From a virus (taxonomy: Duplodnaviria > Caudoviricetes), in the IMG/VR virus record IMGVR_UViG_2675903060_000001, positions 32,001 to 96,000 of that record: a stretch of DNA of 64,000 nucleotides. The stretch is one strand, 5' to 3'. The notes under the pieces are model-generated. The model was not told the origin of the DNA, ran no database searches, and saw only the letters and a list, made by a program, of their open reading frames with translations. Below are positions 1 to 64,000 of this stretch, piece by piece. Positions within the stretch are counted from its first letter, which is position 1, and every line of letters starts with the position of its first letter. The position numbers were made by a program, and so were the translations under genes.

Positions 1-241
1 CGACGAGGGTGTCTCCGGCTTGGAGGAAGGCGTGGCACGCTTGGAGCTCGGGGCGCTGGGCGGTCTTGCCGGACTTCTTGTCGGCGAAGATGCGTCGGCA
101 CCCGGCGGCCTTGAGTGCGTCGATCTGGCGGTCGAGGATCTGTCCGCCGGTGGAGACGCGGGCGTAGCCGATGCAGATCTCGGTGGGGCGCGCGGGGAAG
201 GTCGCGAGGAGGTCGTCTGGGGGCTGGAGGTTGTCGGTCAC
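1..241 (-). CDS. Small serine recombinase (resolvase/invertase family), 3' end truncated by window edge
   Basis: Manual translation: MTDNL...[43 protein letters not shown]...GDTLV; catalytic YARVS motif. Confidence 0.93.
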
Positions 242-253
242 CCTCGAATCCTC

Positions 254-370
254 TCAAGAAACGGTGTTCGGGGGTTGTTGAACGCCCAAGGTTATTGAAT
301 AAGTTTTTGAGGGGTTTGGGGGCTCTTTTCGAGGCCCTGTGATCATCCTCAAAAAACGATCGTTTTTTGA
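254..370. promoter_or_regulatory. res-like resolvase binding/crossover region
   Basis: AT-rich; perfect 22-bp palindrome TCAAAAAACGATCGTTTTTTGA (349-370) plus related half-sites TCAAGAAAC (254), GTTGTTGA (274), GTTATTGA (291), GTTTTTGA (303) directly upstream of the resolvase. Confidence 0.7.
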
Positions 371-442
371 AAGCGTAGATGGCCGACTTGATCATGGTTG
401 GCGGTCTAGCATCGCGAGTGAACCAATCTCCTCGCGAAAGAG

Positions 443-853
443 ATGATCATGAGCGAAGCTCCCGGCGAACCGTCCTGGATCGCCACGCACACCCGCTACG
501 GCGTCCGGTACACCGACGCCACCGCCGAGTCGCGCATCGCCTACGACCCGGACGAGTACGACCCGTACAATCGCGCCTTCGCCGCCACGCGCTGCCGGGG
601 CATCCGCTCGGAGCAGGAGGATCGCGGCATCCCCGTGGACGCCACCCTCATGCGGCGGCTGCCCGGCGGCGAGTGGGAAGAAGACACGGAGTGGGCGGCC
701 GACATCCAGGCGTGGGACGAGTACGTCGCCAAGATGAACGCCCTCGACGCGGCGGACGACGTCCAGAGCATGACGGACCTCCGTTACGGCCGGGACCGGT
801 GGCTGGCAAACCGCCGTAAGGAACTCCTCGCGGCGGGCGGTGAGGCCCGATGA
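443..853 (+). CDS. Hypothetical protein
   Basis: GC3-rich ORF, first of coupled array, ends GGEAR. Confidence 0.75.
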   Translation: MIMSEAPGEPSWIATHTRYGVRYTDATAESRIAYDPDEYDPYNRAFAATRCRGIRSEQEDRGIPVDATLMRRLPGGEWEEDTEWAADIQAWDEYVAKMNALDAADDVQSMTDLRYGRDRWLANRRKELLAAGGEAR

Positions 854-1128
854 GCCGCCCCATCATCACCACCGTGTCGGAGGTCAAAGCGCTGGCCGAC
901 TCCCGGCGCCGCGCTGGGTTACCCGCCACGCCGCTGCCCGCCGGCCTGACCATCCGAGGCGTCGATGTCCGCGAAGCGAAGGACATCCTCCGGGGCGCCT
1001 TCGTCTCCGCGCCCACCACCGTCCACATCTCCAGCCGTGACGAAGGTGTCTACGTCGAGCACGCCGACCCGGCGGTCATCGCGGAGCTTCGGGAGGAGCT
1101 GCGCGTCGGAGGGTGGGACGTCCGATGA
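850..1128 (+). CDS. Hypothetical protein
   Basis: ATGA overlap with upstream gene. Confidence 0.7.
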   Translation: MSRPIITTVSEVKALADSRRRAGLPATPLPAGLTIRGVDVREAKDILRGAFVSAPTTVHISSRDEGVYVEHADPAVIAELREELRVGGWDVR

Positions 1129-1424
1129 GCCTGCGCACCACGCTCTCACCCGAGAAGCTGGCCGAGCTGGCGGCCGAGGGAAAGGCCGAGGCGGCACGGA
1201 GCCCGTTCGTGAACCCTGACGCCGTTGCCGCGTCCAAGAAGATCCTGCGCGAGCGGGGCGAGGTCTGGGCGGCGAGCGTCCTGATGCGGGACCTGTCCCG
1301 CCGGTCGCTGGCACTCCCGCAGTACCCGTGGCTGGAGGACGGGGAGCTGGAGACCCTGATCCTGGCCGACCGCGCCGAGTGGGACCAGCTCGCCGCCGCG
1401 GCCCAGGGCGGTGAGGCTCGATGA
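1125..1424 (+). CDS. Hypothetical protein
   Basis: ATGA overlap; start reassigned to 1125 (MSLRTT); ends GGEAR. Confidence 0.75.
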   Translation: MSLRTTLSPEKLAELAAEGKAEAARSPFVNPDAVAASKKILRERGEVWAASVLMRDLSRRSLALPQYPWLEDGELETLILADRAEWDQLAAAAQGGEAR

Positions 1425-1648
1425 GCGACGTGCTCAATGTCGTTGCAGTCGGCCACCACGGCGACGAGCTGTTCGACAACGCGCTCGCCCAGGGCCGCGC
1501 GCACTTCGGGGATGACGCCATTCTGGAGGCGGACCTCGACCACGAGAGGTCAGAGCGTGAGCGGGGGACCGTCCCGCCCGAGGCTGAGGCGTCGAACATG
1601 CCGTTCTTCGCCTACGCCGTGGTGCGCAAGGTTGGTGAGGCTCGATGA
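1421..1648 (+). CDS. Hypothetical protein
   Basis: ATGA overlap; ends GEAR. Confidence 0.7.
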   Translation: MSDVLNVVAVGHHGDELFDNALAQGRAHFGDDAILEADLDHERSERERGTVPPEAEASNMPFFAYAVVRKVGEAR

Positions 1649-1830
1649 GCGCCGTCACCTACGTGGTCACAGTGGACCACGACACGGCCGAGAACGTGGA
1701 GCGCGCTGCCCGCGATCTCGACCTCTACCCAGAGCAGGTGCTGGCGATGCTGGCGGGCCGGGTCGAGGTGGAGTCCGGCGGCCGGCTGGCCCTGTCCGGC
1801 GAGTGCGACGAAGGGGCTGAGGCTCGATGA
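1645..1830 (+). CDS. Hypothetical protein
   Basis: ATGA overlap; ends AEAR. Confidence 0.7.
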   Translation: MSAVTYVVTVDHDTAENVERAARDLDLYPEQVLAMLAGRVEVESGGRLALSGECDEGAEAR

Positions 1831-2117
1831 GCGCGCCGCCCGTCACCGCGTTCGCCGAGACCGCCGCCCTTTACCACCTCCTCAACGAGGACCTGGCCGA
1901 GGCACGCCGCATCATCGGCGACATGCTCCCCGGCGAGCGGCGGGTGTACGCCGAGCAGCTTGAGCGGCTGCGCGCGATGGTCGGTCAGTCGTGCGAGGAG
2001 TGCGGGGCGCTGACCCCGGCTGCCGAGATCGTGACGGTCCGGCCGCTCGGACCGAATCGGCTCCACCTTTGCCGGGCGTGCGCCGGCATGCCCTCCAGGG
2101 GCGGTGAGGCCGGATGA
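1827..2117 (+). CDS. Hypothetical protein with C-terminal Zn-finger (CEEC...CRAC)
   Basis: Two CxxC motifs; ATGA overlap. Confidence 0.7.
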   Translation: MSAPPVTAFAETAALYHLLNEDLAEARRIIGDMLPGERRVYAEQLERLRAMVGQSCEECGALTPAAEIVTVRPLGPNRLHLCRACAGMPSRGGEAG

Positions 2118-2497
2118 GCCTCATCGTCTACAAGACCGCGCCCGACCGCGACTGCTACGTGCTGTGGCGGACGAGCAGCGATTCGCCGGTGTTCATCGGC
2201 GACCGCGCCAAGACCGCCGCCCGGCTCCGGCCGGAGTGCGGCCACCCCTCGCTCGCAGAGCAGAAACTGGCCCTGGCCGACCAGACCGGCAGCTCGCACA
2301 TCGATGGCGAGGGCGGCTGGGACCACGAGGGAGTGGCCGCTGGCGGCGGGTGCTTCCCGGACGGGGAGATGCGGTTCGTGCCCCGGTCGAACCTGGAGGC
2401 GTTCGTGCGGGCCGCCGACGCGGGTGACGTGGAGCGGATGCTCTCGTTGGCCACGGAGATGCAGGAGTCGCACGGGTCGGTCGGAGGTGGCTTCTGA
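2114..2497 (+). CDS. Hypothetical protein
   Basis: ATGA overlap; ends GSVGGGF. Confidence 0.7.
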   Translation: MSLIVYKTAPDRDCYVLWRTSSDSPVFIGDRAKTAARLRPECGHPSLAEQKLALADQTGSSHIDGEGGWDHEGVAAGGGCFPDGEMRFVPRSNLEAFVRAADAGDVERMLSLATEMQESHGSVGGGF

Positions 2498-2778
2498 TGG
2501 CGCTCACCGAAGCCGAGCGGCTGGAGCGGATCGCTTCGCTGATCCCGACGTGCCCGCCGCCCGATGTCTGGAACGGCATGGACCGGTGCCCGAACCACGG
2601 GGGCCGGTGGCCGTGCGCGCAGACCGAGGCGAACTGGCTCGCCCGCGGCCTCGACCGGTCGGAGGCGCAGCGGGCGGCGCTGGACGCGCTGCCGAAGCCC
2701 GCCGACTACTACGCCGGCCCGGACGAGGAGTACGACCCGGCCGAGGACGTGCGCGGGTCGGTCGGGGGTGGCTTCTGA
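2497..2778 (+). CDS. Hypothetical protein (C/H-rich, WPC motif)
   Basis: TGATG overlap; ends GSVGGGF. Confidence 0.7.
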   Translation: MALTEAERLERIASLIPTCPPPDVWNGMDRCPNHGGRWPCAQTEANWLARGLDRSEAQRAALDALPKPADYYAGPDEEYDPAEDVRGSVGGGF

Positions 2779-2969
2779 TGGCCGCCCGCACTATGCCGCC
2801 GCCGACGCACGAGTACGCCGGAAGCGACACGGAACGGCAGTCGGTCGGCGCCCCAGGCCACTGCGAGGCGTGCGCCATCCACGGTCATGTGGTGGCGCAC
2901 CCGGAGCTGGGGTGCGGGGATGTTGGCTGCTATCGGCACCACCCCGAGGCCGAGGGCGGCGATGGCTGA
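2778..2969 (+). CDS. Small Cys/His-rich hypothetical protein
   Basis: TGATG overlap; HCEAC...H..H...CGDVGC. Confidence 0.6.
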   Translation: MAARTMPPPTHEYAGSDTERQSVGAPGHCEACAIHGHVVAHPELGCGDVGCYRHHPEAEGGDG

Positions 2970-3196
2970 TGAGCCGTAAGCCGAGCCTGGCGCAGCGGGC
3001 AGTGCTGGAACGCTGTCGCGACGAGCAGGTGTGGTACGACTACCTGCACCCTCGCCGGTCCGGTGTCGGTGCTCGGACGTTCGATGCGTTGTTCGACGCG
3101 GGCTGGATCGCCTACGGAGGGGAACGCGGGAGCTCGCGTCTGCTGGTGCTGACCGAGGCGGGCCGCGCGGTCCTCGACGCGGAGGATGCGTCATGA
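2969..3196 (+). CDS. Small winged-helix-like protein
   Basis: RTFDALFDAGWI...LTEAGRAVL pattern; TGATG overlap. Confidence 0.6.
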   Translation: MSRKPSLAQRAVLERCRDEQVWYDYLHPRRSGVGARTFDALFDAGWIAYGGERGSSRLLVLTEAGRAVLDAEDAS

Positions 3197-3441
3197 CCCC
3201 GCGTCTCACCCCGCGCCGGTTGGAGTTCCTTCAGCTCCTTGCCAAGGAGGGGAAGGCGCTGCTGTACGCCTCGTACGAGGACATCCCGGGGTACGGGCTG
3301 AACAAGGCCGACGTGGACGCGCTGGTCACCTTGGGCTTCATCACGGTGGGAGAGCCGACCTGGCATCGCAATACGGTGCGCGAGACGGTGCTCACCGACG
3401 CGGGCCGGGCTGAGCTGGAGCGGCGTGGGAACTCGTCATGA
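3193..3441 (+). CDS. Small winged-helix-like protein
   Basis: VDALVTLGFI...LTDAGRAEL pattern, resembles preceding gene; GGAGG RBS. Confidence 0.6.
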   Translation: MTPRLTPRRLEFLQLLAKEGKALLYASYEDIPGYGLNKADVDALVTLGFITVGEPTWHRNTVRETVLTDAGRAELERRGNSS

Positions 3442-3668
3442 GATCCGAGGAGATCGCCACGCTGCTCCCAGGTGACCGCATCTGGCAGTGGACGTGGACA
3501 GGAGGTAACACGTCCGGGGTTCTGCCGATGACCGTGGTCCGGGTCAACCTTGTGACGGTGACCGTGGACACTGATGCGGGGGATCGTGTTCGTGTCCCTC
3601 ATGATGTGATCGAGGGTCGGGTGGACTGGGAAGAGGCCCGGCCAAGTGATCAACGCCGACCGGAATGA
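3438..3668 (+). CDS. Hypothetical protein (SH3/KOW-like beta pattern)
   Basis: ATGA overlap; LPGDRI...VVRVNLVTVTV. Confidence 0.6.
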   Translation: MRSEEIATLLPGDRIWQWTWTGGNTSGVLPMTVVRVNLVTVTVDTDAGDRVRVPHDVIEGRVDWEEARPSDQRRPE

Positions 3669-3704
3669 TCTTCGCGTGCTGGCTGGCTTGCGTGGCCTGC
3701 CAGC

Positions 3705-3810
3705 ACGCGCGGGAAGGTCTTCATGGTCGCGGCTGACAGGCGTTCTGGCCTGGCCTGATGCCTGGTAAGGCTCTCATGGTGAGGCGCTGAGAATCGCTCT
3801 CAGCGCCTCA
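3705..3810. repeat. Copy 1 of a ~100-bp non-coding element also at 53299-53399
   Basis: Identical 26-mer ACGCGCGGGAAGGTCTTCATGGTCGC and 15-mer GAGAATCGCTCTCAG at similar spacing; flanking hairpins. Confidence 0.75.
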
Positions 3811-3817
3811 CTTATTT

Positions 3818-4117
3818 TCATGATCGTTTGAAGCGTGGGACCTTCCCATACCGGTCCCGCAGGGACTCCGCCGGAACCTGCGACAACCGCTCACCGGGCA
3901 CCCACTCGACGTGCTTCACATGGACCGCCCCCGCGTCCGTCCGCGTCGTCACCACCCACGTCACCAGCCCCTCCCACGCCTTCGGGCCGACCTGCCGCCA
4001 CGCCAGCAGGAACACCGCCCGGTCGTAGAACTCGCCCTCCGGCGCGTACGTCACCAGCGGCGGCACCAGCACCGGGAACGCGTCATCGTCGTACGGGTTC
4101 GGCTGCCTGGCGTCCAC
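3818..4117 (-). CDS. Hypothetical protein
   Basis: Protein-like composition, fills intergenic gap. Confidence 0.6.
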   Translation of the reverse strand: MDARQPNPYDDDAFPVLVPPLVTYAPEGEFYDRAVFLLAWRQVGPKAWEGLVTWVVTTRTDAGAVHVKHVEWVPGERLSQVPAESLRDRYGKVPRFKRS

Positions 4118-4140
4118 TTCGTCACCCTAGCGAGGACCTG

Positions 4141-4755
4141 ATGCGGCACATCGAGTACCTGCCCCTCCCCGAGATCGTCCGAGCCGTGCGGAACCCGAAG
4201 GAGCACGACCTCCCCACCATCCGCAAGTCGATCCAGAAGTGGGGCTGCACCCTCGCCGGCGAGCTGGACGACCGCACCGGCCGCCTCGTCGCCGGGCACG
4301 GGCGCCTCCTGGTGCTGGAGGAGCTGGTTGCCGATGGCGGGTCGCCGCCCGAGGGCGTGAAGATCGGGGACGACGGGGTGTGGCTGGTGCCGATCCTGCG
4401 CGGCTGGTCCTCCCGCTCGGACGCGGACGCGGAGGGCTACCTGGTGGCGAATAACTCGACGTCGGAACGCGGCGGGTGGGACCGCGGCGCCCTCGCCGAC
4501 ATGCTGACCGACATCTACGAGGCCGACGAGGAGCTGCTGGCCGCGACCGGCTACGACCCCACGGACATCGAGGACCTGGTGCCCGCCGACCTCGGGGACG
4601 CGCCGCCCGCTCCCGTCCCCCAGTCGGGGCCTGTCGAGCGGGTCGAGCCGCCGGACGTGTGGGGCGTCATCGTCACCTGCGCCACCGAAGAGGAGCAGGT
4701 CGAACTCCTGGAGCGGCTGGCCGCCGAAGGCCGCTCCGTCCGAGCCCTCATGTGA
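4141..4755 (+). CDS. ParB/Srx-like N-terminal domain protein (phage DNA-modification associated)
   Basis: RNPKEHD...SIQKWG...GRLVAGHGRL...YLVANN..E.GGWD motifs; GAGG RBS. Confidence 0.8.
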   Translation: MRHIEYLPLPEIVRAVRNPKEHDLPTIRKSIQKWGCTLAGELDDRTGRLVAGHGRLLVLEELVADGGSPPEGVKIGDDGVWLVPILRGWSSRSDADAEGYLVANNSTSERGGWDRGALADMLTDIYEADEELLAATGYDPTDIEDLVPADLGDAPPAPVPQSGPVERVEPPDVWGVIVTCATEEEQVELLERLAAEGRSVRALM

Positions 4756-4806
4756 GCGGGCAGAAGTAGTGATCTCGTGACTCGTATGCCAGGTGATCGA
4801 GTTCTT

Positions 4807-5421
4807 CTACTCGATCGCGCGGGGGATTATCTGGTGAAGACGGTGCAGGAGCTCCGTGATCGAGGTCTCCAATTGGCCACCCTGCACTCGGATATCTTCG
4901 TCGCGGAAAAGAGGACGCGTCCCTCTGATAACTCGGACAGCTACAAGAAGCTCGACTAGGTCGTTGAGTGTCGTCCCCTGTTGTCCTTTGAAGACGCCCG
5001 TCCTGAGCTTCTCCCAGTAGGGTGCAGGGATGTCGCTCTTAGGGTCTATCTCTCGGCCCACCCTCCCATAGAACTCGTCCATCTCCCCGAAGATGGTGCT
5101 TAAACGGCTCGCCACCTCCTCCTCCATCATGCGACGGTACCCAAAAGTGAGTTTCCGCCGGACAGGTAGGTTGTCGGCCACATACCTGGGCAGCGCGATC
5201 AGGCGGACGTTCTGCTGCGGCTTCGGCTTCTGGTGGCTGGCCCCCCGCCATGCTGCTGCGGCAGCCAAGAAGGCACTGATCCCCGAGATGAGTGCCGAGA
5301 GGGCGGTGACGATGGAGTTGATGTCCTCCGCGCCGGTGAGCTGACTGACCGTAGCGGTGAGAAGAAACCCGCCAGCAATGAGGAGCACAATCACAACGAG
5401 GGCCAGACCGATGCGGCGCAT
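4807..5421 (-). CDS. Two-TM membrane protein (lower-GC moron)
   Basis: MRRIGLALVVIVLLIAGGFLL and a second hydrophobic helix; atypical codon usage; 3' part of the tracked ORF 4807..6708. Confidence 0.55.
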   Translation of the reverse strand: MRRIGLALVVIVLLIAGGFLLTATVSQLTGAEDINSIVTALSALISGISAFLAAAAAWRGASHQKPKPQQNVRLIALPRYVADNLPVRRKLTFGYRRMMEEEVASRLSTIFGEMDEFYGRVGREIDPKSDIPAPYWEKLRTGVFKGQQGTTLNDLVELLVAVRVIRGTRPLFRDEDIRVQGGQLETSITELLHRLHQIIPRAIE

Positions 5422-5565
5422 GGACAGATCATCTCCCAAGCCATCGGCGAAAGCCCAGCGTTTGGAGAGAGTGACGCCCGTCTCGCCCAAGCCCCATTCG
5501 GCGGTGCATCCAGCGATGGATGCGGAAACACCACAGCCCCTATGACCTGACGGAGGAGAGCGCTC

Positions 5566-6669
5566 GTGCGCGCGGACATCACCCTCGCCACCCCCGTACG
5601 CCGCACCGCCCGCGTCCTCCAGCTTCAGGGCATGTTCGACGTGCCGCTGGAGGAGAAGCTGACGAACTCCTGGTCGGTGCACCTGCCCATCGAGGAACGG
5701 CGGTGGAACGTCGGCCTGATCGTCGGCCCGTCTGGGTCCGGCAAGTCCACGATCGCCAACGAGCTGTGGCCCGGCCGGCTGGTCAAGGACCATCCGTGGG
5801 GGGACCGGGCGCTCGTGGACGACTTCCCGCCCGGCATGGGCATCAAGGACATCGTCGGCCTGCTGACTGCGGTGGGCCTGTCGTCGCCGCCGGCGTGGCT
5901 CCGGCCGTACAAGACGCTCAGCAATGGGGAGGCGTTCCGCGCGAGCATGGCCCGCGCGCTCGCCGAGCACAAGGGCCTGCTGGTCGTGGACGAATTCACG
6001 TCCGTGGTGGACCGGCAGGTCGCCAAGGTCGCGAGTCACGCCGTGGCGAAGTCTGTCCGCCGTGACGGGCGGCAGCTCGTCGCGGTGACGTGCCACTACG
6101 ACGTGGTGGACTGGCTCCAGCCGGACTGGGTGTACGACGTGGCGACCGGGTCGTTCGAGTGGAGGTCGGTTCAACCCCGGCCACGGCTCCAGCTCGACAT
6201 CCACGCGGCCGACCGGAGTCTCTGGCAGATGTTTCGCCACCATCACTATCTGAGCAGCGACATCAGCAACGCTGCCCAATGCTTCGCCGGGTGCATCGAT
6301 GGCAAACCGGTAGCTTTCGCTGCCTACAGGCATTTTCAGCACCCGAAGGTGCGTGACATCAAACTCGGTCACCGCTTGGTGGTGCTGCCGGACTTCCAAG
6401 GACTGTCGATCGGCGGGCACCTGGAAGACTGGCTCGGCCAGCACCTGCATGCGCAGGGGTTCCGGTACCGGAATGTGACGTCGCACCCGGCGTTGATCGC
6501 CTACATGGAGCGCAGCCCGCGGTGGCAGCGGCAGGGCCGCGCGACCAAGCTCCACACCAGCTCGAAGCGGCGGAACCAGCATGCGAACACGCTGGACCCG
6601 CGCCGGCTCGGCCTGGTGTCGTTCGAGTACGTCCCGGCCGCGCCCGCGCGGGCGGCGCGACCGCGTTAG
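5566..6669 (+). CDS. ABC-type ATPase fused to GNAT/Mom-like acetyltransferase
   Basis: Walker A GPSGSGKST, signature LSNGE, Walker B VVDEFTS; C-terminal HHYLS and RLVVLPDFQGLSIG acetyl-CoA motif. Confidence 0.85.
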   Translation: MRADITLATPVRRTARVLQLQGMFDVPLEEKLTNSWSVHLPIEERRWNVGLIVGPSGSGKSTIANELWPGRLVKDHPWGDRALVDDFPPGMGIKDIVGLLTAVGLSSPPAWLRPYKTLSNGEAFRASMARALAEHKGLLVVDEFTSVVDRQVAKVASHAVAKSVRRDGRQLVAVTCHYDVVDWLQPDWVYDVATGSFEWRSVQPRPRLQLDIHAADRSLWQMFRHHHYLSSDISNAAQCFAGCIDGKPVAFAAYRHFQHPKVRDIKLGHRLVVLPDFQGLSIGGHLEDWLGQHLHAQGFRYRNVTSHPALIAYMERSPRWQRQGRATKLHTSSKRRNQHANTLDPRRLGLVSFEYVPAAPARAARPR

Positions 6670-7058
6670 AAGCTGATCGCGGACGTCGTGTTGTGCACCG
6701 CCCGCCACGCGTGGGCGAGGTGCTTGGCGGCTTCGAGCGCCTGGTCAAGGGACGACTGCGCGGCGGCGACCGCCTGCTCGGGGTGCCCCTCGTACGGCCC
6801 GTGCGTGACCCGAAGCTCCCCCTCCGCCTGGTGGCGGGCCAGGAACTCGCCGAGCTGCCGGGTGAGCTGGTCCAGCCGTTCGGCGGCGGCGCGGATCTCA
6901 CCTGCGACCGAAGCGACGTCGGCGGGGGACTCCAGGCCGTCCGCGCCCTCACGGGTGGCGTAGTTGAGGACGCGCATGCCCTCGGCGACGGCCTGGGCGA
7001 CTTCGAGCGTGTAGCCGGAGCTGTGCGGGCCATCGGCGTTCAACGTGACGGTCGTCAT
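6666..7058 (-). CDS. Hypothetical helical protein
   Basis: GC3-rich frame MTTVTLNADGPHS...; convergent with upstream gene. Confidence 0.65.
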   Translation of the reverse strand: MTTVTLNADGPHSSGYTLEVAQAVAEGMRVLNYATREGADGLESPADVASVAGEIRAAAERLDQLTRQLGEFLARHQAEGELRVTHGPYEGHPEQAVAAAQSSLDQALEAAKHLAHAWRAVHNTTSAISF

Positions 7059-7127
7059 GCCCGTCATGCTCGCACTCGGGCGCGGTCGGGCGCTCGCGCT
7101 TCCCCTCACCCATCCAGGAGTTCCGTC

Positions 7128-8186
7128 ATGCGCTGGCATACCACCGACTACCTCAACCGGGACGACGATCCCCGCCCCGGCCGCCGCGTGCACCGCGGCT
7201 TCTGGCTGGAGGAGTTGCCCCGTCTGATGCTGGTCTGCCGCCTGCGAGGCCACCGGCCGGTCGTGGACGGGTATGGTCCGACGCCGCCGGGGACGGGCGC
7301 GGCGCGGTGGGTGGTGTGCGACCGGTGCGGTGTCCGGCCAGAGCCGCAAGGCCGCCTCGACCCGGACGGGTGGCGCATCGGCCAGCCGTACGACGGCCCG
7401 TACGCCGGCGAGGAGATGAACGACCCGCTGCTGCGGACGCTGCTCGGCCCCGGCAACACGTTCGTCCGGGGCGGCATGCATCTGCCCGGAACGTGGCCGG
7501 GCAAGCCGACCGGGACGCTCGGCGGGGAGCTGGTCATCGGGAAGACGTGGGACCTGCTCTCCGTCCAAGTGAAGGTCGGCAACGCGGGCAGCGAGCACGT
7601 CCTCGCCGCCCATCTGGGGGTGTGGCCGTTCGGCATCCTCTACCTGCACACCGAACGGTTCGGCACCTGGTTGCAGCGCCGCCTGAACCCGACCGGCTAC
7701 GAGTCGCGCGTGATCGGCCTCGACATCGGCGGGTGGAAGATTCGCACGCAGGTGTGGGCTCGGCGTGACCACTGGTCTCGCGACGACCCGTGGTGGATGC
7801 ATGGCCGGATCAGCCTGGACCTGGTGGAGAAGGTGTTCGGGCGGAAGCGGTACAGCTACACCGACCACGACACCTCGGACGGGCTCGTCTGCCTCGGGAA
7901 CGGCGAAGTGCACCCGGTGCGGCTCACGCTCCAGCGGCAACGGCTCGGCCGGCCCCGGCTGGAGTGGCGTGCCCGCTACTCATGGGTGGTCGAGTGGGTC
8001 GCCGCCGACAGTGAAGGCATCCCGGTCCGGCCCGGCCGCGGCACCGTGTCGGCGGCGGTCGAGGTGGACGACGACGCGGTCACCAGCGGCCAATGGGGGC
8101 CTGCCGCACGCGCGGCCATCGCCGAGAAGATCGCCCAGGAGCGCGCCCGGTACGGCTACCGGGCGCCAACAGGAACGGAGAACTGA
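7128..8186 (+). CDS. Hypothetical protein
   Basis: AGGAG RBS before ATG 7128; CxxC motif. Confidence 0.7.
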   Translation: MRWHTTDYLNRDDDPRPGRRVHRGFWLEELPRLMLVCRLRGHRPVVDGYGPTPPGTGAARWVVCDRCGVRPEPQGRLDPDGWRIGQPYDGPYAGEEMNDPLLRTLLGPGNTFVRGGMHLPGTWPGKPTGTLGGELVIGKTWDLLSVQVKVGNAGSEHVLAAHLGVWPFGILYLHTERFGTWLQRRLNPTGYESRVIGLDIGGWKIRTQVWARRDHWSRDDPWWMHGRISLDLVEKVFGRKRYSYTDHDTSDGLVCLGNGEVHPVRLTLQRQRLGRPRLEWRARYSWVVEWVAADSEGIPVRPGRGTVSAAVEVDDDAVTSGQWGPAARAAIAEKIAQERARYGYRAPTGTEN

Positions 8187-8188
8187 TC

Positions 8189-8515
8189 ATGGCTGTGGAC
8201 ATCCGCGAGTACGAGCCCGTGGACACCGTCGTGCAGGCCGTCGAGGTCAACGGGCTCGACCTGGACGACATCGTCGCCTGGATCAACGACACGTCCAACC
8301 TGAAGGGCATCGTCGGTCAGCCCGCGCTCCGAGGCCGCAGCGCCGAGTACATCGACCTCCAGACCCCGGAGGGGATGCTGCGCGCCGTCCTGGGCGACTA
8401 CATCGTGACGGACGGCGCGGGCTCGTTCTGGAAGGAGTCGCGGTCGGTGTTCGAGCGCAGCTACAACCCGCGCGCCGGCGGCAACACCGGCGGCGAGGGC
8501 GGCGAGGGGGAGTAG
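8189..8515 (+). CDS. Phage hypothetical protein (GDY-motif family)
   Basis: VQAVE...IDLQTPEGMLRAVLGDYIV...F....VFERSY pattern. Confidence 0.7.
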   Translation: MAVDIREYEPVDTVVQAVEVNGLDLDDIVAWINDTSNLKGIVGQPALRGRSAEYIDLQTPEGMLRAVLGDYIVTDGAGSFWKESRSVFERSYNPRAGGNTGGEGGEGE

Positions 8516-8782
8516 GTGCGCGTCCAGGTGCTGCGGCTGCCGCTGTACGAGATCGGCGGCATCAGCGAGGAGCCGTTCGCGCTCATCGTGGACCAGGCCC
8601 CGGCCGAAGGCGACGGCTGGTCCACGCCCGCGCTCGCGGTGTTCGCCGAGCAGATCGGCGCCCGCGGCGTGTGGGTGACGGGGCAGACGGTGGAGATCGT
8701 GGAGCCGCACCTGCCCGACGTGGTGGACCACCTGCTGGCCGTCGAGGTGGCGGCCGACGACGCGGACGGCGGCGGCGAGTAA
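8516..8782 (+). CDS. Hypothetical phage protein
   Basis: Abuts upstream stop; PFALIVDQ. Confidence 0.65.
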   Translation: MRVQVLRLPLYEIGGISEEPFALIVDQAPAEGDGWSTPALAVFAEQIGARGVWVTGQTVEIVEPHLPDVVDHLLAVEVAADDADGGGE

Positions 8783-8786
8783 CAAC

Positions 8787-8804
8787 GTTGGCGGAACCGG
8801 CAAC
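8787..8804. promoter_or_regulatory. 18-bp palindromic site, copy 1 (GTTGGCGGAACCGGCAAC)
   Basis: Matches family consensus GTTGGCGGWWCCGCCAAC; upstream of terS. Confidence 0.7.
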
Positions 8805-8824
8805 GGATGAGGTGAGTTCTGGCG

Positions 8825-9331
8825 ATGGCTGACGAGCGGCGGAAACTGGAGCTCGCCCAGCGGCGTAACCAGGCGCTCCAGATGCGGATCGCCGGCGTCT
8901 CGCCCACGCTGATCGCTGAGCGGCTGGGCTACAACAGCCCGCAGGCGGCTGCCGGCGACATCACCGCCGCGTTGAAGCGGGCCGCGAAGGCGGAAGGGCT
9001 CGCGGCGGAGCATCTGCTGCACCTGGAGATCGACCGGCTGGACCGGATGATGGCCGCCCTCTGGCCGAAGGTCTTGAAGGGCGAGGTGAACGCTGCCGAC
9101 ACCTGCCTGAAGATCATCCATAAGCGGGCGTCGCTGCTCGGGCTCGACCAGATCAACCGCAACGGCGCCCCGGACAACGACATGGCGTCGCTGCTCGGCG
9201 CGATGCTGGCGCAGCTTCAGCAGCGCTACCAGGTGGCCGACCCGGACCTTGACGCCATCGCGGCGGCCGACGTGCACGCCGAGGTCGTCACGGGCGAAGT
9301 GCTGTGGGACGACGCCGGCGGCGAGGCATGA
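8825..9331 (+). CDS. Terminase small subunit (HTH)
   Basis: RRNQALQMRIAG..IAERLGY; RLDRM...LWPK...RASLLGLD; directly upstream of TerL. Confidence 0.75.
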   Translation: MADERRKLELAQRRNQALQMRIAGVSPTLIAERLGYNSPQAAAGDITAALKRAAKAEGLAAEHLLHLEIDRLDRMMAALWPKVLKGEVNAADTCLKIIHKRASLLGLDQINRNGAPDNDMASLLGAMLAQLQQRYQVADPDLDAIAAADVHAEVVTGEVLWDDAGGEA

Positions 9332-10623
9332 CCGGCGGCGCGCTGGGGCTCGCGGTGCGGCTGTCGCCCAAGCAGGAACGCAGCATCGCCGAATCGACGG
9401 CACGCCTGAACATCTGGCAGGGGGCCATCAGAAGCGGGAAGACGATCGCTTCGTTGCTGCGCTGGCTGGCGTTCGTCGCGAATGCGCCTCGCGGCGGGTC
9501 GCTCATCGTCGTCGGCAAGACCGCCGACACCATCTCGCGGAACATCTTCGACCCGCTCATGGACCCGGCGATCACGGGGCCGCTCGCCGCGCGGATCTCC
9601 TACACGCGCGGCGCCCCGACCGCGACCATGCTGGGCCGCAAGGTGGAGATCATCTCCTGTGCGGACGCCCGCGCTGAGACGCGGCTGCGCGGCATGACCG
9701 GTGTCGGCGCGTACGTGGACGAGATCACGCTGATCGAGCGGCCGTTCTGGGACATGCTCCTGTCCAGGTTGAGCGTGCCAGGGGCGAAGCTGTTCGGCTC
9801 CACCAACCCCGACAGCCCGTCGCACTGGCTGAAGCGGGACTTCCTCGACCGGGCTCACGAGCTCGACCTCAAGAGCTGGCATTTCCGGCTGGACGACAAC
9901 CACGCCCTGGACCGCGCGTACGTGGCCGCGCTGAAGAAGGAGTACACCGGCCTCTGGTACAAGCGGTTCGTGCTCGGCCAGTGGGTGATGGCCGAGGGCG
10001 CCATCTTCGACATGTGGGACGACGACCGCATGATGGTCGCCGATCTGCCGCTGATGGAGAAGTGGCTGGCCTTGGGCATCGACTACGGCACCGCGAATCC
10101 GTTCCACGCCGTCCTCGTCGGTGTCAGCGTCCCCGACGCCCAGGGCCAGCGCCGCATCTACGTCACCAGCGAATGGCGGTGGGACTCCCGCGCCACCCGC
10201 CGCCAGCTCACCGACGCCGAGTACAGCATGCGGCTCGCCGACTGGCTCGACGGCATCCCCGACAGCTACGGCCCCGGCACGCACGGGGTGCGGCCCGCCT
10301 GGCTGATCGTGGACCCCTCGGCGGCGTCGTTCATCACCCAGCTCTACCGCGACGGCTTCCGCCCCCAGCAGGGCGACAACACCGTCCTCGACGGCATCCG
10401 CACCGTGTCCAACCTGATGGCCGCCGACCACCTGCGCGTCCACGCCTCCTGCCGCCACCTCCTGGACGAGATCGTGGGCTACGCCTGGGACGAGAAGAAA
10501 GCCGAGAAGGGCGAGGACGCCCCGATCAAAGAGCATGACCACGGCGTGGACGCCCTCCGCTACGCCATCCACACCACGCAGGCCGCGTGGATGCGGCTCC
10601 TCGAACCCGTCCCCCAGCTTTAA
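9328..10623 (+). CDS. terL: Terminase large subunit (PBSX family)
   Basis: GAIRSGKT Walker A, YVDE Walker B, STNPDSPSHWLK, GIDYGTANP, DHGVDALRY. Confidence 0.95.
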   Translation: MTGGALGLAVRLSPKQERSIAESTARLNIWQGAIRSGKTIASLLRWLAFVANAPRGGSLIVVGKTADTISRNIFDPLMDPAITGPLAARISYTRGAPTATMLGRKVEIISCADARAETRLRGMTGVGAYVDEITLIERPFWDMLLSRLSVPGAKLFGSTNPDSPSHWLKRDFLDRAHELDLKSWHFRLDDNHALDRAYVAALKKEYTGLWYKRFVLGQWVMAEGAIFDMWDDDRMMVADLPLMEKWLALGIDYGTANPFHAVLVGVSVPDAQGQRRIYVTSEWRWDSRATRRQLTDAEYSMRLADWLDGIPDSYGPGTHGVRPAWLIVDPSAASFITQLYRDGFRPQQGDNTVLDGIRTVSNLMAADHLRVHASCRHLLDEIVGYAWDEKKAEKGEDAPIKEHDHGVDALRYAIHTTQAAWMRLLEPVPQL

Positions 10624-10828
10624 GACGCGTGCGCGCCCGGCCCTGTGTTGTGGCGGCCCAGGCCAGGCGCGCACGCCCGCTCCGCACGCGGCATCCCCGT
10701 ACGCGTGCGTCGAGCCCCGGTGCCCCCGCAGGTCGTGCCCGCCGTTGAGGGGCGGCGGCCGGCCACGCGGGGGCACCGCAGGCCCCCCGCCGGTTCACCA
10801 TCCGCTGTAGGCAGGAGATCAGCTCACC

Positions 10829-11380
10829 ATGACCGCTGACGTGACCGCAGACGACATGCTTTCCCGCCGGGACGCCCTGGTCTGGCGCTGCGCCTGGAAG
10901 GTCGCCAAGTTCTGGGGCGACCCCACGCCCGGCGCCGTCCCGTACGACGTGATCGAGGGCGACGGCAATCTGCTCATGCACGGCGGCGCGTCCGCGATCT
11001 GGCAGGCGCTCCTCGGCAACGGCACCGCCACCGCGGGCCAGGGCCTCACCTTCTTCAACGCGGCGAACGCCCACGTGGGCGTCGGCGACTCCACCACGGC
11101 GGCAGCCGCGACCCAGACCGACCTCCAGGCCGCCACCAACAAGGTGCGCAAGGCGATGGACGCCGGCTACCCGCAGCACACGGACGGCACGGGCAGCGGC
11201 AACGCCACCGTGACCTTCCGCGCCACCTTCGGCACCGGCGACGCGAACTTCGCCTGGAACGAGTGGGGGATCTTCAACGGGGCGGCGGGCGGCCGGATGC
11301 TGAACCGCAAGGTGGAGAACCTGGGGTCCAAGAGCGCTGCCGCGTCGTGGCAGCTCACCGTCACCCTCACCCTGGCGTAG
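10829..11380 (+). CDS. Putative virion structural protein
   Basis: AGGAG RBS; ANFAWNEWGIFN...MLNRKV motif seen in tail/virion proteins. Confidence 0.65.
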   Translation: MTADVTADDMLSRRDALVWRCAWKVAKFWGDPTPGAVPYDVIEGDGNLLMHGGASAIWQALLGNGTATAGQGLTFFNAANAHVGVGDSTTAAAATQTDLQAATNKVRKAMDAGYPQHTDGTGSGNATVTFRATFGTGDANFAWNEWGIFNGAAGGRMLNRKVENLGSKSAAASWQLTVTLTLA

Positions 11381-11384
11381 TCCC

Positions 11385-12848
11385 ATGCCTGCGGCGGTCC
11401 GCCAAGTCACGTCGGCCCCGTCCGGCACGGCAGCCGCGTTCACCTGCGCCCGCCCGCCCACCGCCGTCGCCGGGGACCTGCTCGTCGCCTACCAGGCCGC
11501 CGACATCGGCGACCTGACCGTCATGGGCGCCCCGTCCGGCGGCGGGACGTGGAACCTGCTCGTCGCCCGCCAGTGGGGGTCAGGCTCCGGCGCGGGCGTG
11601 AAGCTCTGGTACAAGACGCACGGCGCGTCCGAACCGACGAACTACAGCTTCTCCCAGAACGGCCAGGCGGACGGCCTCGCCATCGTCGTCGCCCTGTCCG
11701 GCGCGGCCACCCCGATCCTGTACCAGCCGCTCGACACCTACACCCCGAACGTCTTCCCAACCAGCCACAACACGCCCGGCATCACGCCAGGTGGGCCGGA
11801 TGACGTCGAGCTGCGGTTCATCGGATCGCCGTCCGGGTCGGCCACCACGTGGGGAGCACCCGCCGGCTTCACCCCCGGCACGAGCGTGCAGTCGCAGATC
11901 TACACCACGGCCTCGCTCGCTCACCGCGTCCTGAGCTCGTCAGCCCCGACCGGCACCGCGGCATTCACGTCCTCGCCCGGCCTGTCGCTGACGATGGGGT
12001 TCACGCTCGCGATCCCCTCGGCCGGTCCGGCGCTGGTGACCAAGAGCGGCAGCGACACCGCCGTGGCGGCCGACCTCGCGACGCCATCGGTGACGCTGAT
12101 CCGCCCGGACTCGGCCACGCTCACCGAGGAGGCGGCGGCGGGCCCGGCCGCCGCCGACGCCGCCACCGCAGCCGAGGACGCGGCGGTGGCCGCCGGGCCC
12201 GGCACCGGCGACGCCGCGGCCCTGGCCGAGCAGGCATCCACGGTCTCGAGTCCTGCCCGCGTCGAGACGGGCGCGCTGGCGGACGTGTCCGCGCTGGTCG
12301 TCTCCCTGTTCCGGGACGACTCCGCCTTCCTGGTCGAGCAGGCCAACGTCGGGCTCGCCGCCCTGGACGCCGCCACGCTCGCCGAGACGGCGGCGCGGGA
12401 GGAGACGATCGGCCCGTCCACCGGGGACGCGGCGGGCACCGCCGAGACGGCAGCCGTCGCCGGCGCGGCGGGCGCGGCCGACGAGGCGGCCCTGACCGAG
12501 TCGGCGCGGGTGGACGTGCTCAAGCAGTCCAGCGACTCGGCGGCACTCGCCGAGCACGCCGACGCCGGCCCCGTCGCCGCCGACGCGGTGGCCCTGACCG
12601 AGTCGGCGTCGGTGCTCGTCGTCATCGACGCCTCCGACAGCGTGACCGCCGCCGACGCGGGCGCCGCGCTCCGGCCGGTCGCCGCCATGGACTCGGCGAC
12701 CGCCACGGACTCCGCCGCGGTGGCCGAGGTCGGGCGGGCGCTCGACAGCGCGGACGGGCCGCGCCGCCTGTGGCACGCCAGCCTCGCGCCGCGCCCGTGG
12801 CGCGCTGAGCCGCCCCGCCGGTCCTGGTCCGCGACGCACCTGACGTAA
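11385..12848 (+). CDS. Putative virion surface/fibre protein with Ala/Asp-rich repeats
   Basis: N-terminal beta-rich domain (GDLLVA), C-terminal D-x-A-x-L-x-E repeats. Confidence 0.6.
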   Translation: MPAAVRQVTSAPSGTAAAFTCARPPTAVAGDLLVAYQAADIGDLTVMGAPSGGGTWNLLVARQWGSGSGAGVKLWYKTHGASEPTNYSFSQNGQADGLAIVVALSGAATPILYQPLDTYTPNVFPTSHNTPGITPGGPDDVELRFIGSPSGSATTWGAPAGFTPGTSVQSQIYTTASLAHRVLSSSAPTGTAAFTSSPGLSLTMGFTLAIPSAGPALVTKSGSDTAVAADLATPSVTLIRPDSATLTEEAAAGPAAADAATAAEDAAVAAGPGTGDAAALAEQASTVSSPARVETGALADVSALVVSLFRDDSAFLVEQANVGLAALDAATLAETAAREETIGPSTGDAAGTAETAAVAGAAGAADEAALTESARVDVLKQSSDSAALAEHADAGPVAADAVALTESASVLVVIDASDSVTAADAGAALRPVAAMDSATATDSAAVAEVGRALDSADGPRRLWHASLAPRPWRAEPPRRSWSATHLT

Positions 12849-12858
12849 GGAGCCCACG

Positions 12859-13158
12859 ATGGCGGAAACGATCTCCAGCCTGTCGCGTGAACTGCTCCCC
12901 ATCTGGGTGCGAGGAGCGAACGGCACCGAGGACGTCGAGATCGCGTTCACGAAACCCGGCGTGAGACCCGTCGAGGACGACTGGGCCGAAGCCGAATGGG
13001 ACACCGCGTCGGTCACCGGGAAAGGCGCGACCGCGCGCATCCTGTTCGGCCCCGGCGGCACCATCTCCCGGCCGGAAGGCACCTGGCAGGCGTGGGTGCG
13101 GGTGACCGCGCCGCCGCAGCTTCCGGTGCTGCCTGCCGGACTGATCGACGTCATCTGA
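12859..13158 (+). CDS. Small Ig/BppU-like virion protein
   Basis: AAGGAG RBS; GTWQAWVRVT..PQLPV. Confidence 0.55.
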   Translation: MAETISSLSRELLPIWVRGANGTEDVEIAFTKPGVRPVEDDWAEAEWDTASVTGKGATARILFGPGGTISRPEGTWQAWVRVTAPPQLPVLPAGLIDVI

Positions 13159-13185
13159 CTCTGCGAACAGTGAGGGCGAAAGATC

Positions 13186-14760
13186 ATGCCGCTTCCGGAC
13201 CATGACCAGGAGTGGCCGCCGCCGCACATCCGGCGCGAGATGCGGCTGTATGAGGAGTGGGGAGCCTGGTACGCGGGCGACCCGGACCGGCTGGCCGACG
13301 TGTACGGCGCGTCCGGGGCGGTGCACGGCATCGGCCTGGACCCGAAGGGCTGGGACCGGCCGAACAAGAGCTTCGGCGGCTGGCTCCAGCGCGCGGCACG
13401 CTACTTCTGGGGGACGCCGGTCCCGGCCGGGCAGGTCCGCTCCACGAAGCTGCACGTGCCGATCGCCGGAGACATCTCCGCGACCAGCGCGGATCTTCTG
13501 TTCAGCGAGCCGCCGACGTTGAGGATCGCCGGGAAGAAGTCGCAGGCCCGCCTCGACAAGATCCTGCGGGACGCCGGGGTCTACGGGGCGCTCCTGGAGG
13601 CAGCCGAGACCAGCAGCGCGTACGGAGGCGTCTACCTGCGGGCCGGCTGGGACACGGAGATGTACGACCACCCCGTCCTCAGCGTGCTCCCGCCGGACGC
13701 CGCCGTGCCCGAATTCCGGTACGGCAAGCTCGCCGCCGTCACGTTCTGGCGGGTGCTGGCCGAGGACGACGACCGGCAGGTGTGGCGGCACCTGGAACGG
13801 CACGAGAAAGGCCGCGTCTACCACGGCCTGTACCTGGGCACGCCCGACCGGCTCGGCATGCAGGTGCCGTTGGAGGACCACCCGGAGACGGCGATCTACG
13901 CCGACCAGGTGGACGAGAGCGGCGGGTTCGACTCCTACTACCCGCGCGGCCTGCTCGTCTCCTACGTGCCGAACATGCGCCCCCACCGGCTGATCCGAGG
14001 CACCAGCCTGGGCCGCTCCGACTACCAGGGCGTCGAACACCTCATGGACGCCCTGGACGAGGTGTGGACGAGCTTCATGCGCGACTTCCGCATCGGCAAG
14101 GGCCGCGTGATCGTGCCGGACATCTTCCTCGACAGCCTCGGCCGCGGCCAGGGCGCGTCGTGGGACCCGGACCGGGAGATCTACGCGGGGCTCGGCATGC
14201 TGCCGCCGCCGGGGTCGGCCGCCAACAGCATGTTGACGCTGACGCAGTTCGCGATCCGGGTCAAGGAGCACGTGGACGGCGGGAAGGCGCTCGCCGCCCA
14301 GATCCTGCGCGGCGCCGGATACTCGGCCCAGTCCTTCGGGGAGGCGGACGGGTCCGGGCAGGCCGTCACCGCGACCGAGGTCCACTCCCGCGAGCGTAAG
14401 TCCTTCAGCACGCGGGGCCGGAAGACGGGCTACTGGAACCCCACGCTCCAGTGGGCGCCGGACGTGCTGCTGTCGATCGACCGGGCCGTGTTCGGGCAGA
14501 AGGTGGCCGCCGACAAGATCGAAGTGCATTGGCCGGACGGCATCCAACCGGACCCGGAGTCGCTGGGCCGTACCGTCGAGCTGTTCAACCGGGCCCAGGC
14601 CATGTCGCTGGAGACGAAGATTCGCACCCTGCACCCGGAGTGGGACGACCACCAGGTCATCGAGGAACGCAACCGTCTGCGCGACGAGCTCGGCCTGAAC
14701 GTGCCCGACCCCGACACGCTCGGCGACGTGCTCGTGCCCGACGCCGCCGGCGACGACTGA
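13186..14760 (+). CDS. Portal protein (SPP1/A118-like)
   Basis: KLHVPIAGDI..SADLLFSEPP, YVPNMRP, LGRSDY, GYSAQSFG, TATEV, MSLETKI. Confidence 0.9.
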   Translation: MPLPDHDQEWPPPHIRREMRLYEEWGAWYAGDPDRLADVYGASGAVHGIGLDPKGWDRPNKSFGGWLQRAARYFWGTPVPAGQVRSTKLHVPIAGDISATSADLLFSEPPTLRIAGKKSQARLDKILRDAGVYGALLEAAETSSAYGGVYLRAGWDTEMYDHPVLSVLPPDAAVPEFRYGKLAAVTFWRVLAEDDDRQVWRHLERHEKGRVYHGLYLGTPDRLGMQVPLEDHPETAIYADQVDESGGFDSYYPRGLLVSYVPNMRPHRLIRGTSLGRSDYQGVEHLMDALDEVWTSFMRDFRIGKGRVIVPDIFLDSLGRGQGASWDPDREIYAGLGMLPPPGSAANSMLTLTQFAIRVKEHVDGGKALAAQILRGAGYSAQSFGEADGSGQAVTATEVHSRERKSFSTRGRKTGYWNPTLQWAPDVLLSIDRAVFGQKVAADKIEVHWPDGIQPDPESLGRTVELFNRAQAMSLETKIRTLHPEWDDHQVIEERNRLRDELGLNVPDPDTLGDVLVPDAAGDD

Positions 14761-16646
14761 TGAGTGCGCCGACGCTGGCGCTCCCGGCCGCGCAGCAGGA
14801 GGCCGCGCAGATCGAGGCCGCTCTCGACCACGCCCGCGCGGTGGCCGCGATCTACTGGCAGGCCGAGCGCGAGCTGCTGCGCGTCGTCTCGGAGGCCCTG
14901 GCCAAGCGCGAAGGCGAACCGGAGTACGCCGGGCCGCGCTTCGCCGAAGTGCGGGCGCTGCGGCGCGAAGCCGACCAGATCGTGCGGCGGCTGGAACGGC
15001 TGTCGGAGCGGCTGGTCACGGACGGCGTCAACGCCGCATGGCGGCGCGGCGCGCAGCGCGCCACCGGCGACCTGGAACGGCTCGGCTCCCGCAAGGGCAT
15101 CCCGCAGGGGCAGGGCGTCATCGAGATCGCCCGGCGCGCGACACGGCTGGTCGCCTCCACGCAGCCCGGAATGCGGTCGGCGCCGGAGTTCCTGTTCCAG
15201 CAGATCGTCAACCAGGTGGCCGCCCAGGCGCTCACCGGCGCGATCACCCGCCGCCAGGCCCAGGCCCGCCTCCTGGACCAGGTCGCCCGCCGAGGCATCA
15301 CCGGCTTCACCGACACCTCCGGCCGGGTCTGGTCCGCCAGCGCGTACGCCGAGATGGCCACGCGGACCGCGATGGCGCAGGCCGCGACGGACGGCCACCT
15401 CGCCACCCTCGCCGCCAACGGCATCGACCTCGTCATCGTCTCCCGGCTGCCGTTCACGTGCGCCCGGTGCGCCGTCTGGGAGGGCACGGTCCTGTCGCAG
15501 GAAGGGCCGATCGGGTGGCGGCGCGAGGAGTCCGCCGTCTCCGACGACCTGGTGGACGTGCTCGTGGAAGGCACCGTGACGCAGGCCCGCGCCGCCGGGC
15601 TGCTGCATCCCGGCTGCGGCCACACGCTCGGCGCCTACCTGCCAGGCGTGACCCGCCCGCCGCGGCCGGCCATGCATCCCGCCGGGCCGGACGGCTATCG
15701 GGCGTCGCAGAAGATGCGCCGCCTCGAATCCGAGCTGCGCGCCGCGAACCGGCAGGCGGCGGTCGCGCTCGACGCCGACCAGCGGCGCAAGGCGGCGGCC
15801 CGCGCCGACCGGCTCACCCACCAGATCCGGGACCACGCGAAGACGTCGGGCATCCCCGCCCGCGCCGACCGGGTCCGGCAGGAGACGATCCCGCGTGACC
15901 TCGACCAGCGCACGGACGAGGAACTAGCCGGACTGCTCGGCCGGTGGGCCGACGACGAGGCAGCGGTCGCCCGCATCACCGACGTGCTGGAGCAGCGCGA
16001 CCGCGACCGCGACCGGCAGCGGGACGAGCGGGTGCGCGAAGCGGTCGCCGACCTGCCGCCCGAGTTCGCCAACGCCGGCGACGACCAGGTGCTGGAACTG
16101 GTGCGGCGCTTCTCCGACGAGGGCGACCCCGTCGCGCTGGAGCGGCTGCTGGAGGCGCTCGACGCCCGCGAGCAGAACCCGACGTGGTCGTGGCGGTCCG
16201 ACGACACCGCCGAGGAACGCGCCGTCACCGACCTCATCGCGGACGGCATCGACCCGATGGACGCCTACGGGCAGGTGTACGGCGTGGACCCCGAGCAGAT
16301 GCGGCGGCAGGACTCCCGCGCGCACGCCGAAGCCCAGCGGCGGCCGGGCGAGACCCTGGACCAGGTCGTCCGCCGCCTGTACGACGAGTGGCTTGAGCTT
16401 CAGTTCATCGCCGCCGAACGCTACGCCCGCGGCGTCCTCACCAACGCGGCCGGGCGGGCGGCAGGGATCGACGGCCGGACGCTGCTGTCTGGGCCGCAGT
16501 CCCGCGCCGACAAGTACGCCTCGGAGGAGCTGCGCGCGTGGTGGGAGCAGCACCCGCGCATGACGCTGGTGGAGTTCCGGGCGCAGATGCTCGGCCGCGC
16601 CTCCGACCGCAAGGCCGCCCAGCGAGCGAAGGAGCAGCGGCGGTGA
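14760..16646 (+). CDS. Phage minor capsid (MuF/gp7-like) protein with C-terminal extension
   Basis: GITGFTDTSGRVW...YAEMATRT, CARC, GLLHPGCGH; follows portal with TGATG overlap. Confidence 0.85.
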   Translation: MSAPTLALPAAQQEAAQIEAALDHARAVAAIYWQAERELLRVVSEALAKREGEPEYAGPRFAEVRALRREADQIVRRLERLSERLVTDGVNAAWRRGAQRATGDLERLGSRKGIPQGQGVIEIARRATRLVASTQPGMRSAPEFLFQQIVNQVAAQALTGAITRRQAQARLLDQVARRGITGFTDTSGRVWSASAYAEMATRTAMAQAATDGHLATLAANGIDLVIVSRLPFTCARCAVWEGTVLSQEGPIGWRREESAVSDDLVDVLVEGTVTQARAAGLLHPGCGHTLGAYLPGVTRPPRPAMHPAGPDGYRASQKMRRLESELRAANRQAAVALDADQRRKAAARADRLTHQIRDHAKTSGIPARADRVRQETIPRDLDQRTDEELAGLLGRWADDEAAVARITDVLEQRDRDRDRQRDERVREAVADLPPEFANAGDDQVLELVRRFSDEGDPVALERLLEALDAREQNPTWSWRSDDTAEERAVTDLIADGIDPMDAYGQVYGVDPEQMRRQDSRAHAEAQRRPGETLDQVVRRLYDEWLELQFIAAERYARGVLTNAAGRAAGIDGRTLLSGPQSRADKYASEELRAWWEQHPRMTLVEFRAQMLGRASDRKAAQRAKEQRR

Positions 16647-16810
16647 GCCTCACCGACCTCGACCGGCGCGCGGCCATCACGACCGCGCGGTGGGCCGCGC
16701 TGCACGACCGGCCGGTCACCGAATGCCCGTACGACCCCGCCGGCGACGCGCGCTCTCAAGCGCTCGCGCTGCTGTGGGTGCGCATCTACCGCAGGTACCG
16801 GCCGGCCTGA
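16643..16810 (+). CDS. Small protein (CPY motif, Rmf/CrpP-like)
   Basis: GTGA overlap; TECPYD...LWVRIY. Confidence 0.55.
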   Translation: MSLTDLDRRAAITTARWAALHDRPVTECPYDPAGDARSQALALLWVRIYRRYRPA

Positions 16811-16889
16811 CGCCGGGCCGTACGCCTGTGTGATCCGTTGGGCCCGCCTGGCGCGGGCCTTCCTCTTGTCCGGCTCCGGGAGGGCCAAG

Positions 16890-17795
16890 ATGTTCGATCA
16901 CTCGTTGCTGACGACGCCTGGCGCGATCATCGGCTACCGCAAGTCCGGCGCCCCGATCCGGCTCATCGCCGGAGGCAGCGGCGAAGGCGACGGCTCCGGC
17001 GGCGACGGCGGCGGCGCTGCTGGCGGATCTCAGTTCGGCGGCGAAGGCCAGCCGCAGGACGGCGGCGCCCAGCAGGACGGCGGCACGTCAGCGGCCGGGG
17101 TCACGCACCCGGACCGGTCCTCGTGGATCAACCCGGACGAGCCGATCAACCCTGACGCGATCAAGGTGGATCAGCTTCCGGCGTGGGGTCAGAAGCTGTT
17201 CCGCGACCTGCGGAAGGAAGCGGCCGACTACCGGTCCAAGATGGCCGACGCGCAGAAGGCCGCCGACGAGGCCGCCAAGAAGGCAGGCCCGTCGCCGGAG
17301 GAGGTCACCGCGCAGGTGCGGGCCGACTTCGCGCAGCAGATCGGCCAGGCGCTCGGCCTGATCGGCGGCGAGCAGGAGAAGCAGCTCACGCCCGAGCAGG
17401 TGATCGACCAGCTCACCGCTGAGAAGGACACGACCGCGAAGGAACGCGATCAGGAGAAGGAGCGGCACCGCCGTGCCCTGATCGAGCTGGCGGTGCACCG
17501 CGCCGGCTCGCAGATGGGCGCCGACCCGGAAGCCCTCCTCGACTCCAGGTCCTTCGTGAAGAAGGTCCGCGACCTGGACCCGGACGGCGAGGACTTCGCG
17601 ACGAAGCTCGGCGAGGTCATCCAGCTCGCGATCGATGAACACCCGAAGTACAAGGCGGGCTCCCTGGCGGGGCCGCCTCCCCGGAGCGGAGGGGAGTTCG
17701 CCGGCGGGCCTGGCGCGCGTCCCAGCGGCTCCGAACCCACCATCGACGACTTCCGGAAGCGCCGCGCGGCGGCGGCCAAGGAGAAGTCGTCCTAA
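16890..17795 (+). CDS. Capsid scaffolding protein
   Basis: LRKEAADYR, ALLDSRSF, PPRSGGEF; directly upstream of MCP. Confidence 0.8.
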   Translation: MFDHSLLTTPGAIIGYRKSGAPIRLIAGGSGEGDGSGGDGGGAAGGSQFGGEGQPQDGGAQQDGGTSAAGVTHPDRSSWINPDEPINPDAIKVDQLPAWGQKLFRDLRKEAADYRSKMADAQKAADEAAKKAGPSPEEVTAQVRADFAQQIGQALGLIGGEQEKQLTPEQVIDQLTAEKDTTAKERDQEKERHRRALIELAVHRAGSQMGADPEALLDSRSFVKKVRDLDPDGEDFATKLGEVIQLAIDEHPKYKAGSLAGPPPRSGGEFAGGPGARPSGSEPTIDDFRKRRAAAAKEKSS

Positions 17796-17802
17796 CGCGC
17801 TC

Positions 17803-17820
17803 GTTGGCGGTAACGCCAAC
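17803..17820. promoter_or_regulatory. 18-bp palindromic site, copy 2 (GTTGGCGGTAACGCCAAC)
   Basis: Consensus match; upstream of MCP. Confidence 0.7.
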
Positions 17821-17843
17821 GGCATCCGTCAGGAGAAGGCCCG

Positions 17844-18794
17844 ATGCCGAACACGTTCCTCACCCCGTCGATCATCGCCCGGCAGGCGCTGGCGAACCTG
17901 TATGAAACCACGGTCATGGCCCAACTGGTCCACCGCGACTACGAGGCCGAGTTCGTGAACCGGATCGGCGACACGATCACGATCAGGAAGCCCGCGATCT
18001 TCGAGGCCAAGAGCTTCAACCGGACGACGGGCATCGAGATCCAGAACGCGACCGAGGGCAGCATTCCGATCACCCTCGACAAGTTCGTTGACGTCAGCTT
18101 CGCTGTTACGTCGGAAGAGTTGACGTTGGACATCATCGACTTCAACGCCCAGCTCCTTGCCCCGGCGGTCGAGGCCATCGCGCAGCGGATCGACCGCGAC
18201 ATTTTGTCGCTGCGCGCCGACGTCCTCCAGAGGGTCGGTACGGCCGGGACCACGGTGACCGGCGTCGGCGGCCCCGTCACCGGCACCAACGAGTGGGCGT
18301 GGGACAACCCGCGCGTGGTCATCGACGCGCGCCGCGTGCTGAACCAGCGGAACGTGCCGCCCACGGACAGGTTCGTCGTGGTCGGGCCGGAGATCGAGGC
18401 GCAGTGGCTCGGCGACCCGCTGTTCCACCAGGCCGACACCCGAGGTGACACCGAGGGTCTGCGTGAGGCCAACCTCGGTAGGCGCGTCTTCGGTCACGAC
18501 GGCTACCAGACGCAGAACATCAAGGGCCCGTCCGGCACGCCGACGACCGGCCAGCCGAACACGGAGATCGGCGTCGCATTTCATAAGACGGCGTTCGCGT
18601 TGGTGACGCGCCCGCTGGTGTTGCCGCAGGGCGCCGCGAACGCGCACGTCGAGTCCTACAAGGGATTCGCGTTGAGAGTGGTCATGGGCTACGACCAGGC
18701 CAAGAAGCAGGACATCGTCAGCATCGACACCCTGTACGGGGTCAAGACGCTCGACGCCGACCGCGCCGTGAAGATTCACGGGGTCGTCGCGTGA
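17844..18794 (+). CDS. Major capsid protein (P22 coat-like, HK97 fold)
   Basis: MPNTFLTP..IARQAL, RDYEAEF..IGDTITIRKP, AFHKTAFALVTRPL, DTLYGVKTLD; AGGAG RBS. Confidence 0.92.
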   Translation: MPNTFLTPSIIARQALANLYETTVMAQLVHRDYEAEFVNRIGDTITIRKPAIFEAKSFNRTTGIEIQNATEGSIPITLDKFVDVSFAVTSEELTLDIIDFNAQLLAPAVEAIAQRIDRDILSLRADVLQRVGTAGTTVTGVGGPVTGTNEWAWDNPRVVIDARRVLNQRNVPPTDRFVVVGPEIEAQWLGDPLFHQADTRGDTEGLREANLGRRVFGHDGYQTQNIKGPSGTPTTGQPNTEIGVAFHKTAFALVTRPLVLPQGAANAHVESYKGFALRVVMGYDQAKKQDIVSIDTLYGVKTLDADRAVKIHGVVA

Positions 18795-19114
18795 GGTGGC
18801 GGTACGCGAACGCCAACACCGGCGACGTGGTGCTCCTGGACGAGCGTGACCCGTGCCTGGACATGCTCCCCAACTGGACCGTCTCCGGTTCCACCAGCGT
18901 GGGGGAACCGGAGTCAGGCCCGTCGAACTCCGGCCAGGCTACGCCTGGCCGGCCGCCCGAGTCCGCGAACAAGGCCGCGTGGGTCGCCTACGCCGTGGCG
19001 CGCGGCATGGCCGAGGCCGACGCGAAGGGCCTGCGCAAGGACGCGCTCATCGAGGAGTTCGGCGAGAACTCCGACAACGACGACGAGGAGGGGGGCGGCG
19101 GTGGCCAGGACTGA
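18791..19114 (+). CDS. Phage protein with C-terminal Rho-N/HeH-like motif
   Basis: RPPESANKAAWVAYA...KDALIE. Confidence 0.65.
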   Translation: MRWRYANANTGDVVLLDERDPCLDMLPNWTVSGSTSVGEPESGPSNSGQATPGRPPESANKAAWVAYAVARGMAEADAKGLRKDALIEEFGENSDNDDEEGGGGGQD

Positions 19115-19448
19115 CCTTCCGATCACGCCCATGCCGAAGGCGGGGCTGTCCCTGGCGGGCGCGCTGCCCACCGCGGCGGCCGTGGACGGACACGCCTTCG
19201 GCCACTCGGCGAAGCGGCTGGTCCGGATCCGGAACAGCTCCGGCAGCCCGAAGACGGTGACCGCGGTCATCCCCGGCGAGGTCGAGGGGCAACCGCTCGC
19301 CGACCGGCCGTACGTCATCCCGGCCACGACCGGCGACGTGCTGATCCCGCCGTTCGGCGACATCTACGCCCAGGACGACGGCAAGGTGTACCTCGACTAC
19401 CCGGCCGACCCGTCAGGGCTGACGGTCGCCGTGTACGAGATGCCGTAG
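19101..19448 (+). CDS. Putative head decoration/structural protein
   Basis: MARTDL...PPFGDIYAQDDGKVYLDY; position in head cluster. Confidence 0.65.
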   Translation: MARTDLPITPMPKAGLSLAGALPTAAAVDGHAFGHSAKRLVRIRNSSGSPKTVTAVIPGEVEGQPLADRPYVIPATTGDVLIPPFGDIYAQDDGKVYLDYPADPSGLTVAVYEMP

Positions 19449-19458
19449 GCAGGCCGAC

Positions 19459-19851
19459 ATGGTGTACGCGAACGCGGACGACTACGCGGCCTACACCGGC
19501 AAGCCGGCCCCGGACGGGATCGACGCCGTGCTGGCCCGGGCCAGCGAGCGGATCGATGAACTGCTGGTGACGGCGGTCTACGCGGTGGACCCGGCCACAG
19601 AGCTGCCGACCGATGAGAAGGTGGCCGACGCCATCCGGCGGGCGACCTGCGCCCAGGCCGCCTGGTCGGTGGCGGTCGGCGACCCGTACGGCGTGGCCGC
19701 CGCGTTCAAATCGGTGTCGATCGGCTCCGTGAAGCTCGACCGCGCCGGCGGGGGCGAAGCGGGACCGGCCCGGCATGCGCCGGACGCGGCGTCGATCCTG
19801 CGCGTCGCGGGCCTGCTGCCCGGCTTCGTGATCGACCAGGGCGCGTGGTGA
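19459..19851 (+). CDS. Head-tail adaptor
   Basis: YANADDY...LARASERID...ATCAQ...SVSIGSV. Confidence 0.8.
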   Translation: MVYANADDYAAYTGKPAPDGIDAVLARASERIDELLVTAVYAVDPATELPTDEKVADAIRRATCAQAAWSVAVGDPYGVAAAFKSVSIGSVKLDRAGGGEAGPARHAPDAASILRVAGLLPGFVIDQGAW

Positions 19852-19854
19852 GCG

Positions 19855-20166
19855 GTGCTGATCCCCGAGTGGGTATTCACGCACACCGCGACGATCGAGC
19901 CGTACGAGGGCGACGGCGCGTACGGCCCCATCTTCGGCTCTCAGGTGACGGAGCGGTGCCTGGTGGACGACGAGCGGCGGCTTGTCCGCAACGCGGAGGG
20001 CTCGGAAGTTGTGTCCGATACGACGATCTTCTTCCCGCCCGGCACGCACTGCCCGGAGGGGTCGCGGGTGACCGTGAACGACCGGACGACCACGGTCATC
20101 GCGTCCCATAACCGATCCGGTGGGGGCCTGCCGACGCCGGACCATACGGAGGTGGTGTGCCGATGA
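19855..20166 (+). CDS. Head-tail stopper/closure protein
   Basis: GAYGP...RRLVRNAEGSEVVS...PDHTEV; synteny. Confidence 0.75.
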   Translation: MLIPEWVFTHTATIEPYEGDGAYGPIFGSQVTERCLVDDERRLVRNAEGSEVVSDTTIFFPPGTHCPEGSRVTVNDRTTTVIASHNRSGGGLPTPDHTEVVCR

Positions 20167-20537
20167 CGCAACGCGGCATCGACGTGGACGTGCGGTTGGA
20201 CCTGCACGTCAACCCCGAGGCGCTGGAGGCCAAGGCGCGGGTGGCGATCGAGCGGGGTCTCCAGGCGGCGACCGAGCACGTGCTGACGGCGACCCAGCCG
20301 AAGGTGCCGTGGCAGACCGGCGACCTGGAACGGTCAGGGTCGGCGGTCGTGGACCGGTCGAACCTCGACGGCGTGATCTCGTTCGATCAGCCGTACGCGG
20401 TCGCCCAGCATGAACAGCTCGACTGGGAGCACCCGCTGAAGGGCGAGCCGAAGTACCTGGAGACGACCCTGTACGAGGAGGCCGAGGTGGTGCGGGCGAT
20501 GGTGGCCAAGGCGGTGCGGAAGGCGCTCGGCGGATGA
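20163..20537 (+). CDS. Neck protein (HK97 gp10-like)
   Basis: VPWQTGDLERSG...PYAVAQHE...PKYLE. Confidence 0.8.
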   Translation: MTQRGIDVDVRLDLHVNPEALEAKARVAIERGLQAATEHVLTATQPKVPWQTGDLERSGSAVVDRSNLDGVISFDQPYAVAQHEQLDWEHPLKGEPKYLETTLYEEAEVVRAMVAKAVRKALGG

Positions 20538-21004
20538 CCACGCCGTCACCGCCGCTGCCGGGCCAGTTCTCGCGGGCGCTGCTGAACGGGCTGGCCGCGC
20601 TGCTCGCGGAGCGTGGGGTCGGCGTGTGGTCGCCGGTCGGCGCGTACGGGCCGCATCAGCTCGCGCTCACGATCGGCGGCTTGCCCGCCACCCCGGACAC
20701 CGCGATCTCGCTGGCCATCTACGGGACCGGCGGCGACGACCTGGACGGCGGCGACTCGACGGTGCTCGTGCAGCTCCGGATGCGGGCCAAGGGCGACCCG
20801 CGTGACGTGGGCGACTACGCCGACGCCGTCTTCTCCGTGCTGCACGGCCTGACCGAGGTCCGGCTGTCGTCCGGGGTGCTGGTGCTGCGCGCGCGGCGCA
20901 CGGTGGTGGCGCCGCCCGGCCGGGACTCCTCCGGCCGGTGGGAACGCGCCGACAGCTACGAGCTGATGGTGCACTGGCCCACCGCTCAGCGGGACGACGA
21001 CTAG
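20534..21004 (+). CDS. Tail terminator / minor capsid-like protein
   Basis: LPATPDTAI...VQLRMR...LHGL...GRDSSGRWE; synteny. Confidence 0.75.
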   Translation: MTTPSPPLPGQFSRALLNGLAALLAERGVGVWSPVGAYGPHQLALTIGGLPATPDTAISLAIYGTGGDDLDGGDSTVLVQLRMRAKGDPRDVGDYADAVFSVLHGLTEVRLSSGVLVLRARRTVVAPPGRDSSGRWERADSYELMVHWPTAQRDDD

Positions 21005-21072
21005 CCCCGCTCCCTTTCCTTCATCGCGGGCCTGGCGCGGCCAGGATCGCGCGCACGAACGGAGACACGATC

Positions 21073-21549
21073 ATGACTCTGGTGAGCATGCTCGCCAAGC
21101 ACTGGTGCATGGACGTCAACACCGCAGGGCCGGGCGCTCCCGCCCCCTCGTGGACCCGCGTTCGTGGCCTGTCCAAGTGGGAGAAGTCCACCGACGACAA
21201 CGTCGAGGACGACGGCGACTTCGATGACGAGTCCGGGTACGGCTCGGACGTCATCACCGAACGCAAGTGGAAGATCGAGGCCGAGGGCCGCCGGAAGCGG
21301 AACAACACCGAGGTGTTCGTGCCCGACGCCGGCCAGGAGTACATCCGCAAGGCCGCCCGCAAGGTCGGCCTGGGCGCGTTCATCGAGGTCCGCTGGTACC
21401 GGCGGGACGGCTCCGACGAGGCGTACCAGGGGCTGTGCCAGGTCAACGAGTTCACGATGGGCGGCGAGAAGACCGACCTCGAACCCTTCAGCTTCACTCT
21501 GTTGGGCTCGGGCGAGGACGTCGAGATCGACAACCCGCTGGCGGCATGA
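21073..21549 (+). CDS. Major tail (tube) protein
   Basis: GGAG RBS; DAGQEYIR...VRWYRR...AYQG...FSFTLLGSG. Confidence 0.8.
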   Translation: MTLVSMLAKHWCMDVNTAGPGAPAPSWTRVRGLSKWEKSTDDNVEDDGDFDDESGYGSDVITERKWKIEAEGRRKRNNTEVFVPDAGQEYIRKAARKVGLGAFIEVRWYRRDGSDEAYQGLCQVNEFTMGGEKTDLEPFSFTLLGSGEDVEIDNPLAA

Positions 21550-22040
21550 TGGCGCAGTTCCGGAACCTGGACGAGTTCTTCGACCCGTACCTGCGGCTAC
21601 CGGTCGGCGGCAAGACGTACGCGGTCCCGCCGCCGAACGGCGAGGTGGGCCTGCTGGTGCAGCGGCTCATGCACGCCGGGATCGCCGCCGAGGCCGGTCA
21701 GGACGTGGACGCCGAAGGGCTCGGCGACCTGGCCAAGTCCGTGCTGGAGGGCGACAGCGGCGACAGCGGCGACACCGACCTGTACCAGCGCATCCTTGGC
21801 CCCGTCTGGGACGAACTGTTCGCCGACAAGCTCGACTGGCCGGTGATCCAGCACATCGGCGAGACGGCGATGCTGTGGATCGCCGCCGGGGCGGACGCCG
21901 CCGCGAAGCACTGGGAGGCCGGCGCGGGGGAAGCGGAGGCCCCGAACCGGAAGGCTCGCCGGGCGGCGGCGGCGCAGGCCCGATCGACCCGGTCACGGGG
22001 CTCGCGGAGTGGTACGACCCGGACGACGGACTCGGCCTGA
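21546..22040 (+). CDS. Tail assembly chaperone (gpG-like)
   Basis: LRLPVGGKTYAVPPP, PNRKARR; between tail tube and tape measure. Confidence 0.8.
   Translation: MMAQFRNLDEFFDPYLRLPVGGKTYAVPPPNGEVGLLVQRLMHAGIAAEAGQDVDAEGLGDLAKSVLEGDSGDSGDTDLYQRILGPVWDELFADKLDWPVIQHIGETAMLWIAAGADAAAKHWEAGAGEAEAPNRKARRAAAAQARSTRSRGSRSGTTRTTDSA
21926..21932 (+). other. Programmed -1 frameshift site G GGG GAA giving a gpGT-like fusion ending at 22261
   Basis: In-frame G GGG GAA; -1 frame is open to 22261 and encodes WDLIEADL..YGIDL...WRWLRTRIAGLL. Confidence 0.7.
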
Positions 22041-22054
22041 CCGGAGGCCCCGCA

Positions 22055-22261
22055 GTGTCCTGGCTGGACCTGCTGACCCGCTGGGACCTGATCGAGGCTG
22101 ACCTGCACCAGACGTACGGCATCGACCTCGACCGGTCGGGCGCACTGCGCGACCGGTCGTGGCGGTGGCTGCGGACCCGGATCGCCGGGCTGCTCGTGTG
22201 TGACTCGCGGATCGCCCGCGCGCTCGACCCCGGCGACGACGGCCCCGGCCGCCGCCGCTGA
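22055..22261 (+). CDS. Tail assembly chaperone C-terminal (gpT-like) part
   Basis: Typical actinophage motif; probably expressed by frameshift. Confidence 0.7.
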   Translation: MSWLDLLTRWDLIEADLHQTYGIDLDRSGALRDRSWRWLRTRIAGLLVCDSRIARALDPGDDGPGRRR

Positions 22262-22287
22262 CCCCTCCCTCCCCCTTCTCTCCTTCT

Positions 22288-22305
22288 GCTGGCGTTACCG
22301 CCAGC
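22288..22305. promoter_or_regulatory. 18-bp palindromic site, copy 3 (GCTGGCGTTACCGCCAGC)
   Basis: Consensus match with symmetric T>C/A>G change; upstream of tape measure. Confidence 0.65.
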
Positions 22306-22349
22306 GTTCAGGCCGCCACGCCTCCTGATCTTTCTCTGATCGAAGGGCG

Positions 22350-24596
22350 GTGGCCGTCGTGAACGTCGGCGAGCTGTTCGCCAGGCTCCGGCTGAAGGAC
22401 CACCTCACCAGCGCGCTCGGCCGCGCCATCGGCTTCTTCCGGGCCAAGGCCGCCGAGTTCCGCGCGCACGCCGGCTCCATCGCTGCCGGGTCGGTGCAGA
22501 TGGGTGCCCGGCTGGCGGCGACCGCCGTGGCCGGTGCGACCGCCGCCGCCGGCCTGGCCGCCGCGGCGCAGGGCGCGCTCGGCCTGATCGCGGCGCTCGC
22601 GCCCGCCGCCGGGATCGTGGCCGCGCTGCCCGGCGCGCTCGCGCTCGGCGCCGGAGCGCTGGCCACACTCAAGATCGCGCTGTCCGGGGTCGGCGACGCC
22701 TTCTCGGCGGCGCTCGCCGACGACCCGAAGAAGTTCGCCGAGTCCCTGGCCGGGCTGTCACCGGCCGCGCGGGCGGCGGCGATGGAGCTGCGCGCGGCCA
22801 AGCCCGCGATCGACGCCCTCAAGAGCAGCGTCCAGGAGGCGTTCTTCGCCCCGCTGGCCGGCCAGATCGCCGCCGTGGCGGCGGCGCTGTCGGGTCCGCT
22901 CAGGTCCGGCATGTCCGGCGTCGCCTCGCAGATGGGGCTCGGCGCGGCCGAGGTGGCGCGGTTCGCCTCGTCCGGGCAGACCGTCGCCGCCCTGTCTTCG
23001 ATCTTCGCGTCGCTACGGTCCGCCGTGGCGGCGACGCTGCCCGCGATCCAGCCGGTCCTGGCCGGGTTCCGGGACCTGGCCGTCGTCGGCGCCGGCTTCT
23101 CGGCCGGGCTCGCGCCGGGGATCGCCGCGGCGGCGGCCCGGTTCGGCGAGTTCCTGTCGCAGGCCGCCGCCAGCGGCAAGGCGCTCGCCTGGATGCAGGG
23201 CGCCGTCGCGGTGTTCCAGCAGCTCGGCCAGATCGCCGGGAACCTGATCGGGATCGTCCGAGGGGTCTTCTCGGCGATGCAGACCGGCGGGTCCGGCGCG
23301 CTCGGCGTGCTCGGCCAACTCCTCGGCCAGCTAAACCAGTTCGTCAACAGTGCGCAGGGCCAGCAGATCCTTGTCACGATCTTCCAGTCGCTCGCCCAGG
23401 TCGGCGGCGTGCTGATGCCGATCTTCACGGCGCTCGGGGGTGCGCTGGCGCTGGTCGCGCCGCACGTGGCCGCCATCGCGGTCGCCCTCGGCCCTGGGCT
23501 CGCCGCCGCTGTCGGTGCGCTCGGTCCTGCGCTGGCCGCGCTCGGTCCAGGGCTGACGCTCGTGGCGCAGATGCTGTCGCAGGCGTTCGCGAACCCGGCG
23601 ATGCAGGCGGGGTTGCTCGCGCTCGGTCAGGGGATCTCGGCGGTGCTCGCTGCGGCGGCTCCACTCCTGCCGGTGGTGGGTCAGCTCGCCGGGATTCTGG
23701 GTCAACTTCTGGGCGCGGCGCTGGCGAATCTGGCGGCGCTGCTCGCCCCCGTGATTTCGGCGCTTTCGTCCAGTTTGCAGCCACTTCTTCCGGTTTTGTC
23801 GAGCGCGATCACGGATCTGGCGGCGGCCACGGCCCCACTCGCCGCTCAAATCGGACAAGTGCTAGCAATAGCCATCAAAACGGTGCTTCCGCCCCTGGTG
23901 CAGCTCGCGGTGGATCTGCTCCCGCCCCTGGTGGAGCTGACGAAGCAACTGATCCCGCTGATCACCTCCTGGGTGAGCAGCATGTCCTCCATCCTGGGCG
24001 TGATTCAGCCGATCGTCCCACCATTGGTGCAGATCGCGACGTCGCTCCTGCCCTTCTGGATCAAGATCATCACGGCCCTGGTGAAACTGATCAACGGCGA
24101 CTTCAAGGGTGCCTTCCAATCGATCATGTCGGCCATCAAGGGCTTCGGCGACACGATCATGAACGCCGGGAAAGCCCTGATGGACGGCCTCTGGAACGGC
24201 ATCGTCGCCGCCGGAAACCAGATCAAATCCAAGATCGTCGGCTTCCTCCGGTCCATCCTCCCGCAGCCCGTGCTCGACTTCCTCGGCATCCACTCGCCGT
24301 CGAAGCTGTTCGCCAAGATGGGCCGCGAGGTACCCGCCGGACTCGCCCTCGGCATCACCCAGGCCGGAGGACTGGTGCGCACCGCCGTGCAGCGCATGGC
24401 CGGGATCGTCGCCGGCGCGGGCATCCCCGACATGCAGATGCCGGGCCTGGCCGTGCCGGGCGGAGCGGCCGGGACGGGCCTCGGCGGAGCGTCGCGCGTC
24501 GTCGTGCACCAGACGAACTACTACCCGCAAGCCGAACCGACCTCGGCCAGCGTGAACCGCGGGCTTCAGCTCACGAGCGCCTTGGGGGTGATCTAG
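22350..24596 (+). CDS. Tape measure protein
   Basis: VGELFARL start, Ala/Gly-rich helical body, LGIHSPSKLF motif. Confidence 0.9.
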   Translation: MAVVNVGELFARLRLKDHLTSALGRAIGFFRAKAAEFRAHAGSIAAGSVQMGARLAATAVAGATAAAGLAAAAQGALGLIAALAPAAGIVAALPGALALGAGALATLKIALSGVGDAFSAALADDPKKFAESLAGLSPAARAAAMELRAAKPAIDALKSSVQEAFFAPLAGQIAAVAAALSGPLRSGMSGVASQMGLGAAEVARFASSGQTVAALSSIFASLRSAVAATLPAIQPVLAGFRDLAVVGAGFSAGLAPGIAAAAARFGEFLSQAAASGKALAWMQGAVAVFQQLGQIAGNLIGIVRGVFSAMQTGGSGALGVLGQLLGQLNQFVNSAQGQQILVTIFQSLAQVGGVLMPIFTALGGALALVAPHVAAIAVALGPGLAAAVGALGPALAALGPGLTLVAQMLSQAFANPAMQAGLLALGQGISAVLAAAAPLLPVVGQLAGILGQLLGAALANLAALLAPVISALSSSLQPLLPVLSSAITDLAAATAPLAAQIGQVLAIAIKTVLPPLVQLAVDLLPPLVELTKQLIPLITSWVSSMSSILGVIQPIVPPLVQIATSLLPFWIKIITALVKLINGDFKGAFQSIMSAIKGFGDTIMNAGKALMDGLWNGIVAAGNQIKSKIVGFLRSILPQPVLDFLGIHSPSKLFAKMGREVPAGLALGITQAGGLVRTAVQRMAGIVAGAGIPDMQMPGLAVPGGAAGTGLGGASRVVVHQTNYYPQAEPTSASVNRGLQLTSALGVI

Positions 24597-25477
24597 TGCC
24601 GTCGTACACGCTGGACGGCGTGCCGCTCGACCACCCGGCCGGCTGCTGGAAGCTGAAGAAGGGCACCCAGCGCAGGCCGCTCCCCGGCGCGCGGGCCGTG
24701 CGCGTCTCCGTGCCCGGCCGCGCCGGTGAATTGCCCATCACGGGCCTCGACCACGAGATCACGTCGTTCTCTCTGGTGTTCACCGTGACGGGCGCGACCC
24801 CGACCGGCGGCGACGGCGGCTTTGCCCAGCTCGAAACCAACCTGGAAGCGTTGGCGGCGATGCTCGGCGTCCGGCACCGGCTCATGAGCCTCCGCTACCA
24901 GGCCGGGGCGATCGTGCGGGTGGCCGACGTGACCGTGGTTGCCGCCAGCGAGCCCGAGCTGCGGGTCGGTGCGGCCCGCGCCAGACTGACCGCCGTGGTC
25001 GAGGTGCCCGGCGTTTACTGGCGCGACGAAACCACCGCCACCTGGCAGGGGGCGGCGAACACCGCCGACCAGCCGATCGCGACCCTCGCCGGGAGCACCG
25101 CGCCCGTCACCGACGCTCTGATCCGCGTCACGGGGCCGGCCACGAACATCACCGTGCGGGACGTGGCCACGCAGGGCGCGGTGGGTCTGCTCGCTGCCGG
25201 GGCGAACTCCATCACGGCTTCGGAGCGGCTGCTGATCGACGCCGCCGCCATGCGCGCCGCCATCGTCACCACCGACACCTGGGACCTCGCCGGAGGCACG
25301 GACCGGACGGGCGTGATCAGCGTGTTCGGGCCGGGATCGGCGTCGCGATGGATACACCTGACCCCGGCGATGGCCGTGGGCGATCCGTTCTCCCGCGCGG
25401 TGCTCATCTCGTGCACGGCGACCGGAACCACCGCGGCGTCGAAGCTCGAAGTTCGCGCCCGACGCTCTTATCTCTGA
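24596..25477 (+). CDS. Distal tail (Dit-like) protein
   Basis: YTLDGVPLD...VPGRAG...VRARRSYL; follows tape measure. Confidence 0.75.
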   Translation: MPSYTLDGVPLDHPAGCWKLKKGTQRRPLPGARAVRVSVPGRAGELPITGLDHEITSFSLVFTVTGATPTGGDGGFAQLETNLEALAAMLGVRHRLMSLRYQAGAIVRVADVTVVAASEPELRVGAARARLTAVVEVPGVYWRDETTATWQGAANTADQPIATLAGSTAPVTDALIRVTGPATNITVRDVATQGAVGLLAAGANSITASERLLIDAAAMRAAIVTTDTWDLAGGTDRTGVISVFGPGSASRWIHLTPAMAVGDPFSRAVLISCTATGTTAASKLEVRARRSYL

Positions 25478-25684
25478 GGAACAACAGCGCGAACGAGCCA
25501 AGAAATGGTGCGTTGGAAGGAACTTGGATGTGCGGGGCTCTGAACAAGCGAGGCAGCTACACAGTATGGTTTACGAGGGAGTGAGTCATGCATGATTCAT
25601 TCGCGGAGTTGTCGCGAGGCCCCGGCCACCGTGCCAATGGAGAGCCGAGGCCCCGCGTGGGGGCTCAGTCAGCCGCTGGTGCGG

Positions 25685-25798
25685 CTAGCTGAGCCCTCCT
25701 CTGTTGAGAGCCCAGTCGAGCAGGATGAGCAGCAGTTGCAGGAGCAACAGCCTGTCTTCGCCGTCTGGTTCTCTCGGGGAGCTGTGCAGCGAACTCAC
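25685..25798 (-). CDS. Small hydrophobic peptide, type I toxin-like (not in ORF track)
   Basis: (V)SSLHSSPREPDGEDRLLLLQLLLILLDWALNRGGLS; AGGAGGTGA RBS suits a CTG start at 25789; downstream hairpin. Confidence 0.45.
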   Translation of the reverse strand: MSSLHSSPREPDGEDRLLLLQLLLILLDWALNRGGLS

Positions 25799-26175
25799 CT
25801 CCTGGACCGGATCAGGAACCTTGTGGGGTTGGCCCCGGTCCGCCGGCCGACCCAATTGGACGCCGACCGGCTAGTGAGATCGCTTGCTACCAGCTCCCTT
25901 GAATCGTAGTGACTTCGCCGCGAGTGCGGCGATCGTAGTAACGAGATTCCGGCGGTCATTTTGTCCGTTCTAATCGGACATGGCCTGCGTTCGTGGGCGT
26001 AATCCGCCCAAAAAAACTTTCGGACAAACAAGAACTGTAGGTAATTGATTCACTGCGGATGGTGAGAAACGGGGGTGTTTCCTGCGGAAACCCCTCCATT
26101 CCGGGACATATGCCAACCCCGCCCGAAATTCCTCGCAGCTTTTCTGAAATACGTTCCACCGGGTGAGGAGGGATC

Positions 26176-27330
26176 GTGCCCTTCGACCTCCGCCTCGTCG
26201 CCTACGCCCCGAACGGGGCGCGGCTGGGCATCCTCCCGCACCCGACGTCTCTCCAGGTGTCCTGGCCGCTCAACGACGTTCCAGCGCTCAAGTTCACCTA
26301 CAGTGCGCACGCCGTGGGCGCTCAACTGATCGCACAGCCGTGCGAGATCGGCGTGCAGTGGTCGGCGGATGGCACCACCTGGACGGAGAACGGCGACGGC
26401 CGGTTCCTCCTCCTCCGCCGCGAGGGCGACCAGCTCGACCCGTCCGGAGTGTGGCGGTTCGACTGCCCCTCCTACCTGTGGGTGCTGAAGAAGGCCGTCA
26501 CGTACGCGCACGCCTCCATCGCCCCCGTCAACGGCCAGCGCATGTACGGCAGCCCGACGCCGAACGCCACCGCCGGGTTCATCATGAACTCGCTCCTGAC
26601 CGAAGCGCAGGCGCGCGGCGCCCTGTTCAACTTCGGGTGGACGTTCACCGGCACCACCGACAGCGCCACCACCACCTGGAGCCAGACCTTCGGTCTCGGC
26701 ATCCCCCTCGGCACCGACGTGCTCTCGGTCCTGCTGACGCTCGTGGACGCCGGGCTCATCGACATCCGCATGACCGGCCCCCGCACTCTGTCCGCGTGGC
26801 GGCCCGGAACCGCGATCTTCCGCAACCTCACCACCGTCCCCGCCCCGGTCGAGCTCGCCGCCGGCCGCGACATCCGCGCCGCCCCCGACGTCGGCACGCT
26901 GGAGGACATGGCCAGCGCCGTGTACGTCGTCGGCGACGCCAGCTTCCGCATCGAGCGGACGAACATCGGCACCCCTCTGCCGTGGGGCCGGTGGGAGGTC
27001 GGCGTGCGCCAAGTCGGCGTGACCGAGACCAGCGCCGCGGCGCTCGTGGGCGACTCGCTGCTCGTGCGCGGCGCCGTCGAACGCACCCAGCGCACCCGCG
27101 AACTGTCGTTCACCGCCGCGCGGTGGCTGCCGCTGCGGGACTACCTGCCCGGCGACCTCATCTACGCGCCGGGCGAGGCCGGACAGCGCAAGGCGATGCG
27201 CGTCCGTCAGATCACGTTGACCCGGACCGACCGCGGGGTGGTCGGCGGGAACCTCGTCCTCGATGACCGGCTCGCCGACCTGGAGCTTCTGGTGCGCCGC
27301 CGGGTCGCGCTCCTTGCCCGTCGCCCCTGA
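26176..27330 (+). CDS. Minor tail / baseplate hub protein, paralog A
   Basis: GAGGAGG RBS; LPLRDYLPGDLI...RVRQITL; colinear with N-terminus of next gene. Confidence 0.8.
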   Translation: MPFDLRLVAYAPNGARLGILPHPTSLQVSWPLNDVPALKFTYSAHAVGAQLIAQPCEIGVQWSADGTTWTENGDGRFLLLRREGDQLDPSGVWRFDCPSYLWVLKKAVTYAHASIAPVNGQRMYGSPTPNATAGFIMNSLLTEAQARGALFNFGWTFTGTTDSATTTWSQTFGLGIPLGTDVLSVLLTLVDAGLIDIRMTGPRTLSAWRPGTAIFRNLTTVPAPVELAAGRDIRAAPDVGTLEDMASAVYVVGDASFRIERTNIGTPLPWGRWEVGVRQVGVTETSAAALVGDSLLVRGAVERTQRTRELSFTAARWLPLRDYLPGDLIYAPGEAGQRKAMRVRQITLTRTDRGVVGGNLVLDDRLADLELLVRRRVALLARRP

Positions 27331-27350
27331 GTGGAACTGAGAGGAGCACC

Positions 27351-30080
27351 GTGCAGGTCATCACGCCCGGACGTCCGGAGCCGTACGCGCTGCGGCTGAC
27401 CGCCTACGCCCCGAACGGCGCGCGGCTCGGGACGCTGCCGCACCACCTCGGGTTCGAGGCCGGGATACCGCTCAACGACGTGCCGAGCCTGCGACTCACC
27501 TACCCGGCGGCCGGCGCGGGCGCCGAGCTGCTGACCGCGCCAGTGGAGATCGCCGTCGAGGTGTCGGTCGGCGGCGGCCCGTGGCTGGAACCGAACGACG
27601 CCCGCTTCCTGCGGATCAAGCGGGGGAGCAACGCCACCGACGCCACCGGCGCGCGGAGCTACGACTGCCCCGGCTACGCGTGGATGCTGCGCAAGCTCGT
27701 GCTGCATCCAGGCCCGGTCATGGTCGAGGGCAAGCGGCCGTTCTCCGCCGTGTCGGCGGGGGCGATCCTTCGGACGTTCGTGGACGAGGGCCACGCGCGC
27801 GGCACGCTGCCCGGCCTCGCGGTGGCGTTCACCACCACGCACGACTCCGCCGGGCAGCCGTGGGACAAGACGCTGACGCTCCAGGTAGAGCCCGGCGCGG
27901 ACCTGCTCACTCTCCTGCTCAACCTCAGCGAACAGGGCGTGCTCGACTGGACGATGACCGGCCGCACCCTCCGCGCCTACAACGAAGGCACGATCCTGGG
28001 CGAAGACCTCGCCGCCGGGCACGCTCCGGTGGACCTGCGGCTCGGCCGCGACATCGACGACGCCCCCGCGACCGCAACTCTCGAGGATCTGGCGTCGGCG
28101 ATCCTCGTGCGCGGCGAGGCCGGGCTGAGCGTCGAGGTGACCAACCCCAGCGCGCCGCAGCCGTGGGGCCGGTGGGAGACCGCCCAGTCCCAGGGCGGCG
28201 TGGCCGACGAGGGGACGGCGATCCTCCTCGGCACCAACGCGCTCGCCCGCGCCGGCCGAGAGAGGACCCAGCTCACGCGCGGCATCCGCGTCGAGGCGGC
28301 GCGGTGGCTGCCGCTCGTGCACTACCGGCCCGGAGACCTGGTGCTCGCCCCCGGCGAGACCGGCGCGATGGAACCGGTCCGGGTCCGGCAGATCACCGTG
28401 TCCGTGGGCCAGGACGGCGGCATCGGCGGCAACCTCGTCCTGCACGACCGGTTCATCGAGCGGGAACTGCGGCTCGCCCGCCAGGCGGCGGGCATCCTCG
28501 CCGGCGGCGTCTCCTCCGGCGGGACGGGCGGCACTCCGGCGCCGGAGCCGTCCGGCCGCGTGGCGGCGGCCCCGGCCGGGCTCATCGTGGAACCGGCCGC
28601 GTACACCGACGAGCACGGGTTCGCCCGCGGTCAGATCACGGCCACCTGGACGCCGGTCACCGCTGACGTGAACGGCGTCGCCCTGGACGTGGACGGCTAC
28701 GAGCTGTACGCCCGCGTCAACGCGACCGGGCAGGTGTGGCGGCACATCGCCACCAGCGACGACACCACGGCGACGTACTCGCCGCTCGTCGTGGCCACCA
28801 CGTACGCATTCAAAGTCCGCGCCACCGCCGCGGGCACCAAGGGCGCGTTCGGGCCGGAGTTCGTGGTCCTGGTCCCGGACGACGTCACCCCGCCGCCCGT
28901 CCCCTCGACGCCGGTGCTCTCGACGCGGCTCGGCGTCATCGACGCCGCATGGAACGGCCTCGGGTCGTCAGGCGAGCCGATGCCGCCGGACTTCGAGCAC
29001 GTCCGGGTGCACATGGCGGCCGACGCCGAAGGCCCGTGGACAGTCGTGGATCACCTGCGGGCGGCCGGGTCCGCGCTCATCGCCGACCAGCCGTACAACA
29101 CGCCGCGCTGGTTCCGGCTGACGTCGGTGGACCGGCGCGGCAACACCTCGGCGCCCTCGGCCGCCGCCTCCATCGCGACGCAGCCGCTCGTCAACGGCGA
29201 CATCATCGGCGAGGTCATCGACGGCGCGAACATCGTGCCCGGCACGGTGAACGCGGCCGACGCCGTCATCGCCAACACGATCACCGGAGGGCTCATCCAG
29301 GCCCTCGCCATCGAGACCCCGCACCTCAAGGCCAACGCGGTCACGCTCGACAAGCTCGCCGCCGGGTCCGTGGACGCGACCCGGCTGACCGCGACCGCCA
29401 TCGACGGCAAGACCATCACCGGGGCGTTCATCCGCACCGCCGCGACCGGCCGGCGGCTGGAGTTCGCGCCGCCCGGCGCGACGTACCCGGAGATGCGGTT
29501 CATCCCGGCCAGTGCCGGGAGCAACTACACCCGGCTGAGGACGCGCGACGACCAGTGGCCCGGCGAGGCGACGTTCGAGATCACGAGCGGAACCAACTCG
29601 GGTGTGACCGCCGCGAGCCAGACCTCGATCGCGGCTGGGTTCATGCAGATGCAGGTCAGGGACTCGACCCTGTCGAATCCCAATGGTGGGCTCATGGAAC
29701 TGGCCGAGTCGTATGCCCGGTACGGCTACTTCCGCAGCGCCGACCGCGAGCAATACTTCTGGTTCGACAACTCCGGCCGCACCCGCCACGTCGGCAAGTG
29801 GTGGGACTTCACCGCACTCGGCCCCACCGCGGGCATCCTCGCCGGCTCCGTCACCTTCGCCTCGGCCGGGTCGGGCGCGAACATCCGCTTCCTGTCCTAC
29901 GGCGCGTCCATGGACGGCAACATGGGGCCCGTCGTCGTCATGCGGCGCGGCCTGTCCAGCCCGACCTCGCACACCCCGTCCGGGTCGTGGTACGTGACCG
30001 AGTCCCTCCAAACCGGCTTCCGGATCTCCACCAGCTTCCCGGACGGTTTCGCGATCTACTGGTGGGCTCACCGGCATTGA
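27351..30080 (+). CDS. Minor tail / central fibre protein with fibronectin III domains, paralog B
   Basis: Hub domain, then TYAFKVRA and SVDRRGNTSAPS FnIII motifs, AVTLDKLAAGSV repeats, C-terminal beta domain. Confidence 0.85.
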   Translation: MQVITPGRPEPYALRLTAYAPNGARLGTLPHHLGFEAGIPLNDVPSLRLTYPAAGAGAELLTAPVEIAVEVSVGGGPWLEPNDARFLRIKRGSNATDATGARSYDCPGYAWMLRKLVLHPGPVMVEGKRPFSAVSAGAILRTFVDEGHARGTLPGLAVAFTTTHDSAGQPWDKTLTLQVEPGADLLTLLLNLSEQGVLDWTMTGRTLRAYNEGTILGEDLAAGHAPVDLRLGRDIDDAPATATLEDLASAILVRGEAGLSVEVTNPSAPQPWGRWETAQSQGGVADEGTAILLGTNALARAGRERTQLTRGIRVEAARWLPLVHYRPGDLVLAPGETGAMEPVRVRQITVSVGQDGGIGGNLVLHDRFIERELRLARQAAGILAGGVSSGGTGGTPAPEPSGRVAAAPAGLIVEPAAYTDEHGFARGQITATWTPVTADVNGVALDVDGYELYARVNATGQVWRHIATSDDTTATYSPLVVATTYAFKVRATAAGTKGAFGPEFVVLVPDDVTPPPVPSTPVLSTRLGVIDAAWNGLGSSGEPMPPDFEHVRVHMAADAEGPWTVVDHLRAAGSALIADQPYNTPRWFRLTSVDRRGNTSAPSAAASIATQPLVNGDIIGEVIDGANIVPGTVNAADAVIANTITGGLIQALAIETPHLKANAVTLDKLAAGSVDATRLTATAIDGKTITGAFIRTAATGRRLEFAPPGATYPEMRFIPASAGSNYTRLRTRDDQWPGEATFEITSGTNSGVTAASQTSIAAGFMQMQVRDSTLSNPNGGLMELAESYARYGYFRSADREQYFWFDNSGRTRHVGKWWDFTALGPTAGILAGSVTFASAGSGANIRFLSYGASMDGNMGPVVVMRRGLSSPTSHTPSGSWYVTESLQTGFRISTSFPDGFAIYWWAHRH

Positions 30081-30128
30081 CCAGCCCATCCGCCGCACCC
30101 CCGACGCCGACATGAGAAGGACTCCGCG

Positions 30129-30824
30129 ATGCCCGAGCTGGTCGAGGTGTGGGACGCCGAGCTGTCCTACACGCACACGCCCCTGATGGACACGCCGGGG
30201 CCGGTCCCCGCGCACGCGGACGGCGCCGAACCGCTGTGGTGCGTCTACCAGTACGCGCCCGCGACGCAGATGGAGATCCACCACGCTCTGCCGCACACCC
30301 TGTTCGAGTGGCGGGCCGCGATGCACGGCATCGACCCCGACGACACCGCGACACTGCTCGACGTCGCGCTGCACGAGCCGTACCTGCCCGCCGCCGACGA
30401 CATGTTCGCGTCCGACGACCCGTCCGCCGCGTCGGTGCTCGCCGAGACGCGCGGCCTGCCGACGTGGCAGACACCGGGCGTGCCCGACGCTGACCGGCTC
30501 GCCGCGTGCCTGGCCCAGATCGAGGCGGTGAAGACGCACCGGGTGCGGCTGGAAGCGGCTCCGCTGACGGCCCGGCTCAAGGCGCTGGTGTACGTCGGCT
30601 CCGACCGCGCCCTGGCCGACGACCCGCTGGAGCCGGTCACGTCGCTGATGCGGCTCGACCCCGTCCGCGTGCAGGCCCGTCGCCAGGCGGTCGAATGGGT
30701 GAGAGCTGGCCGGGAAGCCGCTGCCGCGGCCGGGCGGGGCCTGATCGTGCCGACGTTCCACGGGCCGAAACCTGCCGGGACGTTCGTCGGGATGCAGCCC
30801 CGGCCAGGGGGGAGCAGCCTGTGA
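30129..30824 (+). CDS. Tail-associated hypothetical protein
   Basis: TLFEWRAAMHGIDPDD...LLDVALHEP; AAGGA RBS. Confidence 0.7.
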   Translation: MPELVEVWDAELSYTHTPLMDTPGPVPAHADGAEPLWCVYQYAPATQMEIHHALPHTLFEWRAAMHGIDPDDTATLLDVALHEPYLPAADDMFASDDPSAASVLAETRGLPTWQTPGVPDADRLAACLAQIEAVKTHRVRLEAAPLTARLKALVYVGSDRALADDPLEPVTSLMRLDPVRVQARRQAVEWVRAGREAAAAAGRGLIVPTFHGPKPAGTFVGMQPRPGGSSL

Positions 30825-31162
30825 GCGCCGACGACATGCCCAGCGTCGCCCTGTCGCTGGAGACACTGCGACGCCTGGTCGAAGTCGGCTTCGCCCAGGT
30901 CAACGGCCAGATCGCGTTGGTCCGGCAGGAGCTGGAGCAGGTGAACGCTCAGCACGCCAGCCTCGCGCAGCGCGTCGAGCAGGACAGGATGACCGCCGAC
31001 GTCCGCCACGCCGCGCTGGAGACCCGCCTGGACGCTCTCGAACGGGAGGCGGTGACGCGGTCCCAGCTCGCCGACCGCACCCGCCAGATCATCGCCGTCG
31101 TGACCGTGCTGCTGCTCGTCGCGGGCACCGTCATATCGCTGATCAGCCTGACCCGGAACTGA
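30821..31162 (+). CDS. Coiled-coil membrane protein (lysis-cassette associated)
   Basis: LRRLVEVGFAQVNG, C-terminal TM helix. Confidence 0.7.
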   Translation: MSADDMPSVALSLETLRRLVEVGFAQVNGQIALVRQELEQVNAQHASLAQRVEQDRMTADVRHAALETRLDALEREAVTRSQLADRTRQIIAVVTVLLLVAGTVISLISLTRN

Positions 31163-31170
31163 GCCCCCTG

Positions 31171-31458
31171 TTGATCGTGTTCCCCGCGCGGGACGGCCTG
31201 CTCGTCGTGCCCGCTGTTCTGCCCATCCACGTCAGCGACGACGAGCTCAAGATGACCGTCGCCGACTGGCTCACCCACCGGGAGATCCCCATGTCCGACC
31301 CCTCCGCCGAGCCGATCGAGGTCCTGGACGGCCAGGACCCGCTTCCGCTGCCGCCGTTCGCCGGCGCGGGCGTGACCGCGCTCGACCCCGACCAGGACGC
31401 GCTCCCGCAGGAGCCCGGCAGCGCCATCGAGGAGGTGCCCGCCGATGACCACGCCTGA
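31171..31458 (+). CDS. Hypothetical protein
   Basis: Acidic ORF filling gap; start uncertain. Confidence 0.5.
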   Translation: MIVFPARDGLLVVPAVLPIHVSDDELKMTVADWLTHREIPMSDPSAEPIEVLDGQDPLPLPPFAGAGVTALDPDQDALPQEPGSAIEEVPADDHA

Positions 31459-31717
31459 CCGGCCACCCATCACCGGAGACATCGTCCGCTACCGAGGCAA
31501 GCACGGTTTCCACGCGGTTCGCGCCGCCATCGTGACGGCCGACGTGGACACCCTCGATCCCGCCGGTGTGCGCGTTGGCACCGTGCCCGCGCTCGACAGC
31601 CCCGCACACGTCCACCTGCTGGTGTTCACCCCCGGCGCGCGCGGCTCGTTCTGGGAGTTCAACGTGCCGCCCGGCGACGAGCCCGGCACCTGGCACTGGC
31701 CGCCGGAGCGGTCATGA
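31445..31717 (+). CDS. Conserved phage hypothetical protein
   Basis: P.TGDIVRY...RAAIVT...VHLLVF...PGTWHWP. Confidence 0.75.
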   Translation: MTTPDRPPITGDIVRYRGKHGFHAVRAAIVTADVDTLDPAGVRVGTVPALDSPAHVHLLVFTPGARGSFWEFNVPPGDEPGTWHWPPERS

Positions 31718-32484
31718 AGGTCACGGACCCCGTGGACCGGCTCCTGTCCGAGGCCCGCGCGCAGCTCGGCTACACCGAGAGCCCGACCGGCTGGACCGTG
31801 TTCGGGTCGTGGTGGGCCAAACGCCACGGCAAACCGTCGTCGTGGGCGCTGGAGCCGTGGTGCGACATGTTCGTCGCCTGGTGCGCGTACAAGGCCGGGC
31901 TGCTGCCCGTCGTCGGCGACCACGCCTGGACGGTCGGCCACGCGCAGTGGTTCAAAGCGCGCGGCCAATGGGGGCACACCCCGCGGCGGGGCGCGATCGT
32001 GTTCTTCGACTGGGGCGGCTCCCGCGACATCCAGCGCATCGACCACGTCGGCATCGTGGAGGCCGTCCGCGACGGCAGCCGGACCATCGTCACGATCGAG
32101 GGCAACACCGACAACCGCGTGAGACGCCGTGAACGGTCGCTGGCGAACGTGGCCGGGTTCGGCTACCCCGTCTACCTGCCCGCGCCTGCGACTCCGAAGC
32201 CGCCCGCTACTCCGGCGCTCACCTGGACGGAGACGATGATGAAGAACCTCCCGACGCTGCGGCGCGGCGACGGCAAGGACCCGAACGACCCGAAGCGGTG
32301 GCACGTCAAGACCGCGTTCTACCTGCTGCACGCCCGAGGCCACGGCCTGGCGGGCGGCATAGACGACACCGTGTTCGGCGGCCCCATGGAGGACGCCGTC
32401 CGCGCCGTCCAGCGCGCCGCGGGCAAGCGCGTGGACGGCGTGATCGGGCCGGAAACCTGGCCCGTGCTCGTCCGCGTCTCCTGA
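31714..32484 (+). CDS. Endolysin: CHAP domain plus peptidoglycan-binding domain
   Basis: PWCDMFVAW, GAIVFFDW, DHVGIVE, TIEGNT; C-terminal DGVIGPETW. Confidence 0.9.
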   Translation: MKVTDPVDRLLSEARAQLGYTESPTGWTVFGSWWAKRHGKPSSWALEPWCDMFVAWCAYKAGLLPVVGDHAWTVGHAQWFKARGQWGHTPRRGAIVFFDWGGSRDIQRIDHVGIVEAVRDGSRTIVTIEGNTDNRVRRRERSLANVAGFGYPVYLPAPATPKPPATPALTWTETMMKNLPTLRRGDGKDPNDPKRWHVKTAFYLLHARGHGLAGGIDDTVFGGPMEDAVRAVQRAAGKRVDGVIGPETWPVLVRVS

Positions 32485-32501
32485 CACCCCAAGGAGTGAT
32501 C

Positions 32502-32912
32502 ATGCTGAGGTTCCTGTCCACCGTGCTCGCCGCCCTCGCTGCCGTGCTGCTCGCGGCCGGGCTCGGCGGCACCATCGCCACCGCCACCACCACGGCGGCG
32601 GCCCCGAAGACGCTCGGCTTCTGCGCCAAGCAAGCCGGCGGCGCGGTCCGCATGCTGGAGCCCAAGAACACCGCCAAGTCGCAGTTCGGCGCCTGCAAGA
32701 AGGGCGAGACCCGCGTCCAGCTCCCCACCACCACGGCCAAGGGCCCGAAGGGCGACACCGGACCGGCCGGCCCCAAGGGCGAGACCGGCAAGGACGGCAA
32801 GGACGGGCGCGGGCTCGACGGCGCACCCTTCAAGATGACGTTCACCGGCAACGGCCCCTGGTCCTGCTCGTGGAAGGCCGACACCGAGACGCTCGCCTGC
32901 ATCACCCCATAG
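32502..32912 (+). CDS. Secreted/membrane protein with short collagen-like repeat
   Basis: Signal peptide; GPKGDTGPAGPKGETGKDGKDG; AAGGAG RBS. Confidence 0.75.
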   Translation: MLRFLSTVLAALAAVLLAAGLGGTIATATTTAAAPKTLGFCAKQAGGAVRMLEPKNTAKSQFGACKKGETRVQLPTTTAKGPKGDTGPAGPKGETGKDGKDGRGLDGAPFKMTFTGNGPWSCSWKADTETLACITP

Positions 32913-32919
32913 TTCATTC

Positions 32920-32937
32920 GTTTGCGTAACCGCCAAC
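32920..32937. promoter_or_regulatory. 18-bp palindromic site, copy 4 (GTTTGCGTAACCGCCAAC)
   Basis: Consensus match; upstream of holin. Confidence 0.6.
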
Positions 32938-32959
32938 TCACCCCTCTTGGAGGACTGGC

Positions 32960-33346
32960 ATGTCCATCGTGAAGAAGACGCCGACCGTCTGGGGGCAGGA
33001 GCCCGCGGTCATCGCGTACGTGCTGAACGCGCTGCTGGCGTTCCTCGTCACCATCCCCGCCCTCGGCCTGGACGAGACCGCGGCGGGCTACATCTCGACC
33101 ATCGGGTCGGGGGTGCTCGCGCTCATCGTCGCGTGGCAGACCCGGCCGTGGGTCATCTCCGCGCTGACCGGCTCGGTGTCCACGATCCTGACGGGCGTCT
33201 CGCACTTCTGGCTGGTGCTCACCCCCGCGCAGACGGCGGCGTTCATTCTGCTGCTGTCGTCGGTCCTCGGCCTGGTCCTGCGCGGCCATGTGTCCCCGAA
33301 GGCGGGGCCGGTCGCACCGGTCGTCGTCGTGAATCGACTGTCGTAG
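32960..33346 (+). CDS. Holin-like membrane protein
   Basis: WGQEPA start, four hydrophobic segments, R.HVSP end; GGAGG RBS. Confidence 0.7.
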   Translation: MSIVKKTPTVWGQEPAVIAYVLNALLAFLVTIPALGLDETAAGYISTIGSGVLALIVAWQTRPWVISALTGSVSTILTGVSHFWLVLTPAQTAAFILLLSSVLGLVLRGHVSPKAGPVAPVVVVNRLS

Positions 33347-33359
33347 CCTCCCCAGACCG

Positions 33360-33402
33360 AGATGGCCCCTGCTCGCCCATCATGGGCGAGTAGGGGCCAT
33401 CT
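33360..33402. terminator. Intrinsic terminator ending the late operon
   Basis: AGATGGCCCCTGCTCGCCCAT-C-ATGGGCGAGTAGGGGCCATCT long stem. Confidence 0.8.
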
Positions 33403-33440
33403 TCTGTCTCTTCGCAGATCAATGCCTCACACCGGGGAGG

Positions 33441-33686
33441 CTACCTGCCCGAGGGGATCGCAATGGTGAGCTCTACCCCGGTGCTCGTCACGATGATGAC
33501 GAGCACGAGAAGGACGAGAAGCTTCCATCCTCGCCCCACAGGGTTGTAGACCTGGCCGGCTGTGATGATGCACGGCTGGTAGATGGACCCGAGGGTAGCG
33601 AGAGTGTTAGCCACTACCTTCTTAATGGCTTCGTAGGGGACTACGAAGCCTCCTTGGTTAATGTAATCAGGTTGGTAGTCGGTCAC
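33441..33686 (-). CDS. Small membrane protein (lower-GC moron)
   Basis: C-terminal TM WKLLVLLVLVIIVT; AT-richer codons. Confidence 0.5.
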   Translation of the reverse strand: MTDYQPDYINQGGFVVPYEAIKKVVANTLATLGSIYQPCIITAGQVYNPVGRGWKLLVLLVLVIIVTSTGVELTIAIPSGR

Positions 33687-34079
33687 TGTCTTATGTCTCT
33701 CTCTTACTAGAGAGCCTGCTATCCAACCTGTTAGTGGAGTCCTGTAGCTCCCCGGTTTAACTTAATCCGGTACGATGGAGCTGCACAGTACAGGAGTCCT
33801 ACCACGAACAGGCTGGTAGCGGGCTCGGTACCTTGGGGGGGTCTGGTCGCTCCAACGACCAGCCCCCCCCGTTTGCCGTTCCAATAGTAGCCGCACTCAG
33901 GACACTCTGTGGGGTTTGGCCTTTGACGTGCGGAAACGCAAGAACGTGCGCAGAGAATTGCGTAGATGGGCGCGCAGAAACGGGGAGTCCCAAAGGACAA
34001 CATGGCCATCCCCAGACCTCATAGTGGAGAGACGAGAGGGTTCTTGGCGATTGAACCCTCGCCCGCGCCACAGGACATA

Positions 34080-34113
34080 GAAGGCCCCACCCGCTCCGGC
34101 GGGTGGGGCCTTC
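34080..34113. terminator. Intrinsic terminator
   Basis: GAAGGCCCCACCCGC-TCCG-GCGGGTGGGGCCTTC perfect stem downstream of 34121 gene. Confidence 0.85.
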
Positions 34114-34120
34114 TTCGCGT

Positions 34121-34327
34121 TCAGATGATCAGTGTGGGCCAGCCGTCGAGTTCCACCTCGTGATTCGGGATCACGTACAGCAGTTCGTGCTCGCTCTCGC
34201 CGTATCCGTGCTCGGTGGCCCACTGCTGTGCGTGCTCGGGCAGGTCGTCCCAGTCGATCCCTGATGCGGCCAGTTCGACGGCGCCCTCGGGCATGATGTC
34301 GCCGGCTGATGCGGAGATGAGAGTCAT
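34121..34327 (-). CDS. Very acidic small protein (possible anti-defence/DNA mimic)
   Basis: GGAGG RBS; 68 aa with 14 D/E and no K/R. Confidence 0.7.
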   Translation of the reverse strand: MTLISASAGDIMPEGAVELAASGIDWDDLPEHAQQWATEHGYGESEHELLYVIPNHEVELDGWPTLII

Positions 34328-34507
34328 GACCATGATTCCTCCTGGGGGACATGCCGAAGCGGGGTTATCCCTCCAGGGTGATGAAGTCAGCGGGCCTGGG
34401 CTCCGCAACCGAGGGTACAGCGGCTACCTGCCGCCGGTCCTTGGGTCAGCCTGCGTACTTCAGGCACTGCCACCGTCGGGCGCGGCAGGCTGGATGCCGA
34501 GCATGGC

Positions 34508-34885
34508 TCACTCGGCCTCACCACCAGACGAGCCCATTTGCAAGGCCCAGCCGCCTTGACGCCACGACCAGCCGTAGTCAGGGATGCCCACGAGGTGCCG
34601 GAGGGTGCCGTCCTCGGCCTGCTCGATGAGCTGGGTGGCCTGGTCCTCGTACTCGTCGTAGTGGCCTCGCCCGCCGTGGGCGGCGTGCAGGGCCGCCATG
34701 AGGGCGATTCGGGCCTCGTCCGCCACGTGGTAGGCGAGATTCACCTTCGCGATGTTCTCTGGTGTGGTGGTGCTGTGGCGGGCGTTCTCCGCCTCGAAGG
34801 TGGACAGCTTGGTTTTCGCGCGGCTGGCCAGTGCCAGGAGAATCGCTTCGCTGCCCTCGGGAAGGTCGCTCATCGGCACCTTCAT
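34508..34885 (-). CDS. Small helical hypothetical protein
   Basis: AGAAGAGG RBS before MKVPMSD; GC3-rich. Confidence 0.7.
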   Translation of the reverse strand: MKVPMSDLPEGSEAILLALASRAKTKLSTFEAENARHSTTTPENIAKVNLAYHVADEARIALMAALHAAHGGRGHYDEYEDQATQLIEQAEDGTLRHLVGIPDYGWSWRQGGWALQMGSSGGEAE

Positions 34886-34934
34886 GATCATGACCTCTTC
34901 TCTGCGCAGAGTGATTCGGGAGTCGTCAGGACTC

Positions 34935-34986
34935 CCGTGGACCCCCACCTGCGTGAGGAGAAGGACCCCGCATGCACGGGGAGCAG
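34935..34986 (-). repeat. Two overlapping type I-E CRISPR-repeat-like hairpins without spacer
   Basis: CTGCTCCCCGTGCATGCGGGGTCC and CTTCTCCTCACGCAGGTGGGGGTCC resemble recalled actinobacterial I-E repeats (CTGCTCCCCGCGCACGCGGGGATGGTCCC type). Confidence 0.5.
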
Positions 34987-34994
34987 TTCCGAGC

Positions 34995-35185
34995 CTACGC
35001 GTCTGGCAGGCCAGGGTCGTGGCGTCTCACGATCTGCCAGTATTCGTCGCTGGGAATGGCGTCGATGCTCGTGATTCGTAGCCGTAGGTGCTGCCGATTT
35101 CCTCGATGATGCCTTCGATGTCGAAGGTGTCCGGGTGATCGCCAAGGGTTTGGCGTATGGCAGTTGCCAGGTCTTGCTGGGTCAT
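34995..35185 (-). pseudogene. Small acidic protein with apparent 1-nt frameshift near 35075
   Basis: MTQQDL...STYGYE continues in another frame as ITSIDAIPSDEYWQIVRRHDPGLPDA*; AAGGAGG RBS. Confidence 0.55.
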
Positions 35186-35955
35186 GTTCCTCCTTCGCTC
35201 TGTAGAGATAGTGCCTGTTCGAGAAAGCGCACGCGGGCCGGGTTGGCGATGATGCGCAGGAGCTCCACCGCCCGGCCGCGCCCGTCCGCGATGACCTGGT
35301 CGGCGGCCAGCACCCATGCCCCGGCCGCGAGACCGAGCCCCTTCGCCTCGTCGCCGGTCGCGGGCCGCGCCCCGATGGCGCGGCGGACGACGGCGGCGGG
35401 GGCGTGCCCGGCCTGGGCCAGCGTGCCGTAGATGCCGCCCGGCACCTGCTGCTTGGCCGCGATCGGCGTGCCTTCGACCAGCTCGGCCGGGTAGATCGCC
35501 TCGTCCAGTCGGACCGGGACGTCGCCGGCGTGCGCGGTCCGGGCGCGGATCACGACTGCGGCGCCGGGGGCGACGCCCAGCAGGGCCGCCTCGTCCTGGG
35601 CGGCGGCCCTGCTGGTGACGGAGGTCGTGACCGTGCGCCCCTCCAGGCCGGCGAGCTTGCAGCATTCGGCCCAGGGGAGGGGGCCGTGGCCTAGCGGGTT
35701 GTGGAGTGTCAGGTCCACGACCGGCGGGTTCGGATCTTGGACGATCATGCCGACCGCCGCGTTGCGGCGGATCAGCCCTTCCTCTTTGAGGATCTTGTAC
35801 GCCTTGAGCAGGACGTTGTCGGAGCCGAGTCCGTATTTCCTTATCAGGTCGCGGGTGTGGGGAAGCGGCTGGCCTACGGGGTAGATGCCGCTGACGATCT
35901 TCGCGCGGAGATCGTCAGCGACCTGCTGGTAGCGGGGGAGGGGCTTCTCGGCCAT
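35182..35955 (-). CDS. GntR/HutC-family regulator with UTRA domain
   Basis: PRYQQVADDLRAKI.SG.YPVG..LP wHTH; UTRA-like C-terminus. Confidence 0.9.
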   Translation of the reverse strand: MAEKPLPRYQQVADDLRAKIVSGIYPVGQPLPHTRDLIRKYGLGSDNVLLKAYKILKEEGLIRRNAAVGMIVQDPNPPVVDLTLHNPLGHGPLPWAECCKLAGLEGRTVTTSVTSRAAAQDEAALLGVAPGAAVVIRARTAHAGDVPVRLDEAIYPAELVEGTPIAAKQQVPGGIYGTLAQAGHAPAAVVRRAIGARPATGDEAKGLGLAAGAWVLAADQVIADGRGRAVELLRIIANPARVRFLEQALSLQSEGGT

Positions 35956-36006
35956 GAGGGCATGTTACGCGCGGAACATGGCGATGTCTAGGGTGCCGCA
36001 TGCGTC

Positions 36007-37341
36007 TCACGCAGCAGTGATCAACTCGTGGAACTCGCGGGCCTGTGCCTGGTCGGGCCACCGCGACATCAAGATCGCATCCAGGCGCACCAGCTCCGCC
36101 CGCACCGACTGTGAACCCGCCTCCGTCGCGATCACCAACGCCTCACCCGCCGTCATCGCCGCCTCGTCGGGTGCCTGCGCGGCGGCGTGCGCGTGCGCCA
36201 GCCGCGCCATGTAGCTGGCCTTGTCCCGGCGCTGCGTCGGCCGCAACCCCGTGATGCAGCTCGTCAGCAGATCGACGGCCTCACCGGGCCGCCCCGCCTC
36301 CAGGTACGCCGTCGCCGCCTCCGCGTCCCCGAAACGCGAGCCGTAGAACCGCAGATACCCCGGCGTCTCCTCGCCCGGCGACACGGCCAGCAACTCGCCC
36401 GCACGCTCCATGTCCGCGTCCGGTCGGCCGCCGGCGAGCGCCCGGCCGCGCGCCAGGTAGGCGTGACCGATGCCGGCCAGCACGGGCGGGATCGGCCACG
36501 ACGGGTTGACCGCCTGCTCGGCCAGGTCCAGCGCGGTCCGGTGGTCACGCCCGTCAAGCGCCAGCGACGCCTTGCGGAGCTGCATGTACGTCACCATCGG
36601 GTAGTCGCCGCTGTCCATCGCCCACAGCGCGGCGCGCTCGGCCCAGGCCAGGCAGCCGGACAGGTCCCCGGCCTCCTTGCTCAACCAGCTCAGGTGCTCG
36701 GCGTACGCGCCCTGCACCGTGCGGAGCTTCCGGCGGGTGGCCGCGTCGCACGACTGCCGGATCTGCTCGATCCCGTCCAGCCGCTTCCGCAGCGCCTCGA
36801 TGTGCACCGCGGGCGGGAACAGGTGGTGCGCGTCCTGGTGCCCGACGAGGAACCGGGTGGCGTAGGCGACCGGGTCCTCGTCGCGAGGCCAGGCGGGAGC
36901 CGACACCGCGGCGGCGGGTGCGGCCGGGAGGACTCCGGCGCCGCCGGCTGCGAGAAGCCCGAGGAGCGTGCGGCGAGACAACGACACGTGGACCACCTTC
37001 CCGGCGATGCTGATCGGCACGGTGACCGCGTCGTCATCAGGGTAATCGCCGCCGTTCGACATGGACATCTCCAGGATGCCCGGAATGGTGTTGCGCGGCG
37101 GAAAGAGTGTTGCGTTTTGTGTTGCGCCTTGCCGCAACACCACAAGAAGGCCGTCCGTGTGAAGTACCTGGTCAACGGCCTTCACCGCAGAAGGCGACAG
37201 CCGGGCCAGGCCGTTCTCGGCGCGGGAGATGCGGCTCGGGTCCACGCGCGCCGCCTTGGCTAAGCCCCGGACGCTGAGCCCTTGAGCCTCGCGGAAATGG
37301 CGCATGACCTGCCCGAACAGGACTGCTGTGCCGTCTGGCAT
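36007..37341 (-). CDS. XRE-family HTH regulator with helical-repeat C-terminal region
   Basis: FGQVMRHFREAQGLSVRGLA...ISRAENG; LSRRTLL linker; GGAGG RBS. Confidence 0.88.
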   Translation of the reverse strand: MPDGTAVLFGQVMRHFREAQGLSVRGLAKAARVDPSRISRAENGLARLSPSAVKAVDQVLHTDGLLVVLRQGATQNATLFPPRNTIPGILEMSMSNGGDYPDDDAVTVPISIAGKVVHVSLSRRTLLGLLAAGGAGVLPAAPAAAVSAPAWPRDEDPVAYATRFLVGHQDAHHLFPPAVHIEALRKRLDGIEQIRQSCDAATRRKLRTVQGAYAEHLSWLSKEAGDLSGCLAWAERAALWAMDSGDYPMVTYMQLRKASLALDGRDHRTALDLAEQAVNPSWPIPPVLAGIGHAYLARGRALAGGRPDADMERAGELLAVSPGEETPGYLRFYGSRFGDAEAATAYLEAGRPGEAVDLLTSCITGLRPTQRRDKASYMARLAHAHAAAQAPDEAAMTAGEALVIATEAGSQSVRAELVRLDAILMSRWPDQAQAREFHELITAA

Positions 37342-37388
37342 CTCGCCTCCCGAGGTGTTGCGCCTAGGCGCAACACAAGACGCAACAC
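37107..37388. repeat. 35-bp inverted repeat pair (37107-37141 and 37354-37388) bracketing the XRE HTH segment
   Basis: GGTGTTGCGCCTAGGCGCAACACAAGACGCAACAC vs reverse complement of internal copy, 32/35 identical. Confidence 0.8.
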
Positions 37389-37534
37389 CCAGTTTGCCAA
37401 CAAGGCTGCGACAGGAGCAGCGTGTTGTTCAACCCGAGTTCCGATCGCAGGGTAACTCCCGAAGCCGGAGGTCTGCTATGCGCGACGCAGCGATAGCACG
37501 CCGTGAAAGCCCGAGGCGTGGCATGCAGCCTTGC

Positions 37535-38323
37535 TCAGTCCTCCAGCTCGATCGTGTACCGCAAGATCGACATGTGGGTCGGGATCACGTAGAGCGTCAC
37601 CTTGACCGGCTCGCCCGCCTCGTTGACGGTGACGTGCTGGATGTCGAACACCCGCTGATCCTCGGTCATCGACAAGAACTCGATCTCGTCCGGCTCGGGC
37701 GGGCGCACGCTGATGGTCTCAGTAAGCCTCTTCTGTCGCTGGCCCAGGTCTGCGAGCCGGCTACTGATGCCGCCGACGCCGGTGTCTTCGTCCTCGATCT
37801 GGGTGCCTTCGGCGATCGAGAGCGGGATGTAGCTGATCGCGATCTGGTAGGGCACATGCCGCGCGCCCGGCGCTGGCACGATCTTCATGTAGCGGGCCCG
37901 CATGACGGTGGACACCTCACCGGAGCTCACGCCCAGCAGGTCGGCTACGCGCTTCGGTGGCGCCACGCGGTCGATGATGTTGCGGGTGTCGTAGCTGAGA
38001 TCGCGCTCGGCCAGCTCGGAGGCGAACGCGCCACGGGCGCCGCCTCGCTCCCTGCGGGTCTTGCTGTGGCGGACGGAGGCGTCTCGGACGATCGGCATGA
38101 TGTCGCGGACGATCGTGCCAACGCCTCGGTGGACGCGGACCCAGCCTTCTGCCACGAGGATGCGCAGCGCCCGGTTCACGGTGACGCGGGTGACGCCGTA
38201 CTGCTCGGCCAGCTCCACTTCGGTGGGCAGCTTCTGGCCAAGTGGATACGTACCGTCTTCGATCTTCGCGCGGATGTCGTGGGCGACCTCCCGGAAGATG
38301 CTCGTGCTTCGCGCGGATGTCAT
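37535..38323 (-). CDS. GntR/UTRA repressor, KorA/TraR/KorSA-like transfer regulator
   Basis: KLPTEVELAEQYGVTRVTVNRAL...GVGTIVR; divergent from the transfer operon. Confidence 0.9.
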   Translation of the reverse strand: MTSARSTSIFREVAHDIRAKIEDGTYPLGQKLPTEVELAEQYGVTRVTVNRALRILVAEGWVRVHRGVGTIVRDIMPIVRDASVRHSKTRRERGGARGAFASELAERDLSYDTRNIIDRVAPPKRVADLLGVSSGEVSTVMRARYMKIVPAPGARHVPYQIAISYIPLSIAEGTQIEDEDTGVGGISSRLADLGQRQKRLTETISVRPPEPDEIEFLSMTEDQRVFDIQHVTVNEAGEPVKVTLYVIPTHMSILRYTIELED

Positions 38324-38338
38324 GTCTCTAACCCTATC

Positions 38339-38400
38339 GGTAGGAACTACCCTCCCGTCTTCAGGCTTGACGTAGTTCCTAAAAAGGAGTAGGAACTACC
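38339..38400. promoter_or_regulatory. Divergent promoter region with probable GntR operator
   Basis: TAGGAACTAC at 38341 and 38390, inverse GTAGTTCCTA at 38372; TTGACG -35 at 38367. Confidence 0.7.
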
Positions 38401-38420
38401 TATAGAAAGACGCGAGCCGA

Positions 38421-38525
38421 GGCGCTGGAACGCCGGAGTTCGTGAAGCACGACAGATCCCACCTGGTGCTGGAACACCGGCGGAGATCCCCAGGAACGCA
38501 AGACGGCCCCCGGTGCTGGAACACC
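38421..38525 (+). repeat. Three GGYG-CTGGAA-CRCC hairpins in operon leader
   Basis: Copies at 38421, 38465, 38512; compensatory stem change in the first. Confidence 0.7.
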
Positions 38526-38571
38526 GGAGGCCGCCGACTCAGGTCACTCCTCGCGAAAAGAGATCAACCTG

Positions 38572-39045
38572 ATGCCGTCCATCATCGCACCACGCCCGCC
38601 CGGCGTGAACCACAGGCCGGCCCCGCAGCCGCGCCTCTCCCTGGAGATGCGGCTCCGCAACGAACGCCGCACGCTCGCTCCCCAGCTCGCCAACCCCGCG
38701 CGGCCCTGCCGCGCCGACGCCTCGGCCTGGGACGAGAACGGCACCCAGGACGACGCCCGCGCTCTCTGCTACGGCTGCCCCATCCAGGCAGCGTGCGGGA
38801 CGGTCGCCGTCATCGACGAAGCGATTATCCTCGCCGACAGGGGCCACACGGCTATCCACGCGGTCGTGTCCGGCACCCGCGGCGGCGTGACCGCCCGCGC
38901 TCGCCGACCGGCCGTGCTCAAGCTGGCCGACCGGATCATCACCGACCGCATGGCTCGCGCCGAGCAGGCCCGCGCCGACGCCGAGCGCCAGCAGGCCGAG
39001 GCCGAGGCCGAGGCCGACGCCCAGAAGGCGGGAGCGGCGGCATGA
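38572..39045 (+). CDS. WhiB-like Fe-S protein
   Basis: PC...ARALCYGCPIQAAC...GTRGGVT..R (four Cys plus degenerate GVWGG). Confidence 0.65.
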   Translation: MPSIIAPRPPGVNHRPAPQPRLSLEMRLRNERRTLAPQLANPARPCRADASAWDENGTQDDARALCYGCPIQAACGTVAVIDEAIILADRGHTAIHAVVSGTRGGVTARARRPAVLKLADRIITDRMARAEQARADAERQQAEAEAEADAQKAGAAA

Positions 39046-39383
39046 TCCTCGAAGCTGACCGTGGCAACCACATCAACAGTCACGACGCACCCGACGCCGC
39101 GCCCGGCATGCCCGGCGGCTTCTGCCACCTGATGAGATCCGAGAATAACCCGGACCTCACGTACCACGAGCGGATCGTCACACTCGGCGGCACCCCCGGC
39201 GACCCTCAGGCGGGCACCCGCGACGAGCCGATCGTCACGTGGCGGGCGCTCTGCGTGGACGTCTGCCCCCCGTTGAACGGAGCCGGCGTGTTCGACTGCC
39301 TCGGCTGCTCCGTCCGCCATCGGTCGGGCACGCTGGCCGACGCCCAGCAGCACGTCACCTCCTGCAAGGGGGGTGCGGCGTGA
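39042..39383 (+). CDS. Hypothetical protein with Zn-binding motif
   Basis: CLGC...AQQHVTSC; ATGA overlap. Confidence 0.6.
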   Translation: MILEADRGNHINSHDAPDAAPGMPGGFCHLMRSENNPDLTYHERIVTLGGTPGDPQAGTRDEPIVTWRALCVDVCPPLNGAGVFDCLGCSVRHRSGTLADAQQHVTSCKGGAA

Positions 39384-39895
39384 TCACGAGAATCACTCTC
39401 GCCACGCTGGCCCTCGCCGCCCTGCCGATGGCCGCCGCCAGCCGGTGCGCGCCCGAGGCGAACGCGGCCGGCGGCGCTGTGGTGCCGGGCACGTCGTGCC
39501 GGGCTGGGCTGACCAGCTCGCAGGCGGCCAACGCCCGCGCCGTGCTCGGCGTGGCCGACGAGATGGGGCTGGGGACGCGGGCGAAGGTCATCGCCATCGC
39601 CACCACCCTCCAGGAGTCCGGCCTGGACGAGACCACGGTCGGCGACGGCGGCCAGGCGGTCGGCGTGTTCCAGCAGCACCCGCACTGGGGCCGCAACCGC
39701 ACCGACCCGGCCACGTCCGCGCGCCGCTTCTACTCCCGGCTCGTCAAGGTGCCGCGCTGGGACACCCGGCCGCTGACCGAGGCGGCCCAGGCCGTCCAGC
39801 GGTCCGCGTTCCCGAACGCGTACGCCAAGCACGAGACCCGCGCCAAGAAGATCGTCGCCACCCTCTCCTCCCGCTCGTGCAAGGGGGCCCGCTGA
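39380..39895 (+). CDS. Secreted lysozyme-like/cell-wall-acting domain protein
   Basis: Signal peptide; IAIATTLQESGL..GVFQQ..WG..AAQAVQRSAFP.AYAK domain found in actinobacterial M23/NlpC proteins. Confidence 0.7.
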   Translation: MITRITLATLALAALPMAAASRCAPEANAAGGAVVPGTSCRAGLTSSQAANARAVLGVADEMGLGTRAKVIAIATTLQESGLDETTVGDGGQAVGVFQQHPHWGRNRTDPATSARRFYSRLVKVPRWDTRPLTEAAQAVQRSAFPNAYAKHETRAKKIVATLSSRSCKGAR

Positions 39896-40146
39896 TGAGC
39901 CTGTTCAACCTGGCGCACGCCATGGGCAGACCCGGCCAGAACACCCGGACCTCGCTCGGCGTGCACATGTCGCCGACCGGTGAGCCGTGCTCGCTGTACC
40001 GCGACCCCGACAGCCGCGAGATCGAGCACGTGATCGAGCGCGACGTGGACGGCGTCGAGGTGGAGGTTCGGGCCGCCGGCGCGTGCCCCGCGCTCAACCT
40101 GGCGCCCGCCATCGAGACGACCGGGACGACGACGATCCCCACGTGA
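39895..40146 (+). CDS. Hypothetical protein
   Basis: TGATG overlap. Confidence 0.55.
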   Translation: MSLFNLAHAMGRPGQNTRTSLGVHMSPTGEPCSLYRDPDSREIEHVIERDVDGVEVEVRAAGACPALNLAPAIETTGTTTIPT

Positions 40147-40192
40147 TCCACCCACCTATCCACCCTGCACGTCCACCAGAGGAGATGACCCC

Positions 40193-41275
40193 GTGACCAC
40201 CCAGCCCAGCACTCAAGGCCACACGCGATGGCCGTTGTGGGGCCTGCTCGTGTTCTGCGGGGGCATCTCCCTGACCCTGAGCGTCATGCACGCGATGGAG
40301 AAGGCCGCAGACGGAGACGATCTGGCTCTGGTGAAGGGCTTCCTGATCGGCATCGCGCCGGTCATCGCCGCCGCGTTCCTAGCGCATCTGCTCACCGACC
40401 CCTACGCCTCCCCCTTCCTGAAGGGCGGCGTCGGGATGGTGTTCCTGGGCGGCATGGCGCTCAGCGTGAGCGCACAGAAGGCGGTCGTGATGCCCTTCGT
40501 TGAAGGTGACGAAGGGCTCGCGACCCTCTTCCCGATCATGCTCGACCTGTCCACGATCGTGGCGCTCCTGGCGCTGTCCGGAGTCGGCTACTCCTACAAC
40601 CGGGCCGTCCAGTTGGAAGCGCTCCGCGAGGAACTCCTGCCCGCGCTCACACGGGAACTGGAGGAGAAGTTCGCGGCGGAACTGGCCGCCCGCGAGACGG
40701 AACTGCGGGCGGAACTCGGGCGGAACAAGGAGAGGGAAATCGCGGAACTCCGGAGGGAACTCACGGAGGAACGCCGGGCGGAACTCGTGGACGTCCGGAG
40801 GGAACTCACGGAGGAACACGGCAGGGAACTCGCGAAGATCCAGCAGGCGCACAGCGAGGAACTGACCGAACAAGAGCAAGCCCTCCGGAACGAGTTCGCG
40901 ACCCGCTGGGCACACGCTGAGGAGCAGATTCGGAACGATGCCGAAGCCCGAATCCAGGACCGGGTCCGGGACGCCGAGATTGCAGCCGAGGCCCGCGTCC
41001 GGCTGGAGCTGACGAGGAGCGGCACCGCGAGTAAAGGGCCGCGCAAGGCGCTCGGCCGGGGCACCAAGGACGACCGCAAGCCGCAGGTGAGCGTGCGCGA
41101 CCGCGCCGCCGCCCTGCTCCGCGACACCCCTGACATGAAGGCGAGCGACCTCGCCACCGCCCTGGACTGCACACCGAAGTACGCCCGCGACCTGATCAAG
41201 GAGTTGGTGCCTGGTCGTGGAAACGGCCAGGACGAAACCGGCGAAGGCGGGGTGCGTCTCCATGCGGTCCCGTAG
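40193..41275 (+). CDS. SpdB2/DUF2637-like spread protein (4 TM, coiled coil, C-terminal HTH)
   Basis: ISLTLSVMHA..IAPV..MALS..LFPIMLD; E/R/L coiled coil; ASDLATALDCTPKYARDL. Confidence 0.7.
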   Translation: MTTQPSTQGHTRWPLWGLLVFCGGISLTLSVMHAMEKAADGDDLALVKGFLIGIAPVIAAAFLAHLLTDPYASPFLKGGVGMVFLGGMALSVSAQKAVVMPFVEGDEGLATLFPIMLDLSTIVALLALSGVGYSYNRAVQLEALREELLPALTRELEEKFAAELAARETELRAELGRNKEREIAELRRELTEERRAELVDVRRELTEEHGRELAKIQQAHSEELTEQEQALRNEFATRWAHAEEQIRNDAEARIQDRVRDAEIAAEARVRLELTRSGTASKGPRKALGRGTKDDRKPQVSVRDRAAALLRDTPDMKASDLATALDCTPKYARDLIKELVPGRGNGQDETGEGGVRLHAVP

Positions 41276-41495
41276 CCGGAGTTCCGGCCCGTCTTCCTCC
41301 CGCGCAGGAGCGCCGGTTCCGCCCGGAGTTCCCTCAGCAGTTCCGCCCCGAGTTCCCTCCGTACCGAGGGCCAGTTCCCTCTCGAGTTCCCCCCGTAGTT
41401 CCCTCAGCAGTTCCCCGCGAGTTCCCTCCGCGCCGGGGGCCAGTTCCCTCCCGAGTTCCCCGTTCCAGTTCCCTCGCCGGACCCCAAGGAGTTCC
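40630..41495. repeat. Convergent hexamer fields: GGAACT x11 (40630-40863) and AGTTCC x13 (41280-41495); candidate clt/TraB recognition locus
   Basis: Counted by eye; right field mostly 11-13 or 22-23 bp spacing with a ~70-bp tandem duplication (41327/41397). Confidence 0.75.
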
Positions 41496-41498
41496 CCT

Positions 41499-41942
41499 TT
41501 GAACGCCACCGACATCCTCGCCCGCTACATGCCGATCCCGGTCCGGGACATGGCGAGCGGCGACATCCTCGCCGGCGAACTCGTCTACGGCCCCGGCCTC
41601 GAACCCCACCAGGTGACCGTGCTGCTGCCCGGCCAGCGGCCGATGCTCGTCCCGCACGCCGACCTCGCCGCCTGCCTCACCCGCACCGTGCGGGTCGAGC
41701 TCGCCGGCGGCCTACGGCTGACCATGTTCCCGCAGGCCACGGGCGAGTCCGTGGTGTGGGAGCTGTCCAGCCCGGCCGCGGCCGACGTGGAGAAGCGGGT
41801 GACGCTGCTGCTCGTGCGGGTCGGCGTCGGCTGGCTGCTGCCGTACCTGGCGGCGGCGGCCGACGCGGCTCCGGCCGGGGTCGATCTGCCGGTCGTGGAC
41901 TGGGATTCGGCGGCGGCCGAGTGGTTCGGAGAGAACCCGTGA
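41499..41942 (+). CDS. Divergent SsgA-like protein
   Basis: AAGGAG RBS then TTG; ELVY..EPHQVTV...DL..L...ELSSP...L.PYL...PAG...VDWD pattern. Confidence 0.5.
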   Translation: MNATDILARYMPIPVRDMASGDILAGELVYGPGLEPHQVTVLLPGQRPMLVPHADLAACLTRTVRVELAGGLRLTMFPQATGESVVWELSSPAAADVEKRVTLLLVRVGVGWLLPYLAAAADAAPAGVDLPVVDWDSAAAEWFGENP

Positions 41943-42115
41943 TCGCGACTCTCTGTGACCGGCCCGCCAAGGCGCTGAGCCTGGGCACCCCCGCAGGTAG
42001 GCCAGTCAGGAGCCTCTCCAGGGGGGCTCAAGGTGGGCACAGCCTCATGCATGCGCGTGCGCGCGAGACACGCTACCGCACACCACGCACAGTTACCAGC
42101 ATCGAGGAGATGTTC

Positions 42116-42376
42116 ATGCCCCGGACGCGCCGCCCGCGCCGCGCAGACCCCCGTGAGAACAGGGGCAAGTCCAACGCGCGCAAGCTCGCCGCCGCCGAGG
42201 CCAGCGGCGACTGGCGGGAGTACTACGTCATCGCCTCCCAGTGGGTGATGGCCGAGGCCAAGCACATCGGCTACATCGATCCCGCCAAGGAGAACGACAT
42301 CTACAGGGCGCTCGCCGCGCCCCTCGCGAGCGCCGCGAAGCGGCTGAACGAACAGACCTGGAGTCTCCATGCCTAA
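42116..42376 (+). CDS. Hypothetical protein
   Basis: GAGGAG RBS. Confidence 0.65.
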   Translation: MPRTRRPRRADPRENRGKSNARKLAAAEASGDWREYYVIASQWVMAEAKHIGYIDPAKENDIYRALAAPLASAAKRLNEQTWSLHA

Positions 42377-42923
42377 CACCCCCGCCCAGGACGACTGGCT
42401 GAAGGACGTCATCCCGAGCGCTCCCAGCGAGCCCGCCGGGCCGACTCCGCCTGATCCGGCCGCCGCGCCGCCCCCGGCGACCGGCCCGCACGAGACGCAC
42501 GACGAGCTGGACGACGCCGACCCGGACGAGCCCAAGGTCCGGCCGGCCCGGCGCGGACCGATCGCCGCCATCGCCCACTTCTACGGCATGGCCGCTGAGG
42601 ACCGGGCCGCGCGCAGGCGGCGTGGCAACGGCACCAACTGGTGGATGCGGTGGATGAGCGAACAGCCCACCAGCGTCGAGGCCCATCTCTTCTACTACCT
42701 GCACGAGCGGTTCGCCCGCCGCGACGGCCGGAAGGGCTGGGACCTCGACACGCACTCTCCGCTGGTGAACTTCGTGTTCGCCTGCTTCTACCGCGCGTAC
42801 GGACTGACGATCGGGCTGCTGTTCGGCTGCCTGCTGCCGTACGCGTTCGGGTGGATCAACCAGAGGCCCGGCCGTGGGCTGCTGGCGTTCGTCCTCATCG
42901 TGGCCTCGATCTGGCACCCCTGA
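42369..42923 (+). CDS. Membrane protein (transfer/spread region)
   Basis: Pro-rich N-terminus, EQPTS motif, C-terminal TM segments, WINQRPGR. Confidence 0.7.
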   Translation: MPNTPAQDDWLKDVIPSAPSEPAGPTPPDPAAAPPPATGPHETHDELDDADPDEPKVRPARRGPIAAIAHFYGMAAEDRAARRRRGNGTNWWMRWMSEQPTSVEAHLFYYLHERFARRDGRKGWDLDTHSPLVNFVFACFYRAYGLTIGLLFGCLLPYAFGWINQRPGRGLLAFVLIVASIWHP

Positions 42924-42953
42924 CCGAAACGAAGTGAAAGGAGGCATGACGCG

Positions 42954-43451
42954 ATGGTTACCGCAGTTCTCGGGGTTGCGCTGCTGCTGCTGATCAAGGT
43001 CATCAACAATGCGATGAAGGGCAACCGCCTCCGGGCGGTCAAGTTCCTCGTCGGCGGAGGCGGCGGTGGAGGTGGACCCCAGGGCGCCCCTGGCGCTCAG
43101 GGCGGGCCTGCACGGGGCCCCTCCGCAGCCTGGCTGCCGTTGATCAAGCTGGTCGTGTCCGCGCTGGCGGGCTGGTGCTTCTGCTCCGAATGGTTCTCCA
43201 GCACCTTCCTCCAGTGGGCGGACTTCCACATCGGCCCGCTGTCGTGGCTGATCGCCCCGATCCTGTTCTGCCTGGGCTGGCTGGTCGTGGACTTCGTGGA
43301 CCGGGGCGGCATCAAGCCGCTGTCGAACAAGCTGGCGTTCGCACTGCCGATGCTGATCGCGGCCACCCACGGCACCCTGCACGACTGGATCGTCTACCTG
43401 CCGTCACAGCCCGACACGATCATCGTCCAGACGCTCGACGCCTGGCTGTAG
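42954..43451 (+). CDS. Membrane protein (transfer/spread region)
   Basis: AAGGAGG RBS; several TM segments. Confidence 0.7.
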   Translation: MVTAVLGVALLLLIKVINNAMKGNRLRAVKFLVGGGGGGGGPQGAPGAQGGPARGPSAAWLPLIKLVVSALAGWCFCSEWFSSTFLQWADFHIGPLSWLIAPILFCLGWLVVDFVDRGGIKPLSNKLAFALPMLIAATHGTLHDWIVYLPSQPDTIIVQTLDAWL

Positions 43452-43461
43452 GAGGCAATCC

Positions 43462-44790
43462 GTGGACCCGCTGACGTTGTCGCTGATCGTCGCATGGGCG
43501 ATCGTGCGCGCCCTGGGCGAGACGGCCTGGTACGGCTACCAGTCCGTCCGGCAGATCCCCGCCCGCCGGCGGCGCGCGATCGACGTCGGCTACGACCCGG
43601 CCGCTCCCGAGACGAAGCCGTTCACGTGGGAGCGGGTGTTCCGCCGCCGCGCTGAGGGCCGTCACGCCGCCGCGGCGGTGTGCGCGCTCGGCGCGATGGC
43701 GCGAGGTGTTCTCTCGCTGATCGGCTCGCCGTTCACTCTGGCCCGTCAGGCGGGCGAGGGATGGCAGGCCGGGTGGGACGAGCAGCGCCGCCGCCTCGCC
43801 GAGAACGAGGAGTGGAAGGCGTGGTGGAAGGACTGGAAGGGGTGGTGGCTGGACCGGCCCGCGCCGGAGCCGGGGACGACCCGGCGGCCCCGTTTCCGCC
43901 GCCCTGACCCTGACGCTCCCGTACGGCCGAACCGCCGGCCCGCCAACACGTCCAGGCCACGGCCCAGCAGCGACGGAAGCGACGCTGCGCGGCCGACTGT
44001 GCGGGGCACCGTCGTGGACAGTCGCCGTCCGACGCCGGAACGTCCGGTCACCGGCGAGCGTCCGGCCCGGCGCCGCTCGGGTGACCGGCGACCGGTGTAC
44101 GTGCCCCCCGCCCAGCGGACCACACCTCGCCGGCCACGGCCACTCATCGACCTCTCCATCACCCTCGACCTCCAGCGCGACCACCCGCGGCGTACGCACC
44201 CCGGCCAGCTCGCAGGGCCGGCCGCGACCGGTGCCGCGCCGACGCTCGTGGCCGTCATCGACCGCCCCGCTCCCGCACCCCCGGCGGTCACGAACGAGAC
44301 GATTCCGGCAGCACCCGCACCGGCACTCACCGAAGGAGACCCTGACATGTCCGGACAGATCGCCACCCGCAGCGCAGGAACCGCCACCGCGACGCGCGGC
44401 GGAGGAACGTCCGCGCCCGCTCCTGTCGCCGTCAGGCACGAGGACGCCAAGCGCATCGGCGAGGCCATCGTCAAGCGCGTCGCGTCCCGTCTCCAAGAGA
44501 TCGAAGCCCTCAAGGACCACATCAAGAGCGACATGGAGTGGATCTCCTCCCAGATCGATGACCTGGAAGCGGCCGGGATCGGTGGTGACCTGGTCGCCAA
44601 CTGGTGCTTTGCCCTCACGGACGGCGAGATCGTCCACCAGACCGCCGTCAAGCTCACCAGCGACACCGTCACCATGCACGGGTCCGCCCGTGACGCGCTC
44701 GCCGCGCAACGCCGCGCCGGAGACACGATGGCCGCCGCCAAGCGGCAGGTGGGCGAGGAGAACGTCGCCGCCAACAAGGACTACTACTGA
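43462..44790 (+). CDS. Transfer-associated protein (N-terminal TM, Pro/Arg linker, C-terminal helical domain)
   Basis: GGAGG RBS; MDPLTL start; internal GAAGGAG-N7-ATG at 44347. Confidence 0.7.
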   Translation: MDPLTLSLIVAWAIVRALGETAWYGYQSVRQIPARRRRAIDVGYDPAAPETKPFTWERVFRRRAEGRHAAAAVCALGAMARGVLSLIGSPFTLARQAGEGWQAGWDEQRRRLAENEEWKAWWKDWKGWWLDRPAPEPGTTRRPRFRRPDPDAPVRPNRRPANTSRPRPSSDGSDAARPTVRGTVVDSRRPTPERPVTGERPARRRSGDRRPVYVPPAQRTTPRRPRPLIDLSITLDLQRDHPRRTHPGQLAGPAATGAAPTLVAVIDRPAPAPPAVTNETIPAAPAPALTEGDPDMSGQIATRSAGTATATRGGGTSAPAPVAVRHEDAKRIGEAIVKRVASRLQEIEALKDHIKSDMEWISSQIDDLEAAGIGGDLVANWCFALTDGEIVHQTAVKLTSDTVTMHGSARDALAAQRRAGDTMAAAKRQVGEENVAANKDYY

Positions 44791-44863
44791 TCAGCTCAGC
44801 GCGCCGGGCCGAGCCCGGCGCTTCAGCCCCTCACCGACACGACCTGGAAGGAACCCCGCCGTC

Positions 44864-46915
44864 ATGACCGCCACGCCAACGGAGACGGACACCACTCGGG
44901 CTGCCGTACCGACGAGCGAAGCCGTCCTGGCCGCCGCCGGGCGGGCACCCGACCGCGACTTTCCCCTCGGTGGGGAGATGAACCGCGCCGCCATCACCTT
45001 GTGGGGGAAGTCCCGGATCGGTCTCGCCCCGGTCGGCGTCATCGCCGGCCTGGCCGCCGCCGGGCACGCCATGCATGAGAACGCCGCGAACCCGCTCATC
45101 GGCGTCGTGATTCCCGCCGCTGCGCTGGCTGCCGCGCTCACCAAACACCGGGTGCGCGCGTGGCTGGCTGCCGCGCCGTGGCGGCGCACCTGGGCGACCG
45201 GGTGCCTGGCCGCCGCCGCCGCGAGCACGTCCACCGTCGCCGTTCACGGGCTGCATGGCAACCTCGCTGCGCTGGTCGCGGCTGGGTCGCTGCTGGCCGC
45301 CCCGTGGTGGTGGGCGAACCGGTGGGTGCCGCGCCGGGCGTGGGAGGCTCCGGCCCGCCACGGCAAGCCGGACGCCGCCGGCGAGCAGCCGTCGGCGCAG
45401 ACCGCGACAGAGGGTGCGCAGCCGGTGCAGGCAGCGCCCACGCACCCCGCGATCGAGGCCGCCCGCCACCCGCACCAGGACCGCTGGGACAACACCCTCG
45501 GCAAGCATGAGCTGGCAGGCACCACACTGGAGGAGCCGCAGACGGTGCTCGACCACAAGGGCGAGCCGAACGGCGCCGCGTTCGTCATCAACGGCTCCGA
45601 CGCCCGCGTGTCCTGGACGAAGATATTTCAGCGGCTGTCGGACATCTACGCCACCTACGACGCCCCCAACGTGGAAAAACTCGTCCACGTCGAGCGGCAC
45701 CAGGGGTGGGAGACCCGCGCACGCCTGGTGATTCTCGAGCGTGACCCGTTCGCCGAGGTGATCGAGTGGTCGCGGCCCATGCTGGACGACAAGGGCACGG
45801 TGCCGTTCGCGGTCTACCCGGACGGGTCCGGGTGGGCGCCGTACACGCTGTACGTGCCGGGCTGGGGTACCCCGCACGACATGGTGGTTGGCGAGACCGG
45901 CGGCGGCAAGGGCGGCGGCCTGCGGCTGATCGCGATCGAGACGCTGGCGTTCGGCAGCCGCCTCGTCCTCATGGACCCGCACCTGACCGGCGCTCTGGAG
46001 GACTGCACCGGCCTGGTCCGCAACCCGCTGTCCACCCCCCAGGAGATCCTCGCCGGGATGCGCGGCATCGAGGCGGCGCTGGAGGAACGCATCATCATGC
46101 GCGCCGAGCTGGGCAAGGAGCGGTTCGGACCCGAGTTCGGGCATAACATCCTGCACGCGATGGTGGACGAGACGTCGCAGGTCATGACGATGGACAAGGA
46201 GATCGGTCGTATTCTCGGCCGCGTCTACCGGGAGGGCCGCAAGTTCTACGTCAAGGGGTCGCTCGCGGACCAGTCCACCGCGTTCGGTGACCTGCTCGGC
46301 CACTCCGGCGCGGTCATCCGTGACCAGGCGCAGGGCGGCAACACGATCTTGTACCGGATGTCGCCGCAGGAGGGGCGCCGCACCAACCCTGGTGTGCCGT
46401 TGCCGAAGCCGCCGCACGAGCTACCCCAATGGATCAACGAGGATCTGAAGATCCGCGCCACCGGCGTCGGGTACGTGCTGGGCGGCTCGTCGCGGGCGCT
46501 GATGTCGCGCACCCAGTGGGTCCCCTCGGAGGCGTTCGCCGCCTGGTGCCCGCCCGTCGAGCGGCAGGTGCTGGACGACCGCACCGAGGAGGCGTTCGAG
46601 CGCGGGTTCGAGCGGGCGATGGGCCGCATGACCGGCGACGAAGGCCAGCCCTCCCGCGACCGTGACCGCGACGAGGGAGCGGCCGGCGGCAAAGTGACGG
46701 CGCTGTACCCGCAGAGCGACCCCGACGAGGACGAGCGGTTGACGCGGCGGCTCCTGGAGTTCCTGCACGACCAGGGCGGGCACGCCACTCGCGCGCAGAT
46801 CTCCGACGCGGGGATCTGCCCGGCGACGAAGGCGCACCGGCTGCTGACCGAGCTGGAGAAGTCCGGCGAGGTCACCCAGCCGCAGCGCGGCGAGTTCCGG
46901 CTGCGTGCCTCGTGA
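44864..46915 (+). CDS. traB: TraB-like FtsK/SpoIIIE conjugative DNA translocase
   Basis: N-terminal TMs (APWWW), Walker A GETGGGKG, Walker B AMVDE, REGRK, ADQ, GVGYV, C-terminal wHTH. Confidence 0.85.
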   Translation: MTATPTETDTTRAAVPTSEAVLAAAGRAPDRDFPLGGEMNRAAITLWGKSRIGLAPVGVIAGLAAAGHAMHENAANPLIGVVIPAAALAAALTKHRVRAWLAAAPWRRTWATGCLAAAAASTSTVAVHGLHGNLAALVAAGSLLAAPWWWANRWVPRRAWEAPARHGKPDAAGEQPSAQTATEGAQPVQAAPTHPAIEAARHPHQDRWDNTLGKHELAGTTLEEPQTVLDHKGEPNGAAFVINGSDARVSWTKIFQRLSDIYATYDAPNVEKLVHVERHQGWETRARLVILERDPFAEVIEWSRPMLDDKGTVPFAVYPDGSGWAPYTLYVPGWGTPHDMVVGETGGGKGGGLRLIAIETLAFGSRLVLMDPHLTGALEDCTGLVRNPLSTPQEILAGMRGIEAALEERIIMRAELGKERFGPEFGHNILHAMVDETSQVMTMDKEIGRILGRVYREGRKFYVKGSLADQSTAFGDLLGHSGAVIRDQAQGGNTILYRMSPQEGRRTNPGVPLPKPPHELPQWINEDLKIRATGVGYVLGGSSRALMSRTQWVPSEAFAAWCPPVERQVLDDRTEEAFERGFERAMGRMTGDEGQPSRDRDRDEGAAGGKVTALYPQSDPDEDERLTRRLLEFLHDQGGHATRAQISDAGICPATKAHRLLTELEKSGEVTQPQRGEFRLRAS

Positions 46916-46926
46916 ACGGCAGCACG

Positions 46927-47538
46927 TCAGGAGGCCAGCCGCGTTATCCGCTGCCGCAGCAAGGGAGCCGCGACCTGGGCCGCGAGGAACCCCGCCGGGG
47001 GTTCCTCGCCAGCGCGTTCGGCGTACCAGGTCAGCGCGTCATGCACGCTCTGGCGGCCGACCCATTCGGTGGCCAGCTCGTCGGCCGCGTGGACCCGTTC
47101 ACGGAAAGCGGCAGCGCCGATCAGCCGCTCCCGCCAGCCGAAGAACACGCCGATGAGCGCGATGCCCCCGCTGAACATCAGCCACGGGCTGCCGGCCAGC
47201 ATGCCGAGCACGAAGGCGGCGATGCTCACCTTGGCCAGGGTGGGAGCCCACCACCCTGCGCGTTCGCGAGCGCGCTGCCCTGGAGCGTCGGCGAGGGAAG
47301 CGGAGGCGACTTCGACGGCGACGATGCCCTTGATCACGTCGCGCGGCGCCTCGATGGCCATCCGCTGGCCGACCGTGAGCACCGGCCGGGGCCTGTCCGG
47401 TGTTGGCCTGGCGACCGTGATGGCGATGCCGTCCCCGGCGACGAGCACGTCCGGGTCGCGGAACTGCTCGGGCACGGGGATCTCCGCGACCCGGTCGCGG
47501 ACGAGCTGCGCGTAGGACTCGGCGTGCGAGGGCTCCAT
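46927..47538 (-). CDS. Membrane protein, degenerate M48-peptidase-like
   Basis: Two TMs; RERVHAADELA and P.LRQRITRL resemble M48 C-terminus; no HExxH. Confidence 0.5.
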   Translation of the reverse strand: MEPSHAESYAQLVRDRVAEIPVPEQFRDPDVLVAGDGIAITVARPTPDRPRPVLTVGQRMAIEAPRDVIKGIVAVEVASASLADAPGQRARERAGWWAPTLAKVSIAAFVLGMLAGSPWLMFSGGIALIGVFFGWRERLIGAAAFRERVHAADELATEWVGRQSVHDALTWYAERAGEEPPAGFLAAQVAAPLLRQRITRLAS

Positions 47539-47601
47539 GCGCGCATGGTAAGTCCGGCCCCTACAGGTCGTACAGGACGGAATTCCCGCAGTGATCACGG
47601 C

Positions 47602-47931
47602 ATGCGACTGCTGATGCGGGTGTTGCCGCTGGTCGGATGGGTGGCCGCCGCGCCGCTGCTCGGCCTCGCCGCCGGCGTGACCCGAGCGGACCTGCTGCTC
47701 GTGGTGCCCGCGACGGCTCTGGCCGTGACCCTGGTCGCGGTGACCGTCCGGCGGCGCGTCTCCCCGTTTGCGCTTGCGCCAACGATCACCGCGACGGTAC
47801 TGCTGGCCGCCCTGACGTGGGGGCCGATCACCGGGGGCGCGCTGTGCGTCACCGCCGCCCTGGCCGCTGACCAGGCCATGAGCTTCCTGCGGCGGCCCCG
47901 CCGCAGGTCAACCGGCCCACGACGGGCCTGA
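47602..47931 (+). CDS. Small membrane protein
   Basis: Highly hydrophobic ORF. Confidence 0.55.
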   Translation: MRLLMRVLPLVGWVAAAPLLGLAAGVTRADLLLVVPATALAVTLVAVTVRRRVSPFALAPTITATVLLAALTWGPITGGALCVTAALAADQAMSFLRRPRRRSTGPRRA

Positions 47932-47945
47932 CGAAAGGAACACCC

Positions 47946-48344
47946 GTGATCAGAGTCATCTCGTTCGGGTTCGGTCACGAGCCCCCGCCGCGCGCCGACC
48001 TCGTCATCGACGTGCGCGAGCTCCTGCGCAACCCGCACCACGACCCCGCCTTGCGGGAGATGACGGGACTGGACGAGCCGGTCCGCCGCCACGTGCTGGA
48101 CACGCCCGGTGCGCTCGGGCTCCTCCACCACGTGGCGGCCACGGCATCCGCTCTCGCCGCCGACCTGGCGCCCCAGAACCGGACGGTCACGGTGGCCTGG
48201 GGATGCAGCGGCGGGCGGCACCGCGCCGCCGCCCTCGCCGAGGAAACCGCCGATCTGCTGTGGGCGTCGGGCGTGAACATCGTCCACGTCGAGCACCGCG
48301 ACGTGGACAAACCCCTCCTCGCCCCGCAGGAGGTGCAGGCATGA
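47946..48344 (+). CDS. RapZ/YvcJ C-terminal domain protein
   Basis: ISFGFGH..P..ADLVIDVR.LLRNP...TGLD..V; GCSGGRHR; VEHRD. Confidence 0.85.
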   Translation: MIRVISFGFGHEPPPRADLVIDVRELLRNPHHDPALREMTGLDEPVRRHVLDTPGALGLLHHVAATASALAADLAPQNRTVTVAWGCSGGRHRAAALAEETADLLWASGVNIVHVEHRDVDKPLLAPQEVQA

Positions 48345-48889
48345 AGACCTGCGACAACACCAGCGTCGGAGCCCTCATCTTCGACCAGCAGGGGCGGCTG
48401 CTCGTGTTCGACCGCAACACCGACCCGCCCGGCGTCGCCGGCCCGGCCGGGCACGTGGACGACCACGGCGGCCCTATGGACGCCGTCTGCACGGAGGTGT
48501 TCGAGGAGGTCGGGCTGACCGTCATGTCGGCCGAGCTGGTCACGGGCGGCTGGCACCCGAACCAGTGCCGCCGCCTGCCCGGCCCGCGCGGGGTCGGCCA
48601 CCAGTGGCAAATCTTCCGCGTCGAGGTCGCCGGGGAGCTGAACCCGAGCACGCGGGAGACCCGCAACGCGCGCTGGGCCGACCGTGTCGAGCTCCAGTCG
48701 CTGACGCATCGCACGATCGACTACGCCTGCGGGTGGCTCGCCTACGAGGAGTTCCGCGCCCGGCCGGGGATCGAGCCGGTGTGGCTGCCGACGCTCGTCG
48801 CCGTGGGCCTGGTGGACGTGGCGCCGGAGCAGATGGCGCTGTTCAAGGAACTCATCGCGCGGCCCCTTCCGCAGGGGGATCGCGCATGA
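48341..48889 (+). CDS. Nudix hydrolase (pSAM2 Pif-like context)
   Basis: PAGHVD......AVCTEVFEEVGL Nudix box. Confidence 0.85.
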   Translation: MKTCDNTSVGALIFDQQGRLLVFDRNTDPPGVAGPAGHVDDHGGPMDAVCTEVFEEVGLTVMSAELVTGGWHPNQCRRLPGPRGVGHQWQIFRVEVAGELNPSTRETRNARWADRVELQSLTHRTIDYACGWLAYEEFRARPGIEPVWLPTLVAVGLVDVAPEQMALFKELIARPLPQGDRA

Positions 48890-49224
48890 GCGGCGAGGTC
48901 ATCACCCGCTACGCCAACCGGGCTGGCGCGGTCGTCGAGCTGCACCACCAGCGGTTCACCACGAAGACCGATTATCGGGGCTACTACCACGACGAGACGT
49001 CGTTCGAGCTGAGCGGCTTCAACTGGCGCTGCTTGGGATGCGGTGTCACCGGGTGCAGCGACATCTACAAGGACCGTGCGTACCGCGACCTCGACAAGGC
49101 TCGCGCGGGTGGGCAGGAGCACGCCGACGCCTGCTCGGCGCTGCCACCCGAGGAGGAGCAGGAGGAACAGCGGCGACGCGGACTGTCCGCGTGGGTGTCC
49201 GGTCTTCTCGGGGGAGGGTCTTGA
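48886..49224 (+). CDS. Hypothetical Zn-binding protein
   Basis: WRCLGCG...HADACSALP. Confidence 0.65.
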   Translation: MSGEVITRYANRAGAVVELHHQRFTTKTDYRGYYHDETSFELSGFNWRCLGCGVTGCSDIYKDRAYRDLDKARAGGQEHADACSALPPEEEQEEQRRRGLSAWVSGLLGGGS

Positions 49225-49394
49225 TGTCCACCACTTCGGCTCGCCCAAAGCGTTCGCCGCTGGTCGCCGACGTCTTGTATGGCGTCGCGGGCGCGCTCGC
49301 CACCCTCGCGGTCGTCACCTACGCGGTGGCGGCCGTCACCGGCCGCACCACCAACCCCCTCGACCAGGCCGACAGGAGTCCCCGGTCATGCTGA
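49224..49394 (+). CDS. Small single-TM protein
   Basis: TGATG overlap; hydrophobic core. Confidence 0.5.
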   Translation: MSTTSARPKRSPLVADVLYGVAGALATLAVVTYAVAAVTGRTTNPLDQADRSPRSC

Positions 49395-50242
49395 TCCTTC
49401 CCTTCGCCGACATCCCCGGCAACACCCACCACGTCTCCGAGGACAACCCCGCCTACGTCACCCACGCCGATCAGTACCGGATGAGCTGGGCCACCATCAT
49501 CGAGCGGAGCCACCCGAACTGGGACGCGCTCACCGAGGGCTTCGTCGAGGAGTACCGGCCGACCGACACGTTCGGCGTCGCCGGTGCGGAGAGCCAGGAG
49601 CACTCCCTGATCTGGCTCGGCCCGGCCGACGTCATCGCCCGGCTCCAGGCCAACCCGGTCGATGTTCCGTGGTCGGAGTTCAACCAGCACGGCATCTGGG
49701 CCGACCGGTGGCCGAACGGCGACGCGTGGAACGCGCTGATCCCGCGCACCACGTGGAACCCGGACGGCCAGGGCGTCGTCACCGAGTACCCGTTCGAGGA
49801 CGGCAACGGCAGCGTCGTCGTGTACGAGATGCTCGGCCGGCCCGCGCTGCTGTCGCCGGGAGTGAGCGAGTCGCCGGAGGGGCCGACTCCGCTGGTTACC
49901 TGGCACTGCACCCGGTGCCACGAGGAAGGCGACAGCCGCGACCGGTTCATGTCGGCCGCCCCGTCCGACCGGCGGACGGTGTGCATGAAGGCGCGGAAGC
50001 ACATGCGGCCGGGCCAGTGCCGGGCCGAGGAGGCCAACGCCCGCGGCGACCGCATGGTGGCGGTCGTGCAGGAGGTGTTCGGTCGGCCCGTGACCGGCAA
50101 CACCGCGGGCCTGTACGCAGCCCAGTGCGCGACGAAGGACCTCGACCCGAACGGGATCATGATGACCAGCTCGTGCGCCGAGGTCAGCGAGGCACGGACG
50201 CACACCGACCGGCACCGCGTGGCGATTGGCGGCGGAAGCTGA
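49388..50242 (+). CDS. Hypothetical protein
   Basis: AGGAG RBS; WHCTRCH motif. Confidence 0.7.
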   Translation: MLILPFADIPGNTHHVSEDNPAYVTHADQYRMSWATIIERSHPNWDALTEGFVEEYRPTDTFGVAGAESQEHSLIWLGPADVIARLQANPVDVPWSEFNQHGIWADRWPNGDAWNALIPRTTWNPDGQGVVTEYPFEDGNGSVVVYEMLGRPALLSPGVSESPEGPTPLVTWHCTRCHEEGDSRDRFMSAAPSDRRTVCMKARKHMRPGQCRAEEANARGDRMVAVVQEVFGRPVTGNTAGLYAAQCATKDLDPNGIMMTSSCAEVSEARTHTDRHRVAIGGGS

Positions 50243-50568
50243 TGCCGTACGTGCACACGGACGGGCGGCCGGCCGGGGCCCGGATCACGCCGGAGACGCA
50301 TCCGGGCAGGTGGCTGCCGGAGGATGTGGCGCTGTTCCGGCAGGGCCTCTGCTGCCACGTCACCGAGCAGGGCAACTGGACCGGGACCACACACTGCGGT
50401 AAGCCGTCCGACCCGGAGGCGGACTTCGGCTACTGCACGGAGGACGCGCTGCGCAGCGAGGACGAGGGCGGCGCGAACTGGTGGTCCGGCTTGGGCGAGG
50501 AGCACGAAGACCCGTCCATCGACTGGAAGCGTGACCCGGCCCTGCTGGAGCAGCACGCACAAGGATGA
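50242..50568 (+). CDS. Hypothetical Cys-rich protein
   Basis: TGATG overlap; CC...HCG...YC. Confidence 0.6.
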   Translation: MPYVHTDGRPAGARITPETHPGRWLPEDVALFRQGLCCHVTEQGNWTGTTHCGKPSDPEADFGYCTEDALRSEDEGGANWWSGLGEEHEDPSIDWKRDPALLEQHAQG

Positions 50569-50872
50569 TCCGATCTTCCGACCAATCGGAATGATCAAGC
50601 AAGAGTGCAGGTCACAGGGCTAGTCGTGGCCTAGTGGACAGATCCAAGCAGGCGACCATATGGTGTCAGGCGACGCGCGTTGATCGCGTCTCTTGCGCCG
50701 CTATCCGAGGTGATCGTTTCGGAGAGCGGCGCGGAGACGCGATCATCCGGCCGCCAGCCCCTCAAGGTCGCGCGGGAAGGGCCTTACATGATCGAGAACA
50801 CGGAAAGTTGTGGCGCGACACGCCCGCGTGTCACTGGAATCGCGAATCGCATCTACGCCATCATTGGCCACC

Positions 50873-51112
50873 ATGAGCGGAAGCAGACCCGGACGCGATG
50901 CCACGGTGATCTACAAGCACACCATGCGCTACGAGCGGCAGGACGTCCTCGACGCAGTGAGGGCCCTGGCCGCCAGTCGGGGATCACTGTCACGTGCGGT
51001 CGAGGAACTGCTTGCTTCTGCGCTCGGCCTGGGCGACCAGCGCCCGGACGACGAGCAGCAGCAGCTCACGCTCGGCCAGTCCACACCCCACGACAGGATG
51101 GTGGCTGCCTAG
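50873..51112 (+). CDS. Small ribbon-helix-helix-like regulator upstream of rep
   Basis: HTMRY...LDAVRALAA..GSLSRAVEELLASALG...QQQLTL. Confidence 0.55.
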   Translation: MSGSRPGRDATVIYKHTMRYERQDVLDAVRALAASRGSLSRAVEELLASALGLGDQRPDDEQQQLTLGQSTPHDRMVAA

Positions 51113-51154
51113 CCGAAGGGCAGGCGCTTCACCGTGAAGGAGAACCCCTAACAA

Positions 51155-51184
51155 CAAGAAAGCCCCGCAGAGCGGGGCGTTTCT
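51155..51184. terminator. Hairpin in rep leader (terminator/attenuator)
   Basis: AGAAAGCCCCGC-AGA-GCGGGGCGTTTCT. Confidence 0.55.
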
Positions 51185-51344
51185 CTGACGAGCGATCCAC
51201 TACGTCGTTCGGCTCCAGGTTTCCTAGGCCACGAGAGCTGAGCAACAAGGAGGATCGTCCGGCCGGTTTGACCGCGTCGGCCTGGTTGGCCGCCCGCGGG
51301 CTTTGTTGTGCCTCCTGACCCACATCAGAAAGGCAATCGCCATT

Positions 51345-52649
51345 ATGGCATCCGAACGTGCGGCCATGCCAGCATGCGCCGAAACAGGAACCGTGGCGTG
51401 TCGGACACGCGCCACCAAAACGCCCGCGCAGCAGCGTCGTAGCGGCGTTCGCTGGACGGTGCTCTCCGGCGTGTCGGACCTGCCCGACCTCATGGCCGGG
51501 CCGTCGCGGGCGGTCATCGCCGCCGCGGTGCCGCGCGGCATGCGGCGGGCCGGCTCGCAGCAGGAGTGGCTGCGCACCCTCAAGGAGGACCTGGAGGTCC
51601 TGGAGCTCCGGGCCGATGGCTACTCGAACCTGCTGCGGGTCGCGAACCTCATCGTGTGGGCGGCCGACTGGTCCACGCTGTGCTCGCGGCCGACGATCGC
51701 GCGGATCGTGGACGTGACCGGCCTGGCCCGGCCGACCGTGAAGCGGTGGATCAGGTGGCTGCGGGATCGGGGCTGGCTCGGCGTTGTCGAGCAGGGGAGC
51801 ACCTGCCGCTTCCGGAAGGGCACGGGCGCGGGCCTGCTGGATGACGGCCTGGGGAACCGGGCCGCGCTGTGGGTGCTGGCCGTGCCTCGCCGCACCGCTC
51901 GTGATCACCGCCAGGAACCGGCCGTTGACCAGCCTGAACAGATAAGTGAACCCCCCTCTGTTTCTCTCCGTAGGAGAGAAACTAGCTCTCCCACGCGCAC
52001 GCGCGAGGAAAGATCACCTCGCCGTCGCAGCTCACGCATCTCGCCTACGTGGTCCTTGCACGACACGGCCAGGACGAAACGCGACAAGATCGCCCTATGC
52101 GAGCGGCTTCGTGCGGAGGACCCGCTCCTGCGGCGCGTCACGGCCTGGTACCTCCGGTGGTGGCTGGCCCCCTTCATCGATGAGGGGTGGACGGCGGCCG
52201 ACGTGCTGCATGCGCTGAACGTGCGTCCGGATGACTCGCGGTGGACGTACACGTGGTCGAGCGCGTCGGAGATCCGGCATGTGCCGGGCTGGGTGCGGCA
52301 CCGGCTGGCGGCGTGGCTGGACTCCGAGGGGCGGCCGGTGCCGTCGCGGTCGCAGCGGCGTGCGGCGGCCGACGCCGCCCGGCGGGCGGAGCAGGCGGCG
52401 CGGCGGGCGGAGCGGGCGCGGATGGCCGCTGCCGCAGGGTGGCTGGAGGTGCCTGGGCCGCGTCCGGCGGCCGAGGACGACGGCCACCCCGTCGAGGCGG
52501 TGGCGTCCACGCCGGCGGCCGGGCCGAACGCGGCGTGGCGGAAGGCCCGTGCGGAGACCGAGCGTCGGCGGCGGGAGAAGGAGGCGGCCGAGCTGGCGGC
52601 GCTGGCCGCGTGGGAAGCACGGCGGCGGGCTGAGCGGAGGTCGGTGTGA
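51345..52649 (+). CDS. Plasmid-type replication initiator (wHTH Rep, actinobacterial pLR7/pCLP-like)
   Basis: ADWSTLCSRPT..I...TGLARPTVKRWIRWLRDRGWLGVVEQGS; NRAALWVL; GWTAADVLHAL; GWVRHRLAAW; start uncertain. Confidence 0.7.
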   Translation: MASERAAMPACAETGTVACRTRATKTPAQQRRSGVRWTVLSGVSDLPDLMAGPSRAVIAAAVPRGMRRAGSQQEWLRTLKEDLEVLELRADGYSNLLRVANLIVWAADWSTLCSRPTIARIVDVTGLARPTVKRWIRWLRDRGWLGVVEQGSTCRFRKGTGAGLLDDGLGNRAALWVLAVPRRTARDHRQEPAVDQPEQISEPPSVSLRRRETSSPTRTREERSPRRRSSRISPTWSLHDTARTKRDKIALCERLRAEDPLLRRVTAWYLRWWLAPFIDEGWTAADVLHALNVRPDDSRWTYTWSSASEIRHVPGWVRHRLAAWLDSEGRPVPSRSQRRAAADAARRAEQAARRAERARMAAAAGWLEVPGPRPAAEDDGHPVEAVASTPAAGPNAAWRKARAETERRRREKEAAELAALAAWEARRRAERRSV

Positions 52650-52966
52650 TGGCGGACGCGCAGGCGTGGGCGGCTCTGGCGCGCGAATGGCTGAAGGCGA
52701 CCTCGCCGCGGGCGGCCCAGGCGATGCGGGAGCAGGAGCAGGAGGCGGCCCGGCGCCGCCGGGACTGGCGGCCGGGCGAGCACTGGCGGGGGAAACGCGC
52801 CGACGCCGACGCCGCCCAGGAGGTGGAGCAGGTGCGGTGGGCGACGGAGCCCGAGCCGGCGGCCGGCCCGAGCGAGGAGGAGATCGAGCGGGCACGGACG
52901 GCGTTGGAGCGGGAGATGGCGCTGGCGCGGGCTCGTGCTCGTGCCCGGCAGGAGCGGGGGCAGTGA
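52646..52966 (+). CDS. Hypothetical protein coupled to rep
   Basis: GTGA overlap; charged helical. Confidence 0.6.
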   Translation: MMADAQAWAALAREWLKATSPRAAQAMREQEQEAARRRRDWRPGEHWRGKRADADAAQEVEQVRWATEPEPAAGPSEEEIERARTALEREMALARARARARQERGQ

Positions 52967-52973
52967 GTGATTG

Positions 52974-53218
52974 CGTGTCCCGCGACAAGATCGATCTACG
53001 TTGTAAAGACCCGCGTGCCGCACAGCCGTCCGGGCGGGTGCCCTGGTCGTGCTGCTCTCCCTGCCGGTGATACCGGACATGCGGGCAGGATTCCGGCTCT
53101 CGATGATGAGGAGCCGCGCCCGGTGCTGTGGGGGAGGGGCGTGCGGTGCGCTGGTCGTGGCGGGTTTGTGCAGCTCGCTCAGCTTTACGCCGTAGATTCG
53201 ATCTTGTCGCGGGACACG
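52974..53218. repeat. 35-bp inverted repeat pair (52974-53008, 53183-53218), candidate replication origin
   Basis: CGTGTCCCGCGACAAGATCGA(A)TCTACG..GTAAAG; ACAAGATC core also at ~52084, ~53400, ~53481. Confidence 0.7.
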
Positions 53219-53298
53219 GGCTGCGGCCTGGGGGCCGGGCCGGTGGCGCGGGTGGCCGGGAGTTCCGGCGTTCGGCGGCTCGGCCGAAGCGGCGCGAG

Positions 53299-53399
53299 AC
53301 GCGCGGGAAGGTCTTCATGGTCGCCACTCGCAGGCGAACGGCGGTCCGCACGTGTTGCCGCTACCGCCAACGATGATCTTGGCGGAGAATCGCTCTCAG
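53299..53399. repeat. Copy 2 of the ~100-bp element at 3705-3810
   Basis: Shared 26-mer (53299-53324) and 15-mer (53385-53399). Confidence 0.75.
53354..53371. promoter_or_regulatory. 18-bp palindromic site, copy 5 (GTTGCCGCTACCGCCAAC)
   Basis: Consensus match. Confidence 0.6.
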
Positions 53400-53529
53400 A
53401 CAAGATCATTAACGTCTGAACTGCACCTATGCCTTACATATACATACGTGCGCGAAGTGGTAGACTGGAGACAGCACCACACAAGATCAAAACAGGCAGT
53501 GACCAGGCCAAACCCCCGAAGGAGCCACC

Positions 53530-54417
53530 GTGAACCTGCCCCCGATCATCCACCGCGTCCCCACCGGCCGTCCCAGCCCCGCCGACATCGGCGACGCCAA
53601 CCGCGACATCGACCCCCTCGAACAGGTCCGCCTCGTCGCCAACGCGCTCGTCCAGGAACTCACCGAGTACCACCACCCGTGGATTCCCCTCTTCCAGGTC
53701 CGCGACGCCGCCACCAACCTCCTGACGGGCGACCACGCCACCGGCACGTGGCACGAACGCACCTCCGCCGTCTACGCGGACCTGGAGCGGGGCCTGCTGG
53801 ACGGCAGCCTGTACGACCTCGCCGAGAACGAGGGCGACGCCACCACCACGGTCCACGCCGGTCGCGTGGCCAGCCTCGCCGCCACCGAGCACCTGCGCCG
53901 CCACGACACCCCCGCCTGGGAGGTCGTCCACGAGGTCTGGGCGGAGACGCTGTGCCGCGCCCTCGACTACCTCGCCGCCAACGGCCACGGCCGGAACCTG
54001 CCCCGCATGTTCGAGGCATTCGACGCTCTCGACCACTACGACGCCGCCACCGGCAAGGCCCTCATCCAGCACCTGACCGCCGTCCCCGCCGACGACATCG
54101 CCACCATCACCCCCTCCCAGGTCCTCGCCGACGCGCGGGCCGCCGGCGCCCGCCCCGAGCACGTCCTGGACGCCACTGCGGTCGCCATCACGTCGGTGCT
54201 GGCACCGGTGGCGGGCTGCAACTTCCACGACATGCTGCCCGACGCGGCGGCCGACGTGCGGTCGTCGGCGCACCGCTGGCTGGACGAGACGCACGACATC
54301 GACGCCTACGCGGACGGGTTCACCTACGAGGGCCTGTCCGAGCAGCAGGTGTCCGGGATGCTCGACCACGTCGCGGAGTTCGCCCGCATGTACGACTGGT
54401 ACGCCGACCAGCGATAG
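53530..54417 (+). CDS. Acidic hypothetical protein
   Basis: AAGGAG RBS; TAGACT -10-like element at 53461. Confidence 0.75.
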   Translation: MNLPPIIHRVPTGRPSPADIGDANRDIDPLEQVRLVANALVQELTEYHHPWIPLFQVRDAATNLLTGDHATGTWHERTSAVYADLERGLLDGSLYDLAENEGDATTTVHAGRVASLAATEHLRRHDTPAWEVVHEVWAETLCRALDYLAANGHGRNLPRMFEAFDALDHYDAATGKALIQHLTAVPADDIATITPSQVLADARAAGARPEHVLDATAVAITSVLAPVAGCNFHDMLPDAAADVRSSAHRWLDETHDIDAYADGFTYEGLSEQQVSGMLDHVAEFARMYDWYADQR

Positions 54418-54420
54418 TTC

Positions 54421-54438
54421 GTTGGCGGTTCCGCCAAC
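54421..54438. promoter_or_regulatory. 18-bp palindromic site, copy 6 (GTTGGCGGTTCCGCCAAC)
   Basis: Perfect 8-bp arms. Confidence 0.75.
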
Positions 54439-54645
54439 AAATCTCCAAACGCGTAGCGGCCGAACCCACGCCACATGGGTTCGGCCGCTCATAGCAACAA
54501 CTGACCTACCACGCCCCCACCACGAAGGCGTGCCCCGCGCCGGAATCGGCATCAGGGAGAACAACCAGTGCTCCCACGATAACGCACCGCGCGGCCCGCA
54601 CGACAACACCGAACCCGATCACCGCCCGACGCGATGGGAGACCCC

Positions 54646-54936
54646 ATGTCCTACTTCGAGGACGACTACGGCACCGAGATGGAAGCGATCGAGGACGAGC
54701 GGCGCAACGCCGACCTGGAGCAGGCCCAGATGGAGCGCGAGGGCAACCGCCTCGCCGCCCTCCGCAGGCGGGGCATCTGCACGCACGGCTCGGTCGTCGG
54801 CTACGTCGGCAAGGTCATCTACCCCGAGCAGGAGGGACTGCAGCCGGGCCAGTCCCGCTGCACCGAGGGCACCGGCGGCTGCAAGCGGATCTTCAACTCC
54901 GACGCCGAGTGGTACGCCGCCCAGGACGCGCTGTGA
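54646..54936 (+). CDS. Hypothetical Zn-binding protein
   Basis: GGAG RBS; CTH...C....GC..F. Confidence 0.7.
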   Translation: MSYFEDDYGTEMEAIEDERRNADLEQAQMEREGNRLAALRRRGICTHGSVVGYVGKVIYPEQEGLQPGQSRCTEGTGGCKRIFNSDAEWYAAQDAL

Positions 54937-55079
54937 CCGCCCTGTTCGATCTCGACCAGCCGTGCCCCAAGTGCGGCGCCGCCGCGGGCGTCGAGTGTGA
55001 CCCCGACTGCCTGCTCATGCAGGACCCCGCCGACTGGTTCGACGGCCTAGAGATCTCCGACGCCGACCCTGGCCTGTGA
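54933..55079 (+). CDS. Small Zn-finger protein (not in ORF track)
   Basis: GTGA overlap; QPCPKCGAAAGVECDPDC. Confidence 0.55.
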   Translation: MTALFDLDQPCPKCGAAAGVECDPDCLLMQDPADWFDGLEISDADPGL

Positions 55080-55093
55080 CAAGGAGGACCGTG

Positions 55094-55747
55094 ATGGACA
55101 AGCTCGTCGCGACCGGCAACCCGATCGTGGACGCCTACCTGAAGGTCGCCCGCGCCATGCTGGTGCCGCAGGCCATGCTCGAAGCCGCCGAAACCGTTCT
55201 CGACCGGGCGCAACAGGCCGACGCCGAGAAGCACGGGTTCCACGGCACGGCCGAGCGCCGCCAGCGAGCCGAGCGCGCCTACGACGAGGCCAACCGGCAG
55301 GCGTGCGCGGCCCGCCGTCCCGAGGATCACGCGAAGGAGTCCGCACGCGACGCTGACCCCCACCTGTACGCCCTTGCCGCGGCTGAGGTCGAACGCATGT
55401 GGGAGTCGTTCTACGCCCGCAAGTACAGCACCGACCCGGCCCCCAGGTGGAGCGCCGACTGGCAGGCCAAGGCGCTGTCCACGGTGCCGACCCGGTGGGA
55501 CGAGCTGGAGCCCGGCGCCGAGATCCACCTCACATACGAGACCACCGGGCAGACCATCGTGTGGCGGTTCGCCGGACTCGGCGACGTCCACCCCGACAAC
55601 TCCGATCTGCGGATCGCCCGCTACACCGAGCACGGCTCGTGGCGGGACTCCGGCCAGGTTGTCGAGCTCGCCGTGCCGCCGGGCAACCGTGTGGCGGCGC
55701 ACGTGAAGACGCCGCACATGACGATCGTCTCGTCGGGGCGGTTCTGA
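55094..55747 (+). CDS. Hypothetical protein
   Basis: AAGGAGG RBS. Confidence 0.7.
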   Translation: MDKLVATGNPIVDAYLKVARAMLVPQAMLEAAETVLDRAQQADAEKHGFHGTAERRQRAERAYDEANRQACAARRPEDHAKESARDADPHLYALAAAEVERMWESFYARKYSTDPAPRWSADWQAKALSTVPTRWDELEPGAEIHLTYETTGQTIVWRFAGLGDVHPDNSDLRIARYTEHGSWRDSGQVVELAVPPGNRVAAHVKTPHMTIVSSGRF

Positions 55748-55899
55748 TGCCTGAGTGGATTCGCGACGACCTGGTCAACCTGGCCGCCGTCATCGGGGTC
55801 GCCCTGGACGACCCGGCCGCTGACCACACGGCCATGCTCCAGCACGCCCACGAGGACCTGAAGCGCATCCTCGCCGAGGACGGGCGGGACAGCCGATGA
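55747..55899 (+). CDS. Hypothetical protein
   Basis: Overlaps both neighbours (TGATG and ATGA). Confidence 0.55.
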   Translation: MPEWIRDDLVNLAAVIGVALDDPAADHTAMLQHAHEDLKRILAEDGRDSR

Positions 55900-56519
55900 A
55901 CCTCACCTCGAAAATCGACGCCTGCAAGGCGCTCATCCACCACCCCAAAACCCCCGAGGAGGAACGCGAGGCCGCCCGCCGCCTCCTGGTCCGCCTCCAG
56001 GCCCGCGCCCAGCGCGACGGCCACAACGACGGCGCCGCGCCCGGCACGCCCGGCTACCACGGGCCAGGCCGCCGCGCGTACGGGGCCAAGTACACCGGCT
56101 ACATCCGGTCCGCCGCGCTGACCAAACTCATCCGCGCCGACATCGCCGTCCTGCGCAAGCTCGGGCGCCAGCCGGCCAGGCCGGGCGAGGTGAAGGCGCC
56201 CGAACCGATCGGGGACGCCCCCGCGAGCATCCGCTTCTCAGTGAAGAAGGACGACTACGCGGGCGGCCGGTCGATCGACATCACCATCACGGGCGTGCCC
56301 GCCGACTGGTGGATCGACCAGCCGGACCCCTACGACTCGACCATGAAGTGGCGGAAGGCCGGGCCGCAGCTCACCGCACTGAAGGAAGCCCTTCAAGAGA
56401 TCACGTGGGCGTACAACTACGACGGCTCCGACCTGCTCACGGACTACCACGACCGCAACTTCTACGACCACTACCGGGCAGACGGCCACGGCGAGGGCGA
56501 CTACCCGCGCGACATCTGA
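55896..56519 (+). CDS. DUF2786-like N-terminus plus LPD29-like domain protein
   Basis: KIDACKALIHHPKTPEEEREAARRLL; IRFSVK.DDYAGGRSIDI; YNYDGSDL.TDY.D.NFY. Confidence 0.6.
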   Translation: MNLTSKIDACKALIHHPKTPEEEREAARRLLVRLQARAQRDGHNDGAAPGTPGYHGPGRRAYGAKYTGYIRSAALTKLIRADIAVLRKLGRQPARPGEVKAPEPIGDAPASIRFSVKKDDYAGGRSIDITITGVPADWWIDQPDPYDSTMKWRKAGPQLTALKEALQEITWAYNYDGSDLLTDYHDRNFYDHYRADGHGEGDYPRDI

Positions 56520-56582
56520 CCTGCTGGCGCTGACGCGCCACCGTCAGCGCCAGCACCCCACCACCACCGAGGAAGGCGAACG

Positions 56583-56867
56583 ATGACCTACCCGCCACTG
56601 CCAGCCGAACCCACCTGGGCCGACCTCGTCCCCGGCGACCGGATCGACCTGACCAACAGCACGAACCCCGACATCCGCTTCACGTGGACCATCCGCGCCG
56701 CCGTCGAGCCCATCACCGACAGGCCCGGCCACGTGACCGTGCCGTTCTACTCCAGCACCGACCCCACCCGGCCGCAGACGTTCCCCGAGCAGGGCGACCG
56801 GCTCGTGACCGACATCGGCGGGTGCGAGGTGGCTGTCCGGCCCTCTCCGGAGCGGAGGGCGCGATGA
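56583..56867 (+). CDS. Hypothetical protein
   Basis: WADLVPGDRI motif. Confidence 0.6.
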   Translation: MTYPPLPAEPTWADLVPGDRIDLTNSTNPDIRFTWTIRAAVEPITDRPGHVTVPFYSSTDPTRPQTFPEQGDRLVTDIGGCEVAVRPSPERRAR

Positions 56868-57505
56868 GCCGCCACCAGGACCTGCTGACCACGAAAGCGC
56901 TGCTGACGAGGTGGGACCTCACCCGCGGCTGCGACGATGCCCAGCTCACGGTCAAGCTCGTCCGCGACCGCTGGTCGCTCCTCGTCCTCTACAGCGGAGA
57001 CACGCCGACCAGCGCGTGGGTGCTGCCGCCGGGCGGCGCCGACTACGACAGCATCGACGTGCCTCACGTCGATCGGTGGATGAAGTGCAGCTCGGAGGAG
57101 ATGGCGCTGTACGAGATCGGCGAGCGCGTCACCGTGGGCGGCCGGGCCGGGACCGTCGTCGGCTTCGGGCTGGAGGAGCGGCCCCCGGCCGCCGGCCCGT
57201 GGCGGTTCCGGCTCCGGGTCGTGTACGACGACGGCGTGGACGGCGACCCGCGCCCGGCCAGCGTTGTGCATCTCGCTCCGGCTCCGGCTGAGGCGGGGGA
57301 GTGCGAGGGCTGGCTGTGCGGCGAGGTCGGCGCGCTGATGTGTCTCACCCGCGCGTACGGCGTCCACGACGGCCCGATCGAGCGGAAGACGCTGTGCGAG
57401 TTCCACGCCAAGCACGGGGACCGGCGGCTGACCGTCGTCCGGGTCCTGCACGAAATCGTCACCCAGGCCGTCGCAGTGGCGGCCGACGATCGGAGGAAGG
57501 CATGA
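56864..57505 (+). CDS. Hypothetical protein
   Basis: ATGA overlap; C...C...LCEFH. Confidence 0.65.
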   Translation: MSRHQDLLTTKALLTRWDLTRGCDDAQLTVKLVRDRWSLLVLYSGDTPTSAWVLPPGGADYDSIDVPHVDRWMKCSSEEMALYEIGERVTVGGRAGTVVGFGLEERPPAAGPWRFRLRVVYDDGVDGDPRPASVVHLAPAPAEAGECEGWLCGEVGALMCLTRAYGVHDGPIERKTLCEFHAKHGDRRLTVVRVLHEIVTQAVAVAADDRRKA

Positions 57506-57786
57506 GCAAGGTCTACGTGAAGGGCGGCGACGTGGTCACCGTCTACGGCAAGTCCAGCGAGGCGGGCATGCACATCGGGTTCGCTGGACACCGGCTGGAG
57601 GTGGAGATCCACGACCACGGCGACGGTCGTCTCTACCCGGCCATCCGCAGCAAGCACAGCCCCGGCTACCCGCTGACCGGCTGCTCCATGAGCGAGGTCG
57701 CGTTCTACCACGACAACGAAGGCGGCTGGTTCTACTTCCAGGACGACGCCGACAGGGCTCAGCAGGCACCCGAGTGGAACGGCTGA
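57502..57786 (+). CDS. Hypothetical protein
   Basis: ATGA overlap; GGAGG RBS. Confidence 0.65.
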   Translation: MSKVYVKGGDVVTVYGKSSEAGMHIGFAGHRLEVEIHDHGDGRLYPAIRSKHSPGYPLTGCSMSEVAFYHDNEGGWFYFQDDADRAQQAPEWNG

Positions 57787-57793
57787 GCAACAG

Positions 57794-58234
57794 ATGACGG
57801 ATCTCCTCGCCGACGCGCCGGAGCTGACCCCGGCCGACCTGATCCGCGACGCCATCGACCTGATGCGCGCCACGTGGCGGGTACGGGGCGACTTCGTCAT
57901 CGGCCGCCTCACGACCGGCCACGGCTTCTGCCCGGTCGGCGCGATGAGCGCAATCGCCGGAGACGTGTTCGTTCGCGGGGTGCCGCAGCGCCGCGTCCAG
58001 GTCGTCCGGGACACGCTGTCGTGGCTCGTGACCTTCCACCGGCTGCCCCGCTCCAAGCCGGAGGTCGCGGCCGGGGCCGACGATTCGCGCATGGCGTACG
58101 CGCGTGTCGCCGAGTGGGCCGACTCGTTCCCCGAGTCGGCCGACGATGAGCTGTACGCCGCCCTGGATGCCGCCGCCGCCGCGTGGCGGCCCCGTTCGAC
58201 CCTCACCAGCACCACCAACAGGAGAAATTCATGA
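57794..58234 (+). CDS. Hypothetical protein (FCxxGA motif, DUF6197-like)
   Basis: W.VRGDF...GFCPVGAM...EWAD...LDAAA. Confidence 0.6.
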   Translation: MTDLLADAPELTPADLIRDAIDLMRATWRVRGDFVIGRLTTGHGFCPVGAMSAIAGDVFVRGVPQRRVQVVRDTLSWLVTFHRLPRSKPEVAAGADDSRMAYARVAEWADSFPESADDELYAALDAAAAAWRPRSTLTSTTNRRNS

Positions 58235-58752
58235 CCGCGTTCATCACCGACCCCGCCGACGTGCACGCTCAGCGCGCCTGGCGCGGGTTCGACCGCATCA
58301 CCGCGGCCGACGAGATCGGGTACGAGTCCTCCACCGTCGCCGCGCCCGGCTGGTTGCAGTCCGAGTTTCGCACCCGGTGCGGCACCGGCTGCTGCTACGC
58401 GGGCCACGTCGCCCTCGACAACGGCGGAGTGTGGGTCGTGGAGATCACTCCCAACGGCGAGATGGTCATCGACGGCACGCCCGTGACCAAGCACGACGAC
58501 CAGGAGCTGCCCTGGGCGCTGTGGGAGTACATGCTCGCCGAGCCCGACGACCCGGAGTCGGCCATCGAGACGGTACGCGGCAAGCGGGTCGTCCACGTGT
58601 CCACGCGAGCGGAACGTCTGCTTGGGCTCCCTCTCGGCCTGGCTCACTGCTTCTTCGCCAGCGGCAACGGCAGGTTCACGCTCGAACGGCTCATCACCGA
58701 CCGCTTCGGCCCGCGCAACACCGTTGGCGGAACCGACAACGAAGGAGTCTGA
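58231..58752 (+). CDS. Phage protein (CGTxxCxAG family), paralog 1
   Basis: Q..F...CGTGCCYAGH...AERLLGL. Confidence 0.7.
   Translation: MTAFITDPADVHAQRAWRGFDRITAADEIGYESSTVAAPGWLQSEFRTRCGTGCCYAGHVALDNGGVWVVEITPNGEMVIDGTPVTKHDDQELPWALWEYMLAEPDDPESAIETVRGKRVVHVSTRAERLLGLPLGLAHCFFASGNGRFTLERLITDRFGPRNTVGGTDNEGV
58723..58740. promoter_or_regulatory. 18-bp palindromic site, copy 7 (GTTGGCGGAACCGACAAC)
   Basis: Consensus match, just before the RBS of 58755. Confidence 0.65.
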
Positions 58753-58754
58753 CC

Positions 58755-59276
58755 ATGAACACCCCGACCGCTCACCTGCGCAACCGGGCGCTGCTCGCCG
58801 CCATCATCGACCGGATCGAGACCGACACCGCCGCCCTCGGACGCCTGGAGGCCAGCGAGGAGCCGTTCACCTCCTGGTACCAGGGCTACTGGCGCGAGCA
58901 CATCACCCGGAACGGCCGGTGCGGCACGAACCTGTGCGCGGCGGGCTACGCCATCGAACTGACCGGCGGCACGTGGCTGACCACCCGCACCACGGAGGGA
59001 ACCTTCCTCGCCGGGAGGCTCCTCCCCGACTACCAGTCGTCCTGGTGGGCCGAATACGTCCTGGCCGACGACACCGACCCCGAGGACGAGATCACGGTCA
59101 TCGACGGGAACCGCGTGGTCAAGGCGGAGGACCGGGCGATGCGGCTCCTCGGCCTCGAACGCTCGTGGGACGGCTTTGACGCCGACGACGAGCACGACAT
59201 CGAGCTGCACCCGCTGTTCCGGGGCCACAACACCCTGGACGACCTGCGCGGCTGGCTCGACCGGCTCCCCGCCTGA
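58755..59276 (+). CDS. Phage protein (CGTxxCxAG family), paralog 2
   Basis: WYQGYW...CGTNLCAAGY...AMRLLGL...LF..HN.LDDL. Confidence 0.7.
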   Translation: MNTPTAHLRNRALLAAIIDRIETDTAALGRLEASEEPFTSWYQGYWREHITRNGRCGTNLCAAGYAIELTGGTWLTTRTTEGTFLAGRLLPDYQSSWWAEYVLADDTDPEDEITVIDGNRVVKAEDRAMRLLGLERSWDGFDADDEHDIELHPLFRGHNTLDDLRGWLDRLPA

Positions 59277-59353
59277 CCCCTCACCGGCTGGCCCGCGCCG
59301 CGCGGGCCGGCCACCCCACCACCACGAGAGGAAGCCCTGTGGCAAGAAGCGAC

Positions 59354-60616
59354 ATGACCGACGACGAACTGGCCGCCTGGAAGGCCCGCAAGGACGCCGG
59401 CCGGGCCCGCGCGTACGAAGCCGAGGTGAAGACCGCGACTCTCCTCCGAGACCACCCCGAGGCGATCGACGGGTTCCGCGTCTTCTGCGCCCGCATGGGC
59501 GGCTTCTACTCGATCCGCAACTGCATGCGCATCTACGGCCAGAACCCCAACGTCGCGCACGTTCAGCCGCGACGGTTCTGGGGCGGCTACGGCTTCAACC
59601 GCGAGGTGACCGACCCGAACGCGGCCATCTGGATCGTCGCGCCGAAGGTCGAGCGGACGTTCACCAAGGAGGTCAAGAACGAGCGGACGGGCCAGACCGA
59701 GGAAGTGGAGGACTCCTACAAGGTGTGGCCGATCGAGGACATCTACCCGTCCGCGGCGACCGCGCCGAAGGGCGGACCCTGCGTGTTCTGCAACGGCCCC
59801 GAGGGCGAACCGTGCCCCGACTCCTGCCCGGTACGGCAGCCGCAGTCCGGGCCTCCCCCCACGCGGGAAGACGTGGCCGAGGCGGTGGCCGACGTCCTCA
59901 AGAAGCTCGGCGGGTTCGACGCCTCCGTGCTCACCACGCTCGGGCCAGATCCGATGCGGGACGGCTACGGCGATCCGTACGAGACGCCCGGCGTCCGCTG
60001 GGGGACCATCTCGGTCACGACGGGCGCGACGAACCGGAGCGGCAAGCCGAGGAAGCGCAGCTACCGATTCCTGCACACGGTGGACCTCGACCGGCCCGGC
60101 GTCCGGTACGCCATCGCGGGGCTCGGCGTCATCTGGATCAGCCCGTACGAGCTCCGCAACGACACCGGCAACGGCCACGCGGCGGTCACCATCCAGTACG
60201 GCGACGACGTGCCCGCCGCCGACCGGCACTGGGACAGCCGCTTCCACAAGGAGGGGCCACACGCCCCCGTCCTCAACGGCATCACGTTCGCCGGAACGTC
60301 GCTGGTCTACCCGCACGAGGAGCGGTGGCGCTGGTTCTCCCCGAACCGCGCCGGCTACGGCGAGGTCACCGAGGGCGCGGCCGAGAAGATGGGCCAGATC
60401 CTCCGGCAGCTCCTCCCGCACTACCGGGGCCTGGTGGAGTTCGACGCCATCGAGGAGGCCGGGTTCCGCAAGCGCGCCGCGCGCCGGGCGCGTGAAGCGG
60501 ACCATGAGGCCAAGCGGCTCGCCGAGCGCGAGCAGGAGCTGGCCGAGCAGCGCGCCGACGCGGAGCAGCGAGCGGCCGACCACCGCCACCAGGCCGCCAA
60601 CCCGAACGAGCTGTAG
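59354..60616 (+). CDS. ArdC-like N-terminal ssDNA-binding domain protein
   Basis: F...M..FYSIRNCMRIYGQNPN..HV....W...AIWIVAP pattern; C-terminal coiled coil. Confidence 0.55.
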   Translation: MTDDELAAWKARKDAGRARAYEAEVKTATLLRDHPEAIDGFRVFCARMGGFYSIRNCMRIYGQNPNVAHVQPRRFWGGYGFNREVTDPNAAIWIVAPKVERTFTKEVKNERTGQTEEVEDSYKVWPIEDIYPSAATAPKGGPCVFCNGPEGEPCPDSCPVRQPQSGPPPTREDVAEAVADVLKKLGGFDASVLTTLGPDPMRDGYGDPYETPGVRWGTISVTTGATNRSGKPRKRSYRFLHTVDLDRPGVRYAIAGLGVIWISPYELRNDTGNGHAAVTIQYGDDVPAADRHWDSRFHKEGPHAPVLNGITFAGTSLVYPHEERWRWFSPNRAGYGEVTEGAAEKMGQILRQLLPHYRGLVEFDAIEEAGFRKRAARRAREADHEAKRLAEREQELAEQRADAEQRAADHRHQAANPNEL

Positions 60617-60716
60617 GCGCGAGCCCGTCCCAACCGGGCTCGCGCCACACACCGATCGTACGAGCTCCCGCCCACCAGCGGGCGGGAGCATCCTCAACCG
60701 AGAGGGAGCAACCACG

Positions 60717-61175
60717 ATGAAGCTCGCAGCGCTCGCCGTCGCAGCGCTTCTCACCGTCCAGCCCGCCGGATGCGGCGGCAAGGGCACCACCACCGACCCG
60801 TACAAGCCCGGCGCGCTCGGGTGCGAGCGGGCCGTGCACGTCGAGGCCGTTCGCATCGGGTCAGCGGAACCGCGGGTCCGCGTCCTCGTCAACGAGGAAT
60901 GCACCGACCCGTCCGGGATCGGCACGCAGCTCTTGTCCATCGACCTGGAGTACCGCGAGTCGTTGGGCGCCCCGTGGCTGGCCGTCAACAGCGCTCGGTT
61001 CCCGAACGTGGCCCCGGACCACCAGTACGTCCTCACCCACCACCCGTGCCTGTCCGGCCGCTACCGGGCGAAGGTCGGCGTGGCGGGCACGTTCGACACC
61101 GGCAAGGAGTACCGGGCCTCGGTGGAGGAGTCGGCGCGGATCAACTGCGACAAGCCGCGCGACATCTCCTCCTAG
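60717..61175 (+). CDS. Secreted/lipoprotein-like protein
   Basis: MKLAALAVAALL...AGC; GGAG RBS. Confidence 0.7.
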   Translation: MKLAALAVAALLTVQPAGCGGKGTTTDPYKPGALGCERAVHVEAVRIGSAEPRVRVLVNEECTDPSGIGTQLLSIDLEYRESLGAPWLAVNSARFPNVAPDHQYVLTHHPCLSGRYRAKVGVAGTFDTGKEYRASVEESARINCDKPRDISS

Positions 61176-61522
61176 CAGGGGCGCCACCAGCGGCGGCGGG
61201 CGGCGCGAGCGCGGAAACGCGCCTCGCCGTCCGGGTCGCCGCCGTACGGGCACCGCACCCGCAGCCTCGGGTGCGGCGGTACGACGCCGACCGCCCAGCA
61301 CGAAGCCGCGTCCGGCGCGGCGTGCGTGATGTTGCCGGTGGCGTACGCGGGCGGCTCGTCCCGGTCCGGCGTCTCGCCAGGCCACACGCCCCACCCGTCG
61401 CCCCACCAGGCGACCGTCCACACCTGCACAGCTTCCACGAATCCGATCGTACGGCCCCGCCCGCCGGCGGGCGGGGCCATCCCCACCACCACACCGCCAC
61501 ACCCAAGGAAGGGAGGGGAGCA

Positions 61523-62155
61523 GTGGCCAACGCTGCGATCCCCATCCATCTCGCCCACGTCCCCACCCACAACGGGATGGTCATCCCGTACATCACCCTC
61601 CGCCACGCGGACGGTACCCCCGAACTGGGCCGCGTCGATCACAACCTGGTCGCCGAATGCCTCACCGGCCGCCGCTGCCAGCTCTGCGCCCGCCCCCTCG
61701 ACACCGGCGCCGACGCCGCCGCGGTAGTGATGGCCCGGCCGATGGACTTCGGATACGGGTACGTCCCCGAGCCCGCCCAGCACCCCGAGTGCGCCGCCTA
61801 CGCGATCCGAGCGTGCCCGATGCTGTCGGGCCGGCTGCCGCGTCTGCGTGACCGGACCCGGCCGCAGCGACGCCAGTGCACCGCCGTGGCGGCGTGCTGG
61901 TGCGGCCTGGACGAGCCGCCCAGCGTGGACGCCATCGTCCGGTCCGGCCGCCCGGCGACGCCGTGGTACTCGGTCCGGTTCCCCATGACGGAGTACGAGC
62001 TGCTGATGACGGCGCGACAAGGGCCGCGCGGCATCTCCCTCCACGCCCTCACCAACCCGAAGATCCGGCTCGTGTCCTGGGGCGACCCGGAATGGGACGA
62101 CATGGGCCGCGCCGTGGTGTACGGGCTGCCCCTCCCGGACGGAGCCGACTCGTGA
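61523..62155 (+). CDS. Conserved actinomycete MGE Cys-rich protein
   Basis: VIPYIT...CL..RRCQLCARPL...EPAQHPECAAYA..ACPML. Confidence 0.7.
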   Translation: MANAAIPIHLAHVPTHNGMVIPYITLRHADGTPELGRVDHNLVAECLTGRRCQLCARPLDTGADAAAVVMARPMDFGYGYVPEPAQHPECAAYAIRACPMLSGRLPRLRDRTRPQRRQCTAVAACWCGLDEPPSVDAIVRSGRPATPWYSVRFPMTEYELLMTARQGPRGISLHALTNPKIRLVSWGDPEWDDMGRAVVYGLPLPDGADS

Positions 62156-63336
62156 TGAACGTCGTCTTCTCCTACGGCATGGGCGCCAACGGCACCGCGG
62201 CGCTCCTCCGCCTGCTGTTCGAGCCCGCCACCCGGCCGCCCGAGCTGGCCGACGACCTGTCCAACCTCATCGTCATTACCGCGCAGACGGGTGACGAGTT
62301 CCTGGACACCGCCGTCATGGTCGAACAGCACATCTACCCGCTGCTCGCCGCCCGGCGGGTGCGGACAGTGCAGGTCGCCCGCGCGGGCCACTACGAACGG
62401 GACGGCATCGTCGTCCTGGACGACACCCGCGAGCCGATCCTGTGCCTGACCAGCGGCGCGTACGCGCTGCTGGAGGAGATGACGAGCACCGCGACCGTAC
62501 CCCAGTCGAAGGACCGGAAGCACAGCCAGAAGTTCAAAGGCTGGGTCATCGACCAGTGGCTCAAGACGAACATCGGCGACGAGCCGTACCTGCACGTCAT
62601 GGGGTACGACGTGAGCGAGCCCGACCGGGTCGCCGGGGACCTGGCGCTCGGCCTCCCCAACAAGATCCCGTGGTATCCGCTCGTGGACTGGGGCTGGGAC
62701 TGGGACGCCTGCGAGCGCTACATCTTCGCCCGGCTCGGCGTGCGGTGGAAGCGCTCGCACTGCGTCGAGTGCCCGTTCGCGTTCTCCGTCACCAAGGGAG
62801 GCCGGGCGCGGACCATCCCGCGCCTGCTCGCGCACCCGCACCAGGCGATGGACGCGCTGACGATGGAGTACCTGGCCGTCGCCTGCAACCCCAAGCAGGG
62901 GCTGATCGCGGGCAAGGAGCAGCTCTACGACCTGATCGCCGACTGGCCGGGCGGCCCCATCCTGCTGAAGCTGTTCCACCACCACCTCGACGCCGCCGAG
63001 TGGGCGGTGTACGACGTGCAGCGCGGATTCGGCAGGAAGCCCGACGACCCGATGAAGCGCGGACAGCCGGCCCGCAGCATGCGCCCGCTCATCACCGGCA
63101 GCCGCACCGACATGCTCGCCCACCTGGAGCGCGCCGCCGGCCTGCTCGGGCGGCGGCTGGAGACGGACGGCCGCCACTGGCGGGTGTGGTGGCGGCGGCG
63201 CGGCATCTACTTCCCGACCGTCGAGCACCTGCTGACCGCCGCGCCCGCGCTGGCGCAGCACAAGACCAACTCCTCGTTCCCGAAGCTGTGGCGGGAGGGC
63301 CTGAAGGCCACCCGGCAGCTCGAACTCGCCATCTGA
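62155..63336 (+). CDS. PP-loop / PAPS-reductase-like protein
   Basis: VVFSYGMGANGTA, AQTGDE, SQKFKG, GYDVSE..R, YPLVDWGWD..AC, SHCVECPFA. Confidence 0.75.
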   Translation: MNVVFSYGMGANGTAALLRLLFEPATRPPELADDLSNLIVITAQTGDEFLDTAVMVEQHIYPLLAARRVRTVQVARAGHYERDGIVVLDDTREPILCLTSGAYALLEEMTSTATVPQSKDRKHSQKFKGWVIDQWLKTNIGDEPYLHVMGYDVSEPDRVAGDLALGLPNKIPWYPLVDWGWDWDACERYIFARLGVRWKRSHCVECPFAFSVTKGGRARTIPRLLAHPHQAMDALTMEYLAVACNPKQGLIAGKEQLYDLIADWPGGPILLKLFHHHLDAAEWAVYDVQRGFGRKPDDPMKRGQPARSMRPLITGSRTDMLAHLERAAGLLGRRLETDGRHWRVWWRRRGIYFPTVEHLLTAAPALAQHKTNSSFPKLWREGLKATRQLELAI

Positions 63337-63351
63337 CCGGAGGACCCTCGC

Positions 63352-64000
63352 ATGGCATCGTCACAACGCAGCCGCGTCAGGAAGCGGCAGCAGCCTCGCG
63401 TCGCCACGCACCGCCCGGCCGTGCGCCCGCGCCGGTTCCGCCACGACGACCTCATCGCCGTGGACCTGTTCTCCGGCTTCGGAGGGCTCACGAAGGGCAT
63501 CGAGGACGCCGGGTTCACCACGATCCTCGCGGCCAACCACAACGAGTACAAGGTCAAGGTCCACGAGAAGAACCACCCGCACGCCGAGCACTGGATCGCC
63601 GACCTCGTGGACAAGGAGGCGTCCGACTACCACTCCGCCGCCGACCTTCCCCGCGCTGACCTCCTCGTCGCGGGCGTGAGCTGCACCAATCACTCGCAGG
63701 CGAACACGCAGAAGGCTTACCAGTTGGGCCTGGCGCTGTTCGAGCTGGACGACCCCGAGTATCAGGAGCGCGCGACTCGATCGGAGAAGGACAGAGCGAC
63801 GGCGACGTGCGCGCTGCAATACGCGGCCAAGCACCACCCGAGGATGGCTCTCATCGAGTGCACCACGGAACTGTACTCATGGGGGCCTCGGGTACCAGGC
63901 AAGAAGTACGGCGACGGCTCCACCTATCGGTGGTGGCTCAAACAGTGGGAAAACGAGGGCTACAACTTCCGCATCCTCTACCTCAACAGCATGTTCTTCG
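63352..64000 (+). CDS. DNA (cytosine-5) methyltransferase, truncated by window edge
   Basis: Manual translation: VDLFSGFGGL (motif I), AANH, DLLVAGVSCTNHS (motif IV), IECTTE (motif VI position). Confidence 0.85.
   Translation, partial: MASSQRSRVRKRQQPRVATHRPAVRPRRFRHDDLIAVDLFSGFGGLTKGIEDAGFTTILAANHNEYKVKVHEKNHPHAEHWIADLVDKEASDYHSAADLPRADLLVAGVSCTNHSQANTQKAYQLGLALFELDDPEYQERATRSEKDRATATCALQYAAKHHPRMALIECTTELYSWGPRVPGKKYGDGSTYRWWLKQWENEGYNFRILYLNSMFF

Follow-up and report, generated by a model that had tools for sequence, protein, structure and literature searches.

A circular phage element of Nonomuraea carries two adjacent RNA hairpins that copy the stem-loops of the type I-E CRISPR repeats of its host genus. 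The hairpins are best explained as the second and third repeats (R2 and R3) of a phage-borne array of I-E repeat mimics that has since collapsed, and the remnant is likely a residual decoy for Cas6e of the RNA anti-CRISPR (Racr) type, a reading given a probability of about 0.5. The tandem is a fresh example of a recently described form of phage counter-defense and not a new type of system. It adds a documented case from the Actinomycetota to Racr and Cracr, very recent classes of RNA anti-CRISPR. The picture is unusually complete, with an intact array in relatives, two independent collapses, two stem types, and congeneric spacers against the phage.

The Hairpin Tandem and Its Setting

The element is a circular 106.8-kb contig (~107 kb) of Nonomuraea with genes for terminase, portal, capsid, tape-measure, endolysin, and holin, and is a tailed phage or phage-plasmid. 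The whole stretch of its DNA that was analyzed, 64,000 nucleotides, is called the window here. The hairpins and the genes around them are laid out as follows:

36007 to 37341, minus strand: XRE-type HTH regulator whose C-terminal domain is long; same strand, upstream
35182 to 35955, minus strand: GntR/UTRA regulator that opens the operon; its stop codon overlaps the small gene's start
34995 to 35185, minus strand: upstream small gene; the intact form, seen in L010, L019, and L208, has 63 aa
34986 to 34966, minus strand: hairpin 1, CTGCTCCCCGTGCATGCGGGG; stem CCCCGU/GCGGGG, loop GCAU (GCAT in DNA), 5' flank CUGCU; counterpart of nt 1-21 of the type I-E repeat, with UCCUUCUC in place of the 8-nt 3' handle
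34963 to 34941, minus strand: hairpin 2, CTTCTCCTCACGCAGGTGGGGGT; stem CCUCAC/GUGGGG, loop GCAG; followed by GUCCACGG in the place of the handle
34937 to 34917, minus strand: hairpin 3, CGGGAGTCCTGACGACTCCCG; 8-bp stem CGGGAGUC/GACUCCCG, loop CUGAC
34902 to 34894, minus strand: purine tract GAGAAGAGG, ribosome-binding site for the orphan gene downstream
34508 to 34891, minus strand: downstream orphan gene, 125-127 aa, with possible starts at the minus-strand ATG codons 34891, 34885, and 34873, all 3' of the purine tract
34121 to 34333, minus strand: small acidic orphan gene, 70 aa

The hairpin site is intergenic, between two genes. The positions and sequences on the minus strand are exactly those of the original prediction. 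Each of the first two hairpins has six stem pairs, one of them G-U, and a 4-nt loop of the GCAN form (GCAT and GCAG). Hairpin 2 starts 23 nt after the start of hairpin 1 with no pseudo-spacer between them; given this spacing, no ~32-nt spacer, and no cas genes, the tandem is not a bona fide CRISPR array. Hairpin 3 is not repeat-like and is missing from the homologous loci L014 and L208. The fold of the whole region is not more stable than that of shuffled sequence (z -0.42), and an Rfam search of the window at gathering thresholds returned no family.

Likeness to the Type I-E Repeats of the Genus

Comparison with the real repeats of the genus shows the hairpins to be copies of I-E repeats on a mobile element outside a cas locus, an identity that rests both on these matches and on the syntenic full-length repeats found in relatives. 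Hairpin 1 had been said to match 19 of the first 21 nt of an actinobacterial I-E repeat; real repeats give 18/21 to the genus consensus GTGCTCCCCGCGCACGCGGGG, 19/21 to the CTGCT-type repeats of viral contigs, and 20/21 to an array unit (L166:16763-16791). The likeness of hairpin 2 is to the genus's second I-E repeat family (CCCCAC...GUGGGG), with identity at 20/23 positions to a repeat of this family, GTGCTCCCCACGCAGGTGGGGGTGAACCG, in L188, and at 19/20 positions over nt 4-23 to L181:12404-12432.

A weight matrix was built from nt 1-21 of real I-E repeats of the genus, with all six stem pairs demanded. On both strands of the window, just two sites score at least 6 bits: hairpin 1 with 21.7 bits and hairpin 2 with 12.8 bits. 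Across the whole 10-Mb genome three sites reach at least 21 bits, hairpin 1 ranking third best, and only 15 reach at least 12.8 bits, so that a second match within 30 nt of the first has a chance probability of ~2e-5. The tandem resembles I-E repeats more closely than chance would allow.

Under a covariance model of all 29 nt of the repeat, hairpin 1 scores 16 bits (E 0.013 in the window, ~2 for the whole genome); hairpin 2 scores 8.3 bits, which is not significant alone. The low full-repeat score of hairpin 1 is explained by its missing 3' handle; handle positions score -10.9 and -6.4 bits in the two hairpins. Twenty-one of the 29 repeat positions align, short of the near-full-repeat coverage that defines a Racr (a full match in SRUFinder has coverage of at least 90%). 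A further model match in the window, at 29496-29524, was set aside as chance: it lies inside a conserved tail gene, and its stem is not kept in G082.

An Ancestral Mini-Array and Its Collapse

A purposeful origin of the spacer-less tandem is not supported. Alignment instead reveals the remnant of an array of repeat, 21-nt pseudo-spacer, repeat, and hairpin after a deletion from repeat to repeat. In L208/L209 the same small gene is followed, at the corresponding site, by R1 (34.6 bits, E 3e-9), a 21-nt pseudo-spacer, R2, and R3. The same layout is found between different genes in L014 (31.4 and 20.3 bits), and L210 has R1, an 18-nt pseudo-spacer, and R2, with R3 decayed. L010, the closest relative of the window, has only R1 left (34.6 bits), and in L019 the same small gene is followed by no repeat at all. 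Full-length syntenic repeats are present in four relatives (E 3e-9 to 3e-5). The carriers of the array at this site are one metagenomic contig and two Nonomuraea genomes, among which a third hairpin is usual.

Aligned with L208, L014, and L210, the window shows a clean loss of R1 and the pseudo-spacer. Hairpin 1 is homologous to R2 of the relatives' mini-arrays and hairpin 2 to R3 of L208 and L014; the 5' end of hairpin 1 may have been derived from R1 by recombination. The array collapsed on two independent occasions, once in the window and once in L010. The R2 units of L014 and L208 are without a handle, as in the window, and since this loss is common to both it preceded the split of these lineages, with the hairpins kept afterwards. 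The pseudo-spacers of the relatives are GCGGCAGTGCTCACACCCGCC and TTGGCGGTGCTCACACCCGCC.

The stems themselves are well preserved. In the three homologues all 39 of 39 pair cells are standard pairs, compared with 41-69% pairing in slid controls. In helix 2, both sides have changed in two pairs and one side in another two, and the flanking genes are only 66-76% identical at the protein level. The structure of the stems is probably under selection across the homologues, which supports the decoy reading.

A pattern scan for the exact tandem found a single match in viral contigs, a chance coding match; none in metagenomes; and in species genomes only the contig of L014 and unrelated mini-arrays. 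When 110 genomes from the genus and 151 from the family were searched with a covariance model of the tandem, it recovered only its two training loci, and its weaker matches were ordinary arrays. The pseudo-spacer of L014 was compared with 20 Nonomuraea I-E loci, where the best match, 16/21, is no better than for shuffles.

One rejected reading takes the window's element as a lone-repeat, one-guide weapon. In L010 the lone repeat runs into gene sequence, but CTC stands before the corresponding site in the window's gene, and an I-E crRNA needs a 3' hairpin.

Neighboring Genes and the Operon

A promoter-like site lies at 35990-35962, upstream of the GntR/UTRA gene, with none next to the hairpins. 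A G+C-rich terminator hairpin follows the 70-aa gene at ~34079-34113 and is common to L010 and L014. The small gene is apparently broken in the window by a 1-nt deletion near 35070: its first frame stops at 35027, and the conserved C terminus continues in another frame to the TAG at 34997-34995.

As worded, the idea that these genes form an anti-CRISPR operon of small acidic proteins is not supported. Pfam and PHROGs contain no family for the small proteins, which speaks neither way; by these databases none of the neighbors belongs to a known Acr or Aca family, and regulators of the GntR and XRE types are generic. In a set of 5.8 billion proteins, the 125-aa protein has one homologue only, in a phage of G082, and the ESM Atlas gave no usable match; its AlphaFold2 model (mean pLDDT 56) is too poor for a fold search. 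Neither it nor the 63-aa protein has relatives in IMG/VR. A BLAST search of the 5-kb cassette against isolated phages and plasmids gave no match or a generic GntR match only.

CRISPR Pressure on the Phage

The statement that no cas genes or spacers accompany the hairpins was correct and extends to the host, in whose 10-Mb genome neither Cas6e nor Cas7e was found. The only I-E array of this genome is an orphan of three repeats on another contig. Cas7e was also not found in the hosts of two relatives; of 110 Nonomuraea species genomes, 24 contain it. In one congener, G002, five spacers of an I-E array match the phage contig (32/32, 30/32, 30/32, 28/32, and 27/32), and the stem-loop of this array, CCCCGCGCATGCGGGG, is one base different from hairpin 1. 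The phage lineage is thus a target of a congeneric I-E system. The five protospacers share no consistent AAG-type PAM motif; in two of the five, the base before the protospacer equals the last base of the repeat.

A Proposed Residual Decoy and Its Rivals

In the proposed scheme, the ancestral element had R1 with its handle, a 21-nt pseudo-spacer, R2, R3, and the leader of an accessory gene. Recombination between R1 and R2 then removed the pseudo-spacer in the window's lineage. The remnant would be transcribed within the operon of GntR, small gene, and orphan gene, and its RNA would display two Cas6e-type stem-loops, one for each I-E stem type of the genus. In an I-E host this RNA could bind Cas6e, perhaps being cut by it, and compete with crRNA maturation, without the guide-directed repression that a full array could give. 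The 8-nt 3' handle of a repeat becomes the Cas5-bound 5' handle of the crRNA. Since both handles are missing, only Cas6e could be engaged and not the Cascade backbone.

Besides the missing handles, several observations count against a decoy. The full-repeat model is weak (E ~2 genome-wide for hairpin 1, hairpin 2 not significant), and there is no promoter-like site next to the hairpins. Hosts without Cas7e, two independent collapses, the decay of R3 in L210, and the frameshift in the small gene fit relaxed selection.

The same signs of decay can be carried further, to a remnant that is now inert, with hairpins that are leftovers without CRISPR activity and a mere structured leader or spacer between genes. 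R1 and the pseudo-spacer are gone in the window, L010 has collapsed on its own, the R3 unit of L210 is decayed, both hairpins have lost their 3' handles, the host has no Cas6e or Cas7e, the adjoining small gene is frameshifted, and L019 is repeat-free after that gene. However, the stems are intact, their changes being wobble-preserving or compensatory despite protein identities of 66-76% in the flanks; the handle-less hairpins were kept after the split from L014 and L208; and the phage lineage is under I-E attack elsewhere in the genus. An inert remnant is somewhat less likely than a residual decoy. Chance likeness, in which ordinary G+C-rich intercistronic or terminator hairpins happen to look like repeats, is far less probable and is already disfavored by the comparisons with relatives. 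The fold of the region is no stabler than shuffles, a loose CCCCGN...CGGGG pattern matches as many sites as expected in DNA of 70% G+C, and one unrelated high scorer lies inside the tail gene, but ordinary hairpins would not account for syntenic full-length repeats in four relatives (E 3e-9 to 3e-5), a 20/21 match of hairpin 1 to a real repeat, or the adjacency of the window's two best matches (chance ~2e-5). Equally hard to credit is a recombination site, with the repeat copies serving as homology for integration into or exchange with host CRISPR arrays or for the shuffling of accessory genes between phages. The genes that flank the array module differ between L014 and the window, repeat-to-repeat deletions have happened, an array in another genus of the family (L205) has a unit made of 12 nt plus a copy of a hairpin-1-like repeat, and integration into arrays has been raised as an idea (PMC10651486). 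Yet the site adjoins no integrase or att-like structure, the element here is a circular replicon, and nothing links it to the host's orphan array.

The Cas6-sensing switch of the original prediction fared unevenly. In this model the pyrimidine linker at 34955-34964 masks the ribosome-binding site, with which it is predicted to pair, and binding or cutting by Cas6e at the base of hairpin 2 would unmask it. The minimum-energy fold contains this clamp in both the window and L014, and the predicted unpaired probability of the purine tract in the full leader is ~0-0.4 at most positions. The tract stays masked after a cut at hairpin 1 and becomes ~0.2-0.95 unpaired only when the cut falls at the 3' base of hairpin 2 (R3). 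In the window little energy separates the clamped conformer (-46.1 kcal/mol) from the three-hairpin one (-43.3 kcal/mol), and a Racr and an acr gene can share a transcript, as with RacrIC1-AcrIC5 (PMC10651486). For the leader of L208, the third homologue, no clamp is predicted, and the z-scores of the folds are modest (-1.5 to -2.7, with -0.4 for the larger region). Among 52 repeat units with degenerate handles in viral contigs, only 5 have a pyrimidine-rich tail behind them, purine and pyrimidine tracts pair easily by chance, and the downstream protein is an orphan of no assigned function. Such a switch is improbable, and so is its consequence, that the downstream gene would be made only in I-E hosts. 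A variant in which the tandem is a two-headed RNA addressing both I-E stem types, with Cas6e at hairpin 2 unmasking the downstream ribosome-binding site, is likewise a long shot. If it were true, the phage would sense Cas6e, make a counter-defense protein only where needed, and titrate Cas6e as well.

Related Arrays in Viral Contigs

IMG/VR was surveyed for contigs with the 5'-flank-plus-stem pattern of the repeat. The spacing from repeat start to repeat start peaks at 61 nt and also at 49-50 nt; the latter implies pseudo-spacers of 20-21 nt. Several viral arrays mix stem types with spacer-less junctions, and pseudo-spacer motifs recur in a CAGGGGCGTG class and a TAGTA class. One multi-unit viral array, L083, had no match among isolated phages. 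The contigs carrying the repeat motif thus include a distinct class with a 49-50-nt period and recurring pseudo-spacer motifs. The case described here illustrates array decay in hosts without Cas, and its matched pairs (full versus collapsed array, one hairpin family versus the other) offer a way to test what a repeat mimic needs.

Comparison with Known Systems

Racrs are RNA anti-CRISPRs made of viral solitary repeat units, of which RacrIE1 and RacrIE2 were tested against type I-E (Camara-Wilpert et al. 2023, PMC10651486). Cracr arrays are viral crRNA-like regulatory RNAs, for example the two-spacer CracrIE of a Salmonella prophage (Liu et al., bioRxiv 10.1101/2024.10.29.618823). Experimental tests thus exist for both I-E Racrs and a prophage I-E Cracr array (PMC10651486; bioRxiv 10.1101/2024.10.29.618823), and the original premise that phage-borne repeat mimics are an established anti-CRISPR class is borne out (PMC10651486).

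Like a Racr, the tandem is phage-borne and intergenic, has no cas genes nearby, lies outside a CRISPR-Cas locus, and copies the stem-loop of I-E repeats, a subtype present in the host genus. Like RacrIC1 with AcrIC5, it is placed in a putative transcript with small accessory genes. Unlike a Racr, it is not solitary, a second unit lying within 100 bp (23 nt apart); it keeps only nt 1-21 of the repeat, with no 3' handle; its units copy two different I-E repeat families; and no promoter of its own is seen.

The Nonomuraea I-E loci contain two-repeat units with 20-nt spacers that resemble CreR/CreA (L164 near 2537-2614 and L175 near 12516). Host CreR/CreA mini-arrays are the kind of element that viral arrays imitate (bioRxiv 10.1101/2024.10.29.618823 and work cited there). 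They sit in chromosomal cas loci, whereas the window's tandem is on a phage whose host lacks Cas6e and Cas7e.

A Cracr target is defined by at least 9 PAM-proximal bp to a host CreR/CreA pseudo-spacer or to a cas or creT promoter. Unlike a Cracr, the window has no pseudo-spacer, and therefore no guiding is possible. The relatives' pseudo-spacer showed no CreR pseudo-spacer or cas promoter target in the 20 I-E loci; as none of its matches there is better than for shuffles, the Cracr mechanism is unproven even for the full arrays. In their layout the relatives are like Cracr: L208/L209, L014, and L210 have degenerate repeats flanking an 18-21-nt pseudo-spacer, stacked with further units, and the distal units of this array have the window's hairpins as their homologues.

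Hairpins and their setting

The original prediction placed three hairpins in the minus-strand leader of a small gene, and a sequence check found their positions to be exact. They occupy the gap between two genes of the phage, with hairpins 1 and 2 in tandem.

34997-34995 to 34891, 34885 and 34873, minus strand: gap from the small-gene stop to the ATGs of the next gene
34986-34966, minus strand: hairpin 1, CTGCTCCCCGTGCATGCGGGG
34963-34941, minus strand: hairpin 2, CTTCTCCTCACGCAGGTGGGGGT
34937-34917, minus strand: hairpin 3, CGGGAGTCCTGACGACTCCCG
3' of hairpin 3, minus strand: purine tract (ribosome-binding tract), GAGAAGAGG

The fold of the whole region resembles that of shuffled sequence (z -0.42), and an Rfam search there returned no family. 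The handle, the 8-nt 3' end of the 29-nt type I-E repeat, is missing from hairpins 1 and 2 alike.

The hairpins follow closely on the lysis genes and are encoded on the other strand, in an operon with the order XRE-type regulator, GntR/UTRA regulator, small gene, hairpins, 125-aa orphan, 70-aa acidic orphan, and terminator. Its sole promoter-like site is upstream of the GntR gene. The operon's small proteins matched no Pfam or PHROGs family; the 125-aa protein had a single homologue in a protein database search, and structure prediction gave no usable model for it. These results give no sign that the proteins are anti-CRISPRs. Upstream of the hairpins, the 63-aa small gene (35027-35185, minus strand) has a 1-nt deletion near 35070 that moves its conserved C terminus (IDAIPSDEYWQIVRRHD...) into a different frame. 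The gene is unbroken in three related loci (L010, L019, and L208), and the break either makes it a pseudogene here or stems from an error in the assembly.

The source names of homologous proteins assign the host to the genus Nonomuraea. The contig, C9, of which the window covers 32001-96000 (G000:C9), is 106,863 bp long and represents a closed circular replicon, as its first 95 bases recur identically as its last 95; the contigs of two relatives measure 108,394 and 102,810 bp. It encodes a full tailed-phage set (terminase, portal, major capsid, tape-measure, tail, endolysin, and holin) and may represent a phage-plasmid, or else the genome of a phage that was sequenced along with its host. Between the cassette terminator and the holin terminator, ~640 bp of lower G+C (33440-34080) hold one small hydrophobic ORF (33686-33441) without a family match. 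This stretch is not present in L010 or L014 and is possibly a separate insertion.

Match to type I-E repeats of the genus

Cas7e was found in 24 of 110 Nonomuraea species genomes, and ~1,400 array repeats were extracted from 20 fetched Cas7e-positive loci. Family A (GTGCTCCCCGCGCACGCGGGGATGGTCCC) is the commonest by far; families B and D read GTCGGCCCCGCGCA(C/T)GCGGGG with the handle GTGTTCCG or ATGGTCCG, and family C reads GT(C/G)CTCCCCACGCCCGTGGGGGTGA(A/G)CCG. Hairpin 1 matches the family A consensus at 18/21 positions and a real array unit (L166:16763-16791, genome G016) at 20/21; each of its two internal changes is found in natural arrays with the stem preserved. Hairpin 2 matches GTGCTCCCCACGCAGGTGGGGGTGAACCG from the G090 array (L188) at 20/23, and its nt 4-23 match a unit adjoining the G052 cas operon (L181:12404-12432) at 19/20, the single stem change giving a G-U pair. 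The proposed type I-E resemblance thus extends to real repeats of the genus for both hairpins.

When repeat nt 1-21 were scored by a weight matrix with all six stem pairs obligatory, hairpins 1 and 2 were the only matches in the window. Since only 15 sites in the 10-Mb genome score at least 12.8 bits, their adjacency would arise by chance with a probability of ~2e-5. A covariance model of the full 29-nt repeat gives hairpin 1 16 bits (E 0.013 in the window, ~2 genome-wide) and hairpin 2 8.3 bits. From the window alone, the assignment as CRISPR repeats is suggestive only; it is settled by the relatives.

One further minus-strand site (29496-29524, TTGCTCCCGGCACTGGCCGGGATGAACCG) reaches 21.5 bits (E 2e-4) under the full I-E repeat model, its handle counted in, and lies antisense inside a tail gene (27351-30080). 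Its G082 counterpart has the handle-like part and lacks the first stem pair and the 5' flank. The site is probably a chance match within coding DNA.

Relatives and collapse of the array

Searching the genus at DNA level and looking up GntR homologues yielded homologous loci. The gene order of the window recurs in L208/L209 (65.7-kb metagenomic contig and Logan contig), where an array separates the small gene, which is intact, from the 125-aa gene homologue.

Successive units of the L208/L209 array
R1: GTGCTCCCCGCACCTGCGGGGATGAACCA; 34.6 bits, E 3e-9
Pseudo-spacer: GCGGCAGTGCTCACACCCGCC; 21 nt
R2: TTGCTCCCCGTACACGCGGGG; without handle
Linker R2-R3: 7 nt, pyrimidine
R3: CCTCACGCACGTGGGG

The same units occur in L014 (G076, Nonomuraea sp. 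NPDC050786) between unrelated flanking genes; its pseudo-spacer is 18/21 identical to that of L208/L209, and its R3 stem differs (CTCCGC/GCGGAG). L210 (N. fuscirosea) has R1, with the same stem-loop as hairpin 1, followed by an 18-nt pseudo-spacer, R2, and a decayed R3. In L010 (G082), the closest relative of the window cassette, R1 alone remains, as a lone full repeat (L010:2481-2509; G082:C37:51202-51230) whose reading frame continues into a copy of the 125-aa gene truncated at its 5' end. The annotated GTG start there is repeat nt 1, and an ATG occupies nt 22-24, beginning directly 3' of where Cas6e canonically cleaves, so that a cut would leave an mRNA starting at AUG. L019 (G045) has a terminator directly after the small gene and no repeat.

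A five-way alignment shows that exactly R1 and the pseudo-spacer are missing from the window, the pattern expected from R1 x R2 recombination. By this alignment, the window tandem is R2 plus R3 of a collapsed array, and G082 represents a separate, independent collapse. Both helices have standard pairs in all 39 pair cells of the window, L208, and L014. In helix 2, two pairs differ on both sides and two on a single side; in slid controls, 41-69% of cells paired, with at most one such change. The shuffle control for pair conservation is weak with three sequences (54/500). Even so, the stems have been preserved while loops and flanks diverged.

CRISPR pressure on the phage

When 1,186 spacers from the fetched arrays were compared with C9, five matched (32/32, 30/32, 30/32, 28/32, and 27/32), all from one I-E array of another Nonomuraea species, G002, with a family B repeat (L175:16021-17089). 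Within the genus, I-E immunity thus genuinely targets this phage lineage. One protospacer lies in the window (40580-40611) and four outside it (C9:96833-96864, 103962-103993, 10-41, and 22231-22262); their flanks show no clear AAG-type PAM. The stem-loop of the G002 array (CCCCGCGCATGCGGGG) differs from hairpin 1 by one base.

Host contig C25 has an orphan I-E array of three repeats, GTGCTCCCCGCGCAC(A/G)CGGGGATGGTCC(C/G), and two 32-nt spacers (G000:C25:806138-806288; L002:1376-1526). It sits behind an A+T-rich leader-like stretch, and two of its three repeats have a C-A stem mismatch.

Decoy, remnant, or switch

It is established that Cas6e recognizes the stem-loop of a repeat, cleaves at the 3' base, and remains attached. 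Both hairpins keep the stem-loop part, one for each stem type of the genus. The likeliest residual activity of the tandem RNA would be that of a Cas6e decoy of the Racr type (RNA anti-CRISPR, a solitary viral repeat); we put the probability that it is a Cas6e-engaging RNA at about 0.5. The tandem could instead be an inert remnant, a less probable reading that nonetheless draws on several observations against present function: both handles are lost, searches of the host genome found neither Cas6e nor Cas7e, the array has collapsed repeatedly, and the adjoining small gene is frameshifted.

The original prediction also raised a Cas6-sensing switch, here one acting on the ribosome-binding tract, which we consider unlikely. 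The linker between the hairpins, a pyrimidine stretch, is predicted to base-pair with this tract in both the window and L014, and only cleavage at the base of hairpin 2 or R3 is predicted to expose the tract. However, this masking is not predicted in L208, and pyrimidine tails follow only 5 of 52 handle-less viral units and so are not general. The decoy reading remains the preferred one.

Relationship to Cracr and Racr elements

Two chromosomal I-E loci of the genus (L164:2537-2614 and L175:~12516-12590) contain two-repeat units with 20-nt spacers (GAGAGGATCGGACCATGAAT and TGGTCGTGTTTCGGGCATAC) that look like host CreR-type regulatory mini-arrays. A CRISPR array of another genus in the family (L205; G166:C1, ~1732441-1732496) has the unit CAACGCAATTAC plus CTGCTCCCCGCGCATGCGGGG immediately before the next repeat; this is either a repeat duplicated without a spacer or a spacer acquired from a repeat mimic of a phage. 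The G090 array (L188) ends in a similar spacer-less pair.

An IMG/VR pattern scan found 119 viral stretches with the repeat motif, in which start-to-start spacing has one peak at 61 nt, that of canonical arrays, and another at 49-50 nt (39 cases). The latter are mini-arrays with 20-21-nt pseudo-spacers (loci including L083:2810-3140, L108, L134:4888-5100, L057, and L121) and recurring pseudo-spacer motifs, including ...CAGGGGCGTG... and TAGTA.... Several arrays (L083/L108 and L134) combine hairpins of the CCCCGC and CTCCGC types and have spacer-less junctions, so the heterotypic tandem is not unique to this phage. When the relatives' pseudo-spacer was searched for a target, the defining feature of Cracr arrays, its matches in the 20 I-E loci did not exceed those of shuffled sequence.

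Racrs are lone repeats without a guide, with verified I-E examples (PMC10651486). In viral Cracr arrays, two degenerate repeats enclose a short pseudo-spacer and are joined by additional units. Their crRNA-like RNAs, encoded by the phage, both compete for Cas proteins and steer these to cas or toxin promoters, which are thereby repressed; a prophage I-E array was tested and Actinomycetota candidates were mentioned (bioRxiv 10.1101/2024.10.29.618823). The relatives share this layout of degenerate repeat, short pseudo-spacer, repeat, and further unit. Their syntenic arrays bear out the reading of the hairpins as repeat mimics and not the idea of a new design: having lost R1 and the pseudo-spacer, the element is best classed as a collapsed member of this recently described class.
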